Source: a bacterium (GTDB lineage Bacteria; Acidobacteriota; Blastocatellia; HR10). Taken from it: a DNA stretch of 62,878 nucleotides. Under the pieces are notes generated by a model. The model was given only the letters and a program-made list of their open reading frames with translations, did no database searches and was not told the origin of the DNA. Both the position numbers and the translations under genes were made by a program. Shown piece by piece: positions 1 through 62,878 of the stretch. The stretch spans positions 1 through 62,878 of the forward strand of contig JBEPZV010000011.1 of assembly GCA_041640655.1 (NCBI GenBank). The letters run 5' to 3'. Numbering within the stretch: the stretch's first letter is position 1; each line of letters begins with the position of its first letter.

Positions 1-1
1 C

Positions 2-1240
2 GCCCTGGTCTATACGCAAGTCACCGGACGCGTGCTCAATCCGAGGTTGCGGGTGACCTATCCAGACTTACAAACGGCTGTTAACAACGCGGGTCCTGGC
101 GATACGCTCCTTGTGAGTGGGACGCTCACAGGGACGGCTGCGATTCTGGATTCGGCGACTGATGCTCCTCCAGATGGATTGAAGATCGTGGCCGGGCGTG
201 GCCTTCGGGGGACGTTGCAGATTTCGTCTACTGATTGCGCGGGCACACCCAATGATGCCGTGCTCGATGTGAGCGGTCGCGCGGGGGCGCTTACCATTAT
301 GGGGCTCAAGATCGTGGTGCCGAACCTTTGCACCGGCGTCTACACGGACGGCAACGGCAACCCGCTCACGGTGAAGAACCTGCTCATCCAGGCGGCGACA
401 GCGACCGCAAATATTGAAGGCATCGTGATTGGTGATCTTACCGGTACTGGTGAATCCGGTGGCCCGTTCCTGGTTGAAGATAACATCATTCCAAGAGCTG
501 GCAGTGGTGGCGTGGGCATAGATGTGTTTGGTGATAGCACGACGGTGAGGCGCAATCGAATCGGAAGCTCGGGAGCGCCAACGGAAGCGGGGATTGCGGT
601 TGTGGCTCCTCTGGGCGGCGTAGTTGTGGAAAGGAATATCGTAGATGGGGGGAACAATGCCGGTAGCACCATAGGGATTGTGGTTGGGTGTACCCCCTCC
701 TTCTTCCCTACGTGTAGCGACGACGTGACCATTCAGCGGAATACGGTGCGGAACTTCGTGGGAACTGCGACGCCGCAGGATGCCGTTGGGATTGCGATTG
801 TAGATTCCACGAATGTTCAGGTTCTTCGGAACGTCATTGCCAATAACGACACGGGGATAGGGGTGGATGACTTTAATGCACTACCAGACGAGCAGACTGC
901 GGACACTGTAACGATCAATTTCAACAACATCACGAGCACGGTTACGGGGGCGACAGGTTTGCTCTTCTTCTGGGATGAGTCGGCGACGGTCCCGCTGGAT
1001 GCGACGAACAACTGGTGGGGGGCGGCCAGTGGGCCGAGCGACATAGAGGGTGATGCGGATGCATGTCCGGAGGCGGTTGGCACAGCATGTGGGACACCTC
1101 AATCACCGGCTGTGCCAGATGGCACTGGTTTGCCTGTTGATAGTGGCGCTGGGGGAGGCACGCCTGACTGTGGTACAGCCGCTGGAGAAGTAAAAACTTG
1201 CCCCTTCCGGACGTCGCCGGTGTCTCCGGCGGGGGCGTGA
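2..1240 (+). CDS. Secreted right-handed parallel beta-helix repeat protein (5'-partial; start lies upstream of the window)
   Basis: The frame is open from base 2 (ALVYTQVTGRVLNP...). It has the beta-helix N-cap LQTAVNNAGPGDTLLV, repeated xxGIxV...VxxNxI units and a C-terminal DATNNWWGAASGP motif. Codon usage has visibly more A/T-ending codons than the rest of the window. Confidence 0.75.
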   Translation, partial: ALVYTQVTGRVLNPRLRVTYPDLQTAVNNAGPGDTLLVSGTLTGTAAILDSATDAPPDGLKIVAGRGLRGTLQISSTDCAGTPNDAVLDVSGRAGALTIMGLKIVVPNLCTGVYTDGNGNPLTVKNLLIQAATATANIEGIVIGDLTGTGESGGPFLVEDNIIPRAGSGGVGIDVFGDSTTVRRNRIGSSGAPTEAGIAVVAPLGGVVVERNIVDGGNNAGSTIGIVVGCTPSFFPTCSDDVTIQRNTVRNFVGTATPQDAVGIAIVDSTNVQVLRNVIANNDTGIGVDDFNALPDEQTADTVTINFNNITSTVTGATGLLFFWDESATVPLDATNNWWGAASGPSDIEGDADACPEAVGTACGTPQSPAVPDGTGLPVDSGAGGGTPDCGTAAGEVKTCPFRTSPVSPAGA

Positions 1241-1260
1241 GGTCGGTGAGGGGATTTCTC

Positions 1261-1312
1261 TTCCCCTCTTCGGAAAGGGGGGAGCGGGCCGAAGGGGATG
1301 TTCTCCTTCGGG
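1261..1312 (+). terminator. Two GC-rich hairpins just downstream of the beta-helix gene (possible terminator or mRNA-stabilising stem-loops)
   Basis: TTCCCCTC-TTCGGAA-AGGGGGGA and CCGAAGGGG-ATGTT-CTCCTTCGG; no U-tract follows. Confidence 0.3.
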
Positions 1313-1340
1313 CAAAACTATCAGGCAAGGAGGAGGGACG

Positions 1341-1499
1341 ATGAAGAAGCTCATGCTACTGGTCGGTCTCGGTGTTCCGAATGCGAGCCCGCGCGAGCGG
1401 GCGACCGAATGTAGCCCGGGGGCGAGCCCACGTTGTGAACCCAACCCCGTTCCACCCGTGAGCCCGCGCGAGCGGGCATTCGAATTTCGCCTAGGGTGA
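1341..1499 (+). pseudogene. Truncated secreted-protein gene start that runs into the REP-like element
   Basis: Strong SD (AAGGAGGAGG), then ATG at 1341 encoding signal-peptide-like MKKLMLLVGLGV. The frame enters repeat sequence at ~1383 and stops at TGA 1497-1499. Confidence 0.45.
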
Positions 1500-1717
1500 G
1501 CGAAGCGAGCCCTAGGAACGAGAGCCGACAATTTCCCCCAAGCCCGCGTACGCGGGCGGCCCATGTGGAGGCGGAGCGTGACGCCGTCCCCACGAACGCA
1601 CCGTGTGACCGCGCGAATGGGCCGCCCCCGTCGGGGGCTCGATTGTGACGTCGTTATCCCAGGGCTCGCCTCTGGCTCGCCTCGGGCTAGACTCGGACGC
1701 CTGCTTCGCAGGCTTTA
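1383..1717 (-). repeat. REP/BIME-like composite palindromic element, copy 1
   Basis: Contains GCCCGC-GCGA-GCGGGC hairpins, GTAGCCCGGGG and CCTAGGGTGAGCGAAGCGAGCCCTAGG. Its reverse complement aligns block by block with 9577-9870. Confidence 0.85.
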
Positions 1718-1740
1718 CGCGGAAAACGTCATCATCAAAC

Positions 1741-1793
1741 GGCCTCGCCTTCGGCTCGCTCCGGGCGAGATTCAGACGCCGGCTTTATCCCGC
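1741..1793 (-). repeat. Degenerate additional REP-like unit
   Basis: GGCCTCGCCTTCGGCTCGCTCCGGGCGAGATTCAGACGCC resembles GGGCTCGCCTCTGGCTCGCCTCGGGCTAGACTCGGACGCC at ~1662-1701. Confidence 0.55.
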
Positions 1794-1808
1794 TGAGGCG
1801 ACGGAGAT

Positions 1809-2606
1809 TCACGTGTGGCGGAAGGCCAGGGCCGCGAAGATCAAAAAGACCACGGCATTGATGATCTCCGCGATCCCCACGCGCCGCAGATTGACCCGTT
1901 CGGCAGGTCGAACGACGTGCCAGAGCGCCCGCCCCAGGGCCGGAGCAAACGCGAGCATCAGAAACACGCCCATGCGATGCGTGAGGGCGAGGCCGACGAG
2001 CGCGGCGATCAAAAACGAGTGATAGAGCGCGCACTGTCGCCGCGCTCGCGCGCGCAACTCCGGCGATCGTCCATGCGCGGCTGTCATGCGCAGCTTCACG
2101 TAGAAGACGCTGCTCGCGAAGTAGAGCGCGCTCACGCCCCAGAGCACGAACGCCTCCGCTTCCCACCTCCCGCGAATCACATAGTGCGCGGCCGGAGCCG
2201 TCATCGTGAGCCCCAAAATGGCGAGAATCTCGCCCCTGACGGTGCGATCCTCAAACCGCGCCGCTTGCTCCGCGTTCACGAGGAGCAGACCGAAGGCGCC
2301 AAGCGCTAGCGGGATCACGCCCCAGCGCTGATGCTCCAGAAGAAGCGGCGCGCCGAAAAGGAGCGCCAGCGCGCAGTAGATGAGCATCAACGTGCGCGCT
2401 CGCGTCGCCTCCTGGCGGCGACGACGCGCCCGCCACCACGCGAGCAGGGATTCGCGCGCGATGAAGAGGAACGTGACCGCTGCGCTCAGCCAGAGCACGG
2501 GACGACGGTCCCCGTGAGCGGCGAGCGTCCCGATCAGAAGCGGGACGTAGAGCATCGCCCATGCTCCATGCTCTTTCGGCAATTTCAAGCGACCGCGCCA
2601 CCCCAT
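1809..2606 (-). CDS. YwiC-like multi-pass membrane protein
   Basis: N-terminal LPKEHGAWAM motif typical of the YwiC family; about 8 hydrophobic segments. Confidence 0.8.
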   Translation of the reverse strand: MGWRGRLKLPKEHGAWAMLYVPLLIGTLAAHGDRRPVLWLSAAVTFLFIARESLLAWWRARRRRQEATRARTLMLIYCALALLFGAPLLLEHQRWGVIPLALGAFGLLLVNAEQAARFEDRTVRGEILAILGLTMTAPAAHYVIRGRWEAEAFVLWGVSALYFASSVFYVKLRMTAAHGRSPELRARARRQCALYHSFLIAALVGLALTHRMGVFLMLAFAPALGRALWHVVRPAERVNLRRVGIAEIINAVVFLIFAALAFRHT

Positions 2607-2662
2607 CCTCGTCTCTCCTCCCTCGCAAGCTCAGCCGAAGAAGTGCGAGCGCTCGTGTCCGT

Positions 2663-3217
2663 TCATGTCGCCCAGGCTCGTTCCAGCTCGCCTGCCAGCG
2701 CCTCGTACTGCTCATGTGTCCCGAGGCCGAGCGCTGCCTCCTCGCGCTCGAAGGCCTCGGCGAGCGCCGCTCTCGTCGGCGCATCGAGGACGCTCTGGGC
2801 GATCTGAAAGAGCACATTATCCTCCTTGTAGATGTGCTGCGCCAACAAGTCCATGTACTGCCGAGCAGCGCTCACGAAGCGAGCCGCCGCCGCGGATTCT
2901 CCCCGCACGTATGCCGAAGCGGCCTCGGCCATCTCGCGGACGAATCCGCGCCCCACTTCGTGCTCATAGAGCATGACGCCAATCGGTCCACCATCGCGCG
3001 GCACTCCGCGCTCCTCGAGCGCCGGAAAGAGATGCTTCTCCTCCTTCCCGTGATGGCAGCGATCGGCGAACGTCTGGATGAATTCCACAAGCTGCGTGGG
3101 CACATCCGGGGGGACTGCCTCTCCCTTCTCGAGTCGTTGACAGACCCCGCGAAGCGCTCGAAGCGCTCGCTCGATGATTCGATGCTCGTGCATCAAGATC
3201 TCCACCGGTTCGGGCAT
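2663..3217 (-). CDS. Hemerythrin/HHE cation-binding domain protein
   Basis: Motifs EHRII, DRCHHGKEEKHLFP, GPIGVMLYEHEVGR and QHIYKEDNVLF; SD AAGGAGG upstream. Confidence 0.9.
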   Translation of the reverse strand: MPEPVEILMHEHRIIERALRALRGVCQRLEKGEAVPPDVPTQLVEFIQTFADRCHHGKEEKHLFPALEERGVPRDGGPIGVMLYEHEVGRGFVREMAEAASAYVRGESAAAARFVSAARQYMDLLAQHIYKEDNVLFQIAQSVLDAPTRAALAEAFEREEAALGLGTHEQYEALAGELERAWAT

Positions 3218-3269
3218 ACGCCTCCTCCTTGTTCGGAATGATCATCATGCAAAGTCTCACGCCGCGCGC

Positions 3270-3797
3270 TCACGGCTGATTCTCATCCAGGCAGCGCCGC
3301 AACAGCTCGCGCCGCTCTGCCTCCGTCGTGACGCGGTCGAGCGCCGGATAGAGGATGTTTCGCTCGCGCAGATCGTGATGCTCGACCAGATGTTTGAACA
3401 TCGTTTGCTCGTCGAAGAGCCGGATGATCCGCCGTCGAAGGTCGGGCGGATGTGTGTCCAGTTCCGCGAGCGTCGCATGAAATCGCTCGAGGAATTCCCG
3501 CATCTTTCGATGTTCGCCGAGGAACAGCTCGATGGGGCCTCCGGGAATCGCGCCCGCGCGCGCGTAGACGGGCAGCAGGATGTCCTCCTCCGAGCGCATG
3601 TGCGCCAGCAGCGCGCGCTCATACGCCAGGAGTCGCTCCCGCGCTCGCGCGATGTCCTGCCCGAGCAGCGCCTCCTGATGCTCCGCGAACAACTCGTTCA
3701 ATCGCTCATGCACGCGAAGCAGCGCGAGGAAACTCGGCGCGCGCGCCTCGGTGCCGGGAACGTCCTCCGAGATGGCGAGCTTCTCCTCATGCGACAT
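3270..3797 (-). CDS. Hemerythrin/HHE domain protein (second, divergent copy)
   Basis: Motifs VHERL, HMRSEEDILLP, EHRKM and HHDLRERNILYP. Confidence 0.85.
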   Translation of the reverse strand: MSHEEKLAISEDVPGTEARAPSFLALLRVHERLNELFAEHQEALLGQDIARARERLLAYERALLAHMRSEEDILLPVYARAGAIPGGPIELFLGEHRKMREFLERFHATLAELDTHPPDLRRRIIRLFDEQTMFKHLVEHHDLRERNILYPALDRVTTEAERRELLRRCLDENQP

Positions 3798-3807
3798 ATC
3801 GGCCTCC

Positions 3808-5640
3808 TCACACGGAGAATGCTTCGCGAGATTCCGACGTCGAAGCGCGCGCCTTCTGCTCGGCTTCGATCAGCGCCATGAGATCCGCGAGCAATCGGTT
3901 CAGGTCCGCACCTTCGCGCCGACAGGCTTGCTCCAGCGTCACGACGCGCGCCATCGTGCGCCGCAGGACGGGATTTTGAAGCGGCGCGAATCCATGTCGC
4001 AGGAAGATGTCGAGCGCCTGCGGATACCGCTTGAGGACATCGGCGACCGTCGTCTGTGGCCCGAGGACGAGCGGCTCGGAAGACGCGCCCGCAAGGGCTT
4101 CGCGCTCCAGCCGCTTCCCGACGCGCATGTTCTGCACGAGCTCATATCCCCACAGGGCCAATCCGGCCACCTCGATGAATCCCGTGACGCGCATTGCAGC
4201 GAAGGCAGCCGCTGCGTAATCGGTCGCGATCTCCGTCCCGACGCGAAGGGCGTTGCCGACATTGAGCAGCACGAACGTGGGCCAGAGCGCCGACGCGCGC
4301 CGCACGTCCACGCCTGAGAGCGTCGGCACGACTTTGCTCGACACGCCGACGATCATCATCGTGATGAAGCCGACCGTCAGCGCATGCCGATACGCGCCGA
4401 AGAAGGCGTGCGAGAACGGCACGGCGGCTCCCGTGAGCGGTTGATAGAGGAGCAGGTTGTAGACGGGCGTGAGCGCCAGCATGGCCATCGCCACGATGAA
4501 CCAGACGTAGGCCGCGCGGATGAATTTCAACCCGCGATCGCGCTCGCTCTCGGGGACGGGGCCGAAGAGGCGATACTGACGGGGCGTCCCTACGGCGATG
4601 GTGAGCAGCAGCAGTGCAGCGATCTCTTGCCCGATCAGCCATCGGGAATCGCGCGCGAGCATGCCCGCGAGAAACGCCAGGATGCCGAGCGCAATGGCGC
4701 CATTCGCTCCCCAAAGCGAGAATCGCCGCCAGCGAGGCGTCGGCTCGCGCAGCGCATACGCGTGCGGCAGAAAGCGCAGCGAGACGCCGAGGATCATGAC
4801 CACGGCGATCCCCAGAAGCTGAACGTCTCGATAGGGGATATTGAACGTCGCCACGCGGAACAGAAACGCCTCGCGCGTCGGCGCCGTCTCGAAGAGCCAG
4901 AAGATGACGGGATCGGCCACCGCCGCGAGCAGGAACCAGAAGAGCGCCGATCGGATGAAGCTATCATACGGTTCGGGTCGCGCGGCCTGTCGCAGCGTCT
5001 GTCGCATCACCCAGGCGAAGAGCGCGACGGCCAGCGCTTGCACGGCGCCGGCCACAAGGCCGAGCGCCAGAAACGGCGCGCGCGGCGCCCCGAGGTGCGC
5101 GATCGCTTGCAGCGCGAGGCCTGCGGCCATCATCGGCAGCGTCGCCAGCGCCAGCGTCGGCCGCCAGAGAGTCGCGTGCTTGAACCGCGGGAATGCCTGA
5201 TAGGCGAAGCCCATGATGAAGAAGCCGACCACGCCGAAGACCATCGCATGCCCGTGCGCGAGGATCCACGAGTAGTCCACGCCGGCGAAGTGCTGCCGCG
5301 TTCCGATGAGCCAGAGATTCACAGCCCCCCACACGCAGCCGAGCGTGAAGAGCGTCAAGAGCCCGGCCAGGAAGAACGGCCGATAGATCGTATCAGCGCG
5401 CGTGGGACGATAGACGATCTCACCGACCGGCCCTTCGCTTTTGGCAGCCGCATTCAACTCCTCGAGCAACCGATCGAGTGGCACGCCGTGCAGACGCGCG
5501 AACCACGCGATCGTCTCGCGCGGGCCTTCCGGGCCGCCGCAGCCGCGCAGCCCATACCGGTCGAGCACCGCGCGCGTGGCCGGAAAGCGCCGGATCATCT
5601 CCGGCACGAGCATCTCCGCCGTGATGCGTCGTTCGCTCAT
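3808..5640 (-). CDS. NnrS-family membrane protein with N- and C-terminal DUF1858/ScdA_N-like domains
   Basis: N-terminus FPATRAVLDRYGLRGCGG...FARLHGV; membrane core with HGHAMVFG and RHALTVGF; C-terminus VADVLKRYPQALDIFLRHGF...TLEQAC. Confidence 0.8.
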   Translation of the reverse strand: MSERRITAEMLVPEMIRRFPATRAVLDRYGLRGCGGPEGPRETIAWFARLHGVPLDRLLEELNAAAKSEGPVGEIVYRPTRADTIYRPFFLAGLLTLFTLGCVWGAVNLWLIGTRQHFAGVDYSWILAHGHAMVFGVVGFFIMGFAYQAFPRFKHATLWRPTLALATLPMMAAGLALQAIAHLGAPRAPFLALGLVAGAVQALAVALFAWVMRQTLRQAARPEPYDSFIRSALFWFLLAAVADPVIFWLFETAPTREAFLFRVATFNIPYRDVQLLGIAVVMILGVSLRFLPHAYALREPTPRWRRFSLWGANGAIALGILAFLAGMLARDSRWLIGQEIAALLLLTIAVGTPRQYRLFGPVPESERDRGLKFIRAAYVWFIVAMAMLALTPVYNLLLYQPLTGAAVPFSHAFFGAYRHALTVGFITMMIVGVSSKVVPTLSGVDVRRASALWPTFVLLNVGNALRVGTEIATDYAAAAFAAMRVTGFIEVAGLALWGYELVQNMRVGKRLEREALAGASSEPLVLGPQTTVADVLKRYPQALDIFLRHGFAPLQNPVLRRTMARVVTLEQACRREGADLNRLLADLMALIEAEQKARASTSESREAFSV

Positions 5641-5713
5641 ACTCCCCTCCTTTCGCCCGCTGCCGCGCGGGCGCTCACCTGTCGCGCTCGCGTGCCGCGG
5701 GCTTCGACGCGAA

Positions 5714-5956
5714 CTATTTCGGCTTGCCCATCTCGCGGGCGATCCCAGGAGCGCCTTCGGTCGGCATCGGGGCGGGCCGTCGTTCGCCCAACCATTGATC
5801 GTCCATCATGGGCAGGGCCACGCTCCGACCGAGATCGCCGAAGCTCTCTTTGAGCGCCGCGCCGCCGAACTTCTCCGCGATCTTATGCCGGAGGTAGAGC
5901 ACACCGCCGATGATGAGCCCGACGATCGCGAGCACGATGAGGAGCGCGATCATCAT
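5714..5956 (-). CDS. Small single-pass membrane protein (80 aa), function unknown
   Basis: SD GGGGAGG/GAGG before ATGATG; one N-terminal TM helix; first ORF behind the promoter at 6019-6063. Confidence 0.65.
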   Translation of the reverse strand: MMIALLIVLAIVGLIIGGVLYLRHKIAEKFGGAALKESFGDLGRSVALPMMDDQWLGERRPAPMPTEGAPGIAREMGKPK

Positions 5957-6018
5957 CCTCGTCGCCTCCCCGTTTGCATTTGCGAAGCCTGCATGATCTT
6001 CCTGAAATCCACGTTCAG

Positions 6019-6063
6019 AGCATACCCGACGCCGCTCGGGCCGCGCGGTGACTTAGGTCACAG
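6019..6063 (-). promoter_or_regulatory. CRP/FNR-family box (TGTGACCTAAGTCACC, 6047-6062) plus -10 TATGCT (6019-6024); internal promoter for the small ORF-nnrS-hemerythrin-ywiC genes
   Basis: TGTGA-N6-TCAC palindrome; ungapped 32/45 match to 8415-8459 with identical spacing. Confidence 0.75.
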
Positions 6064-6070
6064 GCGTGGC

Positions 6071-8374
6071 CTATCCGAGGGGCCCAAGCGGCACGACCTC
6101 CGGGAGACGTTCTGGCGCCTCCGCCCGCGCCAGGCGATAGGTCCGCAACGCGGCGAGCACCAGCGGCACCACGCCCAGCCCGATGAAGATGAGATCGGCC
6201 GGCAAGCGCAACCATTCGATCCGCCGCATCAATGGTTGATTGAGGAATTCCAGACTGCGCGCGTGCGCGTAGCCGTTCCTGAGCACATCCAGAAGCTGGA
6301 GCACGCCGCCGGGGAAGAGATTCAACACGACCATGAGCGCCAGCCCGACGTTCAAGCCCCAGAAGGAGAGGCGAACCAGCGGCTCGACCGTTGCCCATCG
6401 CTCTTCGGTGAGGACTTGCCGCAGCGCGAAGACCAGGAGGGCCACGGCCAGCATCCCGAAGACGCCCATCATCGCCGCATGTCCGTGATTGGGCGTCAGG
6501 AGCGTCCCCACTTCAAAGTAGCTGACGATGGGCAGATTGATCAGGAACCCGAATATGCCGGCGCCGACGAAGTTCCAGAAGCCGACGGCCATCAGGAAGT
6601 AGAACGTCCAGCGATGCGGGACCGAGACCGGATGATTGCAGACGTCGCACCGTTGGCGCGTCAGTTTGACGAAGTCCCACGCATCGAGCGTGAGCAGCGT
6701 CAGGGGGATCACCTCCATCGCCGAGAACGTCGCGCCGAGCGCCATCGTGATGTGCGATTGCCCCGTCCAGTACCAGTGATGCCCCGTCCCCACGATCCCG
6801 CTCCCCAGATACAACAGCGCATCCAGGTAGACGACGCGCGCCGCCGTCGTGTGCGAGACCAATCCGAGCCGATAGAAGATCGCCGCGACCATCACCGTGA
6901 CGAACAGCTCGAAGAATCCCTCGACCCACAGGTGGATGATCCAGAAGCGCCACGTATCCACGACCGAATAATGGCTTCGGCCGGTGAAGAACATCGCCGG
7001 CAGGTAGAAGAGCGGGATGGCCACGGCCGCATAGAGGAAGAGCGACAGAATCTCGCGACGCTCGGGATCCGATCGTGCCGGCGCGATCGTTCGGAAGAGC
7101 AGCGCGAGCCACATGATCAGTCCCGCCGCCAGCAGCATCTGCCATGCGCGCCCGAGGTCCAGATATTCCCACCCTTGATGCCCGAACCAGAACCAGAGCC
7201 GACCGATGAGCCGATGAATGCCGAGGAATTCCCCGAGCAAGCTCCCCACGGCGACGAACACGAGCGCGACAAACAGAAGATTGATCCCGCGCACCTGACG
7301 GCTCGGCTCATGTCCGCTCAGGGCCGGAGCTAGGAAGAGGCCTCCGGCGATGTAAGCCGTCGCCACCCAGAAGATGGCCAGTTGCAGATGCCACGTCCGC
7401 AGGATGTGGCTCGGAAGCCAGCGCGAGAGGTCCAGGCCGTAGAAACTCGCGGGATCGGCCCGATAGTGCGCGACGGCACCGCCGACCAAGACTTGCGCCA
7501 GAAAGAGGAGTGCGACGATGACGAAGTATTTGAGCACGGCGCGCTGGCCAGGCGTCGTCTGACCCGGGATGAGCTGCGGATGCGCATGGCCTTCGCGCCC
7601 TCGCCATCCGAGATAATCGAACCTGCCGAAGGCGAAGAGGACGGCCGCCAATCCGCCCAGAAGCGCGATCAAGCTGAGCGCGCTCCACAGCACGGCTTCG
7701 CTCGTCGGCGTGTTCCCCACCGCCGGATCATAGGGGAAGTTGTTCGTGTAGGAATACGTCCGGCCGGGACGCGGTGCCACCGACGCCCACGCCGTCCACG
7801 CGAAAAAGGCCGTCAAGCGCCGCAACTCTTCCCAATCGCGAATGTAGGTAGCCGGTAATCCCATGTTCCGCGTCGGATGCGAGAAGTAGTCAGCCCAGCG
7901 CTCGATCTGCCGCTCATAGGAGTGCGCTTCCGGCTCGGTGAAGATCAGGACGCGGCGCTCCGGATCGTAGCGATTCTGCTTGAGGAGCCGGGGGACTTCG
8001 GCTCGAACGGCTGCTGCTTCCGACTCGGTGAGCGCCGCGAGATCGCGCCCGAAGCGCTGGCGGGCGATCCACGCCGCCGCATCCTCGCCGAGCGCGCGCA
8101 AGGACTCGGCCGAGAAGTCCGGCCCTAAATACGCCCCATGCCCCCAGATCGTCCCGTTCTCCATCAAGCCGTATTTCAAGAAGACCTCTTGCCCCCCCAG
8201 AATGTCCTCGCGCGTGAAGAGGACGCGGCCGCTGGGGTCCACCACCTGTTCGGGAATCGGCGGCGCGTCTTTGTACGCCTTCGCCGCCAGGGCGATCAGG
8301 ACCGTGAACCCACCGATCAGAACCAGTATGACGGCATGTCGCCACCACGGCGATAAGCGAGTTTCACTCATCAT
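6071..8374 (-). CDS. norB: Quinol-dependent nitric oxide reductase (qNor)
   Basis: Motifs GTIWGHGAYLGPDF, YTNNFPY, RTWHLQ, WIIHLWVEGFFE, GTGHHWYW, SAMEVIP and NHGHAAMMG; all heme/FeB ligands and conserved Glu residues are present. Confidence 0.95.
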   Translation of the reverse strand: MMSETRLSPWWRHAVILVLIGGFTVLIALAAKAYKDAPPIPEQVVDPSGRVLFTREDILGGQEVFLKYGLMENGTIWGHGAYLGPDFSAESLRALGEDAAAWIARQRFGRDLAALTESEAAAVRAEVPRLLKQNRYDPERRVLIFTEPEAHSYERQIERWADYFSHPTRNMGLPATYIRDWEELRRLTAFFAWTAWASVAPRPGRTYSYTNNFPYDPAVGNTPTSEAVLWSALSLIALLGGLAAVLFAFGRFDYLGWRGREGHAHPQLIPGQTTPGQRAVLKYFVIVALLFLAQVLVGGAVAHYRADPASFYGLDLSRWLPSHILRTWHLQLAIFWVATAYIAGGLFLAPALSGHEPSRQVRGINLLFVALVFVAVGSLLGEFLGIHRLIGRLWFWFGHQGWEYLDLGRAWQMLLAAGLIMWLALLFRTIAPARSDPERREILSLFLYAAVAIPLFYLPAMFFTGRSHYSVVDTWRFWIIHLWVEGFFELFVTVMVAAIFYRLGLVSHTTAARVVYLDALLYLGSGIVGTGHHWYWTGQSHITMALGATFSAMEVIPLTLLTLDAWDFVKLTRQRCDVCNHPVSVPHRWTFYFLMAVGFWNFVGAGIFGFLINLPIVSYFEVGTLLTPNHGHAAMMGVFGMLAVALLVFALRQVLTEERWATVEPLVRLSFWGLNVGLALMVVLNLFPGGVLQLLDVLRNGYAHARSLEFLNQPLMRRIEWLRLPADLIFIGLGVVPLVLAALRTYRLARAEAPERLPEVVPLGPLG

Positions 8375-8414
8375 TGCTTCCCTCCCAAGGATGTGCTCCC
8401 TCTATCGAGGGCAC

Positions 8415-8459
8415 AGCATACGACGGACCGCTCGTCGCCAGCTATGACTTAGGTCACAG
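8415..8459 (-). promoter_or_regulatory. CRP/FNR-family box (TGTGACCTAAGTCATA, 8443-8458) plus -10 TATGCT (8415-8420) upstream of qNor
   Basis: Box centre lies ~30.5 nt upstream of the first base of the -10 hexamer (class II geometry, about -42); duplicated at 6019-6063. Confidence 0.75.
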
Positions 8460-8508
8460 CACTCGCTTCCACGCTTCCGTCCCTCCCGGCCCGCCGGAGA
8501 ACGATTGC

Positions 8509-8537
8509 TTGCCGCGCATCGCCCGCGCGCGTATCAT
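8509..8537 (+). promoter_or_regulatory. Sigma70-type promoter for the DinB gene
   Basis: TTGCCG-17 nt-TATCAT. Confidence 0.5.
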
Positions 8538-8588
8538 GTTCAATCACCGCGACTGAAGGGGGCGAATCCTCGCGGAGGAAGGTGGCCT

Positions 8589-9110
8589 ATGGAGCCGTGG
8601 TTGAGGCCGGATGAGGAAGCAGTGGCTGCGCGTCAGGCCGATCTCATCAAGGGGATCGAACAAGCGCTCTATCTCCTGGAAGCGGCCCTGCGTGATCTGC
8701 CCGAAGAAGCGCTCTGGTGGGAGCCCGCGCCGACGGTGGCTTCGATCGGGGCGCGGATACAGCATCTTCTGGGCGCGTCCCGACGCTTGGAGACCTATGC
8801 CTTTGATGCCGAGTACGACCCCGAGGCCCTGGCGCAGATGGCTGAACGAGAGTGGGGGCCGAGTCATCGCTCGAAGGCGGATCTGCTCGAGGAGGCGCGC
8901 GCCGTCTTCGGAGAGATCGTCGCCAGAATCCGCGCCGTGGAGGAGGGAGCGCTAGATGAGCGGCGACCCGTCGGCCGTCGCCGCGTCCTGGTTCGGCGCT
9001 CGGTCATCCTGCATCATCTGGTCGAGCATGCTGCGCACCACGTGGGGCAGATTCTTCTGCTCGCTCGGCTGTGGTCGGCGCGCGCTCATCCCGCCGCCGA
9101 ATCGGCGTAA
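8589..9110 (+). CDS. DinB/YfiT family putative metal-dependent (thiol transferase-like) protein
   Basis: SIGARIQHL and HLVEHAAHHVGQI His motifs; SD GGAGG before ATG 8589. Confidence 0.85.
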   Translation: MEPWLRPDEEAVAARQADLIKGIEQALYLLEAALRDLPEEALWWEPAPTVASIGARIQHLLGASRRLETYAFDAEYDPEALAQMAEREWGPSHRSKADLLEEARAVFGEIVARIRAVEEGALDERRPVGRRRVLVRRSVILHHLVEHAAHHVGQILLLARLWSARAHPAAESA

Positions 9111-9244
9111 AAGGTCAGCGGAGAGTCACGCCCCGCATCGCACCTCAGATGGGAGCGCACACATTCTGTCATCGCCCGCGAGTTCGCGAGAGGCGCGGGC
9201 AGCTCTTGTCGCACCGCTCACGTCAGAGACGAGGAGGAGCCGAA

Positions 9245-9532
9245 TCACGAAGCCGCATGCTCCCCGCCGACGACGACGTTCCACTTCCGCACGCGATAGG
9301 CGGGAATGAGGCCGTGACGCACATAGGGATCGCTTTGGATGAAATCTTCGACCTCCGAGAGCGCATTCACCCGAAAGATCAAGAGCGCGCCATCGGCCGG
9401 TTCGAAAGCTCCTGCCCAAACGAGGCGTCCCTCTCGATGCCATCGCTCGACCAGAGCCAGATGTTCCGCCCGCAGAGGCGCGCGCCGCTGCAAGAAATCT
9501 TCGACCGTCTCGTAGAGCACAGCGACATACAT
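9245..9532 (-). CDS. YciI family protein
   Basis: Motifs RAPLRAEHL, AGAFEPADGALLIF and SDPYV; ATG at 9532; TATAAT at 9573-9578. Confidence 0.85.
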   Translation of the reverse strand: MYVAVLYETVEDFLQRRAPLRAEHLALVERWHREGRLVWAGAFEPADGALLIFRVNALSEVEDFIQSDPYVRHGLIPAYRVRKWNVVVGGEHAAS

Positions 9533-9576
9533 AGCCGTCCCCCCAAATGCAACGCATACCCGCTCGCGCGACATTA

Positions 9577-9870
9577 TAAAGCCCGCGGAGCGGGCGTGCG
9601 AACGTAGCCCGGGGCGAGCCGGAGGCGAGCCCTAGGGGCGGCCCATCCGCGCGGTCACGCCGCGTTCATGTGGACGATGTCACGGTCCGCAGCCGCATGG
9701 GCCGCCCGCATGCGCGGGCTTGGAATGGGGTTGGGGCCTCCTCCTCCCTAGGGCTCGCTTCGCTCGCCCTAGGCTAAATTCGAACGCCCGCGCGCGGGCT
9801 CGCATGTGGAGAGCCGGTCTCACAACGTGGGCTCGCTCTCGCTCGTCTCGCGTCGCCTGCGCGCGGGCTC
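9577..9870 (+). repeat. REP/BIME-like composite palindromic element, copy 2 (inverted relative to copy 1)
   Basis: Contains GTAGCCCGGGGCGAGCCGGAGGCGAGCCCTAGG, GGCGGCCCATCCGCGCGGTCAC, CCTAGGGCTCGCTTCGCTCGCCCTAGGCTAAATTCGAA and TCACAACGTGGGCTCGC, in the same order as the reverse complement of 1383-1717. Confidence 0.85.
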
Positions 9871-9999
9871 ATCGGCAAACCGACGGTCTGCTGCGACGCG
9901 GTTCGCACGCGATCCACCCGCTCGTCTCAGGTGCACCTTGCCCCCTTGATGCATCCGAACATAGAATTAACCAGGCGCAATCAGAGGGAGGGGGACGGG

Positions 10000-11319
10000 A
10001 TGTTCGGGCGACGAGGAGAGGACCAATGGCAAGCCATCCTCGACGCTATGGAGGATGGCGTGATGATCATTGATCGGAACTTCTGGATCATCGGTTTCAA
10101 TGAGGCAGCTGCTCGGATCACCGGATACCGGAAGGAAGAAGCGCTCAACTCCCGCTGCTTCGAAGTCTGCGCCGGTCGGTATTGCAAAGAGGATTGCGAT
10201 GTGACGGCGCTCTTCACGACCGGGCGCCCGTGCGAGGAATTCGAGACGACGATTCGGACGAAAGACGGACGGACGCGCATCGTTCGCGTTCACACCGTCG
10301 CCTTGCGTGATGGAACGGGAGCGATCACCGGCGCTCTGCGTATCCTGCGTGACGTGACCGAGATCCGCGAGTTAGAGCGGCGGCTGCGCGAGCCGGAGCG
10401 CTTCGGCCGTCTGGTCGGCAAAAGCCGGGCGATGCAACAGGTCTATCGGCTCATCGAGCTGCTCCGGGATTCGACGGCCACGGTCCTCATCCATGGCGAG
10501 ACGGGCACGGGCAAGGAGCTGGTCGCCGAAGCCATTCATTTCAACAGTCCGCGCGCCGGCGGGCCTCTCATCAAGGTGAATTGCGCCGCGCTCCCCGATC
10601 CCCTTGTGGAAGACGAACTGTTCGGACATGTGCGCGGCGCGTTCACCGATGCCGTCTCCGATAAACCGGGACGGATCGAGTTGGCCAACGGGGGGACGCT
10701 CTTCCTCGACGAAGTGGGGGACCTCGGCCCGTCCGCTCAGGCGAAGCTCTTGCGCGTTTTGGAGACGGGAGAGTTCGAGCGCCTGGGCGATCCGCGAACG
10801 CGCCGCGTGCAGGTTCGGATCATCGCAGCGACCAACAAGGACCTGCGCGCGGCCGTCGCCGAGCATCGCTTTCGCGAAGACCTCTTCTTCCGGCTCAATG
10901 TCGTCCCGATCTTCCTGCCGCCGCTGCGGGAACGCCTGGAGGATCTCCCGCTTCTGGCGGAGCATTTCCTGGAGCGAGTGCGACGGACGACGGGGCGCGA
11001 CCTCCGCCTGGGGCACGATGCGCTGCGTGCGATGATGCGCTACCGATGGCCCGGCAATGTGCGCGAGCTGAAGAATGCGCTCGAATACGCGGCCATCGTC
11101 TGCGAAGGGACGACGATCCATGCGACCGATCTCCCCGCCGGTATTCACGAATCCTCCTCGGAGGGGCTCCTGCCCGCCGAAGTCACGAGCGAGCCCGTCC
11201 GATTGCGTGCCGCCTTGGAAGCCTGCAACTGGGAGATCACACGCTGCGCCGAACTCCTCGGCATCGATCGCTCGACCCTGTGGCGGAAGATGAAACGCTA
11301 TGGCATTCGTCGCCCCTGA
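10000..11319 (+). CDS. Sigma-54-dependent activator (PAS + AAA+ + Fis-type HTH)
   Basis: Motifs GETGTGKE, GAFTDA, LFLDEVG, FREDLFFRLNV, WPGNVREL and LGIDRSTLWRK; the PAS domain carries CFEVCAGRYCKEDC. Confidence 0.92.
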   Translation: MFGRRGEDQWQAILDAMEDGVMIIDRNFWIIGFNEAAARITGYRKEEALNSRCFEVCAGRYCKEDCDVTALFTTGRPCEEFETTIRTKDGRTRIVRVHTVALRDGTGAITGALRILRDVTEIRELERRLREPERFGRLVGKSRAMQQVYRLIELLRDSTATVLIHGETGTGKELVAEAIHFNSPRAGGPLIKVNCAALPDPLVEDELFGHVRGAFTDAVSDKPGRIELANGGTLFLDEVGDLGPSAQAKLLRVLETGEFERLGDPRTRRVQVRIIAATNKDLRAAVAEHRFREDLFFRLNVVPIFLPPLRERLEDLPLLAEHFLERVRRTTGRDLRLGHDALRAMMRYRWPGNVRELKNALEYAAIVCEGTTIHATDLPAGIHESSSEGLLPAEVTSEPVRLRAALEACNWEITRCAELLGIDRSTLWRKMKRYGIRRP

Positions 11320-11405
11320 TGCTTCCCCCCTCGCCCGCCCGAATGGGCGCCTGCGAAGCGGCGTGATATAATCGCCGGGTGAATCTGGCAGCGGAGAGAA
11401 AGAGC

Positions 11406-13136
11406 ATGGAGGCGCGAATCCTCGGAATCGGATTTCTGACCGGGCTTCTCGTATTCGGGCCGATGGCCAGCATCACGCGCCAGGCATCGGCTGGCACTTC
11501 GCAGAACCGTCAGAACACGCGTTCGGCGAAGCTCGCGGGCGCGACGCTGGAATCGCTCATCCCCCAGGATGTGGCGGCTGTCCTCTTCATCCGTGACCTC
11601 AGGGCGTTGCGAGACGGTCTGCGCCAGAGCGCGCTCACGCGCGCCGCCCTGGAGACGACGCTTCCCCTCGGTCGGTATCTGCGCGGGATTGTGGAGGGGC
11701 TCGATCTCTCCGGAGCGATGAGCCTCGGTGCGAAAGCGCGATATGCCCTCCTCGTGCTGGAAGCCGCCGATCCCCCTCGCGCCGCCGTGCTCGTGGAAGC
11801 CGCCTCGCCGGAGGAGGCGACGCGCGCGGCCAAGCGCGTGCGCGCGGCTCTGGAACGTCACGGCCCGGTGCGCGCGCTCGCGGGACGCCAGACCCCGATC
11901 TGGCAATCGAGTCCGGCCTTTCGTGGCGAGGCCCTCGGGCTCGCGCAGCGTGATCGCGTCCTCATCTTCGGGCCAATCACCGTCGTCGAGCGCCTTATCG
12001 AGGACCGCGCGAAGACGCCGAAGCTCGCGGAGCGACCTGACTTCCGCCTTCTCCAGGAACGAAGCGCCAAAGGCGCGGTCTTCGCCTTCCTCAATCTGGA
12101 ACAGATCACGCCGTATGTGATCGGGCGCGTGACGGCGCGTCCGATCGGCGGCTCGATCTCACTGCTGGTCCCCCTGCTGCAATTCCTCGGCCTCTCCGCC
12201 TTCAAAGCCGCAGGCCTCACGCTCGCGTTTGAGGCGGATACGGCTTTTGAAGAGCACCACGTGATCGTGGATCGAAAGCAGAGCGCGATGGTCGCGGCCC
12301 TGATCGAAGCGCCGACCATTGAGTTCGCGCCAGCGCGGGCGATCCCCGAAGACGTGGCGCTCGCGATCTTCTTTGGGCTCGATCTCGCCCGCCTCTATAC
12401 GGCGACGCTGACGACGCTCGGCCCGCTCATCTCGGCGCAGCTCGGCGGGCAATCGCCGGAATCGGCCATCGCGCTGCTGGAGCTGCAGCTTGGATTTCGC
12501 ATCAAGGATGAGCTCTTGGCGTCGCTCGGACAGGAAGCAGCGCTCTCGTGGCAGATCGCGTCTGATCGCGTGGAGCGCGATCTCTTGCTCGCCGTGCGGA
12601 ACCCCGATCAACTGCGCGCCATCCTGGAGAAGATCATCGCGCGACAGGGCGCGCGCCCCATCGTTCACAAGGAGCACGCGATCTATCCCCTCACAGATGA
12701 CCTGGCGATCACCGTCACGTCGTCCGAGGCCATTCTCGCCCGAATCGAGCGTGTGAAGTGGCTCCTGGATCAACGCGATCAAGGTCGTGTCCTCGGACGC
12801 ACGCCGGAATTCGCTCACTGGATGAGTCGGCGACCGCCGCAGGCCGCGTTCGGCATCTATGCGACACGCGCAGCCTTTCGTCTGCCCTGGCTCCAGCCCT
12901 TGATCGCGGAAGGACGCCCGGTGGAAGGGACGGAACCCATCGGCGCCTTTCCTCCTCTGCTCTCCTCCGGGTTCTGGTTCGGGGATCCCGTGGGATTGAG
13001 GGGTACCCTTACATCGGCGCTGGGCTCGATCATCCTGTTGGATGCTCTTTTCTCGGTTCGATCGGCCGCGCCGGAACAGACGTTGTTTGGCGCGCTGGCG
13101 CTCTTCACCCAGATGCTGACCGAAGATGCTCGATGA
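11406..13136 (+). CDS. Exported hypothetical protein (DUF3352-like)
   Basis: Signal-peptide-like N-terminus; long ORF with host-like codon usage. Family assignment is tentative. Confidence 0.6.
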   Translation: MEARILGIGFLTGLLVFGPMASITRQASAGTSQNRQNTRSAKLAGATLESLIPQDVAAVLFIRDLRALRDGLRQSALTRAALETTLPLGRYLRGIVEGLDLSGAMSLGAKARYALLVLEAADPPRAAVLVEAASPEEATRAAKRVRAALERHGPVRALAGRQTPIWQSSPAFRGEALGLAQRDRVLIFGPITVVERLIEDRAKTPKLAERPDFRLLQERSAKGAVFAFLNLEQITPYVIGRVTARPIGGSISLLVPLLQFLGLSAFKAAGLTLAFEADTAFEEHHVIVDRKQSAMVAALIEAPTIEFAPARAIPEDVALAIFFGLDLARLYTATLTTLGPLISAQLGGQSPESAIALLELQLGFRIKDELLASLGQEAALSWQIASDRVERDLLLAVRNPDQLRAILEKIIARQGARPIVHKEHAIYPLTDDLAITVTSSEAILARIERVKWLLDQRDQGRVLGRTPEFAHWMSRRPPQAAFGIYATRAAFRLPWLQPLIAEGRPVEGTEPIGAFPPLLSSGFWFGDPVGLRGTLTSALGSIILLDALFSVRSAAPEQTLFGALALFTQMLTEDAR

Positions 13137-13151
13137 TCGGGGAAGACGCGG

Positions 13152-14741
13152 ATGAGGGGTGCTCACCATGCGCGACCGGGGAAGCGGTGGGGAGCGAGCG
13201 TGATGCTCCTTCTGCTGGGGTTCCTCCCCTTGCCAGGATGTCGGCGCCAGGCAGAGGCCCAGACGCTCGTCATCGCAGTTGAAGCCCCCCCGCTGACGTT
13301 CGATCCGCGGGGACCCACCAACGCGGTGACGGCGCGCCTGCAGCAGCTGCTCTTCAATACGCTCACGCAGAAGAACGAACGGTTCGAGATCATCCCGGAG
13401 CTGGCCGAGGGATGGGAGATCTCGGACGACTTCACCGTCTACACGTTTCGTCTCCGCCGCGGCGTGAAGTTCCATGACGGACGCGAACTGACCGCCCGGG
13501 ACGTCGCGTACACGTTCAACACGCTCCTCGCGCCGACGTTCGATTCCCCGAAGCGGGCGGCCTTGAGCAAGCTCGATCGCGTCGAGCCGCTGGACGCGCA
13601 CACGGTCGTCTTTCGCTGCCGCGAGCCATATCGAGGATTGCTCGTGGATCTGATCGCCATCGGCATCATTCCCGAGGGCTCGGGGGAGACGATCGCACGA
13701 CAGCCGATCGGCACCGGCCCTTTCCGACTGGAGCGCTATGTGGAGAATCAGGAGGTGGACCTGCTCGCCTTCCCAGAGCACTTCCAGGGCGCGCCGCGCG
13801 TCCGACGGCTGCGAGTGAAGATCGTGCGCGATCCGACGACGCTGGCGCTGGAGCTGCTCGGAGGGACGGTGCATCTGGCGTTGAACGCCCAGCTCTCCCC
13901 CGACTTCATCGCCGAACAGCAAGCGGGCCGACAGCTCCGCGTGGTGCTCTCCGACGGGGCTGCGCTCGAATACATCGGGATCAATACGACCGATCCCATT
14001 CTCCGCGATCGTCACGTGCGGCAAGCCCTCGCGTATGGGATCAACCGCCAGGAGATCATCGCCACATTGCTGCGCGGACAAGCGCGGTTGGCCAAGAGCG
14101 TCCTCCCGCCGACGCACTGGGCGTACCATGACGGGGTGATGACCTACGACTATGATCCGGCGCGCGCCCGCCGCCTCCTGGACGAAGCCGGGTATCGCGA
14201 TCCCGATGGGGAGGGACCGCAGCCGCGCTTCCGCCTCACGCTCAAGACTTCCTCGGCCGAACATCCGCGCAAGATCGCCACGGCGCTTCAAAGCCAATGG
14301 CGCGCGCTCGGCATCGAGCTGCACATTCAATCCTTCGAGTTCCAGACGTTCCTGAACGACATCAACACGGGCAATTTCCAACTCTTCTTCCTCCGGCAAG
14401 TCGGCGCCAATCAATTCCCCGACATCTTCAAAGCGGCCTTCGGCTCCCGTTCGATCCCCGGCGATCCCACGATTCGGGAATCGGAACGGACGGGCTTTCT
14501 GAATCGCGCGCGATATCGGAATCCGCAATTGGACGCCTTGATCGAACGAGCCGAAGCGGCGCGCGATCGCGCCCAGCAGCGCGCCCTCTACGCCCGCATT
14601 CAGGAGATCCTGGCCGAAGAGGTGCCCTGGATCTACCTCTGGTATCCGGCCAACGTCGCTTTGATGAATCCGCGCGTGCGCGTCCCGGCCATTCCCGCCT
14701 CCGGCGATTTCCAATTCCTGAAAGACGTGGACGTGCCGTAA
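13152..14741 (+). CDS. ABC transporter family-5 (peptide/nickel) substrate-binding lipoprotein
   Basis: Lipobox-like LPGC; motifs PELAEGW, FRLRRGVKFHDG, PIGTGPF and VRQALAYGINR. Start codon uncertain. Confidence 0.9.
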   Translation: MRGAHHARPGKRWGASVMLLLLGFLPLPGCRRQAEAQTLVIAVEAPPLTFDPRGPTNAVTARLQQLLFNTLTQKNERFEIIPELAEGWEISDDFTVYTFRLRRGVKFHDGRELTARDVAYTFNTLLAPTFDSPKRAALSKLDRVEPLDAHTVVFRCREPYRGLLVDLIAIGIIPEGSGETIARQPIGTGPFRLERYVENQEVDLLAFPEHFQGAPRVRRLRVKIVRDPTTLALELLGGTVHLALNAQLSPDFIAEQQAGRQLRVVLSDGAALEYIGINTTDPILRDRHVRQALAYGINRQEIIATLLRGQARLAKSVLPPTHWAYHDGVMTYDYDPARARRLLDEAGYRDPDGEGPQPRFRLTLKTSSAEHPRKIATALQSQWRALGIELHIQSFEFQTFLNDINTGNFQLFFLRQVGANQFPDIFKAAFGSRSIPGDPTIRESERTGFLNRARYRNPQLDALIERAEAARDRAQQRALYARIQEILAEEVPWIYLWYPANVALMNPRVRVPAIPASGDFQFLKDVDVP

Positions 14742-14768
14742 AATTGACTCTCCGCAACATCAGGAGAG

Positions 14769-16391
14769 ATGGAGATGGAGCAGACGAGCACCAAGACGTC
14801 GGAGCGCAAGGCGCGGTTCGAGACGCCCTCGCACATCGAGCTGAAGACGGTGTATCGCGCCAGCGATCTCGCGGGCTTTGATCCGGAGCGCGATCTGGGC
14901 GAGCCCGGAGCGTATCCCTTCACGCGCGGCGTCTATCCGAACATGTATCGGGGGCGCCTGTGGACAATGCGCCAATACGCCGGATATGCGACGGCGCGCG
15001 AGTCCAATCGCCGCTACCGGTATCTGCTCGAACAGGGGCAGACGGGACTGAGCGTGGCCTTCGATCTGCCCACGCAGATGGGGTACGATTCGGATCATCC
15101 GCTCGCACACGGCGAGGTCGGGAAAGTCGGCGTGGCGATTGACACGCTCGCCGATATGGAGGCGCTCTTTGAGGGAATCCCACTGGATCGCGTCTCGACC
15201 TCGATGACGATCAACGCGACGGCACCCATTCTGCTGGCCATGTATCTGGCCGTCGCCCGGAAGCAGGGCGTCTCGTGGGATCAGGTGAGCGGCACCGTTC
15301 AAAACGACATCCTGAAGGAGTACATCGCCCGTGGGACGTACATCTACCCGCCGGGGCCGAGCCTGCGGCTGTGCACGGACATCTTCGAATTCTGCTCACG
15401 CTTCGTCCCGAAGTGGAACGTCATCTCCATCTCGGGCTATCACATTCGCGAGGCCGGGGCGACGGCGGTGCAGGAGTTGGCGTTCACCTTCGGCAATGCG
15501 ATCACCTACGTGCAGGCGGCCATCGCTCGAGGGCTGTCGGTGGACGAGTTCGCCCCTCGGCTCAGCTTCTTCTTCAACGTTCACAACCATTTCCTCGAAG
15601 AAGTGGCGAAGTTCCGCGCGGCCCGGCGAATCTGGGCGCGCCTGATGCGCGAGCGGTTCCAGGCGCGCGATCCGCGCTCGATGATGCTGCGCTTTCACGC
15701 GCAGACGGCGGGCTCCACGCTGACGGCGCAACAGCCCGAGGTCAATGTGGTGCGCGTGACGCTCCAAGCCCTGGCGGCCGTACTCGGTGGGGCGCAATCG
15801 CTCCATTGTAATGCGCGCGACGAGGCCCTGGGTCTGCCGACGGAAGAGGCGGCGCTTCTGGCGCTCCGCACACAACAGGTCATCGCTTACGAGTCAGGTG
15901 TCGCCGATACGGTGGATCCCCTCGGAGGGGCTTACGCCATCGAGAGTTTGACCAACGAGATCGAGCGGCGCGTCTTTGAGTACCTGGAGCGCATTGAGGC
16001 GATGGGCGGCATGCTGCGCGCCATCGAGACCGGATGGGTGCAGAAGGAGATCCACGAATCCGCGTATGAATACCAACGTGCCGTGGAATCGGGCGAACAG
16101 ATCGTTGTCGGCGTGAACCGATTCGTCGTTCCCGAGGAGCGTCCCATCCCCGTGCTCCGTATTGACCCGGAGATCGAACGGGCCCAAGTGGAATTCCTGC
16201 GTCGGATCAAAGCCGAACGCGATGCGGCGGCCGTCAGTCGAGCGCTCGCCGAACTGGAGGAAGCCGCGCGCTCGACCGAGAACCTGATGCCCCATATCAT
16301 CCGCGCCGTCGAGGCCTATGCGACGCTCGGCGAGATCAGCGACTGTCTCCGTCGCGTCTTCGGCGAACACCGCGAATCGGCTGCCCTCTAG
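14769..16391 (+). CDS. Methylmalonyl-CoA mutase, substrate-binding large subunit (no B12-binding domain)
   Basis: Motifs [17 protein letters not shown] (Tyr indicates MCM-type), [12 protein letters not shown] and [12 protein letters not shown]. Confidence 0.92.
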
Positions 16392-16469
16392 CGGGGGGTC
16401 TCCGGCGCGTCTGGCCAACGGGTGAACGAGGCCATCCGCCAAGTCCTCTCTATGCGCGCGTCAGGCGCG

Positions 16470-16499
16470 TTGACGGGGCGAAGGCGGCTCCGCTAGAAT
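16470..16499 (+). promoter_or_regulatory. Sigma70 promoter of tRNA-Leu
   Basis: TTGACG-18 nt-TAGAAT. Confidence 0.6.
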
Positions 16500-16513
16500 G
16501 GCTCTCTCGCGTG

Positions 16514-16604
16514 GCCGGAGTGGCGGAATTGGCAGACGCGCCAGACTCAAAATCTGGTGGCCGTTGGCACGGCCGTGTCGGTTCGACTCCGACCTCCGGC
16601 ACCA
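16514..16604 (+). tRNA. tRNA-Leu(CAA)
   Basis: Acceptor GCCGGAG/CTCCGGC-A-CCA; anticodon arm CCAGA-CTCAAAA-TCTGG; long variable arm; GGTTCGACTCC. Confidence 0.97.
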
Positions 16605-16770
16605 TACCCTGAAGAGAGGGCGACTTCAGAACCTCCGGAGATCGCCTCCCCCCAGACCTTCCTCCTGAACACCCCAGAGGCACAGCGGGATGCGCGTCGC
16701 CGATTCCTGAAAAGGGGAGATCAGCTCTGCCACAACGCGTTCACTTTCAGACCGGTCAGGTCACTGCCAC

Positions 16771-16790
16771 TTGAGGGCGCGCGCTCTCAA
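16771..16790. terminator. Near-perfect 20-bp palindrome between the convergent tRNAs (possible terminator or processing hairpin)
   Basis: TTGAGGGCGC|GCGCTCTCAA, one mismatch. Confidence 0.3.
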
Positions 16791-16818
16791 CAGGGGATCA
16801 CAGGGTCGGCGAAAAAAA

Positions 16819-16893
16819 TGGAGCGGGCGACGGGATTCGAACCCGCAACACTCAGCTTGGGAAGCTGATGCGCTACCGTTGCGCCACGCCCGC
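16819..16893 (-). tRNA. tRNA-Gly(CCC)
   Basis: Reverse complement reads GCGGGCG...TCAGC-TTCCCAA-GCTGA...GGTTCGAATCCC...CGCCCGC-T-CCA, 75 nt. Confidence 0.97.
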
Positions 16894-16937
16894 TCATCGT
16901 CCGGCTCTTTTCAAACACCCCCTGCTGTGAGGGTACA

Positions 16938-16966
16938 ATCCTAGCCAAAGGCTCGGAAAAAGTCAA
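16938..16966 (-). promoter_or_regulatory. Sigma70 promoter of tRNA-Gly
   Basis: TTGACT-17 nt-TAGGAT on the minus strand. Confidence 0.6.
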
Positions 16967-17127
16967 CCGTTCTGTATTCGTTCGGCACCCCTCTGGGGAC
17001 CTATGCACCCTCATACGGCACCGCGTGCAGGGGGAGCGCGGACGCTCTTCCCACGCCGCATCTTGAAAAGGGCGATCCGGTATGCTAGCTTTTCAAGCCC
17101 TATCAAGACAGGAGGTTGGGCGATCGT

Positions 17128-19176
17128 ATGTTCGAGCCGACGAATATCATGATGCTGGCAGCCCTTTTGGGCGTGATGGGGTTGGGATTTGCGGCCCTCA
17201 CGTATGTGCAAGTCGTCCGGCAACCGGCCGGAGAGGGCCTCATGATCGAAATCTCCAATGCCATCCACGAGGGCGCGATGGTCTTTCTGAAGCGGGAGTA
17301 CAAGATCCTCTCGGTCTTCATCCTCGTGGTGGCAACGGCCATCTTCTTCGGCCTTCCGGAGGGGGATAAGACGGCGCTCTCGTTCGTCCTCGGCGCGCTC
17401 TGTTCGCTGCTGGCAGGATTTTTCGGCATGAAGGCGGCCACGCGGGCGAACGTGCGCACGGCGGAAGCGGCGCGTCGCGCCGGACAGCGGGCGGCGCTCA
17501 TGGTCGCCTTCAGCGGCGGTGCCGTGATGGGCATGTCCGTGGCGAGCCTGGGGTTGGTCGGGACGGGCGTCCTGCTGTATGTGTACACGCAGCTTTTGGG
17601 ATTCCCTCCGGATAAGACGGCGATGATCATCAGTGGCTTCGCGATGGGCGCCAGCTCCATCGCCCTGTTCGCTCGCGTCGGCGGAGGCATCTACACGAAG
17701 ACGGCCGACGTGGGGGCTGATCTTGTGGGGAAGGTCGAAGCGGGCATTCCTGAAGATGACCCGCGCAATCCGGCGACGATCGCCGACAACGTGGGGGACA
17801 ACGTGGGGGATGTCGCGGGCATGGGGGCCGATCTCTTTGAATCCTACGTCGGCTCGATCATCGCGACGATCACGATCGCGGCGACGACGCCGCTTCCGGG
17901 GGAGCGGCTGCCGTGGATGGCTCTGCCGCTGCTCGTGGCGGCCATTGGAACGGCCAGCTCGTTGCTCAGCCTCTTGCTTGTCCGCTTGCTGAAGCAGGCC
18001 GATCCGGCGACCGTGCTCAGGACGGCGACGGCTCTGGCTGCGCTCTTGATGCTCGCGGGCTCGCTCGCGGCCATCGTGCTGCTGGATCTGGACCTGCCGG
18101 AGAGTCCGGTCTACTATGGCCCGTTCTGGGCATTGGCCAGCGGGACGTTGGTCGGTCTGCTCATCGGCTACCTCACCGAGTATTACACGGCGAAGAAGCC
18201 GATTCTCGAAATCGCTCGAGCGGCGACGACAGGCGCCGCGACAAACATCATCACGGGCCTAGCCGTAGGGATGAAGTCCACGGTGCTGCCCGTGTTGGGG
18301 ATCTGCCTGGCCGTCCTGCTGTCGCACACGGTGGCGGGCCTATATGGGATTGGCATCTCGGCCGTTGGCATGCTGGCGACGATCGGGCTGGTGATGTCCG
18401 TGGATGCCTACGGACCGATCGCCGATAATGCGGGGGGGATCTCCGAGATGAGCCGTTTGGGCGCCGATGTGCGCCGGATCACCGATGGCCTGGATGCCCT
18501 GGGCAATACCACGGCGGCCGTGGGCAAAGGGTTCGCCATCGGATCGGCGGCCTTGACGGCGCTGGCCCTCTTCTCCGCTTACAAGAGCGCCGCGCGGATC
18601 CCCACGATTGATCTGACAAACGCGTATGTCGTCATCGGCCTCTTCATCGGAGGTATTGTGCCCTTCTTCATCGCCGCTTCGACCATGGCCTCGGTCGGAC
18701 GCGCCGCGTTCAAGATGGTGGAGGAGGTGCGTCGCCAATTCCGCGAGATCAAGGGACTCATGGAAGGGAAGGCCAAACCCGATACGGCGCGCTGCATTGA
18801 CATCTCCACGATCGCGGCCCTGCGGGAGATGATCGTGCCGGGGGTGACGGCTGTGCTCGTGCCTGTCCTTGTGGGATTCATCTTTGGGAAGGAGGCGCTC
18901 GGAGGGACGCTGGCTGGAGCGACCGTGAGCGGCGTGATGCTGGCCCTGCTGATGGCCAATGCCGGAGGAGCGTGGGACAACGCGAAGAAGCACATCGAGA
19001 AAGGAGAATTCGGTGGGAAAGGGAGCGACGCGCATAAGGCGGCTGTCGTCGGCGATACGGTCGGCGATCCCTTCAAGGACACGGCCGGTCCCTCGATGAA
19101 CATCCTCATCAAGCTCATGTCGGTCGTCAGTCTGGTCATCGCTCCCGTTCTCGGCTCTGGGATCTTCGCACAGTGA
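17128..19176 (+). CDS. hppA: Membrane-bound cation-translocating pyrophosphatase, K+-dependent type
   Basis: Motifs [35 protein letters not shown] and [17 protein letters not shown] (Ala) marks K+-dependence. Confidence 0.96.
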
Positions 19177-19260
19177 TGGGGCGTGAATGGAACGGCGGCG
19201 GAAGATCCACTCTGAAGGGAGGGGTGTTCGTATGACCGGTGGGCGAAGGGAGGACGGCGT

Positions 19261-19758
19261 ATGAGCGCGCGCCGCTGGCGACCGTCGGTGCGCGGCCTCG
19301 CGCACTCGTCGTTGCTGCTCTGGCTGCTTCTGGTGCTCGTCTCCGCGCACGTTTATTTCTCGGCCCGCGCGCTGAAGGGGGAAGATGTCGGGATGACGCC
19401 AGCCGCCACGTCCGCAGCATCTTCGGAGTCCGCTGAAGAGGCGCTTCTGAAGGACCTGGAGCGCTTGCCGAAGCTCACGTTCCTCGCCACCGCCTATGCC
19501 CTTCCCGGACAGACGGCCTCGGGCGAGAACGTACGTGCGGGGATCGTCGCGGCCGATCCGGACATCTTACCCATCGGCTCGATCATTCACATCTCGGCGG
19601 GCCGGTATTCGGGAGTTTACACCGTGCTCGATACGGGGCTGAAGATTCGTGGGCGGATGCTCGATATCTGGATGCCGACGCCGCAGGAGGCGCGAGCCTT
19701 CGGCGTGCGCCGCGTGACAGTGCGTGTTCTCCGATGGGGATGGGGCTCCTCCCGATAA
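19261..19758 (+). CDS. 3D (Asp-Asp-Asp) domain cell-wall protein
   Basis: N-terminal TM segment; motifs ATAY, TASG, VAADP, LDTG and LDIW. Confidence 0.85.
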
Positions 19759-19783
19759 CCGAGGGCACACGCGGCGCGCACGT

Positions 19784-21865
19784 TCATCCGAGGTCCTCAT
19801 CCACGCGATAACGATGGCGCCACTCGGCCAGAAGGCCGTGATTCCAGGTGGAGAGGCGACTGAAGGCCTGCGCGCCGAGAGCCAGGCCGTCCAGGCGCGA
19901 GCTGTGACAATGCGGACACTGCCGATGAAGTCCACGGACGCAGCGTCCGCAATCCAGGCAGAGGGTGAAGTCGGGCGCGGGCAGCAGGCCCGCCGAATGC
20001 GTCTGGAAGAATCCGCGTGAGACCAGGGCCACCAGCGGCTCGATCGCCGTCGCTCTCTCGCTCAACCAGATTGGGGTCGTGACGCCGAAGATCCCCAGAT
20101 CGTGCAGCAGCCCCTCGATGCGCACGCGCTCCAGGGCGCGCACGCTGGCATGCGGCAGGACTTTGAAGGGGCGACTGTAGTACACGTCCCCCTTCTCGAC
20201 GTCTCCGGAGACCGTCTCGGTGGCGCGCGCGGCGAAGGGCGAACGCACATCCAGGCGCGCCAGTCGGTGCGCGGCCATCTCGTCGGTCGAATCCGCCACG
20301 ACAAATCGAACCTTATGCTTGTCGCTCAGGCGTTCGGCCTCGCGCACCAGATGCGTGGCGATGCGCAACGCCATCTCCACCGCCTGATCCGACTCGTGCA
20401 GATGCTGCCCCGTGAGCAGCCAGACCGTCTCGTCCAGCCCGAAGGGACAGATGAGATGCGTCGTCCAGGTGAGCTTCAGAAACGTCGTCTCCGGATGGCG
20501 CACGGCTAAAAGCGCCAGCGGCCCGGTTTCACCGAGCGCCATCAGCTTCTCCAAGAAGATGCGTTTCTCCAGATGAGCCTGGGCGACCAGCTCCATCACC
20601 TCGGTGAGCTGCTGCAGAAAGGCGAGCAGATCTCCATCGGCGCGATACCCCAAGCGCGGGAGATTCACCGCGACGGCTTGAAGCACGGCCGTGCGCCACT
20701 GCCACGTCTGAGCGCGCTCATGGCTGGGCCCAAACGGGACGCTGAATCGCGAGAAGAAGCTCCCCGACGGATCGCGATCGAAGACCAGGCGCACGCCTCC
20801 GCGCTCCGCCAAGACGTGGCACAAGAGGTCCAGGAACTCGCGATACCCCTCGATCCTCGTGAAGTGCTCGGTCAAATGCAGCACCAGACGAGGGGTGAGG
20901 AAGGGGCGTCCCCGTCCATCGCCCTCTCGATACACATCCAGGAGTTGGAGGAGGAAACGGCGCGCGATCTCGCCGTAGGCGGCGTACGTCTCTCCGGTCT
21001 CCTCCCCGTGAGGACCGAGAGCCGGACGATGGGCCAAATACGCGGGCACTTCCCAATCCACATGGACCTCGCAGGCGATGACCTGCCCGCCGCGAGCCAC
21101 GGCCGGTGCGGACAGCTCGAACAGGAGCAGTTGCGCCAACTGTCGCAGATCGCGATCTTCTGCGTCCCGCAGATACGGCGCGAGCGCCACATTGAGACTG
21201 TCCCAGATGACCGGTCCGGCCAAGTATCCGTGAAGGGCCGCCGAGAATTTCACCAGGTGCGCCAGCAGCACTTCGGGATGCCGCGCCGGACGCGCGCTGG
21301 CGAATCCGTGTGGCAAAGCGATGCCGTAGCGCTTCAGGTAATCCAGGGAGCTGGTGATGGCGTAGGGGCGATCCACAGCCCCCAGGCCCTGAATATGAAT
21401 CCCGCCGGTCAGATGCGCCTCCGCGACGGCCTCGGAGAAGACCTCGCGAATCGCATACTCCCGCTTGATGGCTTCGGCCAGCAGGAGGCTCGTGCCCTCC
21501 GGACCATGCGGGGGCGCTTCGCGCTCACGCGCGCTTTGCCGGATGAGGCGATCGGCGTCATAGAGCGGAACGCCCAAGCGCGAATGCGCGCGATGCGCCG
21601 CCTCCAACCCGTACTCCAGCAGCTTCACGTTCACCAACTCGCGAATGAGCGCGGAGCTGAGCGCGCGAATGCCCGCGCGCGCGATCGCTTCGGTGACCTC
21701 CGCGCTGATCTTCGTCGCCAGCTCCACGTCCACATGCGCTTCGCGGACCAGGGCGTCCACGATGCGCTGGGGATCGAACCGCGCGACTTGCTCATCCGAG
21801 CGGCGGACGTAAAGCTCCGGTTCCGCGTGCGCCCCCTGTTGTGACCACGGCTCTTCCCGCTCCAT
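19784..21865 (-). CDS. Class III ribonucleotide reductase (NrdD) homologue with ATP-cone, apparently catalytically inactive
   Basis: ATP-cone (VRRSDEQVARFDPQRIVDALVRE), NrdD core (AHLTGGIHI, VNLPR) and Zn-finger CxxC...CPxC are present, but there is no RxxGY glycyl motif and no catalytic Cys. The start could be 21919. Confidence 0.85.
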   Translation of the reverse strand: MEREEPWSQQGAHAEPELYVRRSDEQVARFDPQRIVDALVREAHVDVELATKISAEVTEAIARAGIRALSSALIRELVNVKLLEYGLEAAHRAHSRLGVPLYDADRLIRQSAREREAPPHGPEGTSLLLAEAIKREYAIREVFSEAVAEAHLTGGIHIQGLGAVDRPYAITSSLDYLKRYGIALPHGFASARPARHPEVLLAHLVKFSAALHGYLAGPVIWDSLNVALAPYLRDAEDRDLRQLAQLLLFELSAPAVARGGQVIACEVHVDWEVPAYLAHRPALGPHGEETGETYAAYGEIARRFLLQLLDVYREGDGRGRPFLTPRLVLHLTEHFTRIEGYREFLDLLCHVLAERGGVRLVFDRDPSGSFFSRFSVPFGPSHERAQTWQWRTAVLQAVAVNLPRLGYRADGDLLAFLQQLTEVMELVAQAHLEKRIFLEKLMALGETGPLALLAVRHPETTFLKLTWTTHLICPFGLDETVWLLTGQHLHESDQAVEMALRIATHLVREAERLSDKHKVRFVVADSTDEMAAHRLARLDVRSPFAARATETVSGDVEKGDVYYSRPFKVLPHASVRALERVRIEGLLHDLGIFGVTTPIWLSERATAIEPLVALVSRGFFQTHSAGLLPAPDFTLCLDCGRCVRGLHRQCPHCHSSRLDGLALGAQAFSRLSTWNHGLLAEWRHRYRVDEDLG

Positions 21866-22007
21866 ACGCCCCACCGTCCCCGAGGATCGCTCGGCCTCTT
21901 CCTCCCGTTGGCCGTCCATCCTAACGCACTGCGCCCTTCGATTCAAGAGGCCGGCCGACTATAATAGGCTCGATGCGCGAAGTCGGTGGCATCGGAGGAC
22001 CGACATC

Positions 22008-23528
22008 ATGAGCGTGCGCGTGCGATTCGCGCCGAGTCCCACGGGACACCTGCACGTCGGGAACGTGCGGACGGCGCTCTACAACTGGCTCTTCGCGCGG
22101 CAGCATCGCGGGGCGTTCATCCTGCGCATAGAGGACACGGATCCGGAGCGCTCGCGCCGTGAATATGAAGTGCAGATTCTGGACGATTTGCGATGGCTCG
22201 GCCTGGATTGGGATGAGGGTCCGGATGTCGGTGGCGACTTCGGCCCCTATCGGCAGAGCGAGCGCCTGGCGCTTTATCGCGACTATGCGCATCGGCTGCT
22301 GGAGGCTGGATGGGCCTATCGTTGCTTCTGCACGGAAGAAGAGCTGGAGCGCGAGCGCGCGCAAGCCCGAGCCGAGGATCGTCCCTATCGCTACTCGGGT
22401 CGGTGTCGTCAGCTCTCGGAGGAAGAGGTGCGCGAGCGCGTGAAGGCTGGACTCCCCCACACGCTTCGATTCCGCGTGCGGCCGGGGCCCATCGTGTGGG
22501 AAGACGTCGTGCGCGGTCCCATCCGATGGGAGGCCGAGGTCATCGGCGATTTCGTCATCGTGAAGTCCGACGGCTGGCCCGTCTACAACTTCGCCGTCGT
22601 CGTGGATGACCTGCTCATGCGCATCACGCATGTCATCCGCGGCGATGGCCATCTGCCGAATACCCCTCGGCAGCTTCTGCTCTATGAGGCGCTGGGCGCG
22701 ACGCCTCCGGTCTTCGCGCATCTGTCGACCATCCTCGGCGCCGATGGCACAAAGCTCTCCAAGCGACACGGAGCCACGGCGCTGCGCGAGTTCCGCGAAC
22801 AGGGGTATTTGCCCGAAGCGCTCTTCAACTTCCTCGCTCTGCTCGGCTGGGCGCCCCCGCAAGAGATCGGAGAACTGCTCTCACGGGAGCAACTGCTGGA
22901 GCTGTTTGCCCTGGAGAAGGTCTCCAAGGCTCCGGCCATCTTCGACCTGCAGAAGCTCAAGTGGATGAACCGCGCGTATCTGAAGGCCAAGCCGCTGGAG
23001 GAGCTGGTGACTGCCGTCGCCCCCTATCTGCAACAGGCGGGGCGCGTGCCCACTCCGCTGGATGAGGCGACGCGAGCCTGGTTGCAGCGCGTCGTGGAGG
23101 CGGTGCTCACACACCTGGAGCATCTCTCGCAGATCGTCGAAGAGACGCGCATCATCTTCGAATACGATCTCTGGACCGCACTCACCTATCCCGAGGTGCG
23201 TGAGGTCCTGGAGGATGCGGGCGCGTTGGACGTCCTTCGGCGGATGGAGCGGGAACTGGCCGACGTCCCCGCGGTCACGACCGAGGCGTTTCGCGAGGCC
23301 GCAGCTCGCGTTCGCGAGCAGACCGGACGCAAAGGGCGCGCGCTCTTCCACCCCATTCGAATCGCGCTCACGGGTCGCCCCTCGGGACCGGAACTGGATA
23401 AGCTGGTCCCGATTTACGAGATCGGCGCGACGCTCCCCCTCCCGCGACCGATCCCCTCCGTGCGCGATCGCCTCCGGCAATTCCTCGAATGGGCCGAGCG
23501 CGTGCGCGCTGAATCGCCTTCGCGCTGA
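22008..23528 (+). CDS. gltX: Glutamate--tRNA ligase
   Basis: Motifs RFAPSPTGHLHVGN, LRIEDTD and KLSKR. Confidence 0.96.
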   Translation: MSVRVRFAPSPTGHLHVGNVRTALYNWLFARQHRGAFILRIEDTDPERSRREYEVQILDDLRWLGLDWDEGPDVGGDFGPYRQSERLALYRDYAHRLLEAGWAYRCFCTEEELERERAQARAEDRPYRYSGRCRQLSEEEVRERVKAGLPHTLRFRVRPGPIVWEDVVRGPIRWEAEVIGDFVIVKSDGWPVYNFAVVVDDLLMRITHVIRGDGHLPNTPRQLLLYEALGATPPVFAHLSTILGADGTKLSKRHGATALREFREQGYLPEALFNFLALLGWAPPQEIGELLSREQLLELFALEKVSKAPAIFDLQKLKWMNRAYLKAKPLEELVTAVAPYLQQAGRVPTPLDEATRAWLQRVVEAVLTHLEHLSQIVEETRIIFEYDLWTALTYPEVREVLEDAGALDVLRRMERELADVPAVTTEAFREAAARVREQTGRKGRALFHPIRIALTGRPSGPELDKLVPIYEIGATLPLPRPIPSVRDRLRQFLEWAERVRAESPSR

Positions 23529-23533
23529 GGCGC

Positions 23534-24217
23534 GTGGTGGACATCGAGCGACTCTTCTACCGGATCAACGGTCTCTTCTGCCTGGGCATGGCGGCGAACT
23601 TCTTCTGGAGCGCCGGCTGGCTGGGCGGGCGTGCACTCGAATCGTTCTCGGAGAAGGAGCTGGAGCATCTGTTGCGTCAGCTCGCCGGAGGCGGCCCGCA
23701 TGTCCTCGTGCTGGTGAGCTATCTGCCCGCCCTACTCATGATCTCGCTCATGCTCGCCTTCTACCTCTATCTTCATCGTCGAGCGCGATACCTCTCGCTG
23801 CTGGCGCTGCTGTCGGGAGTTCTGCTGAGCGGGATTCTGCTCCTTCGCCAGATCTCCGGGCACCAGTTGGTCGCCGTGGCGCTCCGCTACGTCGCGACGA
23901 CCGAATATACGGCCCGAGGGGAGCTGTTCCAGGAAGCGCGCCGCGTGCTTGATCTTCACCTGATGCACGGGCTGCTGGTCAATCGGGCGAGCATCGTCGC
24001 TTACGCCCTCTACGGGTTCCTCTTTCAAAAGAGTCGGAGTCTGCTGGAAGTTCTGCTGGGGTATCTCTTTCTGCTGAGCGCGCTGCTGCTGCTGATCGCG
24101 CAAGTGATGGCGCCCTGGGGCGGCGCGCTCGATCTCTCGAAGGCCGCGGGCTTTCCGGCTTTCGCCTTCATCCTGGCCGCCGTCGTGCTCCTGCGCGCCC
24201 GATCGGAAGAGGAGTGA
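23534..24217 (+). CDS. Hypothetical multi-pass membrane protein
   Basis: About 6 hydrophobic segments; starts 5 bp after the gltX stop. Confidence 0.65.
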   Translation: MVDIERLFYRINGLFCLGMAANFFWSAGWLGGRALESFSEKELEHLLRQLAGGGPHVLVLVSYLPALLMISLMLAFYLYLHRRARYLSLLALLSGVLLSGILLLRQISGHQLVAVALRYVATTEYTARGELFQEARRVLDLHLMHGLLVNRASIVAYALYGFLFQKSRSLLEVLLGYLFLLSALLLLIAQVMAPWGGALDLSKAAGFPAFAFILAAVVLLRARSEEE

Positions 24218-24338
24218 ACGATCCGCCGAAGACTTCGCCTCCTCCGGGGAACGGATCGAGAACCGGCCCTTCATTGACGGACTTCTGCCACGCCATGTAA
24301 ACTCAACGGGTGAAGGCGCACCATGTGAGGAGGGCATT

Positions 24339-24677
24339 ATGGCGGAGAATAACGGAGCGAGCCGTCTGACCTACTTTCTGATCGGATTCGGCCTGGGAGC
24401 GGTCGTCGCTCTCCTGTTCGCCCCGAAATCGGGGCGGGAGCTGCGCGAGGACATCGCCGAGAAGACGCGGCGCGGCTTGGAGAAGGCCCAGGAGACGTAT
24501 GAAGCGGCACGGGAGCGCGCGAAGGAGCTGGTCGAGACCGGGCGCGAGAAAGCCGCGGCGCTGGTGGAGGAGGCCAAGGAGCGCGTGACCGAGAGCCGCG
24601 AGCGCCTCTCGGCAGCTCTTGAAGCGGGTCGGCAAGCCTATCGCGAGGAGAAACGCAAAGCAGAAGCCGAGGGGTGA
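24339..24677 (+). CDS. YtxH domain protein
   Basis: FLIGFGLGAVVALLFAPKSGRELR motif; upstream promoter TTGACG-18-TAAACT (24274-24303). Confidence 0.88.
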   Translation: MAENNGASRLTYFLIGFGLGAVVALLFAPKSGRELREDIAEKTRRGLEKAQETYEAARERAKELVETGREKAAALVEEAKERVTESRERLSAALEAGRQAYREEKRKAEAEG

Positions 24678-24701
24678 GCTCCCGCAAAGGAGAGTCCGAC
24701 C

Positions 24702-25235
24702 GTGGGACATGCCGTTTTCGAATGGGTGATCGCCATCGCCGTTCTCGTCGTCTTCGCCTCTAACCTCGTCTTCCTCTGGCGCATCAATGAGACGCTCAAA
24801 GCCCTGATGGTGAATTCCCAGCAGATGAACGAACGCCTGAACGCCATGCTCAATGAGGCCCACGGGGTCCTCAGCGATGCGCGCGGAGCGATTGCCGCGC
24901 TCGTCGCAGAGGCGCGCCCGATCGTGCGCGCCATCGCGACGACGACGAACGAGCTGACGGACATGGTCCATCTGCAAGCGCTCGAAGTGCGCGGACTGCT
25001 GCGCGACACGGTCCTGGTCCTGCGCAACAAGGTCGAACAGCTCGATGAGCTGGTCACGCGCACGACCGAGCGCGTGGATGAGACGACGGCCACCATCCAG
25101 CGGCAGATTCTGGAGCCCGTTCGAGAGATCCACTATGTGATGGCGGCGCTGCGGCGCGCCGCTGGCGTCTTGCTCTCCGGTCGAAAGCGATCCGTGGATC
25201 GAGCCTATCAAGACGAGGAGTTGTTCATCGGATGA
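24702..25235 (+). CDS. Membrane-anchored coiled-coil protein (DUF948/YtxG-like)
   Basis: N-terminal TM plus heptad-rich helix; adjacent to ytxH; stop overlaps the ileS start (ATGA). Confidence 0.65.
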   Translation: MGHAVFEWVIAIAVLVVFASNLVFLWRINETLKALMVNSQQMNERLNAMLNEAHGVLSDARGAIAALVAEARPIVRAIATTTNELTDMVHLQALEVRGLLRDTVLVLRNKVEQLDELVTRTTERVDETTATIQRQILEPVREIHYVMAALRRAAGVLLSGRKRSVDRAYQDEELFIG

Positions 25236-28042
25236 CGACGCGAGCTCCCCTGGACCTGAAACAGACGATCAATCTCCCGAAGCGGATCCTGCCGATGAAG
25301 GCGAATCTCGTGGAGTCGGAGCCGGCGCGCTTGCGCCGCTGGAAGGAGATGCGCCTCTACGAGCGCATCCTGGAATCGCGACGGGATCGCCCGCTCTTCA
25401 TCTTGCATGATGGGCCGCCGTATGCCAACGGCCACATCCACATCGGGCACGCCCTGAACAAGATCCTGAAGGATTTGATCGTGAAGACGCGCACGATGAT
25501 GGGGTATCAATGCCCCTTCATCCCGGGATGGGATTGTCATGGTCTGCCGATCGAGATCCAGGTGGATGAGCAGCTGGGTCGCCGCAAGGCCGAGCTGTCC
25601 GTTGTGGAGATTCGGCGTGAGGCGCGTCGGCTCGCCGAATACTACATGCGGGCGCAATCGGAGGAGTTCCAGCGGCTGGGCGTCTTCGGCGATTTCGAGA
25701 ACCCCTATTACACGATGGACCCGCGCTATCAGGCCGACATCGTGCGCGTGCTCGGGCGGTTCATCGAGCGGGGGAGCGTCTACAAGGGCCTGCGCGCCGT
25801 CCATTGGTGCATTCACTGTCAGACGGCGCTGGCCGAGGCGGAGATTGAGTACGAGGAGCACCGGAGTCCCTCGATCTATGTGAAATTCCCCCTGGATTCG
25901 GACCCGGCGCGGATTGATCCGGCGCTCGCGGGGAAGCGCGTCTCGATCGTCATCTGGACGACGACGCCCTGGACGCTCCCGGCCAATCTGGGGATCGCCG
26001 TCAATCCCGGCTTTGACTACAGCGCCGTCGAGGTGGGGGATGAGGTCTACATCGTCGCGGCGGAGCTGCTGCCGCGCGTCGCCGAGAAATTGGGCTGGCG
26101 CGATCCGCGCGTTCTCGCCGTCGTGAGGGGGTGGAGACTGGATCGGCTCTGGGCTCGCCACCCCTTCATCGCGCGGAAGTCGCTGCTCATGCTCGGCGAA
26201 CACGTCACGCTGGAGGCGGGGACGGGCTGCGTGCACACGGCCCCCGGCCACGGGTATGAGGACTACGTGATCGGCCAACGGTATGGGCTCGACATCTACT
26301 CGCCCGTGGATGCGCAGGGCCGATTCACGGCCGATGTCGAGCGATTCGCCGGGATGCAAGTCTTCGAGGCCAACGGCCCGATCATCGAGCATCTGCGCGA
26401 CGTCGGGATGCTCCTGGCTGCTGAGGAGATCGTGCACGCCTATCCGCATTGCTGGCGATGCCATAATCCGGTCATCTTCCGCGCGACCCCGCAATGGTTC
26501 ATCTCGATGGAGAAGACGGGATTGCGACAGCGCGCGCTCGAAGCCATCGAGCGCGTCCAGTGGATCCCCCGCTGGGGGCTCGAACGCATGCGCAATGCGA
26601 TTCGCACGCGCCCCGATTGGTGCATCTCGCGCCAGCGGGCGTGGGGCGTGCCGATCACCGTCTTCTACTGCCAAGCGTGCGAAGCCATCCTGGCCGACCC
26701 CCCCCTCATCGAGCGCATCGCGCAAATCTTCGAGCGCGAGGGAGCGGATGTCTGGTACGAGCGCGAGCCCGAATACTTCCTCCCGGAAGGCACGCGGTGC
26801 CCGCAGTGCGGCGGAACGCAGTTCCGAAAGGAGACCGATATTCTCGACGTCTGGCTCGATTCGGGGACGAGCCATCTGGCTGTCCTCGAACGGCGAGGTC
26901 TGCCCTGGCCTGCCGACGTGTATCTGGAAGGCGGGGATCAATTCCGCGGATGGTTCAACTCCTCGCTCCTGGTCGCTATGGAGGTGAAAGGCGCGCCCCC
27001 CTATCGCACGGTCATCACCTCGGGCTGGACGGTGGACGCCGAAGGGCAGAAGATGTCCAAATCCAAGGGCAATGTGATCGAGCCGCAGGAAGTCATTGCC
27101 CGCAGCGGCGCCGAGATCCTTCGCCTCTGGGTCGCCTCCTCCGATTACCATGAGGACGTCCGCATCTCGGAGGAGATCCTGAATCGCCTCATCGAAGCGT
27201 ACCGGAAGATTCGCAACACGGCGTGCTATCTGGTGAACAACCTCTACGACTTCGATCCGACCACCGACGCCATCCCGTACGCGGAGATGGAGGAGCTGGA
27301 TCGGTGGATTCTGGCCGAGTTGAATCAGCTCATTCGGCGGGTGCTCGCCGCGTATGAGGCCTATGAGTTCCATCTCGCCTATCACGCGCTCTACACCTTC
27401 TGCGCTTCAGAGCTCTCGGCGATCTACTTCGACATCCTGAAAGATCGGCTCTACACGTTCGCGCCGAGATCGCGCGAGCGACGGAGCGCGCAGACGGCGC
27501 TCTTTCGCCTCCTGGATGCGCTGACGCGCTTGCTGGCGCCGATCCTCGTCTTCACGGCCGACGAGATCTGGAGCGTGATGCCGGGGCCGACGAGCCGCGA
27601 GCTGCCCTCGGTGCACCTGGCTGAATTCCCGAAGGTCGAGGAGCATCCGGGCGAGGCCGAGCTTCTGGCCCGCTGGCACCGACTGCTCGATGTGCGCGAC
27701 GTGGTGCTGAAGGCGCTCGAAGAGAAGCGCGCCGAGCGCCTCATCGGAGCTTCGCTCGAGGCGAAGGTGACGCTCACCGCCGGCGGCGAACTCTACGATT
27801 TCCTGGCGAGCTTCGGCGAGCAGCTGCGCGCCGTCTTCATCGTCTCGCAGGTCGAGTTGCTCAAGGACGAGCAGGCCCCCCTCGCCGTCGCGGTCGCACG
27901 AGCGGAGGGCCGCAAGTGCGAGCGATGCTGGAATTATTCGACGACCGTCGGCGAGAACGCCCGCTATCCCACCGTTTGCGCCCGGTGCGTGGCGGTGCTG
28001 AAGGAGCTGGAAGCCGAATGGGACAAGATGCACGCGTCATGA
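25232..28042 (+). CDS. ileS: Isoleucine--tRNA ligase (type 1)
   Basis: Motifs HDGPPYANGHIHIGH, WTTTPWTLP and KMSKS; C-terminal CERCW zinc finger. Confidence 0.97.
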   Translation: MTTRAPLDLKQTINLPKRILPMKANLVESEPARLRRWKEMRLYERILESRRDRPLFILHDGPPYANGHIHIGHALNKILKDLIVKTRTMMGYQCPFIPGWDCHGLPIEIQVDEQLGRRKAELSVVEIRREARRLAEYYMRAQSEEFQRLGVFGDFENPYYTMDPRYQADIVRVLGRFIERGSVYKGLRAVHWCIHCQTALAEAEIEYEEHRSPSIYVKFPLDSDPARIDPALAGKRVSIVIWTTTPWTLPANLGIAVNPGFDYSAVEVGDEVYIVAAELLPRVAEKLGWRDPRVLAVVRGWRLDRLWARHPFIARKSLLMLGEHVTLEAGTGCVHTAPGHGYEDYVIGQRYGLDIYSPVDAQGRFTADVERFAGMQVFEANGPIIEHLRDVGMLLAAEEIVHAYPHCWRCHNPVIFRATPQWFISMEKTGLRQRALEAIERVQWIPRWGLERMRNAIRTRPDWCISRQRAWGVPITVFYCQACEAILADPPLIERIAQIFEREGADVWYEREPEYFLPEGTRCPQCGGTQFRKETDILDVWLDSGTSHLAVLERRGLPWPADVYLEGGDQFRGWFNSSLLVAMEVKGAPPYRTVITSGWTVDAEGQKMSKSKGNVIEPQEVIARSGAEILRLWVASSDYHEDVRISEEILNRLIEAYRKIRNTACYLVNNLYDFDPTTDAIPYAEMEELDRWILAELNQLIRRVLAAYEAYEFHLAYHALYTFCASELSAIYFDILKDRLYTFAPRSRERRSAQTALFRLLDALTRLLAPILVFTADEIWSVMPGPTSRELPSVHLAEFPKVEEHPGEAELLARWHRLLDVRDVVLKALEEKRAERLIGASLEAKVTLTAGGELYDFLASFGEQLRAVFIVSQVELLKDEQAPLAVAVARAEGRKCERCWNYSTTVGENARYPTVCARCVAVLKELEAEWDKMHAS

Positions 28043-28542
28043 GAAAGCGCCACTACTTCGCCCTGGCTCTGGCCATCTATGCCGCCGATCAGTATACGAA
28101 GCATCTGGCGACGGGGTTGAAGCATGAGCCGAGTCTGCCGATCATCCCCGGACTGCTCCATCTCACCTACGTGGAGAACGCGGGGATCGCCTGGGGACTC
28201 TTCGCCGATGCGGGCCCGGACGGGCGCTGGGTTCTCTCGCTCATCTCGGGAATCGCAGCTCTCGGCATCGTGCTCTACGCCCTGCGCACGCCGCTACAGG
28301 AGCGACTCACGCAGTGGGGGCTGGCCCTTGTGCTCGGCGGCGTCCTGGGGAATCTCACGGATCGGCTCCTGCGCGGGGCCGTTGTGGACTTTCTCGACAT
28401 CTTCATCGGGCGGTATCGATGGCCTACGTTCAATATCGCCGATCTCGTCATCACCACGGGCGCGCTGTTGCTGTTGGCCGATGCGCTGCGCCCCTCGCCG
28501 GAAGCTCGCCTGCATCGTCAAACCACTGGGGGGCTCCCCTAG
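28039..28542 (+). CDS. lspA: Lipoprotein signal peptidase II
   Basis: Motifs DQYTK, NAGIAWG, GNLTDR, VVDFLD and FNIAD; ATGA overlap with ileS. Confidence 0.93.
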   Translation: MRKRHYFALALAIYAADQYTKHLATGLKHEPSLPIIPGLLHLTYVENAGIAWGLFADAGPDGRWVLSLISGIAALGIVLYALRTPLQERLTQWGLALVLGGVLGNLTDRLLRGAVVDFLDIFIGRYRWPTFNIADLVITTGALLLLADALRPSPEARLHRQTTGGLP

Positions 28543-28554
28543 GAGCGCGCGAGG

Positions 28555-29373
28555 ATGCATCCGGAACTCTTTCGCCTCCCGTATATGAATGTGCCGATCT
28601 ACACCTATGGCGCCCTCCAGGCACTCGCCTTCCTTCTGGGCCTGTGGCTGGCCGTGCGTTTGGGCGAACAGGACGGATTAGATCGCACGCACCTGTTCAA
28701 TTTCGGCATCGGCGCGCTGCTCGGAGGGGTGATCGGCGCGCGGCTGCTGATGATCCTCACCGAGTGGAACCTCCATGAGGACAAACGAGAGCTCCTCTTC
28801 TCTCTCGATCTCTTGAGATCGGGTGGCGTCTACCTGGGCGGCTTCTTGGGCGGGCTGACCGTCGCTCTGTGGCTGGCTCGGCGATACCGGCTCCCTTGGT
28901 GGCGGACGGCCGATGCGTTCGCACCGAGCGTGGCGCTCGGGCTGGCTCTGGGGCGGCTCGGCTGCTTCTCCGCCGGGTGCTGCTGGGGGAAGCCGACATC
29001 CGCGTGGTGGGGGGTCGAGTTCCCCGAGATCGCGCATCGCTTCGTGGGGACGCCGACGGGCGTGCGCCTCCATCCGACGCAGCTCTATGAAGCCACGGTC
29101 GCCTTCCTCCTCTTCCTCCTGCTGCTCGGGCTGCGAAAGCGGCGCGCGTTTCCCGGCCAATTGATCCTCACCTACATGTTCCTCTACGGCGCAGCGCGAG
29201 TGGTTATCGAATTCTGGCGCGACGATTGGCGCGGATGGATCGGCCCGCTCTCGACCTCGCAATTCCTCTCCCTTGGCTTGATGCTCGCCTCGCTGCTCTT
29301 CTTCGCCCGATTGTCCGCGCGGCGACATCGCCCAGCGCCCGAAGCGCCTTCATCCCCCCCTCAGGGAAATTGA
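28555..29373 (+). CDS. lgt: Prolipoprotein diacylglyceryl transferase
   Basis: Motifs YTYG, IGARL, GRLGCFSAGCCWG, HPTQLYE and EFWR. Confidence 0.92.
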   Translation: MHPELFRLPYMNVPIYTYGALQALAFLLGLWLAVRLGEQDGLDRTHLFNFGIGALLGGVIGARLLMILTEWNLHEDKRELLFSLDLLRSGGVYLGGFLGGLTVALWLARRYRLPWWRTADAFAPSVALGLALGRLGCFSAGCCWGKPTSAWWGVEFPEIAHRFVGTPTGVRLHPTQLYEATVAFLLFLLLLGLRKRRAFPGQLILTYMFLYGAARVVIEFWRDDWRGWIGPLSTSQFLSLGLMLASLLFFARLSARRHRPAPEAPSSPPQGN

Positions 29374-29398
29374 GGATCGCGAGAGCGTGTGCTATAAG
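29370..29398 (+). promoter_or_regulatory. Sigma70 promoter for the nuclease-mutS unit
   Basis: TTGAGG-17 nt-TATAAG with an extended -10 TG. Confidence 0.5.
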
Positions 29399-29430
29399 TA
29401 AAGACCACGTCCGGTGTGAGGCCGCGATCT

Positions 29431-30129
29431 ATGGCGCTGCCGGAGAGCGCTCGACTGGAAGGACCGATCCTTCAGGAGCTGCTCGCTCTCGGAGGCGAGG
29501 AGCGCCTGCGCGCGCTGTATGACCGGCTCCGGGCCTATTTCCCTCATCTCGAGGAGCAGCCGGGCGCTTCCGCGCGTTGGCGAATGCTGGTGCAACGCGC
29601 TGGAGCCCGCTTGGTCAGAAAGGGCGAGCTGCAGCGGCGCGCGGGCCGGTGGCGACTCACCGAGCGCGGCCGTCAGCGCGCCGAGGCCGAGCGGATGTTC
29701 CTGGAACCGCTGCGCGTTGAGTCCCCGCGACGCGCGCCCTCTCATGCGGAGCTGCAGACCATGCTCGTCGAGATCGGACGCCTGCTCGGCAAACACGCGG
29801 AGCGAGAGCACGATCGTTACGACGTGGTGTGGAAGGACAGCCCCCTGTCCCCCCGCCTGAGCCACGTGTTCGAGGTCCAGGTGCGGGGGAAGCTCGAGAG
29901 CGCGCTGGTCAAGCTCAAACATGCCTACGACACGCAGCGGTCGAAACCCGTGCTCGTCATCTCGGACGCGCGAGACGAACGCCGCGCGCGCGAATGGCTG
30001 CGCCCCTATCTCTCCGGCTCCTTCCACGAGATCGGAGAGGTCACCGTCGTCCTCGGGGCCGGAGACGTCGAACGCTTGCATCGCGCGCTCACGTCGGTTC
30101 GAGACGTGCTATGCGGGATCTTCACCTGA
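29431..30129 (+). CDS. Mrr_N-like winged-helix domain fused to a PD-(D/E)XK-type nuclease domain (putative)
   Basis: N-terminus PILQELLALGG...RWRMLVQRA...LVRKGEL...GRWRLTERG; C-terminus HAELQ...IGRLLG...RYDVVWK...VFEVQ. Confidence 0.7.
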   Translation: MALPESARLEGPILQELLALGGEERLRALYDRLRAYFPHLEEQPGASARWRMLVQRAGARLVRKGELQRRAGRWRLTERGRQRAEAERMFLEPLRVESPRRAPSHAELQTMLVEIGRLLGKHAEREHDRYDVVWKDSPLSPRLSHVFEVQVRGKLESALVKLKHAYDTQRSKPVLVISDARDERRAREWLRPYLSGSFHEIGEVTVVLGAGDVERLHRALTSVRDVLCGIFT

Positions 30130-32696
30130 CGCCGCCCCTGCGCCGACAGTATCTGGAGATCAAGCGGCGCTATCCCGACATGCTCGTCCTCTTTCAGGTG
30201 GGCGACTTCTTCGAGGCCTTCGACGACGATGCCCTCACGCTCTCGCGCGAGTTGGGGCTGGTCCTGACGACGAAGTACATGGGGAAGAATCTGCGCGTGC
30301 CGCTGGCGGGCATTCCCGTGGTCTCGCTCACGCATCACCTGCGCCGGTTGATCGAGCGGGGATATAAGGTCGCCATCTGCGAACAACTGACGCCGCCCGG
30401 CCGACGCCTCATTCATCGCGACGTCACGCGCGTGGTGACGCCGGGCACACTCATGGAGCCCGCGCTCCTGGAGGAGCGCGCGAGCAATTATCTGGTGAGC
30501 TTCCTCGTCGAAGCCGCGCGCGCGGGCGTAGCCTTTGTGGAGATCACGACCGGGGAATTCGCGGCGACAGAAGCCTCGCGCGAGCAGGCCTGGGAAGAGC
30601 TGACGCGTTTAGGACCGGCCGAAGTCCTGGTCCCGCAGAGCCTCGCCCGCGCGGAGGGCGCGAAGATCCCCGCCCTCACGCTCGGGCGCGCGGCGACGAT
30701 CACGCCGCTGGCGGACGAGGTGTTCGCTCCGGATGCCTGTCGCCGCGCGCTTCACGACCACTTCGGCGCCGCCGCCCTCGAGGCGCAACCGCTGGCGATC
30801 CGCGCCGCCGGCGCCATCCTGCAGTATCTCCGGCGAACGCAGCCGCGCGTGGTCGAGCAGCTCGATCGCGTGCACTCGTATACGCTCGACGCTTACATGG
30901 CGCTGGATCCGCAGACGATCGCCCACTTGGAGATCTTCCAGAGTCGCGCGGGGACGAGCGAGGGATCGCTGCTGGCCGTTCTGGATCGCACGATCACGCC
31001 CATGGGCAGCCGTCGGCTGAAACAGTGGCTGAAATACCCCCTGGTGGATCTCTCGGCCTTGCGGGAGCGTCAGGAGGCGGTCCAGTGGTTCCTCGACCGG
31101 GACGCCATCCGCCGCGAATTCCGCGCCCAGCTCGGCCAGCTCGCCGATATGGAACGGGTGATCGGACGCGTCAAGAGCGGATCGGTCACGCCCCGCGAAG
31201 TCGTCGCGCTCGGCCGCAGCCTGCGCGCGCTCTCCGCGATCCGCGCGCTCTTCGCCGAAGACCCCCCGCCACTTCGCCCACACCTCGCTCAGGTGATCCC
31301 GCAGGACGCGATCGCGCAACTCATCGCCGAGGCGCTTGTCGAAGACCCTCCGCCCTCCCTCGAACAGGGTGGGGTCATCCGAGCGGGCTTCTCCAGAGAG
31401 CTGGACGAGCTGCGCGCGCTCCTCAAGAACGGGAAGGCCTATTTGGCCGAACTCGAAGCGCGCGAGCGCGCGCGCACGGGCATCCGCTCGCTCAAGGTGG
31501 GGTACAACAAGGTCTTCGGCTACTACATCGAGGTCACCAAGCCCAATCTGCATCTGGTTCCCCCGGACTACATCCGCAAGCAGACGCTCGTGGGGGCCGA
31601 GCGGTTCTTCACCCTCGAGCTGAAGGAACACGAATCGGTCGTCGCGCACGCGGAGGAGCGAATTCGCGAGTTGGAATCGAGCCTGTTCCAGCAACTCTGC
31701 GCGCGCATCGCCGAACGCCGCGAGGACATCCTCCGCACGGCGCGCGCGCTCGGCGAGCTGGACGTCTTGGCGACCTGGGCCGACGTCGCCGCCGAATACG
31801 GCTATGTTCGCCCGCAGCTTGTGGCCGAACCGCGAACGCTCATTCGCAATGGGCGCCACCCCGTCGTCGAACGCTGCTTGCCGGCCGGTCAATTCGTCCC
31901 CAACGACACGGCCCTCTCGACCGAGGAAGCGCAGATCCTCATCCTCACCGGCCCGAACCTCTCGGGCAAGTCCACGTATTTGCGTCAGGTCGCCCTCATC
32001 ACGCTGCTGGCACAGGTGGGCAGCTTCGTCCCGGCTGAAGAGGCCCTCATCGGAGTGACCGATCGCATCTGCTACCGCTTCGGCGCCGAAGATTACATCA
32101 GCCAAGGCCGCTCGAGCTTCTTCGTCGAGATGACGGAGACGGCGGCGATCCTGAATCGCGCGACCTCGCGTTCGCTCATCCTCTTCGATGAGATCGGGCG
32201 CGGGACGAGCACGTACGATGGCCTGGCGCTGGCGCGCGCCGTGATCGAATACCTCCATCACCATCCGCGCGTGCGGGCGCGAACGCTCTTCGCCACGCAC
32301 TTTCACGAACTGACGGAGCTGGAGCAACTGCTGCCCCGGGTGAAGAACTTCCACATCCTGGTGGCTGAAGAGAACGGGGAACTCCGCTTCCTGCACCGCG
32401 TCGTCCCCGGGCGCGCGACCCGCAGCTACGGCGTGCAGGTCGCCCGACTGGCGGGGCTGCCGCGCCCGGTCATTCGCCGCGCCGAAGAGTTGCTCGCCGA
32501 ATATGAAGCTCAAGGACGGCGGGGGCTCGAGGTCGGACGCCGCGTCGCCGAACATCCCGACGAATATGCCACGTCCCCCCTTCGGGAGATCGCCGATCGG
32601 TTGCAGCGTCTGGACCCGAATGTCCTCACCCCGATCGAAGCGCTCATGACGCTCTACGAACTGAAGCGCGTGCTCGAAGCCTCCGGGTCGGAGTGA
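30111..32696 (+). CDS. mutS: MutS1-family mismatch-binding ATPase (divergent)
   Basis: Motifs GDFFE, KVAICEQ, GRHPVVE, TGPNLSGKSTYLRQ, DEIGRGTS, FATHFHEL and SYGVQVARLAG; ATG 30111 overlaps the upstream gene by 19 bp. Confidence 0.92.
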   Translation: MRDLHLTPPLRRQYLEIKRRYPDMLVLFQVGDFFEAFDDDALTLSRELGLVLTTKYMGKNLRVPLAGIPVVSLTHHLRRLIERGYKVAICEQLTPPGRRLIHRDVTRVVTPGTLMEPALLEERASNYLVSFLVEAARAGVAFVEITTGEFAATEASREQAWEELTRLGPAEVLVPQSLARAEGAKIPALTLGRAATITPLADEVFAPDACRRALHDHFGAAALEAQPLAIRAAGAILQYLRRTQPRVVEQLDRVHSYTLDAYMALDPQTIAHLEIFQSRAGTSEGSLLAVLDRTITPMGSRRLKQWLKYPLVDLSALRERQEAVQWFLDRDAIRREFRAQLGQLADMERVIGRVKSGSVTPREVVALGRSLRALSAIRALFAEDPPPLRPHLAQVIPQDAIAQLIAEALVEDPPPSLEQGGVIRAGFSRELDELRALLKNGKAYLAELEARERARTGIRSLKVGYNKVFGYYIEVTKPNLHLVPPDYIRKQTLVGAERFFTLELKEHESVVAHAEERIRELESSLFQQLCARIAERREDILRTARALGELDVLATWADVAAEYGYVRPQLVAEPRTLIRNGRHPVVERCLPAGQFVPNDTALSTEEAQILILTGPNLSGKSTYLRQVALITLLAQVGSFVPAEEALIGVTDRICYRFGAEDYISQGRSSFFVEMTETAAILNRATSRSLILFDEIGRGTSTYDGLALARAVIEYLHHHPRVRARTLFATHFHELTELEQLLPRVKNFHILVAEENGELRFLHRVVPGRATRSYGVQVARLAGLPRPVIRRAEELLAEYEAQGRRGLEVGRRVAEHPDEYATSPLREIADRLQRLDPNVLTPIEALMTLYELKRVLEASGSE

Positions 32697-32706
32697 CCGC
32701 CGCGCT

Positions 32707-34520
<1,814 letters not shown>

Positions 34521-34524
<4 letters not shown>

Positions 34525-35498
34525 CTCCGAAACGACCGGAAGGTATCGCGCGCGAGCATCGCGCCGCCGATGACGCCCGCCTGACCGCCCAGCAGCGACG
34601 TGACGATCTCACAATGAGCCGCCATGGCCGCGAACGCCCGGCGCTTGACCTCCGCGATGATCGGATTCAGCAGCAGCTCACCGGCGACCATGACGCCTCC
34701 CCCCAACACGACCATGTCGGGATTGAGGAGGTTGATGACGTTGGCCACCGCGATCCCGATCCACTTCCCCGTCTGCTCCAGGATCATGAGCGAGAAGTCA
34801 TCACCGGTGAGCGCTTCGGTGGCGATGCGCTCGGGCGTCAGCTCCCCTTTCCCCGGCATGGCCAGGCTCGAGAGCGAGGAGCTGCGGTCCCGGAAGAGCC
34901 GCTCGCGCGCGCGCCGGACGATATTGGGGCCGGAGGCGATCGTCTCCAAGCACCCGCGATTGCCGCACGCGCAGGGCAGGCCCTCCGGGTCCACGGTCGT
35001 ATGGCCGAATTCTCCGGCGAAGCCGAGCGCGCCGCGATAGAGTTTCCCTTCGCAGATGACCCCGGCCCCGATGCCCGTCCCCACAGCGATGTAGATCACG
35101 TTCGATCGGCCCCGAGCCGCACCGCAGATGAATTCTCCGTAGGCGGCCATATTCGCATCGTTCTCGACGAGCACCGGACAACGCAAGAGCTCCGCCACCG
35201 CTTCGGAGACATCCACCTTCACGAGTGCGGGCAGGTTCGGCGCCGCCTCCACGCGCCCTGTCCTGGCGTTGACCAAACCCGGGACGCCCACGCCCGCGCT
35301 GCGAATCGGCCACCGACGCTCGCTCGCCCGATCTCGCAGGCGCTCGACGCAGTGGCGCACCCCCTCCAGGACCACGCCCGGATCATCGCCGATGGCCTCC
35401 TGGGTGATCTCGCAGATCTCCCCCTCGGCGTTCACGAGCGCCGCTTTGACGGTCGTGGCGCTGACGTCCACGCCCATGTAGATGGTCGCATCGTCCAT
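34521..35498 (-). CDS. ROK family sugar kinase (glucokinase-like)
   Basis: Motifs [21 protein letters not shown] and [10 protein letters not shown]; upstream promoter TTGACG-18-TATAGT (35524-35553). Confidence 0.9.
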
Positions 35499-35682
35499 AG
35501 ACCTTCCCGCCTCGGTTTTCGACACTATAGCAGAAGGCGCGAGAGCGCGTCAAAATCTCCCCCCTCCGTCCCTCCGCCGCTGACCTCGCGAATCTCGGTC
35601 CCACGACCTTGCGCGAATCGTCGAGTGTGATAAATTTACCACTTCGCGTGATGATCTCGCCATCGAGGGAGAGGGGCGACCG

Positions 35683-37788
35683 ATGAAGACGTATACAGGA
35701 CCGGAGATCCGAAACATCGCTGTCGTCGGGCATGGAGATGCGGGGAAGACCTCGCTCGTCTCCGCCATGCTCTTTGATGCGGGCGTCACTCCGCGATTGG
35801 GGCGAGTGGACGACGGCACGACGGTGACCGATTATGATGAGGATGAGATCGAGCGCAAGATCACGCTGCACACGGCGCTCGCCCACGTGGAATGGAAGGG
35901 GACGAAGATCAACCTCCTGGACACCCCCGGCTATCAGGCCTTCATCCACGATGCGCGCGGCGCCGTGCGCGTGGCCGATACGGCTCTGGTCGTTGTGGAT
36001 GCCGTCGAGGGCGTCCAAGTCCAGACGGAGAAGGCGTGGAGCTATGCGGAGGAATTCGGCACCCCACGCGCCCTCGTCATCAATAAGATGGATCGCGAGC
36101 GGGCCGACTTCGACGCCGCGCTCACCTCTATCGTGGAAGCGTTCGGGCGCTCGGCTGTCCCCTTCCAGATCCCCATCGGGAGGGAGCGCGAATTCTCCGG
36201 CGTGGTGGATGTGATCGCGCGCCGCGCCTATCTCTTCCAGAATGATCTGAGCGGGACGTTCACCGAGATGGATCCGCCGACGGAGCTGAGCGATCAGATC
36301 GAGGCGCGCCGCGAAGCGCTCATCGAGATGGTGGCCGAGAGCTCGGATGAGCTGCTGGAGAAGTTCTTCGCCGAGGGCACGCTCGCGGATGAGGACTTGC
36401 TCGCGGGCATTCGGAAGGCCATCTTGGAGAAGCGGCTCTTCCCTGTCTTCGTCGCTTCGGCGTACTTGAACATCGGCATTCAGCCGCTTCTGGATGCGCT
36501 GGTGCGCTACACGCCGGCGCCGACGGACTTCGGGAGCGTGCGCGGGCGCGCGGGGATCGAGGCCGATGCCCCGGTGATCGAGCGTCCGATCTCGGATGAC
36601 GCGCCCTACTCCGCCTTCGTCTTCAAGACGATCGCCGATCCCTTCGCCGGTCGCATCACGCTCTTCAAGGTCTATTCCGGCATCATGCGGTCGGACATGA
36701 CGGCCTACAACATCACCAAGGGCGTCCAAGAGCGCCTGGGGCCGCTTCATGTCGTTCAGGGCAAGCAGCTCGAAAAGGTCCCCGAGCTGCATGCGGGTGA
36801 CATCGGGGCCGTCACGAAGCTGCGCGAGACGCACACCAATGACACCTTCGCCGATAAGGCGGCGCCCATCGTCTACGATCCGATCACCTTCCCGCAGCCA
36901 GCCATCGCCTTCGCCATCGAGCCGAAGTCGCGCGCGGATGAGGACAAGCTCTCGGCGGCGCTGCATCGGCTCCTGGAAGAGGACCTGGCGCTGCGCTTCG
37001 AGCGCGATCCGCAGACGAAAGACTTCCTGCTCTCGGGGACCGGACAGTTGCACATCGAGACCGTCGTCGCGCGCCTCAAGAAGCGCTACGGCGTGGACGT
37101 GAACCTGAAGCTCCCGAAGGTGCCCTATCGCGAGACGTTCAAAAACCGCGTGGAAGCGCACGGGCGGCACAAGAAGCAGACGGGCGGGCGCGGACAGTTC
37201 GGCGATTGCGTTTGCATCTTCGAGCCGCTGCCGCGCGGCGCGGGCTTCGAGTTCGTGGATAAGATCTTCGGCGGGGTGATCCCGCAGCAGTTCCGCCCGG
37301 CGGTCGAGAAAGGCATTCTCGAAGCCGCGCAGAATGGGCCGCTGGCGGGCTATCCCGTCGTGGATTTCCGCGTCGAGCTGATTGACGGGCAGACGCATCC
37401 GGTGGATTCCGATGAGTTGTCCTTCAAGTTGGCGGGGATCAAAGCCTTCCGCATCGCCATGGAGAAGGCCAATCCCGTGCTGCTGGAGCCGATCATGCAC
37501 GTGGAGGTCGTCGTCCCGCAGGAATGCGCGGGCGATGTCATCGGCGATCTGAACGCGCGGCGCGGCCGCATCCTGGGCATGGAAGCGCGCGGCAAGCAGC
37601 AGGTCATTCGCGCGCAAGTCCCGCTGGCCGAGATGCTCACCTATCAATCCACGTTGAATTCCCTCACGGGCGCACGCGGCACGTACACGATGGAGCTCTC
37701 GCATTACGACGAGGTTCCCCCGCACATCGCGCAGAAGATCATCGCCGAAGCGCGCGCCGAAGGCCGAGTCAAAGCTGAGGAGGAGTGA
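35683..37788 (+). CDS. fusA: Elongation factor G paralogue (EF-G2 type)
   Basis: Five-domain EF-G with motifs GHGDAGKTSL, RKITL, DTPGY, NKMD and HKKQTGGRGQFG; not in the str operon. Confidence 0.9.
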   Translation: MKTYTGPEIRNIAVVGHGDAGKTSLVSAMLFDAGVTPRLGRVDDGTTVTDYDEDEIERKITLHTALAHVEWKGTKINLLDTPGYQAFIHDARGAVRVADTALVVVDAVEGVQVQTEKAWSYAEEFGTPRALVINKMDRERADFDAALTSIVEAFGRSAVPFQIPIGREREFSGVVDVIARRAYLFQNDLSGTFTEMDPPTELSDQIEARREALIEMVAESSDELLEKFFAEGTLADEDLLAGIRKAILEKRLFPVFVASAYLNIGIQPLLDALVRYTPAPTDFGSVRGRAGIEADAPVIERPISDDAPYSAFVFKTIADPFAGRITLFKVYSGIMRSDMTAYNITKGVQERLGPLHVVQGKQLEKVPELHAGDIGAVTKLRETHTNDTFADKAAPIVYDPITFPQPAIAFAIEPKSRADEDKLSAALHRLLEEDLALRFERDPQTKDFLLSGTGQLHIETVVARLKKRYGVDVNLKLPKVPYRETFKNRVEAHGRHKKQTGGRGQFGDCVCIFEPLPRGAGFEFVDKIFGGVIPQQFRPAVEKGILEAAQNGPLAGYPVVDFRVELIDGQTHPVDSDELSFKLAGIKAFRIAMEKANPVLLEPIMHVEVVVPQECAGDVIGDLNARRGRILGMEARGKQQVIRAQVPLAEMLTYQSTLNSLTGARGTYTMELSHYDEVPPHIAQKIIAEARAEGRVKAEEE

Positions 37789-37826
37789 CGCCCCTTGCGC
37801 GCGCCGACCGCGCGCGGAGACGCGGC

Positions 37827-38423
37827 ATGCCGAGGACGTTGCTCGTCGCGACGAGAAACCGCGGGAAATGGATGGAGATCCGGGAGTTGCTCGCCGACCT
37901 CCCGCTGGAATTGATCAACCTGGGCGATCTCCCTCATCTCCCCGAGGCTGTCGAATCCGGGGCTTCGTTTGAGGAGAACGCGCGGCAGAAAGCCCGCTTC
38001 TTCCACGAACGGACGGGATGGCTCACGGTCGCCGAAGACTCCGGTCTGGTCGTGGAGGCACTAGGAGGTGCTCCGGGTCTTCTGTCCGCTCGATACGGCA
38101 GGAGCGACGCCGAGCGCATCGCCCGATTGCTCGCCGAGCTTCGCGACGTCCCCTCCGAACGACGCACGGCCCGCTTCGTCTGCGTCGCCGCGCTCGTCGG
38201 CCCGGGCATCGAGAGGACCTTTCGTGGCGAAGTGATCGGTCGGATCCGAACCGCACCGGCGGGGACCGGCGGCTTCGGATACGACCCCGTCTTTGAATAC
38301 CCCCCGCTGGGAAAGACATTCGCCGAGCTGACGCGCGCGGAGAAGTGCGCCGTCAGCCACCGCGGCCAGGCCTTCCGCCAACTCCGGGACTTCCTCCAAC
38401 AGTACCTGAGCATCGCTCCTTGA
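37827..38423 (+). CDS. rdgB: Non-canonical purine NTP pyrophosphatase (Ham1/RdgB)
   Basis: Motifs ATRNRGK, AEDSGL, GFGYDPVF and SHRGQA. Confidence 0.93.
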   Translation: MPRTLLVATRNRGKWMEIRELLADLPLELINLGDLPHLPEAVESGASFEENARQKARFFHERTGWLTVAEDSGLVVEALGGAPGLLSARYGRSDAERIARLLAELRDVPSERRTARFVCVAALVGPGIERTFRGEVIGRIRTAPAGTGGFGYDPVFEYPPLGKTFAELTRAEKCAVSHRGQAFRQLRDFLQQYLSIAP

Positions 38424-38813
38424 GGTCCTCTCGCCCTCACGAAGAGGGAGGGCCGACCGGCCTCCAGCTGCTCTCACAGCAGCAAGCGCATCCTGGTGAG
38501 GCCATAAAACGAGCCACGCCGACACCTGTTCTTCACAACGCTTCGCCCGTGCCGCGGTCCGTTGCGCGACCGGCGTCGTGAGAATCGCCTCTCACGCCCC
38601 CGGCATCTCAGGGATCGGATGAAACCGAAGCTCCCACTGACGCGCGCTGAAGAACTCGTGGCCGCTCAAACTCACCCTGTCGCTCCAGCGCAGGGCACCG
38701 GCGATAGGCACCGACCAGATTCGCTCGCTGGCACAAGAGGAAGAGGGGCATTCGATCCGGGAGGGGATGTTCTGGGATGAAGACGAGGGACGTGTCTTCA
38801 GGAGGGAGGGCGC

Positions 38814-39635
38814 TCAACTCCCCCAATCCCGCTTGTAGCGGAAGTCGTGGCCGATGGAGCGAGAGGAGATCTTCGGGCAGAGGGGCGTCCGCCGCTTGAA
38901 CTGCGATCGGCGCACCATCTCCGCGATCCGGCGCACCAGCGCCTCATCATGGCCATCGGCGACGAGCGCCTCCAGGGACCGACGCCGATCCACCAGCTCG
39001 ACAAGAAGGGTATCGAGCACATCATAGGTGATCCCCAACTCCTCCTCATCCGACTGGCCGATCCACAGGTCGGCCGTCGGCGGCTTCTCCAGAATGCGCG
39101 ATGGCACGCCGAGGTACTGTGCCAGCCGTCTCACCTCGGTTTTGTAGAGATCGCCGAGCGGCCACATGGCCGCCGCCATATCGCCGTAGATCGTCCCATA
39201 TCCCACGAGCAGCTCGGTCTTGTTACTCGTCCCAATCACCAGAGCGCGCAATGCTGCCGAGAGATCGTACAACACCAACATCCGCATGCGCGCCATCGCG
39301 TTCCCGCGCCGGATGCGATCGGCATCCGGGAAATGCTCGAAATACGCGTCCACCATCGGCGTGATCTCGACCCGAATCGTCCGAATCCCCAATTGATCGG
39401 CGACCATCTGCGCATCGGCCACGCTGGCGGGATCGCTCGTCCGATAGGGCATGAGCACGCCGTAGGTGTTCTCCGGTCCCAATGCCCGCGCCGTCAGGTG
39501 CGCGACGACCGAGGAGTCCAATCCCCCGGAGAGGCCGAGCACGCCGCGCTCGAACCCCACCTTCGTCACCTCCTCGCGAATGAACCGAACGAGCAATTCC
39601 GCTGCCAGAGCGGGATTGAAATCCTCAAACGCCAT
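38814..39635 (-). CDS. nadE: NAD+ synthetase (synthetase domain only)
   Basis: Motifs LGLSGGLDS, GNAMARMR, GTSNKTE, GDLYKTEV and PTADLW. Confidence 0.93.
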   Translation of the reverse strand: MAFEDFNPALAAELLVRFIREEVTKVGFERGVLGLSGGLDSSVVAHLTARALGPENTYGVLMPYRTSDPASVADAQMVADQLGIRTIRVEITPMVDAYFEHFPDADRIRRGNAMARMRMLVLYDLSAALRALVIGTSNKTELLVGYGTIYGDMAAAMWPLGDLYKTEVRRLAQYLGVPSRILEKPPTADLWIGQSDEEELGITYDVLDTLLVELVDRRRSLEALVADGHDEALVRRIAEMVRRSQFKRRTPLCPKISSRSIGHDFRYKRDWGS

Positions 39636-39648
39636 CTCCGATCCGCGC

Positions 39649-40533
39649 TCACGATCCCTCGTCCGAGGGCGCAAGATGATGTCGTCTCGCATAGATGCGC
39701 TTCAATTCGCGCAGGACCAAATCCAGGCGCTCATCGCGCAAGAGGGGATAGAACAAGCGAGCGCGACGGATCTCCCCCACATCCACCTCGCCGACGAGCA
39801 ATGTTTCGTCCAGCATGGGAGCGCTCGCGCTCGGGCGCCCGAACGGATCCACGATCACCGACCCTCCGGCGAATACGGCGCCGTCTTCGAATCCCACGCG
39901 GTTCACATACACGACGTAGATCATGTAGGCCTGCGCGGCGGAACGGGTGATCGTCTCCCACGCCTCGATGCTGCCGAGCTTGCCCTCGCCGCGCACACCA
40001 CGTCCCGGACCAGCCGAAAGGCACAGGAGGATCTGCGCCCCATCCTGCGCCAGGAGATAGACCGAGGAGGGATGCCACATGTCCTCGCAGATGAGCATCC
40101 CCATGCGCCCCCATTGCGTGTCGAAGGCGCGCAGGGTGTCGCCCGGGGCCAGGTATCGCCCCTCGTCGAACATCCCATAGGTCGGCAGATAGAGCTTGCG
40201 ATGGATGTGGACGATCTCCCCTCGGCTCACATACACCGCCGCATTGAAGAATCGAAAATCCTCCCCGACCTCGATGCAGCCGAAGGCGATATCCATGCGA
40301 TGCCACAGGCTGGCCTCGCGCAATGCCGCCACAACCTCCGAGCGCGCGGGCTCAAGCGCCACATCGGGGACCAAATCTTCCAGGTAATACCCGGTGAGGG
40401 AGAGCTCGGGGAAGACGATCAACTCGGCTCCCTGCTCCGCCGCGCGCGCGATCGTCTCCAGATGAAGCGCGAGGTTGCGCGCCACGTCGCCCAGCGAGGG
40501 CCGAATCTGCGCCAGCGCGATCCGGAATCGCAT
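39649..40533 (-). CDS. Nitrilase/carbon-nitrogen hydrolase; probable stand-alone glutaminase subunit of NAD synthetase
   Basis: E-K-C triad in PELSLTGY, HRKLYLPTYGMFDEGRY and ICEDMW; directly upstream of nadE. Confidence 0.85.
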   Translation of the reverse strand: MRFRIALAQIRPSLGDVARNLALHLETIARAAEQGAELIVFPELSLTGYYLEDLVPDVALEPARSEVVAALREASLWHRMDIAFGCIEVGEDFRFFNAAVYVSRGEIVHIHRKLYLPTYGMFDEGRYLAPGDTLRAFDTQWGRMGMLICEDMWHPSSVYLLAQDGAQILLCLSAGPGRGVRGEGKLGSIEAWETITRSAAQAYMIYVVYVNRVGFEDGAVFAGGSVIVDPFGRPSASAPMLDETLLVGEVDVGEIRRARLFYPLLRDERLDLVLRELKRIYARRHHLAPSDEGS

Positions 40534-40548
40534 GCGCTCTCCCCGGGA

Positions 40549-41211
40549 TCACCGAATCTCCAGGTCCTGACTCAGGATGAGGCGGAAGCGCGTCCCCGGG
40601 CGCAGCGAGATATCCTCGCCAGGAAGCGCGATCTCCGTCGCCCCGGATTCGCGCGTCGAGACCTTCATCAACTCAACGCTCTCGCGTCGCAGCCCTCGTC
40701 GGGAAGGCTTCCCTTCAGGAATCCCCGGATCCGGAATCCGGCGAATGCTGATCCCGCCGGAGACTTCGATGCGCGGCCCACGACGCGGCTCCCCCCCGGT
40801 CGTCTCCGCTGGGACCATCTCCTTGGGCGGAGGCGGCGGCTCCAGCGCCTTCACCCGCAGGGCGATGGGAAGCGCGCGCGCGCCTAGGGAGACCTCGCGA
40901 AAGTGCACGACGAGCGTCGAGAAATTCCCCTCCTCATCCTGCTCCGCTCGGGCCACACCGAGGATCCGCGCGCCTCGCGGCAAGACCTCCCGCCCACCGA
41001 CGAGGATCGTCTGCGCCAGGCGAAGCACGAACCGCCCCTCCTCTCCGATCAGGCGCGTATCCAAATCTTCCTCCAGCTCCGCCACGAATTCGGTCCCTGC
41101 CGGGATGACGGCCCGTTGAGCGGCGATGACCATCCCGAGGAGCATCACGGCGAGAAGCCCCGCGACACCGCTCCAGAGACGGATGGAACTGGCTCGAGCG
41201 ATCGTTCCCAT
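40549..41211 (-). CDS. Secreted protein with TrbI/VirB10-like beta domain
   Basis: Signal peptide followed by IPAGTEFVAEL...VLPRGARILG...LRPGTRF. Confidence 0.6.
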   Translation of the reverse strand: MGTIARASSIRLWSGVAGLLAVMLLGMVIAAQRAVIPAGTEFVAELEEDLDTRLIGEEGRFVLRLAQTILVGGREVLPRGARILGVARAEQDEEGNFSTLVVHFREVSLGARALPIALRVKALEPPPPPKEMVPAETTGGEPRRGPRIEVSGGISIRRIPDPGIPEGKPSRRGLRRESVELMKVSTRESGATEIALPGEDISLRPGTRFRLILSQDLEIR

Positions 41212-41227
41212 AACTCCCTCCCAGCGC

Positions 41228-42514
41228 TCACTGAAGGCCGTAAATCTTCAATCGGAACTCATCGCTGACCAGCTTGATCTCGGGGCGAATGCCCGAGAAG
41301 TGCTGGGCGACATGCAGCAGCATCGGCACCCCCCCGGTCACGGTCTCCAGTCCGTAGTACGGGCTCTTGAAAATCCCCTTCAGCCGAGGATGGGGGGCGT
41401 TGACGACGCCGTAGCAGATGGGATCGAGGGCGACCCCACTTGTGCGCATCGGATTGATCAGCTCGATGCGATCATCGAAGATGAGCAATCGCGTCACCTG
41501 GTCGCGCGCGCTGTAATCCCGATGCACCAGGGCATTGGTGAGGGCTTCGAGTACCGCCGCGCGGGGGTAACGCGCGCGCGGCGCGACTGGGGATCGCTCC
41601 GACCATCGGCGCAGCGGACGCTCCTGGAGTAAATCCGCGTAGCGCTCCACGAACCGCAACGCCCGCTCGTAGACGTTGGCGAGATTCCCCACGATCTCCT
41701 CCCGCTCGACGATGGGATCGGTGATGTCCACCCCGCCGAAGCGCGTCGCCACAATGCCGCTGCGCGGCAGATGCGCCGCGACCCGCTCATCCTTCCCGAA
41801 GAGCAGCAGCCCGGCGAGCGTCGGGACGCTCTCGTGCTCGAACGCGACCGCCAACTGCAGATAATGGATCATGACCTCGTCCACGGGATACCCATGCTCC
41901 TCGAACTCGCTCAGGTCCCCCCCGCGCACCCCCCGCACATAGCTCCAGAAGACGGCCTCATCAATATCGTCGAGCGTCGCTGTGGTGATCGGCAGCAACT
42001 CGAAGCCATATGAGTGGCGGGGATCATACATCTCGGCGATCTCCTCGGCCGTCGCCTCTCGCTTAGTCGAGCCCACGCGCACGTAGCACCGATGATCGAA
42101 CGTCCGGTAGGGCCGATGCAGGCCGCTCACTTCCAGCGCCACGATGCGCTTGCCGTTGTCGAAGGCGATCTTGTTGATCTGCGGACGAATCGGCGGGATG
42201 ACAAGTCGCCGGCAGACGTCAATGAGCTGCTGTTCGACCCATTCGGGATCATCCACCCCCTCGACGCGCCGATTGTCGTTGACGCCGATGATGATGAACC
42301 CTCCGCCCGAATTGGCGAGCGCCACGATCTCCGCCGCGAGCTTCTCCGGGTTGTTCAAGCGCACCTTGAACTCGACGTAGCTGTCCTCCCCCCCTTGGAT
42401 GAGGTTGAGCAGCTCGGTTCGATCCAGGAGGACATGCTCCTCGAAATACTGCTGCGCGAAGAAGGAGCGTGTGGAGCTGGGCACATGCCGGTTGCGGAAT
42501 CGTCTCCTTCCCAT
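41228..42514 (-). CDS. AlbA_2 (Schlafen-like) + HATPase_c_4 domain protein
   Basis: N-domain GEDSYVEFK...IVALANSGGGFIIIGV and YVRVGST; C-domain EALTNALVHRDY and FDDRIELINP; no C-terminal HTH. Start uncertain. Confidence 0.85.
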   Translation of the reverse strand: MGRRRFRNRHVPSSTRSFFAQQYFEEHVLLDRTELLNLIQGGEDSYVEFKVRLNNPEKLAAEIVALANSGGGFIIIGVNDNRRVEGVDDPEWVEQQLIDVCRRLVIPPIRPQINKIAFDNGKRIVALEVSGLHRPYRTFDHRCYVRVGSTKREATAEEIAEMYDPRHSYGFELLPITTATLDDIDEAVFWSYVRGVRGGDLSEFEEHGYPVDEVMIHYLQLAVAFEHESVPTLAGLLLFGKDERVAAHLPRSGIVATRFGGVDITDPIVEREEIVGNLANVYERALRFVERYADLLQERPLRRWSERSPVAPRARYPRAAVLEALTNALVHRDYSARDQVTRLLIFDDRIELINPMRTSGVALDPICYGVVNAPHPRLKGIFKSPYYGLETVTGGVPMLLHVAQHFSGIRPEIKLVSDEFRLKIYGLQ

Positions 42515-42697
42515 GGGCCGCCCTCGCGCCTGAAGACGCGCCATCGGACGCGACCCGCCCGATGCCGTCTTCGATGGAATGTCCATGCTGCATGCACAGG
42601 GAGAATATACACGATCCCCGACCGCCGGCGCAAAAATTTTCCCTCCGAGGGGGGTGAACGCCTCAAGGCTCGGGGATGCGCTGCGCGATCCGCCCGC

Positions 42698-43930
42698 TCA
42701 CCGCGCGGTCTCCGAATACGGTCGGCGGAGGTAGCGACGCGCTTGCTCGTGCGCATCCAGCACATTCTCTCGTCGGAGGACGAGCTGATACTGCGCCTGC
42801 GCCGCCCGACGCTCGCCACGAAGATCGAGGATTTGGCCGACGCGAAGATGGGCCAGCGTCTTCAGATCCGCATGAGCGTCCTCCATGGCGACGAGGCGGC
42901 GAAAATGGTGGAGCGCCGCCTGCTTGTACCCGCTCTGGAAGAGCGCCTCGGCATACTGATAGCGAATCAGATCGTGGTTCTCTCGATAGGCCGGCTGCGC
43001 GAGCAACGCCTCGAACGCGCCGACGGCCTCGGCTCGCTCCCCGAGGCGCATGAGCAGGTTCGCACGCTCCAATCCGAAGAGGTAGTTGCGGGGATATCGG
43101 GCGATCAACTCATCGAGCACGCGGAGGGCATCCGAGAAGCGCCCCTCGCGATAGTAGACGGCGATCAGGAGCGTGCGGGCATCGTCGGCCACATATTTGC
43201 CCGCGCGCGCGGCCTCCTCCAGTTGCTCGATCCCGCGCTCGCGGCTCCCGCGAATCCCCCCCAGGGCGACCAGGATCTTCACGGCCAGGGGCAGGCTCCC
43301 GACGATATACTCGTAGAGGCCGACGGTGAGCAGGGCATCGGCGAACTGGGGATCGCGACGCAGCACCTCCCGATGTTCCTTCACGGCGCGAAAGCCGTTG
43401 CGCAACGCCGAGAAGAACTTGCGGAGGACGGTCGCCTCATACCCGGCCAGCACGGCATACGCCGCGCCCAGGAAATAGCGAGCCTCGACATCGGCCTCGT
43501 CCGCGCGAAGTCGGGCCTCGGCCTTCTCAATCGCCCGCTCGATATACGCGCGAAATCGCCGCTCCTGCTCCTCATCCGCGCGCTCCTCCGATTGGGCGTA
43601 GAAGGCCGGATTGATGTAGATGCCCGTCTGAAGCCGCCGCGTGCGATTGAGCCAATCAATCCAGGCGTGCGTGGCCAGATAGAGATAGCCCGCCGGATGC
43701 TCGGGGAAGTCGGCGGTGAGCCGCTCGAAGTACCCTCGCGCTTGCTCGTAGTCCAAATTGTAGAACGCCTCGAACCCCGCGCGGCGCAATGCCTCGAACG
43801 ACGCTGACTCCTGCACGACGCCCAGCGCCGAAGACGGAGCCGCGACCGCGCGCCGCCCCATCGCCTCAAGGAAGCTCCGTACGGGAGCGAGCGCGAGCAA
43901 GAGGACCGCGCCGATGATCCGCGCACGCAT
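42698..43930 (-). CDS. Exported tetratricopeptide-repeat protein
   Basis: Signal-like N-terminus; GFEAFYNLDYEQA and repeated TPR-like helices. Confidence 0.75.
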   Translation of the reverse strand: MRARIIGAVLLLALAPVRSFLEAMGRRAVAAPSSALGVVQESASFEALRRAGFEAFYNLDYEQARGYFERLTADFPEHPAGYLYLATHAWIDWLNRTRRLQTGIYINPAFYAQSEERADEEQERRFRAYIERAIEKAEARLRADEADVEARYFLGAAYAVLAGYEATVLRKFFSALRNGFRAVKEHREVLRRDPQFADALLTVGLYEYIVGSLPLAVKILVALGGIRGSRERGIEQLEEAARAGKYVADDARTLLIAVYYREGRFSDALRVLDELIARYPRNYLFGLERANLLMRLGERAEAVGAFEALLAQPAYRENHDLIRYQYAEALFQSGYKQAALHHFRRLVAMEDAHADLKTLAHLRVGQILDLRGERRAAQAQYQLVLRRENVLDAHEQARRYLRRPYSETAR

Positions 43931-43935
43931 ACCGA

Positions 43936-46451
<2,516 letters not shown>

Positions 46452-47534
46452 TCAGGCCGCCGCGATATGCTCCCTCAACTTCTCCGCCTGATGATGCGTG
46501 ATGAGGGCCTCGATCAGCTCATCCAACTCGCCGTCCAAGATGCGATCGAGCTGATAGAGGGTGAGACCGATGCGGTGATCCGTCACCCGATTCTCCTTGA
46601 AATTGTAGGTGCGAATCTTCTCGCTCCGATCGCCACTTTTGACCTGCTGCCGGCGTTCGGCGGAGACCGCCTCATGCTGCCGCCGCCGCTCCAATTCCAG
46701 CAACCGCGAGCGGAGTACGCGCAGGGCGCGCTCACGATTCTTGATCTGCGAGCGCTCGTCCTGACAGGTCACCACAAGCCCCGTCGGCAGGTGCGTGATC
46801 CGCACGGCGGAATACGTCGTGTTGACCGATTGCCCGCCGTGTCCCGAGGAGCAGAAGGTATCAATGCGCAGATCCTTCGGATCAATCCGCACTTCCACCT
46901 CTTCGGCCTCGGGCAAAACAGCCACCGTCGCCGCCGACGTGTGAATGCGCCCGCTCGCTTCGGTGATGGGGACGCGCTGCACGCGATGCACCCCGGACTC
47001 GAACTTCAAGCGGGAATAGGCTCCCCTCCCTTCGATCAAGAGGATCGCCTCCTTGACGCCTCCGATATCGGATTCGGAGACGTCGAGCAATTGCACGCGC
47101 CATCCCTGGCGCTCGGCATAGCGCGTGTACATGCGCAAGAGATCCGCGGCAAAAAGCGTGGCCTCGGCTCCCCCCGTCCCGGCGCGCACTTCCAGAATGA
47201 CGTTCCGCTCATCGTTGGGGTCCTTCGGCAACAGCAACAGCTTCAGTTCCTGCTCGCAGCGCTGCAGCCGCTCTTCCAAGGCATGCATTTCAGCGCGCGC
47301 CAGCTCGCGCAGTTCGCCGTCGGTCTCTTCCTCCAGCAGGGCGCGCGCGTCCTCCCATTCTCGCCGCAGGCGCTCGTACTCGCGATATTTCGCGATGATC
47401 GGCTCCAGCTCTCGCTGCTGCTTGAGGAGCTTCACATACCGCTCGTGATCGAGGAGCACCTCGGGATCGGCGAGCTGACGGTCCAGCTCCTCGGACTTCG
47501 CCGCGATCTCCCTGAGCTTCTCCCGCAATTCCAT
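46452..47534 (-). CDS. prfA: Peptide chain release factor 1
   Basis: Motifs [18 protein letters not shown] (PxT), GGQ and RTYN. Confidence 0.96.
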
Positions 47535-47627
47535 CGCCACGGTCTCCCGACAGAAACACCGAGGGCCACAAGCGCTCACTCCCGCGCGGGAGCAAGACCT
47601 GTGGCCCACAGGAGAAGGACGACTCCG

Positions 47628-47849
47628 CTACCCCTTGTTCTCCCCGGCCGGTCGTTGCCCGTACTTCCGCTGGAAGCGCTCGACGCGACCGGCGCTATCC
47701 ACGTACTTCTGCTTCCCCGTGAAGAAGGGATGGCAGGCGGAACACACCTCCAGATGAATCTCCCGCTTGGTCGAGCGCGTGCGCCACGTCTCACCGCAGG
47801 CGCACGTGACGATCGCTTCCACATACTCCGGATGGATGCCTTTCTTCAC
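47628..47849 (-). CDS. rpmE: 50S ribosomal protein L31 (Zn-binding type)
   Basis: Motifs [12 protein letters not shown] and [10 protein letters not shown]; promoter TTGACA-18-TACTCT (47886-47915). Confidence 0.96.
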
Positions 47850-47928
47850 AATGCTCCCCCTCTCTCACCGGTATTCGAGGAGAAAAGAGTACACGGCGCG
47901 CGCGGCCCCTGTCAAGGAGGGGCTAGCT

Positions 47929-49290
47929 TCAGGAAGGGAGATCGAGCACATCATATCGGGTCACGATGCCAACGATCCGCCCATATTCCTCGACCAGAAT
48001 GGCCGGGGAATGCTTGAGATATTTCACGGCCGTCTCGACCTCGACGCTCTCGCTCACGACGGGGAACGGGGCCTCCATGACCTCGCTCACGGGCGCCTGC
48101 AGCAGATCGCGATTTTTGAGGAGCTTCGCCATGAGCCGCCCCTCGCGCACGCTTCCGACCGAGCGTCCCTCTTCTAATACGGGCAACTGCGAGAGTCCAT
48201 ACTGGTTCATCTTGTGCAAGGCCTCGGCCACGCGGTCGCGCGGGGCGACAGCGACCAAGGGCGGCACCATGCTCGTGTCCTTCATCTGCAAGAGCGTCCC
48301 CAAGGTCAACCGTTCGAATCCGAGCAGCCGCTTCTCCTTCATCCATTCATCCGAATAGAACTTGGACAAGTAGCGCTCGCCTGTATCGCAGACGATGAAG
48401 ACGACCACATGCTCGCGCGTCAGCCGCTCGGCGACCTTCAGCGCCGCATACGCGATCGTCCCCGTGCTCCCTCCGGCGAAGATGCCCTCCTCTCGCGCCA
48501 AGCGCCGCGCCATGTTGAACGAATCGCGATCGGTGACGTTGATGATCTCGTCAATGTACTTCATGTGAACGTTGGCGGGGATCGTCTCCTGCCCGATCCC
48601 CTCGACCAAGTACGGGGTCGCTTCCATGAGCTGCCCCGTTTCCTTGTAGGTCTTGAAGACCGACCCATAGGGGTCGGCGCCGATGACCCGGATCTTTGGG
48701 TTCTTCTCTTTGAGATACCGTCCGACACCGCTGATCGTCCCACCGGTCCCAATGCCCGCGACAAAGTGCGTGACCCGCCCCTCGGTCTGCTCCCAGATCT
48801 CCGGCCCCGTCGTGCGATAATGAGCCTCGGGGTTGGCCGGATTCTCGTACTGATTGAGCATGATGGCCCCCGGGGTCTCGCGCGCGATCCGCTTGGCCGT
48901 GTTCACGTAATGATCTGGGGAGTCGGGCTTGGCCGTGACCGGGACGATGACGACCTCCGCCCCCAGGGCCTTCAGATACCGCACCTTCTCCTGACTCGCC
49001 TTGTCGGTCATGACGAAGATCGCTTTATAGCCCTTCACAGCGCAGGCCAGGGCCAATCCGATCCCCGTATTGCCACTGGTCGGCTCGACGATGGTCCCCC
49101 CCGGCTTCAATCGGCCCTCTCGCTCAGCCCGCTCGATCATCGCGATCCCGATGCGGTCCTTCACGCTCCCGCCGGGGTTCATGGATTCGAGCTTCGCCAG
49201 GACGGTCGCTTCGATCCCCCGGGTCACTTTGTTGAGCTTGACGAGCGGCGTGCGGCCGATGAGCTGCAGGATGTTCTCCTTGTAGTCCAT
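47929..49290 (-). CDS. Cystathionine beta-synthase / cysteine synthase with C-terminal CBS pair
   Basis: Motifs [18 protein letters not shown] and GTGGT; C-terminal CBS domains. Confidence 0.92.
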
Positions 49291-49409
49291 ATGCACCCCC
49301 CTCGTTGTCGCGCGATCACGCGCCTGTATTGTACACGGCTTCGCTTCGGCTTTCACGCGCCGATCGCGGCTTTCCCCAGAGCGCCGCCGTGGGTATAATG
49401 GTCTGCAGC

Positions 49410-49814
49410 ATGATTGCTCCGAAAGCCGAGATTCGACGCTTCGACATCTTCGCCGAATGGAATCGGCTGCGCGCGGTGACACTCCTGAAATTGCCGGAGC
49501 CGGAAGCGCGCGCTTACGGATTGGCCGTCGCCAAGGTCGTCGCGGCGCGCAAGCTGCACGGCTATACGCCGAAGGAGTTGGCCGACTTCAAGCGTCAGGC
49601 GCGGACGCTCGCGCATCCTGAGGAGATCACTGTCCCGTGGTGGCATCGGCTCGCCTCTCCCGAAGAATTTGAGACGAAGATCGTCGAACGCATGGGACGC
49701 ACCTTCTACGAGCAGGTCTTTCGGCCCACCATCGCCCGAGCCTGGCGCGAGGGGAAGAGTTACGAGGAGATTCGCGACACGCTCCGTCAGCAGTGGAACC
49801 GACTGCGGGAATAA
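49410..49814 (+). CDS. Hypothetical protein (134 aa)
   Basis: Protein-like sequence [13 protein letters not shown]...AKVVAARK...YEEIRDTLR; perfect TATAAT at 49394-49399 and no clear SD. Confidence 0.7.
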
Positions 49815-49822
49815 TCCGACCC

Positions 49823-50632
49823 TCACGGGAGCCTCTCGCGCACGCGGGCGACAGCGCGCATGAAGGCCTTCACGCGCTCGACATCCACGGGATGATGCAC
49901 AATCCCATCACGCTTGAAGAACGTCCCGACGATCACACCATCAGCCACGCGGAGCAGATCCGCGACATTCTCCACCGTCACTCCGCTGCCCACCAGCACG
50001 GGCGTCGCCCGGGCCACAGCTTTCGCTTCCCGGACGCGCTCCGGAGATGTCTCTCGCCCTGTCGCCACTCCCGAGAGGATGAGGGCATCGGCCCGTCCCC
50101 GCTCGATCGCCTCCAGAACCTCTTGCGCGAGGTCGCGTGGGGCAAGGGGAGCCGAATGTTTCACGGCGACATCGGCGAAGACCTTCACCGTACTTCCGAG
50201 CATCGCGCGATCGCGCAGCAGCCGATGAGCCTCCCCCTCGATCACGCCCTGATCGGTCACGCGCACCCCTATGTGAACGTTGACGCGGATGAACTCGGCC
50301 CCGATGGCTGTCGCGATGGCCAGAGCGCTGCGCGCATCATTGCGCAGGACGTTCACTCCCAGCGGCTTGGCGAAGACCCGCTTCACCTCGTGGCCGATGA
50401 CCGTCAGGAAGGCCACCGTATGCGGCGGGACGCGGCGCGGATAGTAAGGCGCATCGCCGAAATTCTCTAAGAGAAATCCGTCCACCCCACCTTCGGCCAG
50501 CGCCTCTGCATCGGCCAAGACCTGCGCGCGCACGCGCTCCCAATCGCCCTCGAACCCCGGCGCCCCGGGCAAAGCCGGCGCATGAAGCATACCGATGACC
50601 GGTCTCTCGACTCCGAAGATCCGCTCGAGCAT
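49823..50632 (-). CDS. BtpA/SgcQ family TIM-barrel protein
   Basis: Motifs IGMLHAPALPG, ENFGDAPY, GVNVLRND, ADVAVKHS and VLVGSG. Confidence 0.9.
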   Translation of the reverse strand: MLERIFGVERPVIGMLHAPALPGAPGFEGDWERVRAQVLADAEALAEGGVDGFLLENFGDAPYYPRRVPPHTVAFLTVIGHEVKRVFAKPLGVNVLRNDARSALAIATAIGAEFIRVNVHIGVRVTDQGVIEGEAHRLLRDRAMLGSTVKVFADVAVKHSAPLAPRDLAQEVLEAIERGRADALILSGVATGRETSPERVREAKAVARATPVLVGSGVTVENVADLLRVADGVIVGTFFKRDGIVHHPVDVERVKAFMRAVARVRERLP

Positions 50633-50724
50633 TCCTCTTCCGCCCAGTCTACGGGGTTCCACGCCAAGACGCAACGCGAGGAGCCCTGTTCCCGAGCATC
50701 GGCCTTGCCATCCCCGCAGGAGTG

Positions 50725-50853
50725 ATGATAAAGTGGGGGGCGACGCCGATCATCACGATTCCGCCAGGGCTACGAGAGAAGCTCGGCGAGGATGGGGCCG
50801 AGGCTCTGGTGGCGGGGATTTTCCTCGCCCTCCTTCGTTTCCTCCGCGCGTGA
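50725..50853 (+). pseudogene. Internally deleted remnant of a DUF1640/CCDC90-like coiled-coil gene, or a 42-aa small protein
   Basis: Frame reads MIKWGA-TPIITIPPGLREKLGEDGAEALV-AGIFLALLRFLRA*; TTGCCA-18-TAAAGT at ~50705-50734. Confidence 0.4.
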
Positions 50854-51002
50854 GCACTCGCGCGTTTCTCATGCGGATGCCTCCTTCGCTCTGCATCCGA
50901 CGGGGATCGAAGGGCACGCCCATGCGGCGATGATGCTGTGATCGCGGGCTCGTGTTTGCCGAGTGCCGCGTCGCTCTGTCATAATCCATTAACGGGGCTG
51001 CC

Positions 51003-52202
51003 ATGAAACCACGAATCATCCTCTTCTCCGGCAAAGGGGGTGTTGGCAAGACGTCGGTGGCGGCCGCGACGGGAGTGCGCGCGGCCGAACTCGGCTCTCG
51101 CACGATCGTCCTCTCGCTGGACATCGCGCACAGCCTCTCGGATGCCTTCGACCTGCCCGTCGGACTGCACGAGAAGAATGAAGGCCGTCCCGTCCACGTC
51201 GCCGATCGCCTCGATATTCAGGAGATTGACGTCCAAGAGGAACTGGAGCGGTGGTGGAGCGAGGTCTACAAGTATCTGGCCGCCGTCTTCAGCGCCACCG
51301 GTATGGGCGACCTCATGGCCGAGGAGATGGCCATCCTCCCCGGCATGGAGGAGATCATCGGCCTGCTCTACATCAATCAGTACATCGAGGAGCGGAGCTA
51401 CGACGTCATCATCTTGGACTGCGCGCCGACGGGCGAATCGTTGCGCTTCATCAGCTTGCCCTCGGCGCTCGAATGGTTCATGGACAAGATCTTCCACCTG
51501 GAGCGCACAGTCATGCGCGTCGTGCGCCCGATGGCGAAGCCATTCGCGCCGATCCCTCTGCCGGACGATAGCTACTATGCGGCCATCGAACGGCTCTATC
51601 GGCGCCTCAAGGGCGTGGACAAATACCTGCTCGATCCCCAGGTCACGACAGCGCGACTGGTCACGAATGCGGAGAAGATGGTCGTGCGCGAGACGCAGCG
51701 CGCGTTCATGTATCTCTGCCTCTACGAGATCGCCGTGGACGCGGTGGTCGTCAACAAGCTCATCCCTCCGCACGTCATGGACGCGCACTTCAGAAGCTGG
51801 CTGACGGCGCAAATGGGATATGTGGAACAGATCGAGGAGTACTTCGCTCCCATCCCCATCTTGAAAGCGCCCCTTTTTGAGAGCGAGATCGTCGGCGTGG
51901 AGCGACTGCGCCAACTCGCTCTGGAACTCTATGGCTCGCGCGACCCGACGCACGTGCTCTATGCGGAGAAGCCGTACCAGTATCACTTCGCAGATGGGCG
52001 GTATGTGCTGCAGCTCAAGCTTCCCTTCGCCAGTCGCGAGCACATTGATCTCTATCGGGACGCCGATGAGCTGATCATCCGCATCGGCAGCTTCAAACGC
52101 CACGTCCTCCTTCCGCACAAGCTGATCAAAAGCCGCATTCGATCCGCTTCGTACAAAGGGGACACGCTTGTCATCGAATTCGCGGAGGCATCGGAGTCCT
52201 GA
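51003..52202 (+). CDS. ArsA/GET3-family ATPase with C-terminal HSP20-like domain
   Basis: Motifs GKGGVGKT, DIAHSLSD and DCAPTGE; C-terminal beta domain LKLPF...ELIIRIG...R...LP. Confidence 0.9.
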   Translation: MKPRIILFSGKGGVGKTSVAAATGVRAAELGSRTIVLSLDIAHSLSDAFDLPVGLHEKNEGRPVHVADRLDIQEIDVQEELERWWSEVYKYLAAVFSATGMGDLMAEEMAILPGMEEIIGLLYINQYIEERSYDVIILDCAPTGESLRFISLPSALEWFMDKIFHLERTVMRVVRPMAKPFAPIPLPDDSYYAAIERLYRRLKGVDKYLLDPQVTTARLVTNAEKMVVRETQRAFMYLCLYEIAVDAVVVNKLIPPHVMDAHFRSWLTAQMGYVEQIEEYFAPIPILKAPLFESEIVGVERLRQLALELYGSRDPTHVLYAEKPYQYHFADGRYVLQLKLPFASREHIDLYRDADELIIRIGSFKRHVLLPHKLIKSRIRSASYKGDTLVIEFAEASES

Positions 52203-52215
52203 GCACATCCCAGCC

Positions 52216-53640
52216 TCATCGAGAGGGCTCCCCGACGCGGTGCAGCTTCATCATGTCGGAGAGGCCGAGGCCGCGGAGTGTGCCGGCCATGAGTACAATC
52301 ACGTCCCCCACGCGCGCCAAGCCCTCGTTCAGAAGCAGACGATCACATGCGGCGAGGAGGTCATCCGAGCCTGCGGGGAACGGAAAGAGCCACGGCTCCA
52401 CGCCCCAGACGGCGGCCAATTGCCGATAGGTCGTGCGTGACGGTGTGAGCGCGATCACCCGTTGCGCGGGGCGGAGCGCCGCGAGATGCCGAGGCATGTT
52501 CCCCCTCTCGGTGAAAACGACGATCAGAGCGGCGTTCACCTCCTCGGCGGCGAACGCCGCGGCCTCCGCGATGGCCCGCCCAGAGGATCCCGACGGCCGA
52601 GTGCTCACCGCTTCTCGGAGTCGCGAGCGGGAGAGCGGCGAGGCCTCTGCCGCTCGAACGATGCGGTCCATCGTGCGCACAGCCTCTAGGGGGAATCGTC
52701 CAACGGCCGTCTCTCCCGAGAGCATGACGGCATCTGTGCCATCGAACACGGCGTTGGCGACGTCGGAAGCTTCGGCGCGCGTCGGGCGCGGATTCTCGAT
52801 CATGGATTGGAGCATCTGCGTCGCCGTGATCACGATCTTCCCCGCGCGATTCGCTCTCGCGATGATCTCTTTCTGCAGGACGGGGACGCTCTCGACCGAC
52901 GTCTCGACGCCGAGATCGCCCCGCGCGACCATGAGCCCGTCCGCCGCGCGAAGGATGTCGTCCAGGCGTTGAACGGCTTCGGCCTTCTCGATCTTCGCGA
53001 TCACGGGGATATGGGCGCCGGCCTCCTCGATCACCCGCCTCGCCAGGTGACAATCGGCGGCGGAGCGGACGAAGGAGAGACCGATGTAGTCCACCTCCTG
53101 TTCGATCCCGAACCGGAGATCGCGCCGATCCTTCTCCGTCAGCGCAGAGAGCGACAGCGAGACGCCCGGAAGATTCAGGCCTTTGCGCGGCCCCAGCCAC
53201 CCTCCGTGGACGACGCGGCAGACGAGGGCACCGGCCTCCTTCTCCTCGACCACCAACTCGAGCGCCCCATCATCGAGCAGGATGCGATCGCCCACGGCGG
53301 CCTCTTCGACCAACGCGGGGTAATTCGTCGAGAGGCGCGTCGCGTCGCCCACAATCGGCTCGGCGACGATGCGCAGGCGCGCTCCCGTCGGCACCTCAAT
53401 CGGTCGTCCATCTTTCAAGTCCCCGATTCGCAGTTTCGGCCCCGCCAGGTCCAGCAATACGGCGACGGCGCGTCGCATGCGGTCCGCCACCTCGCGCACT
53501 CTCGCGATAGTCTCCGCGTGCTCCTCATAGGTCCCATAGGACATATTCAGCCGCACGACATCCACGCCCGCTTCGATGAGCGCTGGGAGCATCGAGCGCG
53601 AAGCCGGTCCAATTGTCGCGACGATCTTCACGCGCCGCAT
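52216..53640 (-). CDS. pyk: Pyruvate kinase
   Basis: Motifs [35 protein letters not shown] and MLSGETA. Confidence 0.95.
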
Positions 53641-53689
53641 CGCTTCTCTCCTGGGGCGAATGTCGAGCACCGTGAAATCGCGCGCGGAC

Positions 53690-56233
53690 TCACGAAGTGC
53701 CCTTGGCAGACGAAGAGGGAGGCGATGACTCCGCCACGTCGCGCTCCCACGAGAGCGTCGCCGATCCCATTCCCTCCGGGGCGTTCTCCGCAGGAGCCGG
53801 CTCACATTCCGCAGCGGACGACACGGATTCCGGCTGATCCGCATCAGGCCGCGAGGAGGCCACGCGCAAGAAGTCGAGGCTCGGCACCGCCTCATAATTG
53901 GCGTCCGCAGCCACCACCTCCTCCTCCCGGAAGCCGGGATAGGGGACGCGCTCGTGATAGAGCGTCCCCAACGTCTGAACGATCGTCTCCCGGATGCGCG
54001 TGAGATCGCGCATCCGAAGATTGCACTCATCGAATTGTCCGTCGGTCACCATGTCCTCAATGATCCGCCGCACGAGCGACCGAATCTTCTCCGGCGTGGG
54101 GCGTCGGAGCGAGCGCACAGCCGCTTCAGAGCTATCGCACATCATCACGATGGCCGCCTCGATCGTCTGCGGTTTCGGGCCCGGATAGCGAAAGCACCGT
54201 TCATCCACCGGTGTTCCCGAGACTGCGGCGCGCTCCAGCGCTTTCGCATAAAAGTAATGCAGGCGCCGTGTCCCATGATGCTGGGGGATGAGGTCCACGA
54301 TCTGCCGGGGCAAGCCATATTGCTCGGCCAAGCGCATCCCCTCGCTCACATGCTGAATGATCCGACGGGCGCTCTCCTCCGGCGGCCAGCGATCATGCGG
54401 ATTACTCCCCGCGCGTTGATTCTCGATATACAGGCTGGGATCGGCCAGCTTCCCCACATCGTGATAGTACGAGCCAACGCGCACCAGCAGCGCGTGCGCG
54501 CCGATGGCCTTGGCCGCCTCCTCAGCCAGCGTCGCGACGATGAGCGAGTGATGGTAGGTCCCTGGCGCCTCAATGGCCAAACGTTTGAGCAGTGGCAGCT
54601 CGACATTGGACAACTCCAGCAACTTCACGTCCGTGACGATGCCAAAGAGCGATTCGTTGATCGGCAGGGCGAACGCCGCCAGGGCCGCGGTCAGCAGTCC
54701 CCCGGTCACTCCACACACGGCGTTCCAGAGGATGGGACCGAGGACCATGCTCTGGCCCTGGCTCAGGAGCACCAGTCCGGTAGCTCCGAGGTTCGCCACC
54801 CCGATGATCAGGCCGGCGCGCGTGATCGTGTCCCGCCGCTGATACCGGCCGACGCCATAGACGGCCACGATATTCCCGATCGCGGCATAGAGTAACAACG
54901 AGAGGTCTCGCGCCAGCACACCGACGAGCAGCGAGACCAGTAACCCCACCACCAAGGCCAGGCGCGATTCCAGCAACACGGCGACCACAAGCGCCGCTGC
55001 CGCATAGGGGATGGCGAACTGATACCCCTCAGGGGAATCGAATGTCCCCAACCGATAGGCGATGCCACTGGAGATGGCCAGGCCCGCGCGTACGATGAAG
55101 AGCTGGGCGAAGATCGAGATCGCCGCCAGCAGGAAGATCTTGAGCGGCGTGAGGTAATAAACGCGCGTGCGCGCGGCGAAGCGCCAGAGCGCGTAATAGA
55201 ACACCAGGGAGATAACGCACAAACCGAGCGCCCGTCGGCCCGGACGCGCATCGGCCGCCTGCCGGCGCAACGCTTCCAAGGCGGCCTGAATCTGAGGAGT
55301 GACGATCTGTCCGCGAGCCGCGATCAACTGTCGCGGCACATAGCGCGTTGTGGCCACCAGGTGCGCCGTCGCGTGACGACGCAAGCGTTCGGTCAGGTCC
55401 TCGGCCAGCAGACAATTCACGCGCACAAGGTCGGCGAGCCAGGCGCCGTACAGTCGGGCGTCGGATTCGCTCAAGGAGCGCCGCACGGCCTGGCGCGCCT
55501 CCGTCAGCGGAATGACCTCGCTCGCCCGCACGCGGGGATGCTCCTGAAGGCGCTCGATCTCCTCCATCGGCTCCACCTGAGCCGGAACGATGCGCACCTC
55601 CCCGGTGAGATTCTCCGCCAACTCGCGCGGCTCACCATCGGGGCGAATATACCGACTCATGACGCTCTGAAGCGCCGCCTCCAGACGGGCGAGCACCGAC
55701 TCCCCGCTCTGCCCCAGCGCCCAGATCGAGATGATCTCATCTGTCAGCGGGAAAGGCGCTCCCTGAGCCCGAAGCGGAGCCACGACGTGCATCTCCAAAC
55801 GCGCCCGTATGCGACGACGCTTCAACTCCTCAGCGCTCAGCGCGCGCCTCCCGAAGCTGGCCTCCATCTGTTTGGCGAACTGCTCACGCCCGAGCGCGAA
55901 ATAGTCCCGCAAAGCCGATCGGGCGTCCTCGGCCCGATCCGGATAAAACCGGAAGATCGGCGGGATCTTCCGCGCTTCCTCCTGGCGCAATCGCGCCGTG
56001 CGCTCCGGGTCCACGACGATCAACTCCGTCGGCGCGACCACATCTGTCCGAAGCACTTCCCCCACCCGATACTGTGGAAACGCCGACAGCGGGAACCGCG
56101 CCACGAGCACCGCCGTCAGCGCGGCCAGAGGAGCCGCGCAGAGCCAGAACGCAACGCTTGGCGACGTGCGCCTGATGAGCCGCTCCCAGAAGCGCGCGGC
56201 CAAGGCCTCGATGTTCTCCCGAAGCTCCCTCAT
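53690..56233 (-). CDS. 7TM-HD (HDIG) phosphohydrolase, PgpH-like
   Basis: Large extracellular domain, 7 TM segments and motifs [20 protein letters not shown] and YPGPKP. Confidence 0.9.
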
Positions 56234-57930
56234 GCGCGCACGCCCACCAACGTCTCTCCGAAGAGTTCATCCGCTCCCCCACATCGTCCCAACTGCTCCG
56301 CGATCCGCTCCAGCAACTCCCCGAGCGTCTCCGCATGAAGGGCCGAGATGGCGAGCGCGCCATAGCTGCGACAGAGGTTGCGCAAGATCTCCGGGGCCAC
56401 CAGGTCGCTCTTATTGAAGACGAGCAAGCGGGGGATCTGTCCCAGATGCAACTCCCGCAACGTCGCCTCCACCGTCTCGATATGCCGTTCAATGTGCGGG
56501 CTGCTGGCGTCCACCAGGTGAATGAGGAGATCCGAATCGGCGATCTCCTCCAACGTCGCCCGGAAGGCGCGGAGCACATCCGGTGGGAGATGACGAATGA
56601 ACCCCACCGTATCCGAGAGGATGATCTCCCGCCCCTGCGGCAAGCGCAAGCGGCGGCTCGTGGGATCGAGCGTCGCGAACATCCGCTCCTCGGCGAGCAC
56701 ACAGGAGCGCGTCAGCGTGTTCAGGAGCGTGGACTTCCCCGCATTCGTGTAGCCGACGATGGAGACGACCGGAATCTGCGCGCGCCGCCGCCGCTGACGC
56801 CGCTGCTCCCGCTCCGTGCGAAGCGCGGCGATTTGCTCCTCCAGATGCCGAATGCGCTCGCGAATCCGTCGCCGATCCATCTCCAGCTTCGTCTCCCCCG
56901 GACCGCGCCCGCCGATGCCGCCGGTCAACCGCGAGAGTCCCGTATCGGCATCGGTCAATCGCGGCAGCAGGTAGCGGAGCTGCGCCAGCTCGACCTGCAA
57001 CTTCCCCTCTCGCGAACGCGCCCGCTGCGCGAAGATGTCCAGGATGAGCTGCGGACGATCGAGGATCTTCAAATCCGTGGCCGCATTGATGGCGCGCACC
57101 TGTCCCGGTGTCAGACTCTGATCGAAGATGATCATATCCGCACCGAGCTGCAGCGCGCGAGTGAGGACCTCCCGCAGTTTCCCCTTCCCGATGAGGAACT
57201 TCGGGTCATACGCCTTGCGCCGTTGCACGAGGGCATCCAGGACGACGACGCCCGCTGAATCGCTCAACTGCCGAAGCTCCTCGAGCGACTCCTCGGCCTC
57301 GGCCAGAGACCCCGTCGTCACACTCACCAAGAGCGCCCGCTCGCGCTCATCCTGCGGATGCGCCAGGCGGCGATTGCGCGCCAGCTCCTCCTCGAGCGAC
57401 TGGATCAGCTCCAGGAAATTCACCGAGAGGTGACCGGGCGGTTTGGGCTCGAGCAGCTGAAATCGAGACGCGAAGGAGGCGCTCCTCCCATCGGCGTCCC
57501 CCGGCTGCGCCGGCATCAGATGCGCCACGTGCACGCGCGCCGGAACGCCCGTCTCGGTCACCTCCACGATCGCCATCACGTCCAGCCGCAGCAGCGCCAG
57601 GTCCGTCAGATCGTCTTCCGTGAAGGATTCGCCATTGAGGTGCGTGTGGATGCAGCGAAGCCCGCAAAATCGCCCGCTGGAGGTCCGAACGCGCCGCAGA
57701 TCCGGCCAGACGATCTGACGCGCATCTCCGACGACGACGTACTCGATCCGCCCTTTACGATCCACGAGAATCCCCACCTGCCGATGCATCTCATAGGAGA
57801 GCTCGGCGAGGGTGCGCGCCAACTCCGGCGTGATGATTTGGTCCGGGGGAAGGCGGCGATGAGAGAGGCGTTCCAATCGCCGCCGATGGCTCGCCTTCAA
57901 TCCGTGCGTCTGACCGAAGACCGTTCCGAT
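56230..57930 (-). CDS. hflX: GTPase HflX, long form; probable ATC start codon
   Basis: Motifs GPGETKLE, GYTNAGKS, FATLDPT, DTVGFI and NKSD; SD GGAGGT lies 8 nt before an in-frame ATC at 57930. Confidence 0.93.
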   Translation of the reverse strand: MGTVFGQTHGLKASHRRRLERLSHRRLPPDQIITPELARTLAELSYEMHRQVGILVDRKGRIEYVVVGDARQIVWPDLRRVRTSSGRFCGLRCIHTHLNGESFTEDDLTDLALLRLDVMAIVEVTETGVPARVHVAHLMPAQPGDADGRSASFASRFQLLEPKPPGHLSVNFLELIQSLEEELARNRRLAHPQDERERALLVSVTTGSLAEAEESLEELRQLSDSAGVVVLDALVQRRKAYDPKFLIGKGKLREVLTRALQLGADMIIFDQSLTPGQVRAINAATDLKILDRPQLILDIFAQRARSREGKLQVELAQLRYLLPRLTDADTGLSRLTGGIGGRGPGETKLEMDRRRIRERIRHLEEQIAALRTEREQRRQRRRRAQIPVVSIVGYTNAGKSTLLNTLTRSCVLAEERMFATLDPTSRRLRLPQGREIILSDTVGFIRHLPPDVLRAFRATLEEIADSDLLIHLVDASSPHIERHIETVEATLRELHLGQIPRLLVFNKSDLVAPEILRNLCRSYGALAISALHAETLGELLERIAEQLGRCGGADELFGETLVGVRA

Positions 57931-58115
57931 AGGCCGTGACCTCCCAGATCAACCTCACCGAGCGAACACGCGTCGCCCGCACTCCGGCCCTCATCGGCCG
58001 AAGCATGAGGTATTGTACCACCCTGGGCAACCCCGGGGCGAGAGGGAAGGACGAGCGAGCGCCCAGCTTGACGCCGACCGCGTGGCCCCTTTAGACTTCC
58101 CCCTCGCATGCGGGA

Positions 58116-58961
58116 GTGACGATGAGATCTGAATTCCCAAGCCACCTTCCCTGTACGGTCCTCATCACGCGGCCACGCGATCAGGCGGAGGAGTTGGCCG
58201 ACCTCCTTCGTGATGCGGGCGCGCACCCTGTGATCTTTCCGACGATCGAGATCGCTCCCCCTCAGTCGTGGGACGCGTGCGATGAGCGCATCCGGCGGAT
58301 CGCCGACTACACCGATGTGATTTTCACGAGCCCGAATGCCGTCCGCTTCTTTCTGGAGCGGTGCGCGCGCTTCTTCGATCTCGCGCATCTGCGCGCGCGC
58401 ACCTTCCACGCCGTGGGGCCGAAGACGGCGGAAGCGATCGCGGCCTATGGCCTCACCACAGCTCCCCTGCCCGAGGCGTTCGATGCCGCGCATCTGGCGG
58501 CGGCGCTCGCCTTGGAGCCGACGGCGCCGCAGCGCCGCTTCCTCTTCCCGAGAGGCGACCTGGCGGAGGAGACCCTCCTGTGCCGATTGCGAGCGGCCGG
58601 CCTCTTGGTGGATGACGTCATCGTGTATCGAACCGTGAAGCCTGATCCCCCTCCGGAAGTGCGACAGGCCGTCTGGGCGGCGCTCGCGCGCGGGGAGATT
58701 CACGTCGTCGCCTTCTTCAGTCCCTCCAGCGTGCGGAATTTCCTGGAATTCTTCCCGAACTTCCCGGCGCTCTTCCGCGAGCCGCAGGTGCGCCCGCCCA
58801 AGATCGCCGTGATTGGCGAGACGACGGCACGCGCGTGTCAGGCGGCGGGGCTGCCCGTGCATCTTCGCCCCGAGGCGATGTCGGGCATCCCTCCGACACA
58901 AGCGCTCGTCCGGGCGATCCTTCGAACATGCCGCGCGGAGAGGTCCGATGAAGCCGCTTGA
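58116..58961 (+). CDS. hemD: Uroporphyrinogen-III synthase
   Basis: Motifs VLITRP, FTSPNAV, VGPKTA, VYRT and FFSPSSV; promoter TTGACG-18-TAGACT upstream. Confidence 0.9.
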   Translation: MTMRSEFPSHLPCTVLITRPRDQAEELADLLRDAGAHPVIFPTIEIAPPQSWDACDERIRRIADYTDVIFTSPNAVRFFLERCARFFDLAHLRARTFHAVGPKTAEAIAAYGLTTAPLPEAFDAAHLAAALALEPTAPQRRFLFPRGDLAEETLLCRLRAAGLLVDDVIVYRTVKPDPPPEVRQAVWAALARGEIHVVAFFSPSSVRNFLEFFPNFPALFREPQVRPPKIAVIGETTARACQAAGLPVHLRPEAMSGIPPTQALVRAILRTCRAERSDEAA

Positions 58962-60033
58962 GAATGACCTCTTCCTGAAGGCGTGCCGGCGAGAGCCGAC
59001 CGAGCGCACGCCCATCTGGCTGATGCGCCAGGCGGGACGCTACTTGCCCTCCTATCAAGCGCTGCGCCAGCGCTACGATTTCCTCACGCTCTGCCGCACG
59101 CCGGAACTGGCGGCCGAAGTCACCCTCCAGCCTGTCGAACAGCTTGACGTTGACGCCGCCATCCTCTTCTCGGACATCCTCGTCGTTCCTGAAGCGATGG
59201 GACTCACGGTGCGCCTTGAGGACGGCCTTGGACCACAGATCGAGCATCCCGTGCGCACGGCTGCTGATGTCGCCCGCCTTGTGATCCCCGATCCGCACGA
59301 GAAGCTCGGCTATGTCCTGGAAGCCGTTCACGCGACGCTGGAGCGCTTGCGCGGGCGCGTGCCGCTGATCGGATTCGCCGGAGCCCCGTGGACACTCTTG
59401 GCCTACATGGTCGAAGGCAGCGGGACGGGAGATTTTCGGCGCGCGCGGGTGTTCATTCGCGAAGCTCCGGATGTGGCGCACGCGCTTTTGGAGAAGATCG
59501 CGCACGCCGTCGCGCGCTTCCTGCGGGCTCAGATCGAGGCGGGCGTGCACGCCGTGCAGCTCTTCGATACGTGGGCCGGACTTCTCGACCCCGACTCCTT
59601 CGCAGAGTTCGCGCTCGCGGGGGTGCGCCGCGTCATCCGGGAGCTCAAGGCCGCCGGATGCGATGACGTCCCCATCCTGCTCTTCTCGCGCGGGACGGCC
59701 GCGTGGACGGAGACCCTCGCGGAGACGGGCGCCGATGTCCTGAGCCTGGATTGGACCTGCGACCTCGCGCGCGCTCGTCAACAGGTCGGCGATCGCGTCG
59801 CCCTTCAGGGGAATTTGGATCCGATTGCGCTGCTCGCCTCGCCCGACATCGTCGTCCGGGAAGCTCGGCGCGTGCTCGCCCGATTCGGCCCCGGCTCGGG
59901 GCACATCTTCAACCTCGGGCACGGCGTGTTGCCGGAGACTCCAGTCGAGAACGTGCGTCGGCTCGTGGACACCGTCAAGCGCGAGAGTCCAAAATATCAT
60001 GTCGAGGATCGGGAGGAGCCGATGCTCGACTGA
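58948..60033 (+). CDS. hemE: Uroporphyrinogen decarboxylase
   Basis: Motifs PIWLMRQAGRY, FSDIL, GFAGAPWT and FNLGHG. Confidence 0.96.
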   Translation: MKPLENDLFLKACRREPTERTPIWLMRQAGRYLPSYQALRQRYDFLTLCRTPELAAEVTLQPVEQLDVDAAILFSDILVVPEAMGLTVRLEDGLGPQIEHPVRTAADVARLVIPDPHEKLGYVLEAVHATLERLRGRVPLIGFAGAPWTLLAYMVEGSGTGDFRRARVFIREAPDVAHALLEKIAHAVARFLRAQIEAGVHAVQLFDTWAGLLDPDSFAEFALAGVRRVIRELKAAGCDDVPILLFSRGTAAWTETLAETGADVLSLDWTCDLARARQQVGDRVALQGNLDPIALLASPDIVVREARRVLARFGPGSGHIFNLGHGVLPETPVENVRRLVDTVKRESPKYHVEDREEPMLD

Positions 60034-60085
60034 CGAGCGACTGAGCCTCGTGTGAGAGCATCGCCGTGAATCAGGAGCCGCCGAC

Positions 60086-61474
60086 ATGAAGAGTCTGGAA
60101 TTCGTCGAACTGGACCTGCTTCGGAAATACGATCGACCGGGACCGCGCTACACGAGTTATCCTCCGGCTCCGGCCTTCACGCCGGAGTTCGGACCGGAGG
60201 AGTTCCGGCGCGCCATTGTGGAGAACAACGTCGCACGGGCGACCGCCGATCTCTCGCTCTATGTTCATATCCCGTTTTGCGATACGCTCTGCTACTTTTG
60301 CGGCTGCACGATGTTGGTGACGCATCGGCCCGAGACGATCCGAAAGTACCTGGATCATCTGGAGCAGGAGATCGCCATGCTGCGCGCCTGGATCGCTCCC
60401 GAGCGAAAGGTCACGCAACTGCACTGGGGAGGCGGTACCCCTTCCTACTTGCGCCCGGAGGAGATCCGCGAACTGGCCGGATTCATCGCCGAGCGCTTCC
60501 CCTACGCGGAGGATCCCGAGATCGGCGTGGAGATTGATCCGCGCGGGCTCACCGTCGAGCACATGCGGGCCTTTCGCGAGAGTGGGTTCAATCGGGTGAG
60601 CATGGGCGTGCAAGATTTCGACCCCATGGTCCAGCAAGCCGTCAACCGCATCCAACCGGAGGAGGTCACGCGCCGCGCTCTCGAGTGGGCGCGCGAGCTG
60701 GGCTTCCGCAGCATCAACCTGGACCTCATCTACGGCCTTCCCTTCCAGACGCTTGATTCCTTCGCGCGCACGTTGGAGACGGTGATCGAGCTCTCCCCCG
60801 ATCGGCTCGCTGTCTTCAACTTCGCGTACGTGCCGTGGCTCAAGCCGCATCAGCGGTTGATCCGACCGGAGGACCTTCCCCCGCCGGAGACGAAGCTGCG
60901 GTTGCTGAAGTTGACCATCGAGACCTTGAGCCAGGCCGGATATGTCTACATCGGCATGGATCATTTCGCGAAGCCGGAGGACGAGCTGGCGCGCGCGCAA
61001 CGGGAGAAGACGCTCTATCGCAACTTCCAGGGCTACTCGACGCGCGCCGGCGCTGACCTCTATGCCTTCGGCATGTCGGCCATCAGTCAGTTCGATCGCA
61101 TCTACGCGCAGAACTTCAAAGAGCTGAAGGCGTACTATGCCCGGATCGAGGCCGGGACACCGGCGACGGCGCTCGGGTACCGGCTGACGGATGATGACGT
61201 CGTGCGCCGCCACGTCATCATGCGGCTGATGTGCGATATGGAGCTGACGAAGGCCGACGTGGAGCGAACCTTCGGCATCCGCTTCGATGAGTATTTCGCC
61301 GATGCGCTCCCGAAGCTGGAGGAGTTCGTCGCCGATGGCCTGCTGCGAATCACCGAGGAGAAACTCATCGTCACGGATCTCGGCCGGTTGGTCATCCGCA
61401 ACATCGCCATGTGCTTCGATGCGCACCTGGAGCGGATGATGCGCGAGCGGCCGATCTTCTCGCGAACCGTGTGA
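60086..61474 (+). CDS. hemN: Oxygen-independent coproporphyrinogen III oxidase
   Basis: Motifs GPRYTSYP, CDTLCYFCGC, GGGTP and RNFQGYS. Confidence 0.96.
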   Translation: MKSLEFVELDLLRKYDRPGPRYTSYPPAPAFTPEFGPEEFRRAIVENNVARATADLSLYVHIPFCDTLCYFCGCTMLVTHRPETIRKYLDHLEQEIAMLRAWIAPERKVTQLHWGGGTPSYLRPEEIRELAGFIAERFPYAEDPEIGVEIDPRGLTVEHMRAFRESGFNRVSMGVQDFDPMVQQAVNRIQPEEVTRRALEWARELGFRSINLDLIYGLPFQTLDSFARTLETVIELSPDRLAVFNFAYVPWLKPHQRLIRPEDLPPPETKLRLLKLTIETLSQAGYVYIGMDHFAKPEDELARAQREKTLYRNFQGYSTRAGADLYAFGMSAISQFDRIYAQNFKELKAYYARIEAGTPATALGYRLTDDDVVRRHVIMRLMCDMELTKADVERTFGIRFDEYFADALPKLEEFVADGLLRITEEKLIVTDLGRLVIRNIAMCFDAHLERMMRERPIFSRTV

Positions 61475-61500
61475 CCGCGAGCCTTCGCCCGGAGGTCGCC

Positions 61501-62508
61501 ATGCCCGAGCACGGCATCATCCTGTTCAACCTGGGCGGACCGGATTCGCTGCGCGCCGTTGAACCGTTCCTCTTCAATCTCTTCTCCGATCCGGACATCT
61601 TCCGCGTGCCGATGGGGCGGCTGTGGCAGCGTCCGCTGGCGCGCGCGATCGCGAAATGGCGCGCTCGCGCCGTCGCCCGCCACTATGCGCAGATCGGCGG
61701 ACGCTCCCCGCTTCGGGAATGGACCGAGCGTCAGGCCGAGCGTCTGGAACGAAAGCTCCGCGCGCATCTGGAATGTCGCGTCTACATCGGCATGCGCTAC
61801 TGGCATCCGTTGATCGAGGAGGCCGTCCGAGCGGCGCTCGCTGACGGCGTCCGCGCGCTCACGCTCGTGCCGCTCTATCCGCAATTCTCCTTCACGACGA
61901 CGGGCTCCAGCTTGAACGAATTCCAGCGGGTATGGCAGCGATACGGTTCCCCCCCGATCCCCATCACCACGATCCGCAGCTATCCCGATCATCCCCTCTA
62001 TGTGCGCGCCGTGAGCGAACGGATCGAGGAAGCCGTTGGTCGCCACCACCTGCACGCGCATTCGGCCTGGGCGCTCATCTTCAGCGCGCACAGTCTGCCT
62101 GTGCGCTTCATCGAGGATGGCGATCCGTACCTGGAGGAGACGAGGCGATCGGTCGAAGCCGTCCTCGCTCATCTGCGCACCGAGAGTGAGCATCGCGACA
62201 TCTACGCCCGTGTCCCCACCGCGCTCGCGTTTCAAAGCCGGGTCGGGCCGGTTCGGTGGCTCGAGCCGTCCACCGTGGAGGTCGTGAAGCAGTTCGCGCG
62301 CCAGGGGGTGCGAGACCTCGTCCTCGTTCCCATCAGCTTCGTCTCCGATCACATCGAGACGCTCTACGAGCTGGGGCATGAAGTTCGAGAGATCGCCCGC
62401 GCACACGGCGTGCGTACATTCGCTTTGGTCGAGGCATTGAACGATTCGGAGACGTTCGCCGACGCGCTGGCGGCGATCGTACTCGAGGCGCTCGACCATG
62501 GGACCTGA
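61501..62508 (+). CDS. hemH: Ferrochelatase
   Basis: Motifs NLGGP, IGGRSPL, MRYWHP, PLYPQFS, SAHSLP and DHIETLYE. Confidence 0.95.
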   Translation: MPEHGIILFNLGGPDSLRAVEPFLFNLFSDPDIFRVPMGRLWQRPLARAIAKWRARAVARHYAQIGGRSPLREWTERQAERLERKLRAHLECRVYIGMRYWHPLIEEAVRAALADGVRALTLVPLYPQFSFTTTGSSLNEFQRVWQRYGSPPIPITTIRSYPDHPLYVRAVSERIEEAVGRHHLHAHSAWALIFSAHSLPVRFIEDGDPYLEETRRSVEAVLAHLRTESEHRDIYARVPTALAFQSRVGPVRWLEPSTVEVVKQFARQGVRDLVLVPISFVSDHIETLYELGHEVREIARAHGVRTFALVEALNDSETFADALAAIVLEALDHGT

Positions 62509-62878
62509 AGTCGCGATCATCGGAGCCGGCATTTCGGGATTGAGCGTCGCATTCTTCCTGAAGCGAGCGGGCGTTGGCGTCCTGGTCCTCGAAGCCGAGG
62601 AAGACGTCGGAGGGACCATGCGAAGCCGGCGCCTCAACGGATACCTGGTCGAGCTGGGGCCGAATAGCGCTCTGGAGACGACGCCGCTCTTTCAGGAGCT
62701 GATCGCGGCCGCCGGATTGGCGGATGAGCGGGTGTACGCGTCCGAGGCCGCGCGGAACCGATACATCTTTCGCGGCGGAGAACTGCACCCGCTGCCTCTG
62801 ACGCCCTTGGCCGTTCTGCGGAGCCGGCTCTGGAGTTGGAAGGGGAAGCTGCGCGTGCTCGCCGAACCGTTTCACGGC
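62498..62878 (+). CDS. hemG: HemY-type FAD-dependent porphyrinogen oxidase (3'-partial)
   Basis: ATG 62498 begins MGPEVAIIGAGISGLSVA...VLEAEEDVGG...ELGPNS. It is absent from the ORF track because it runs off the window. Confidence 0.9.
   Translation, partial: MGPEVAIIGAGISGLSVAFFLKRAGVGVLVLEAEEDVGGTMRSRRLNGYLVELGPNSALETTPLFQELIAAAGLADERVYASEAARNRYIFRGGELHPLPLTPLAVLRSRLWSWKGKLRVLAEPFHG

Follow-up and report, generated by a model that had tools for sequence, protein, structure and literature searches.

Few enzymes have been studied as intensively as the ribonucleotide reductases (RNRs), and reliance on a cysteine thiyl radical is, to our knowledge, common to every known member. NrdD enzymes form dimers; the regulator NrdR consists of a zinc ribbon and an ATP-cone. 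Solved NrdD structures come from P. copri (8P23), S. thermophilus (9D3X), T. maritima (4COI/4U3E) and phage T4 (1HK8). For NrdD, PMC11226230 describes the specificity-site hairpin, the substrate-binding roles of the NxN flap, the HxHD motif and the PAE-type loop with its bridging Glu, and, in the P. copri enzyme, the outer helix 458–485, against which the ATP-cone docks when dATP drives the protein into a tetramer. NrdR is treated in PMC9110341 as a nucleotide-sensing repressor of RNR genes. Closer to the present case, three completely sequenced Chloracidobacterium species, C. aggregatum among them, are entered in Table 1 of PMC12816986 (2026) with NrdAB and an 'NrdD-like paralog (no NrdG)'. 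Here we describe an NrdD-like gene at 19784..21865 of the window (the whole 62.9-kb stretch of DNA that was analysed), which appears to be a so far undescribed branch of the NrdD family that is no longer a reductase. The gene and all of its features given below lie on the minus strand.

The gene comprises 693 codons and a stop, is open throughout and translates into a 693-aa protein. Its ATG start lies at 21865, 6 nt 3' of GGTGGGG; alternative starts are available upstream, the longest possible ORF opening with TTG at 21946, and a promoter and terminator scan of positions 19600–22100 returned nothing above chance. Pfam recovers an NRDD domain (PF13597) at residues 119–685 (4.4e-67) and an ATP-cone at residues 19–93 (21587..21811; 7.7e-07), the latter divergent at 30 bits against the Pfam cut-off of 25.8. 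Near the C-terminus lies a Cys4 zinc ribbon (C636, C639, C650 and C653; 19907..19960), invariant in alignment A1. The strings on which the earlier note had built its case (CLDC...CPHC, GLGAVDRPYA, FDRDPSGSFFSRFSV and DGLALGAQAFSRLSTWNHGLLAE) are all found in the translation, and its description of an intact ORF of ~693 aa with an ATP-cone, an NrdD core and a C-terminal Zn finger agrees with both Pfam and the stop-free reading frame. The AlphaFold2 model of the window protein has a pLDDT of 93.2, and its top Foldseek matches are all NrdD structures (8p23/8p2s, E ~1e-28, TM 0.68–0.74; 0.6–0.75 over the NrdD structures as a whole), while its ESM Atlas matches fall only in NrdD-named clusters. Pfam, the model and Foldseek together place in this protein the NrdD alpha/beta-barrel fold with its finger loop. 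Its score of 197.9 bits against the NCBIfam equivalog TIGR02487 is nonetheless under the cut-off of 326.35, and it is 41–44% identical to its nearest canonical NrdDs (representatives P0123–P0128, which carry a double-Cys finger loop); these values do not sit with the picture, offered in the earlier note, of an otherwise ordinary NrdD with several point losses.

To define residue columns, the window protein was aligned with 49 representative relatives carrying RxxGY. These relatives, found among the 150 best representative clusters, constitute our canonical reference set, and family counts are taken over 80 species-level loci, 70–72 of which cover the C-terminal columns. The former glycyl-radical loop reads L-G-A-Q-A at residues 663–667 (19865..19879), where canonical members read R-x-x-G-Y, and the column of the radical Gly is occupied by Gln666 (codon 19868–19870), as first proposed. 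Aligning the protein to P. copri NrdD instead introduces a one-residue gap at the loop and sets the radical Gly opposite Ala665; under either alignment, the RxxGY motif is absent. Across 70 family loci, Gly is present at columns 664, 665 and 666 in 10, 22 and 3 cases, respectively, and Tyr at 667 in 2, leaving no loop column with a conserved Gly. The strand-A cysteine of DRPYC is likewise replaced, by Ala169 (DRPYA; codon 21359–21361): Cys occurs at this column in 48 of 49 canonical representatives and in none of the 80 family loci, which have Thr (30), Ser (27), Ala (16) or another residue (7). The Cys or Cys-Cys of the finger loop, present in 49/49 canonical representatives (which read SE-CC-RL, or NC/GC), lands in a stretch of the window protein devoid of cysteine (residues 365–390; 20696..20773); 72/80 family loci have no Cys in the segment, and the other eight have one elsewhere in it. 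All three substitutions claimed from the letters alone, at the radical glycine, the strand-A cysteine and the finger loop, were thus recovered by alignment with RxxGY-bearing relatives. The zinc cysteines are kept across the family (columns 636 and 639 in 70/72 loci, 650 and 653 in 70/70), and none of the remaining cysteines is invariant, Cys265 being present in 59/80 loci and Cys473 in 57/80.

Degeneration extends to the substrate-binding elements. The asparagine pair of the NxN flap (residues 108–120; 21506..21544) is replaced by Arg115 and Ala117 within a stretch that contains indels, with Asn at either column in at most 2/80 family loci; the triphosphate-binding HxHD motif (residues 157–160; 21386..21397) reads H-I-Q-G; and the PAE-type loop, which supplies the bridging Glu in canonical members, reads T-D-E. 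The R115/A117, H-I-Q-G and T-D-E columns vary over the 80 family loci, and the YYTNS motif of the window protein is degenerate as well. Asn565 and Glu529 are each found in 49/49 canonical representatives and both flap asparagines in 47/49, none of which the window protein possesses. Because the glycyl-radical site, the thiyl Cys and the strand-A Cys are gone and the substrate motifs are degenerate, the protein is predicted not to be a ribonucleotide reductase. For it to be a class III reductase that still works, a nearby glycine (Gly664) and other cysteines would have to substitute for the lost residues, with the activase encoded elsewhere. This finds some room in the AlphaFold2 model, where residues 664–667 lie at a predicted hairpin tip that begins with Gly664, and in the 22 of 70 loci whose Gly immediately precedes the canonical column. 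The lack of a conserved loop glycine, the loss of the strand-A Cys at every locus and of the finger-loop Cys at nine-tenths of them, the degenerate substrate motifs, the TIGR02487 score under cut-off and the absence of a reported NrdG in the related complete genomes of PMC12816986 (Table 1) make such an enzyme highly improbable.

The same losses could, in principle, mark a decaying pseudogene that has stayed open by chance, and they are the one observation in its favor. However, intact orthologues, 46–98% identical to the window protein, were recovered from 80 species-level genomes throughout the Blastocatellia (Acidobacteriota), and they form a separate, well-supported clade in the FastTree tree. 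Pairwise NG86 dN/dS between the window gene and loci L001–L005 is 0.08–0.14, and 0.10–0.15 in a control run with ORFs taken from BLAST hits; among the neighboring genes, the corresponding values are 0.08–0.12 for gltX, 0.02–0.06 for the H+-PPase and 0.13–0.24 for the 3D-domain gene. The orthologue set, this gltX-level dN/dS and the confident structural model (pLDDT 93) leave next to no chance for decay, and the reading of a recent pseudogene is refuted by the first two. The two checks suggested at the outset therefore came out in favor of retention: orthologues share the dead substitutions (no strand-A Cys at 80 loci, a finger loop without Cys at 72 of them, the radical Gly at 3 of 70), and purifying selection is as strong as on gltX. 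By its divergence, the family is old and long separated from canonical NrdDs, and on the same comparisons the loss of radical residues is not recent decay. The core proposal of the earlier note, a candidate RNR pseudoenzyme retained for another role, is supported by this family-wide loss, the purifying selection and the long divergence.

Loss of both cysteines is also seen beyond this family. Since 72 of the 150 best representative clusters lack both, Cys-less NrdD-like proteins are no rare oddity. The two groups differ in length, with 34/49 canonical representatives exceeding 900 aa against 0/72 of the Cys-less ones. In the canonical representatives inspected, intein-like inserts were observed directly before the catalytic cysteines.

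We next consider where the family has kept its sequence. As the family comes from one bacterial class and spans less taxonomic breadth than the canonical sample, the two sets of scores can be compared only by how they rank the segments, and this ranking is reversed: in the family (mean 0.66), conservation peaks at helix 121–138 (0.94), helix 428–441 (0.94), strand 1 of the ATP-cone (0.89), the linker (0.89) and the loop-2-like motif (0.87), with lows at the NxN flap (0.41), the Gly loop (0.48), the PAE loop (0.49), residues 594–598 (0.49) and the finger loop (0.54), whereas canonical NrdDs (mean 0.52) score 0.98 at YYTNS and 0.82 at the Gly loop. Helix 428–441 (AQAHLEKRIFLEKL; 20543..20584), which aligns with the outer helix 458–485 of P. 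copri NrdD, ranks as the most conserved stretch of the family, at 0.94 against 0.50 in canonical NrdDs. Within strand 1 of the ATP-cone (VRRSDE), V20, R21, S23, D24 and E25 are invariant in alignment A1; the cone itself was found in 23 of 24 family members (E<=0.01), and precomputed Pfam annotation records it in a minority of them only. A hairpin with an RPAR motif (residues 178–199; 21271..21334) has a conservation of 0.80 and aligns, in P. copri NrdD, with the region around the specificity-site hairpin, a mapping made by sequence alignment to 8p23 only. The motif SAPAVARGGQ (residues 252–261; 21083..21112) is common to canonical NrdDs, with R258, G259 and Q261 kept in both groups, and we infer it to be the counterpart of loop 2. 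The catalytic elements have thus yielded their place as the best-conserved parts to the ATP-cone and linker, the specificity-site hairpin, the loop-2-like motif and the outer helix.

This pattern suggests a non-catalytic nucleotide-pool sensor or regulatory subunit that retains the allosteric parts of NrdD, a role that we rate as the likeliest, at about even odds. Among the options raised in the earlier note, an ATP/dATP sensor would fit best, since conservation is highest in the ATP-cone and in the specificity-site-like elements. What would have become the working part of the protein is the ancestral allosteric apparatus: the ATP-cone with the linker, the first core helix, the hairpin resembling the specificity site, the loop-2-like motif and the outer helix, whose P. 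copri counterpart docks the cone. It would bind ATP or dATP, and possibly dNTPs, and nucleotide binding would change its conformation or oligomeric state; such sensing would take place in organisms whose dNTPs are supplied by class I (NrdAB) and in some cases also by class II enzymes, as one paper describes for related genomes. This putative role draws on conserved segments placed on P. copri NrdD by sequence alignment. A two-copy complex prediction for core residues 105–600 gave no answer (score 0.02) and weighs neither for nor against a homodimer.

Two other non-reductase roles must be weighed against the same conservation profile. First, the NrdD barrel may have been re-used for a non-radical reaction, with the ATP-cone still acting as an allosteric regulator. 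Purifying selection is strong across the whole core (dN/dS 0.11–0.15, residues 101–625), and several residues on or close to the former active-site elements are conserved or nearly invariant in the family, including Arg373 and Gly375 of the former finger loop, His268, Asp270, Trp271 and the FDR motif; these could form a new ligand or catalytic site. The lining of the old substrate site is, however, the least conserved part of the protein (0.41–0.49), which would be unusual for a pocket re-used in catalysis, and we consider a new enzymatic activity a substantial but somewhat unlikely explanation. Second, the prominence of the outer helix suggests a protein–protein surface, as might be expected of a scaffold or regulatory subunit acting on a specific partner (e.g., NrdA/NrdB, ThiD or CarB), in which nucleotide sensing would be secondary or lost. 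Both alternatives also appeal to gene context.

The window gene is flanked by genes for an H+-PPase, a 3D-domain protein, gltX, a 227-aa protein and ileS. No radical-SAM activase is found among these neighbors, consistent with the original observation that nrdG is not adjacent, and a radical-SAM gene occurs within 6 kb at 1 of the 80 family loci. Across the family, thiD immediately precedes the gene on the same strand at 45/80 loci, thiE within 1.3 kb upstream at 13/80 and carB within 1.3 kb downstream at 29/80, while a divergent purN and a downstream DUF2227 gene are each found at 14/80, arrangements that on their face pointed to thiamine or nucleotide biosynthesis. Operon-like rows with biosynthetic genes in two of the three family clades (thiE-thiD-gene-carB, or an adjoining purN) favor a new enzymatic activity, and the thiD and carB linkages favor a scaffold. 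On the other hand, the three clades have three neighborhoods, and on the protein tree no arrangement extends beyond a single clade, with one change each: the thiD linkage belongs to a single clade (44 rows, 1 change) and hence to a single event, and it is missing from the clade to which the window gene belongs, whose neighbors are gltX and the H+-PPase. Gene context is therefore a weak guide to function, and across the three clades it indicates no partner. Context that was inherited once per clade and is unlike between clades tells against a new enzymatic activity, and the single thiD event tells against a dedicated partner; a scaffold role appears unlikely to us. A part in thiamine-pyrimidine synthesis was considered and dropped, as the protein has no radical or catalytic residue for it. 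Rfam detected no riboswitch, TPP or other, in the window (two tRNAs only) or in the 7 of the 80 loci that were covered.

The earlier note had also raised the option of a decoy or heterodimer partner for the real NrdD, whose gene would then lie at another place in the genome. The helices of the NrdD dimer interface do fall in a well-conserved part of the window protein, which is compatible with such a pairing. Nevertheless, no second NrdD gene was found in the 62.9-kb window or among the gene groups common to at least 12 of the 80 flanks, and Table 1 of PMC12816986 records for the Chloracidobacterium genomes the NrdD-like paralogue only, with NrdAB and no NrdG. A working class III partner thus seems to be lacking at least from those relatives, and the decoy option, disfavored by that table, is very unlikely.

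An NrdD homologue that is widespread, under strong selection and devoid of radical residues would represent a new functional branch of the RNR superfamily and a natural experiment in what RNR allosteric modules are capable of on their own. Throughout the literature searched (main texts, few of them from subscription journals, and including the accessible parts of PMC9669993 and PMC9531940), we found no description of a radical-less NrdD or of an RNR pseudoenzyme. In its boldest form, the proposal would be that no pseudoenzyme lineage of the superfamily had been described before this one, in which radical chemistry and the substrate site were shed and the allosteric machinery became a free-standing ATP/dATP/dNTP gauge; in aerobic Acidobacteriota, this gauge would control either the class I reductase or the making of nucleotides or cofactors. 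We offer this tentatively and lean against rather than towards it. On the practical side, databases name the family proteins 'anaerobic ribonucleoside-triphosphate reductase', which wrongly implies an anaerobic route to dNTPs in Blastocatellia and Hydrogenedentota genomes.

Compared with canonical NrdD, the window protein shares the fold, the domain order (ATP-cone, alpha/beta-barrel core, C-terminal zinc ribbon and hairpin) and the motifs FDR, NLPR, ARGGQ, RLARLD and the post-loop WxxG..AEL..R. Unlike canonical NrdD, it lacks the radical Gly, the thiyl Cys, the strand-A Cys and the NxN, HxHD, PAE and YYTNS motifs, scores under the equivalog cut-off and has no activase nearby, and none of the 72 Cys-less representatives is longer than 900 aa. 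The Chloracidobacterium paralogue of PMC12816986 probably belongs to the same family, a Chloracidobacterium MAG (locus L021) encoding a protein 50% identical to the window protein; that paper, in its accessible part, records only the presence of the paralogue, with NrdAB as the working reductase, and carries nothing on residue loss, conservation or function. A second radical-less NrdD-like family, of ~750–770 aa and from sources named Candidatus Hydrogenedentota (P0146, P0155, P0162 and others), forms a separate, well-supported clade of 46 rows in the FastTree tree. Its NRDD core similarly has neither the strand-A Cys nor the finger-loop Cys, but the whole C-terminal zinc/Gly domain is missing and an N-terminal extension of ~150 residues carries a strong ATP-cone. 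This Cys-less lineage appears to have undergone a loss comparable to that of the window family, with the entire glycyl-radical domain dropped.

For the candidate mechanism, the closest analogue may be NrdR, which likewise couples an ATP-cone with a zinc ribbon, performs no catalysis and senses nucleotides through oligomerization. NrdR is a small DNA-binding protein, whereas the cone and ribbon of the window protein, which is not of the NrdR family, stand ~540 residues of NrdD barrel apart.

The NrdD-like gene occupies a 693-codon open frame at 19784-21865 on the minus strand, with a purine-rich GGTGGGG preceding its ATG; upstream GTG and TTG codons allow a longer reading, as far as 21946. Pfam recognised an ATP-cone at residues 19-93 (E 7.7e-07) and the NRDD core at residues 119-685 (E 4.4e-67), and the protein scored below threshold against the NCBIfam NrdD equivalog model (197.9 bits, cut-off 326.35). 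AlphaFold2, given an alignment of 146 sequences, produced a model with a mean pLDDT of 93.2 and a pTM of 0.91, in which the C-terminal zinc/hairpin domain is also confident (92-97). Top Foldseek matches in the PDB were class III reductases only, led by P. copri NrdD (8p23/8p2s; E ~1e-28, TM 0.68-0.74) and followed by the S. thermophilus, T. maritima and phage T4 reductases, with class I enzymes far behind. The predicted fold is NrdD-like.

Searching 1.84 billion cluster representatives recovered 1813 relatives at E<=0.001, and the best 150 were aligned with members of the window protein's family, that is, its Blastocatellia orthologues. Forty-nine of these representatives carry RxxGY near the C-terminus and form the canonical NrdD set. 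The finger-loop Cys (SE-CC-RL, or NC/GC), Asn565 of YYTNS, Glu529 of the PAE loop and all four zinc cysteines are present in 49 of the 49, the strand-A Cys of DRPY-C in 48 and both NxN-flap asparagines in 47. The functions assigned to this flap, HxHD, the bridging-Glu loop and the Tyr after the Gly follow the accessible part of the P. copri NrdD study (PMC11226230). Aligned to these representatives, the window protein places Ala169 (codon 21359-21361, minus strand) in the strand-A Cys column and Gln666 (codon 19868-19870, minus strand) in the radical Gly column, reads L-G-A-Q-A for R-x-x-G-Y, and has a Cys-free finger loop. It further carries Arg-Pro for the Asn-Ser of YYTNS, Thr-Asp-Glu for Pro-Ala-Glu, Arg115 and Ala117 for the two NxN-flap asparagines, and H-I-Q-G for HxHD. 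The strings GLGAVDRPYA, FDRDPSGSFFSRFSV, CLDC...CPHC and DGLALGAQAFSRLSTWNHGLLAE all occur in the window translation as the earlier note had quoted them, and the codons it had assigned to the two columns are correct. Alignment to P. copri NrdD requires a one-residue gap, after which the radical Gly faces Ala665; RxxGY is missing in either register. The window protein cannot carry out radical ribonucleotide reduction, and a still-working reductase ranks below even a decoy for the real NrdD among the rival readings.

A word-indexed search returned 1512 matches, the best 120 of which show 49-100% identity over ~690-710 aa and derive, where the source is named, from Blastocatellia or Acidobacteriota. 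Scanning one genome per species identified a relative in 174 genomes, from which the best 80 loci (L001-L080) were used; among these, Bacterium HR10 and HR08 encode proteins 98% and 94% identical to the window protein, and three MAGs at 81-83% identity share its gene order. The catalytic losses proposed in the earlier note proved common to these loci: Cys occurs at column 169 in 0 of 80, and the finger-loop segment lacks Cys in 72 of 80, the other eight having one Cys elsewhere in the segment. Gly occupies the radical column in 3 of 70 covering loci, with Tyr after it in 2 of 70, and Gly occupies the two columns immediately before it in 22 and 10 of 70, respectively; these low counts at all loop columns indicate that Gly is kept at no position of the loop. 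The zinc cysteines are retained at columns 650 and 653 in 70 of 70 covering loci and at columns 636 and 639 in 70 of 72, and no other Cys is invariant across the 80. Cys265 (codon 21071-21073), Ser in canonical NrdDs, is Cys in 59 of the 80 family loci, and Cys473 (codon 20447-20449), Gly in canonical NrdDs, in 57. The gene is old and widespread in Blastocatellia. Thirteen loci (L005, L016, L018, L024, L030, L040, L045, L049, L051, L058, L064, L070 and L073) come from MAGs labelled 'uncultured Clostridia', 'Heliobacteriaceae' or 'Heliomicrobium'; the NrdD-like genes of these MAGs nonetheless rank among the Blastocatellia loci at 46-53% identity (81% in L005, which also has the window's gene order), and these labels look wrong.

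Pairwise Nei-Gojobori comparison with the five closest orthologues gave a dN/dS of 0.08-0.14 for the window gene (dS 0.14-0.87). A control run in which every ORF was taken from its BLAST hit yielded 0.10-0.15 for the window gene, 0.08-0.12 for gltX, 0.02-0.06 for the H+-PPase gene and 0.13-0.24 for the 3D-domain gene; by part, the window gene gave 0.09-0.21 for the ATP-cone and 0.11-0.15 for both the core and the C-terminal domain. Purifying selection acts on the window gene. A recent, decaying pseudogene, the alternative that the earlier note had set against a retained role, is excluded by these low values (0.08-0.15 overall), with constraint on ATP-cone, core and C-terminal domain, and is the least likely of the rivals, below a still-working reductase. 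The gene is very probably both radical-dead and selected.

Conservation, taken as the mean frequency of the commonest residue per segment, averages 0.66 in the family and 0.52 in canonical NrdDs, two samples of which only the rank order is comparable because their taxonomic breadth differs. Within the family, the highest values fall on the first core helix (residues 121-138) and the helix at residues 428-441 (both 0.94), followed by strand HLDW (0.90), the first strand of the ATP-cone and the linker RLGVPLYD (both 0.89), SAPAVARGGQ (0.87) and the hairpin plus RPAR at residues 178-199 (0.80); lowest are the finger loop (0.54), the PAE loop and residues 594-598 (both 0.49), the Gly loop (0.48) and the NxN flap (0.41). 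Canonical NrdDs show the reverse order, with YYTNS at 0.98, the Gly loop at 0.82, HxHD at 0.76 and the PAE loop at 0.74. By sequence alignment, window residues 178-199 match the P. copri NrdD region holding the specificity-site hairpin, and residues 428-441 match its outer helix 458-485, which the ATP-cone roof contacts in the dATP-bound tetramer according to the accessible part of that study (PMC11226230). Pfam matched the ATP-cone in 23 of 24 family members. The best-preserved parts thus appear to correspond to the nucleotide-sensing and signal-transmitting parts of real NrdDs, and the former active site appears to have been left to drift. With the sensing parts best preserved and the active site drifting, the most economical mechanism would be that of a sensor or regulatory subunit that binds nucleotides but has no catalytic role, which we favour tentatively on these alignments. 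The main rival, in which the barrel has acquired a different enzymatic activity that needs no radical, we regard as rather unlikely; a scaffold for a specific partner is less likely again.

The window is chromosomal, has 64.7% G+C and is full of housekeeping genes. Downstream of the NrdD-like gene lie genes for an H+-pyrophosphatase and a 3D-domain protein; upstream are a divergent gltX, genes for an unknown 227-aa protein and a DUF948 protein, and ileS. None of the flanking genes encodes a radical-SAM activase, which bears out the earlier observation that no nrdG is adjacent, and the 62,878-nt window contains no second RNR gene and no NrdG, its sole radical-SAM protein being a HemN-type enzyme (60086-61471). 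Five CxxxCxxC ORFs occur within 6 kb of the gene across the 80 loci, and only that of locus L074 is a radical-SAM protein. Among the rival readings, a decoy for a real NrdD ranks below a scaffold.

In the window's clade, the NrdD-like gene lies between gltX and the pair of H+-PPase and 3D-domain genes. The second clade is marked by purN in divergent orientation and by a DUF2227 gene downstream, each in 14 loci, and two loci of this clade have carB-thiE upstream. A third has an operon-like thiE-thiD-(NrdD-like)-carB row on one strand with near-zero gaps; this row or the sister purN-DUF2227 arrangement is seen among L022-L080 (e.g. L061-L063). Overall, 45 of the 80 loci have thiD immediately upstream, and 29 of the 80 have carB on the downstream side within 1.3 kb. 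Each arrangement requires one change on the protein tree and is confined to a single clade, and the thiD linkage is therefore one inherited event, not a repeated association. Rfam scans of the window and of seven of the 80 loci detected no riboswitch; group II intron domains (RF02001, RF01998) were found at 21530-21819 of L052, ~5 kb downstream of carB. Elsewhere in the window, two tRNA genes (16514-16601, plus strand; 16822-16893, minus strand) separate the methylmalonyl-CoA mutase and H+-PPase genes. A nitric-oxide cluster (3273-8374, minus strand; 9931-11316, plus strand) encodes a hemerythrin (3273-3797), an NnrS-DUF1858 fusion (3811-5640) and a NorB of the quinol type fused to a cytochrome-c-like domain (6074-8374), with a PAS/sigma-54 activator close by. 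The gene at 41231-42586 (minus strand), next to a TPR-protein gene and an ORF of 220 aa without annotation, encodes 452 aa that include a Schlafen AlbA_2 domain and may serve in defence or regulation.

A FastTree phylogeny of 101 sequences recovered the window's family as a well-supported clade of 19 rows, separate from an 18-row clade containing all 12 canonical sequences, a large 46-row clade without the C-terminal domain, and several small Cys-less groups with a zinc ribbon; because this tree is quick and unrooted, one loss and several are not distinguishable on it. Both the strand-A and finger-loop Cys are absent in 72 of the 150 representatives; among these 72, the zinc ribbon is retained in 22 and the C-terminal domain is missing from 48. 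A second large Cys-less family (P0146, P0155, P0158, P0162 and ~45 more representatives), mostly from Candidatus Hydrogenedentes/Hydrogenedentota where the organism is named, is missing the whole C-terminal zinc/glycyl-radical domain and carries an N-terminal extension of ~150 residues with a strong ATP-cone. Lengths above 900 aa occur in 34 of 49 canonical versus 0 of 72 Cys-less representatives; in the long canonical sequences inspected, the excess is accounted for by an intein-like insert exactly before the strand-A or finger-loop Cys, confirmed by Pfam as an intein in P0125, the single such sequence scanned. The closest canonical NrdDs with such inserts are P0125-P0128, P0131, P0133, P0135, P0137-P0139 and P0148.

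The literature searched, which covered few subscription journals, contained no RNR-derived pseudoenzyme and no NrdD without radical residues, and the accessible portions of two large RNR phylogeny papers (PMC9669993, PMC9531940) mention no such pseudoenzyme. The only printed mention found, in the accessible text of a Chloracidobacterium paper (PMC12816986), is of an NrdD-like paralogue without NrdG, listed beside NrdAB for three Chloracidobacterium species, and that text mentions neither lost residues nor a function for it. In databases, proteins of the window's family are named anaerobic ribonucleoside-triphosphate reductases, a label that is misleading for them.
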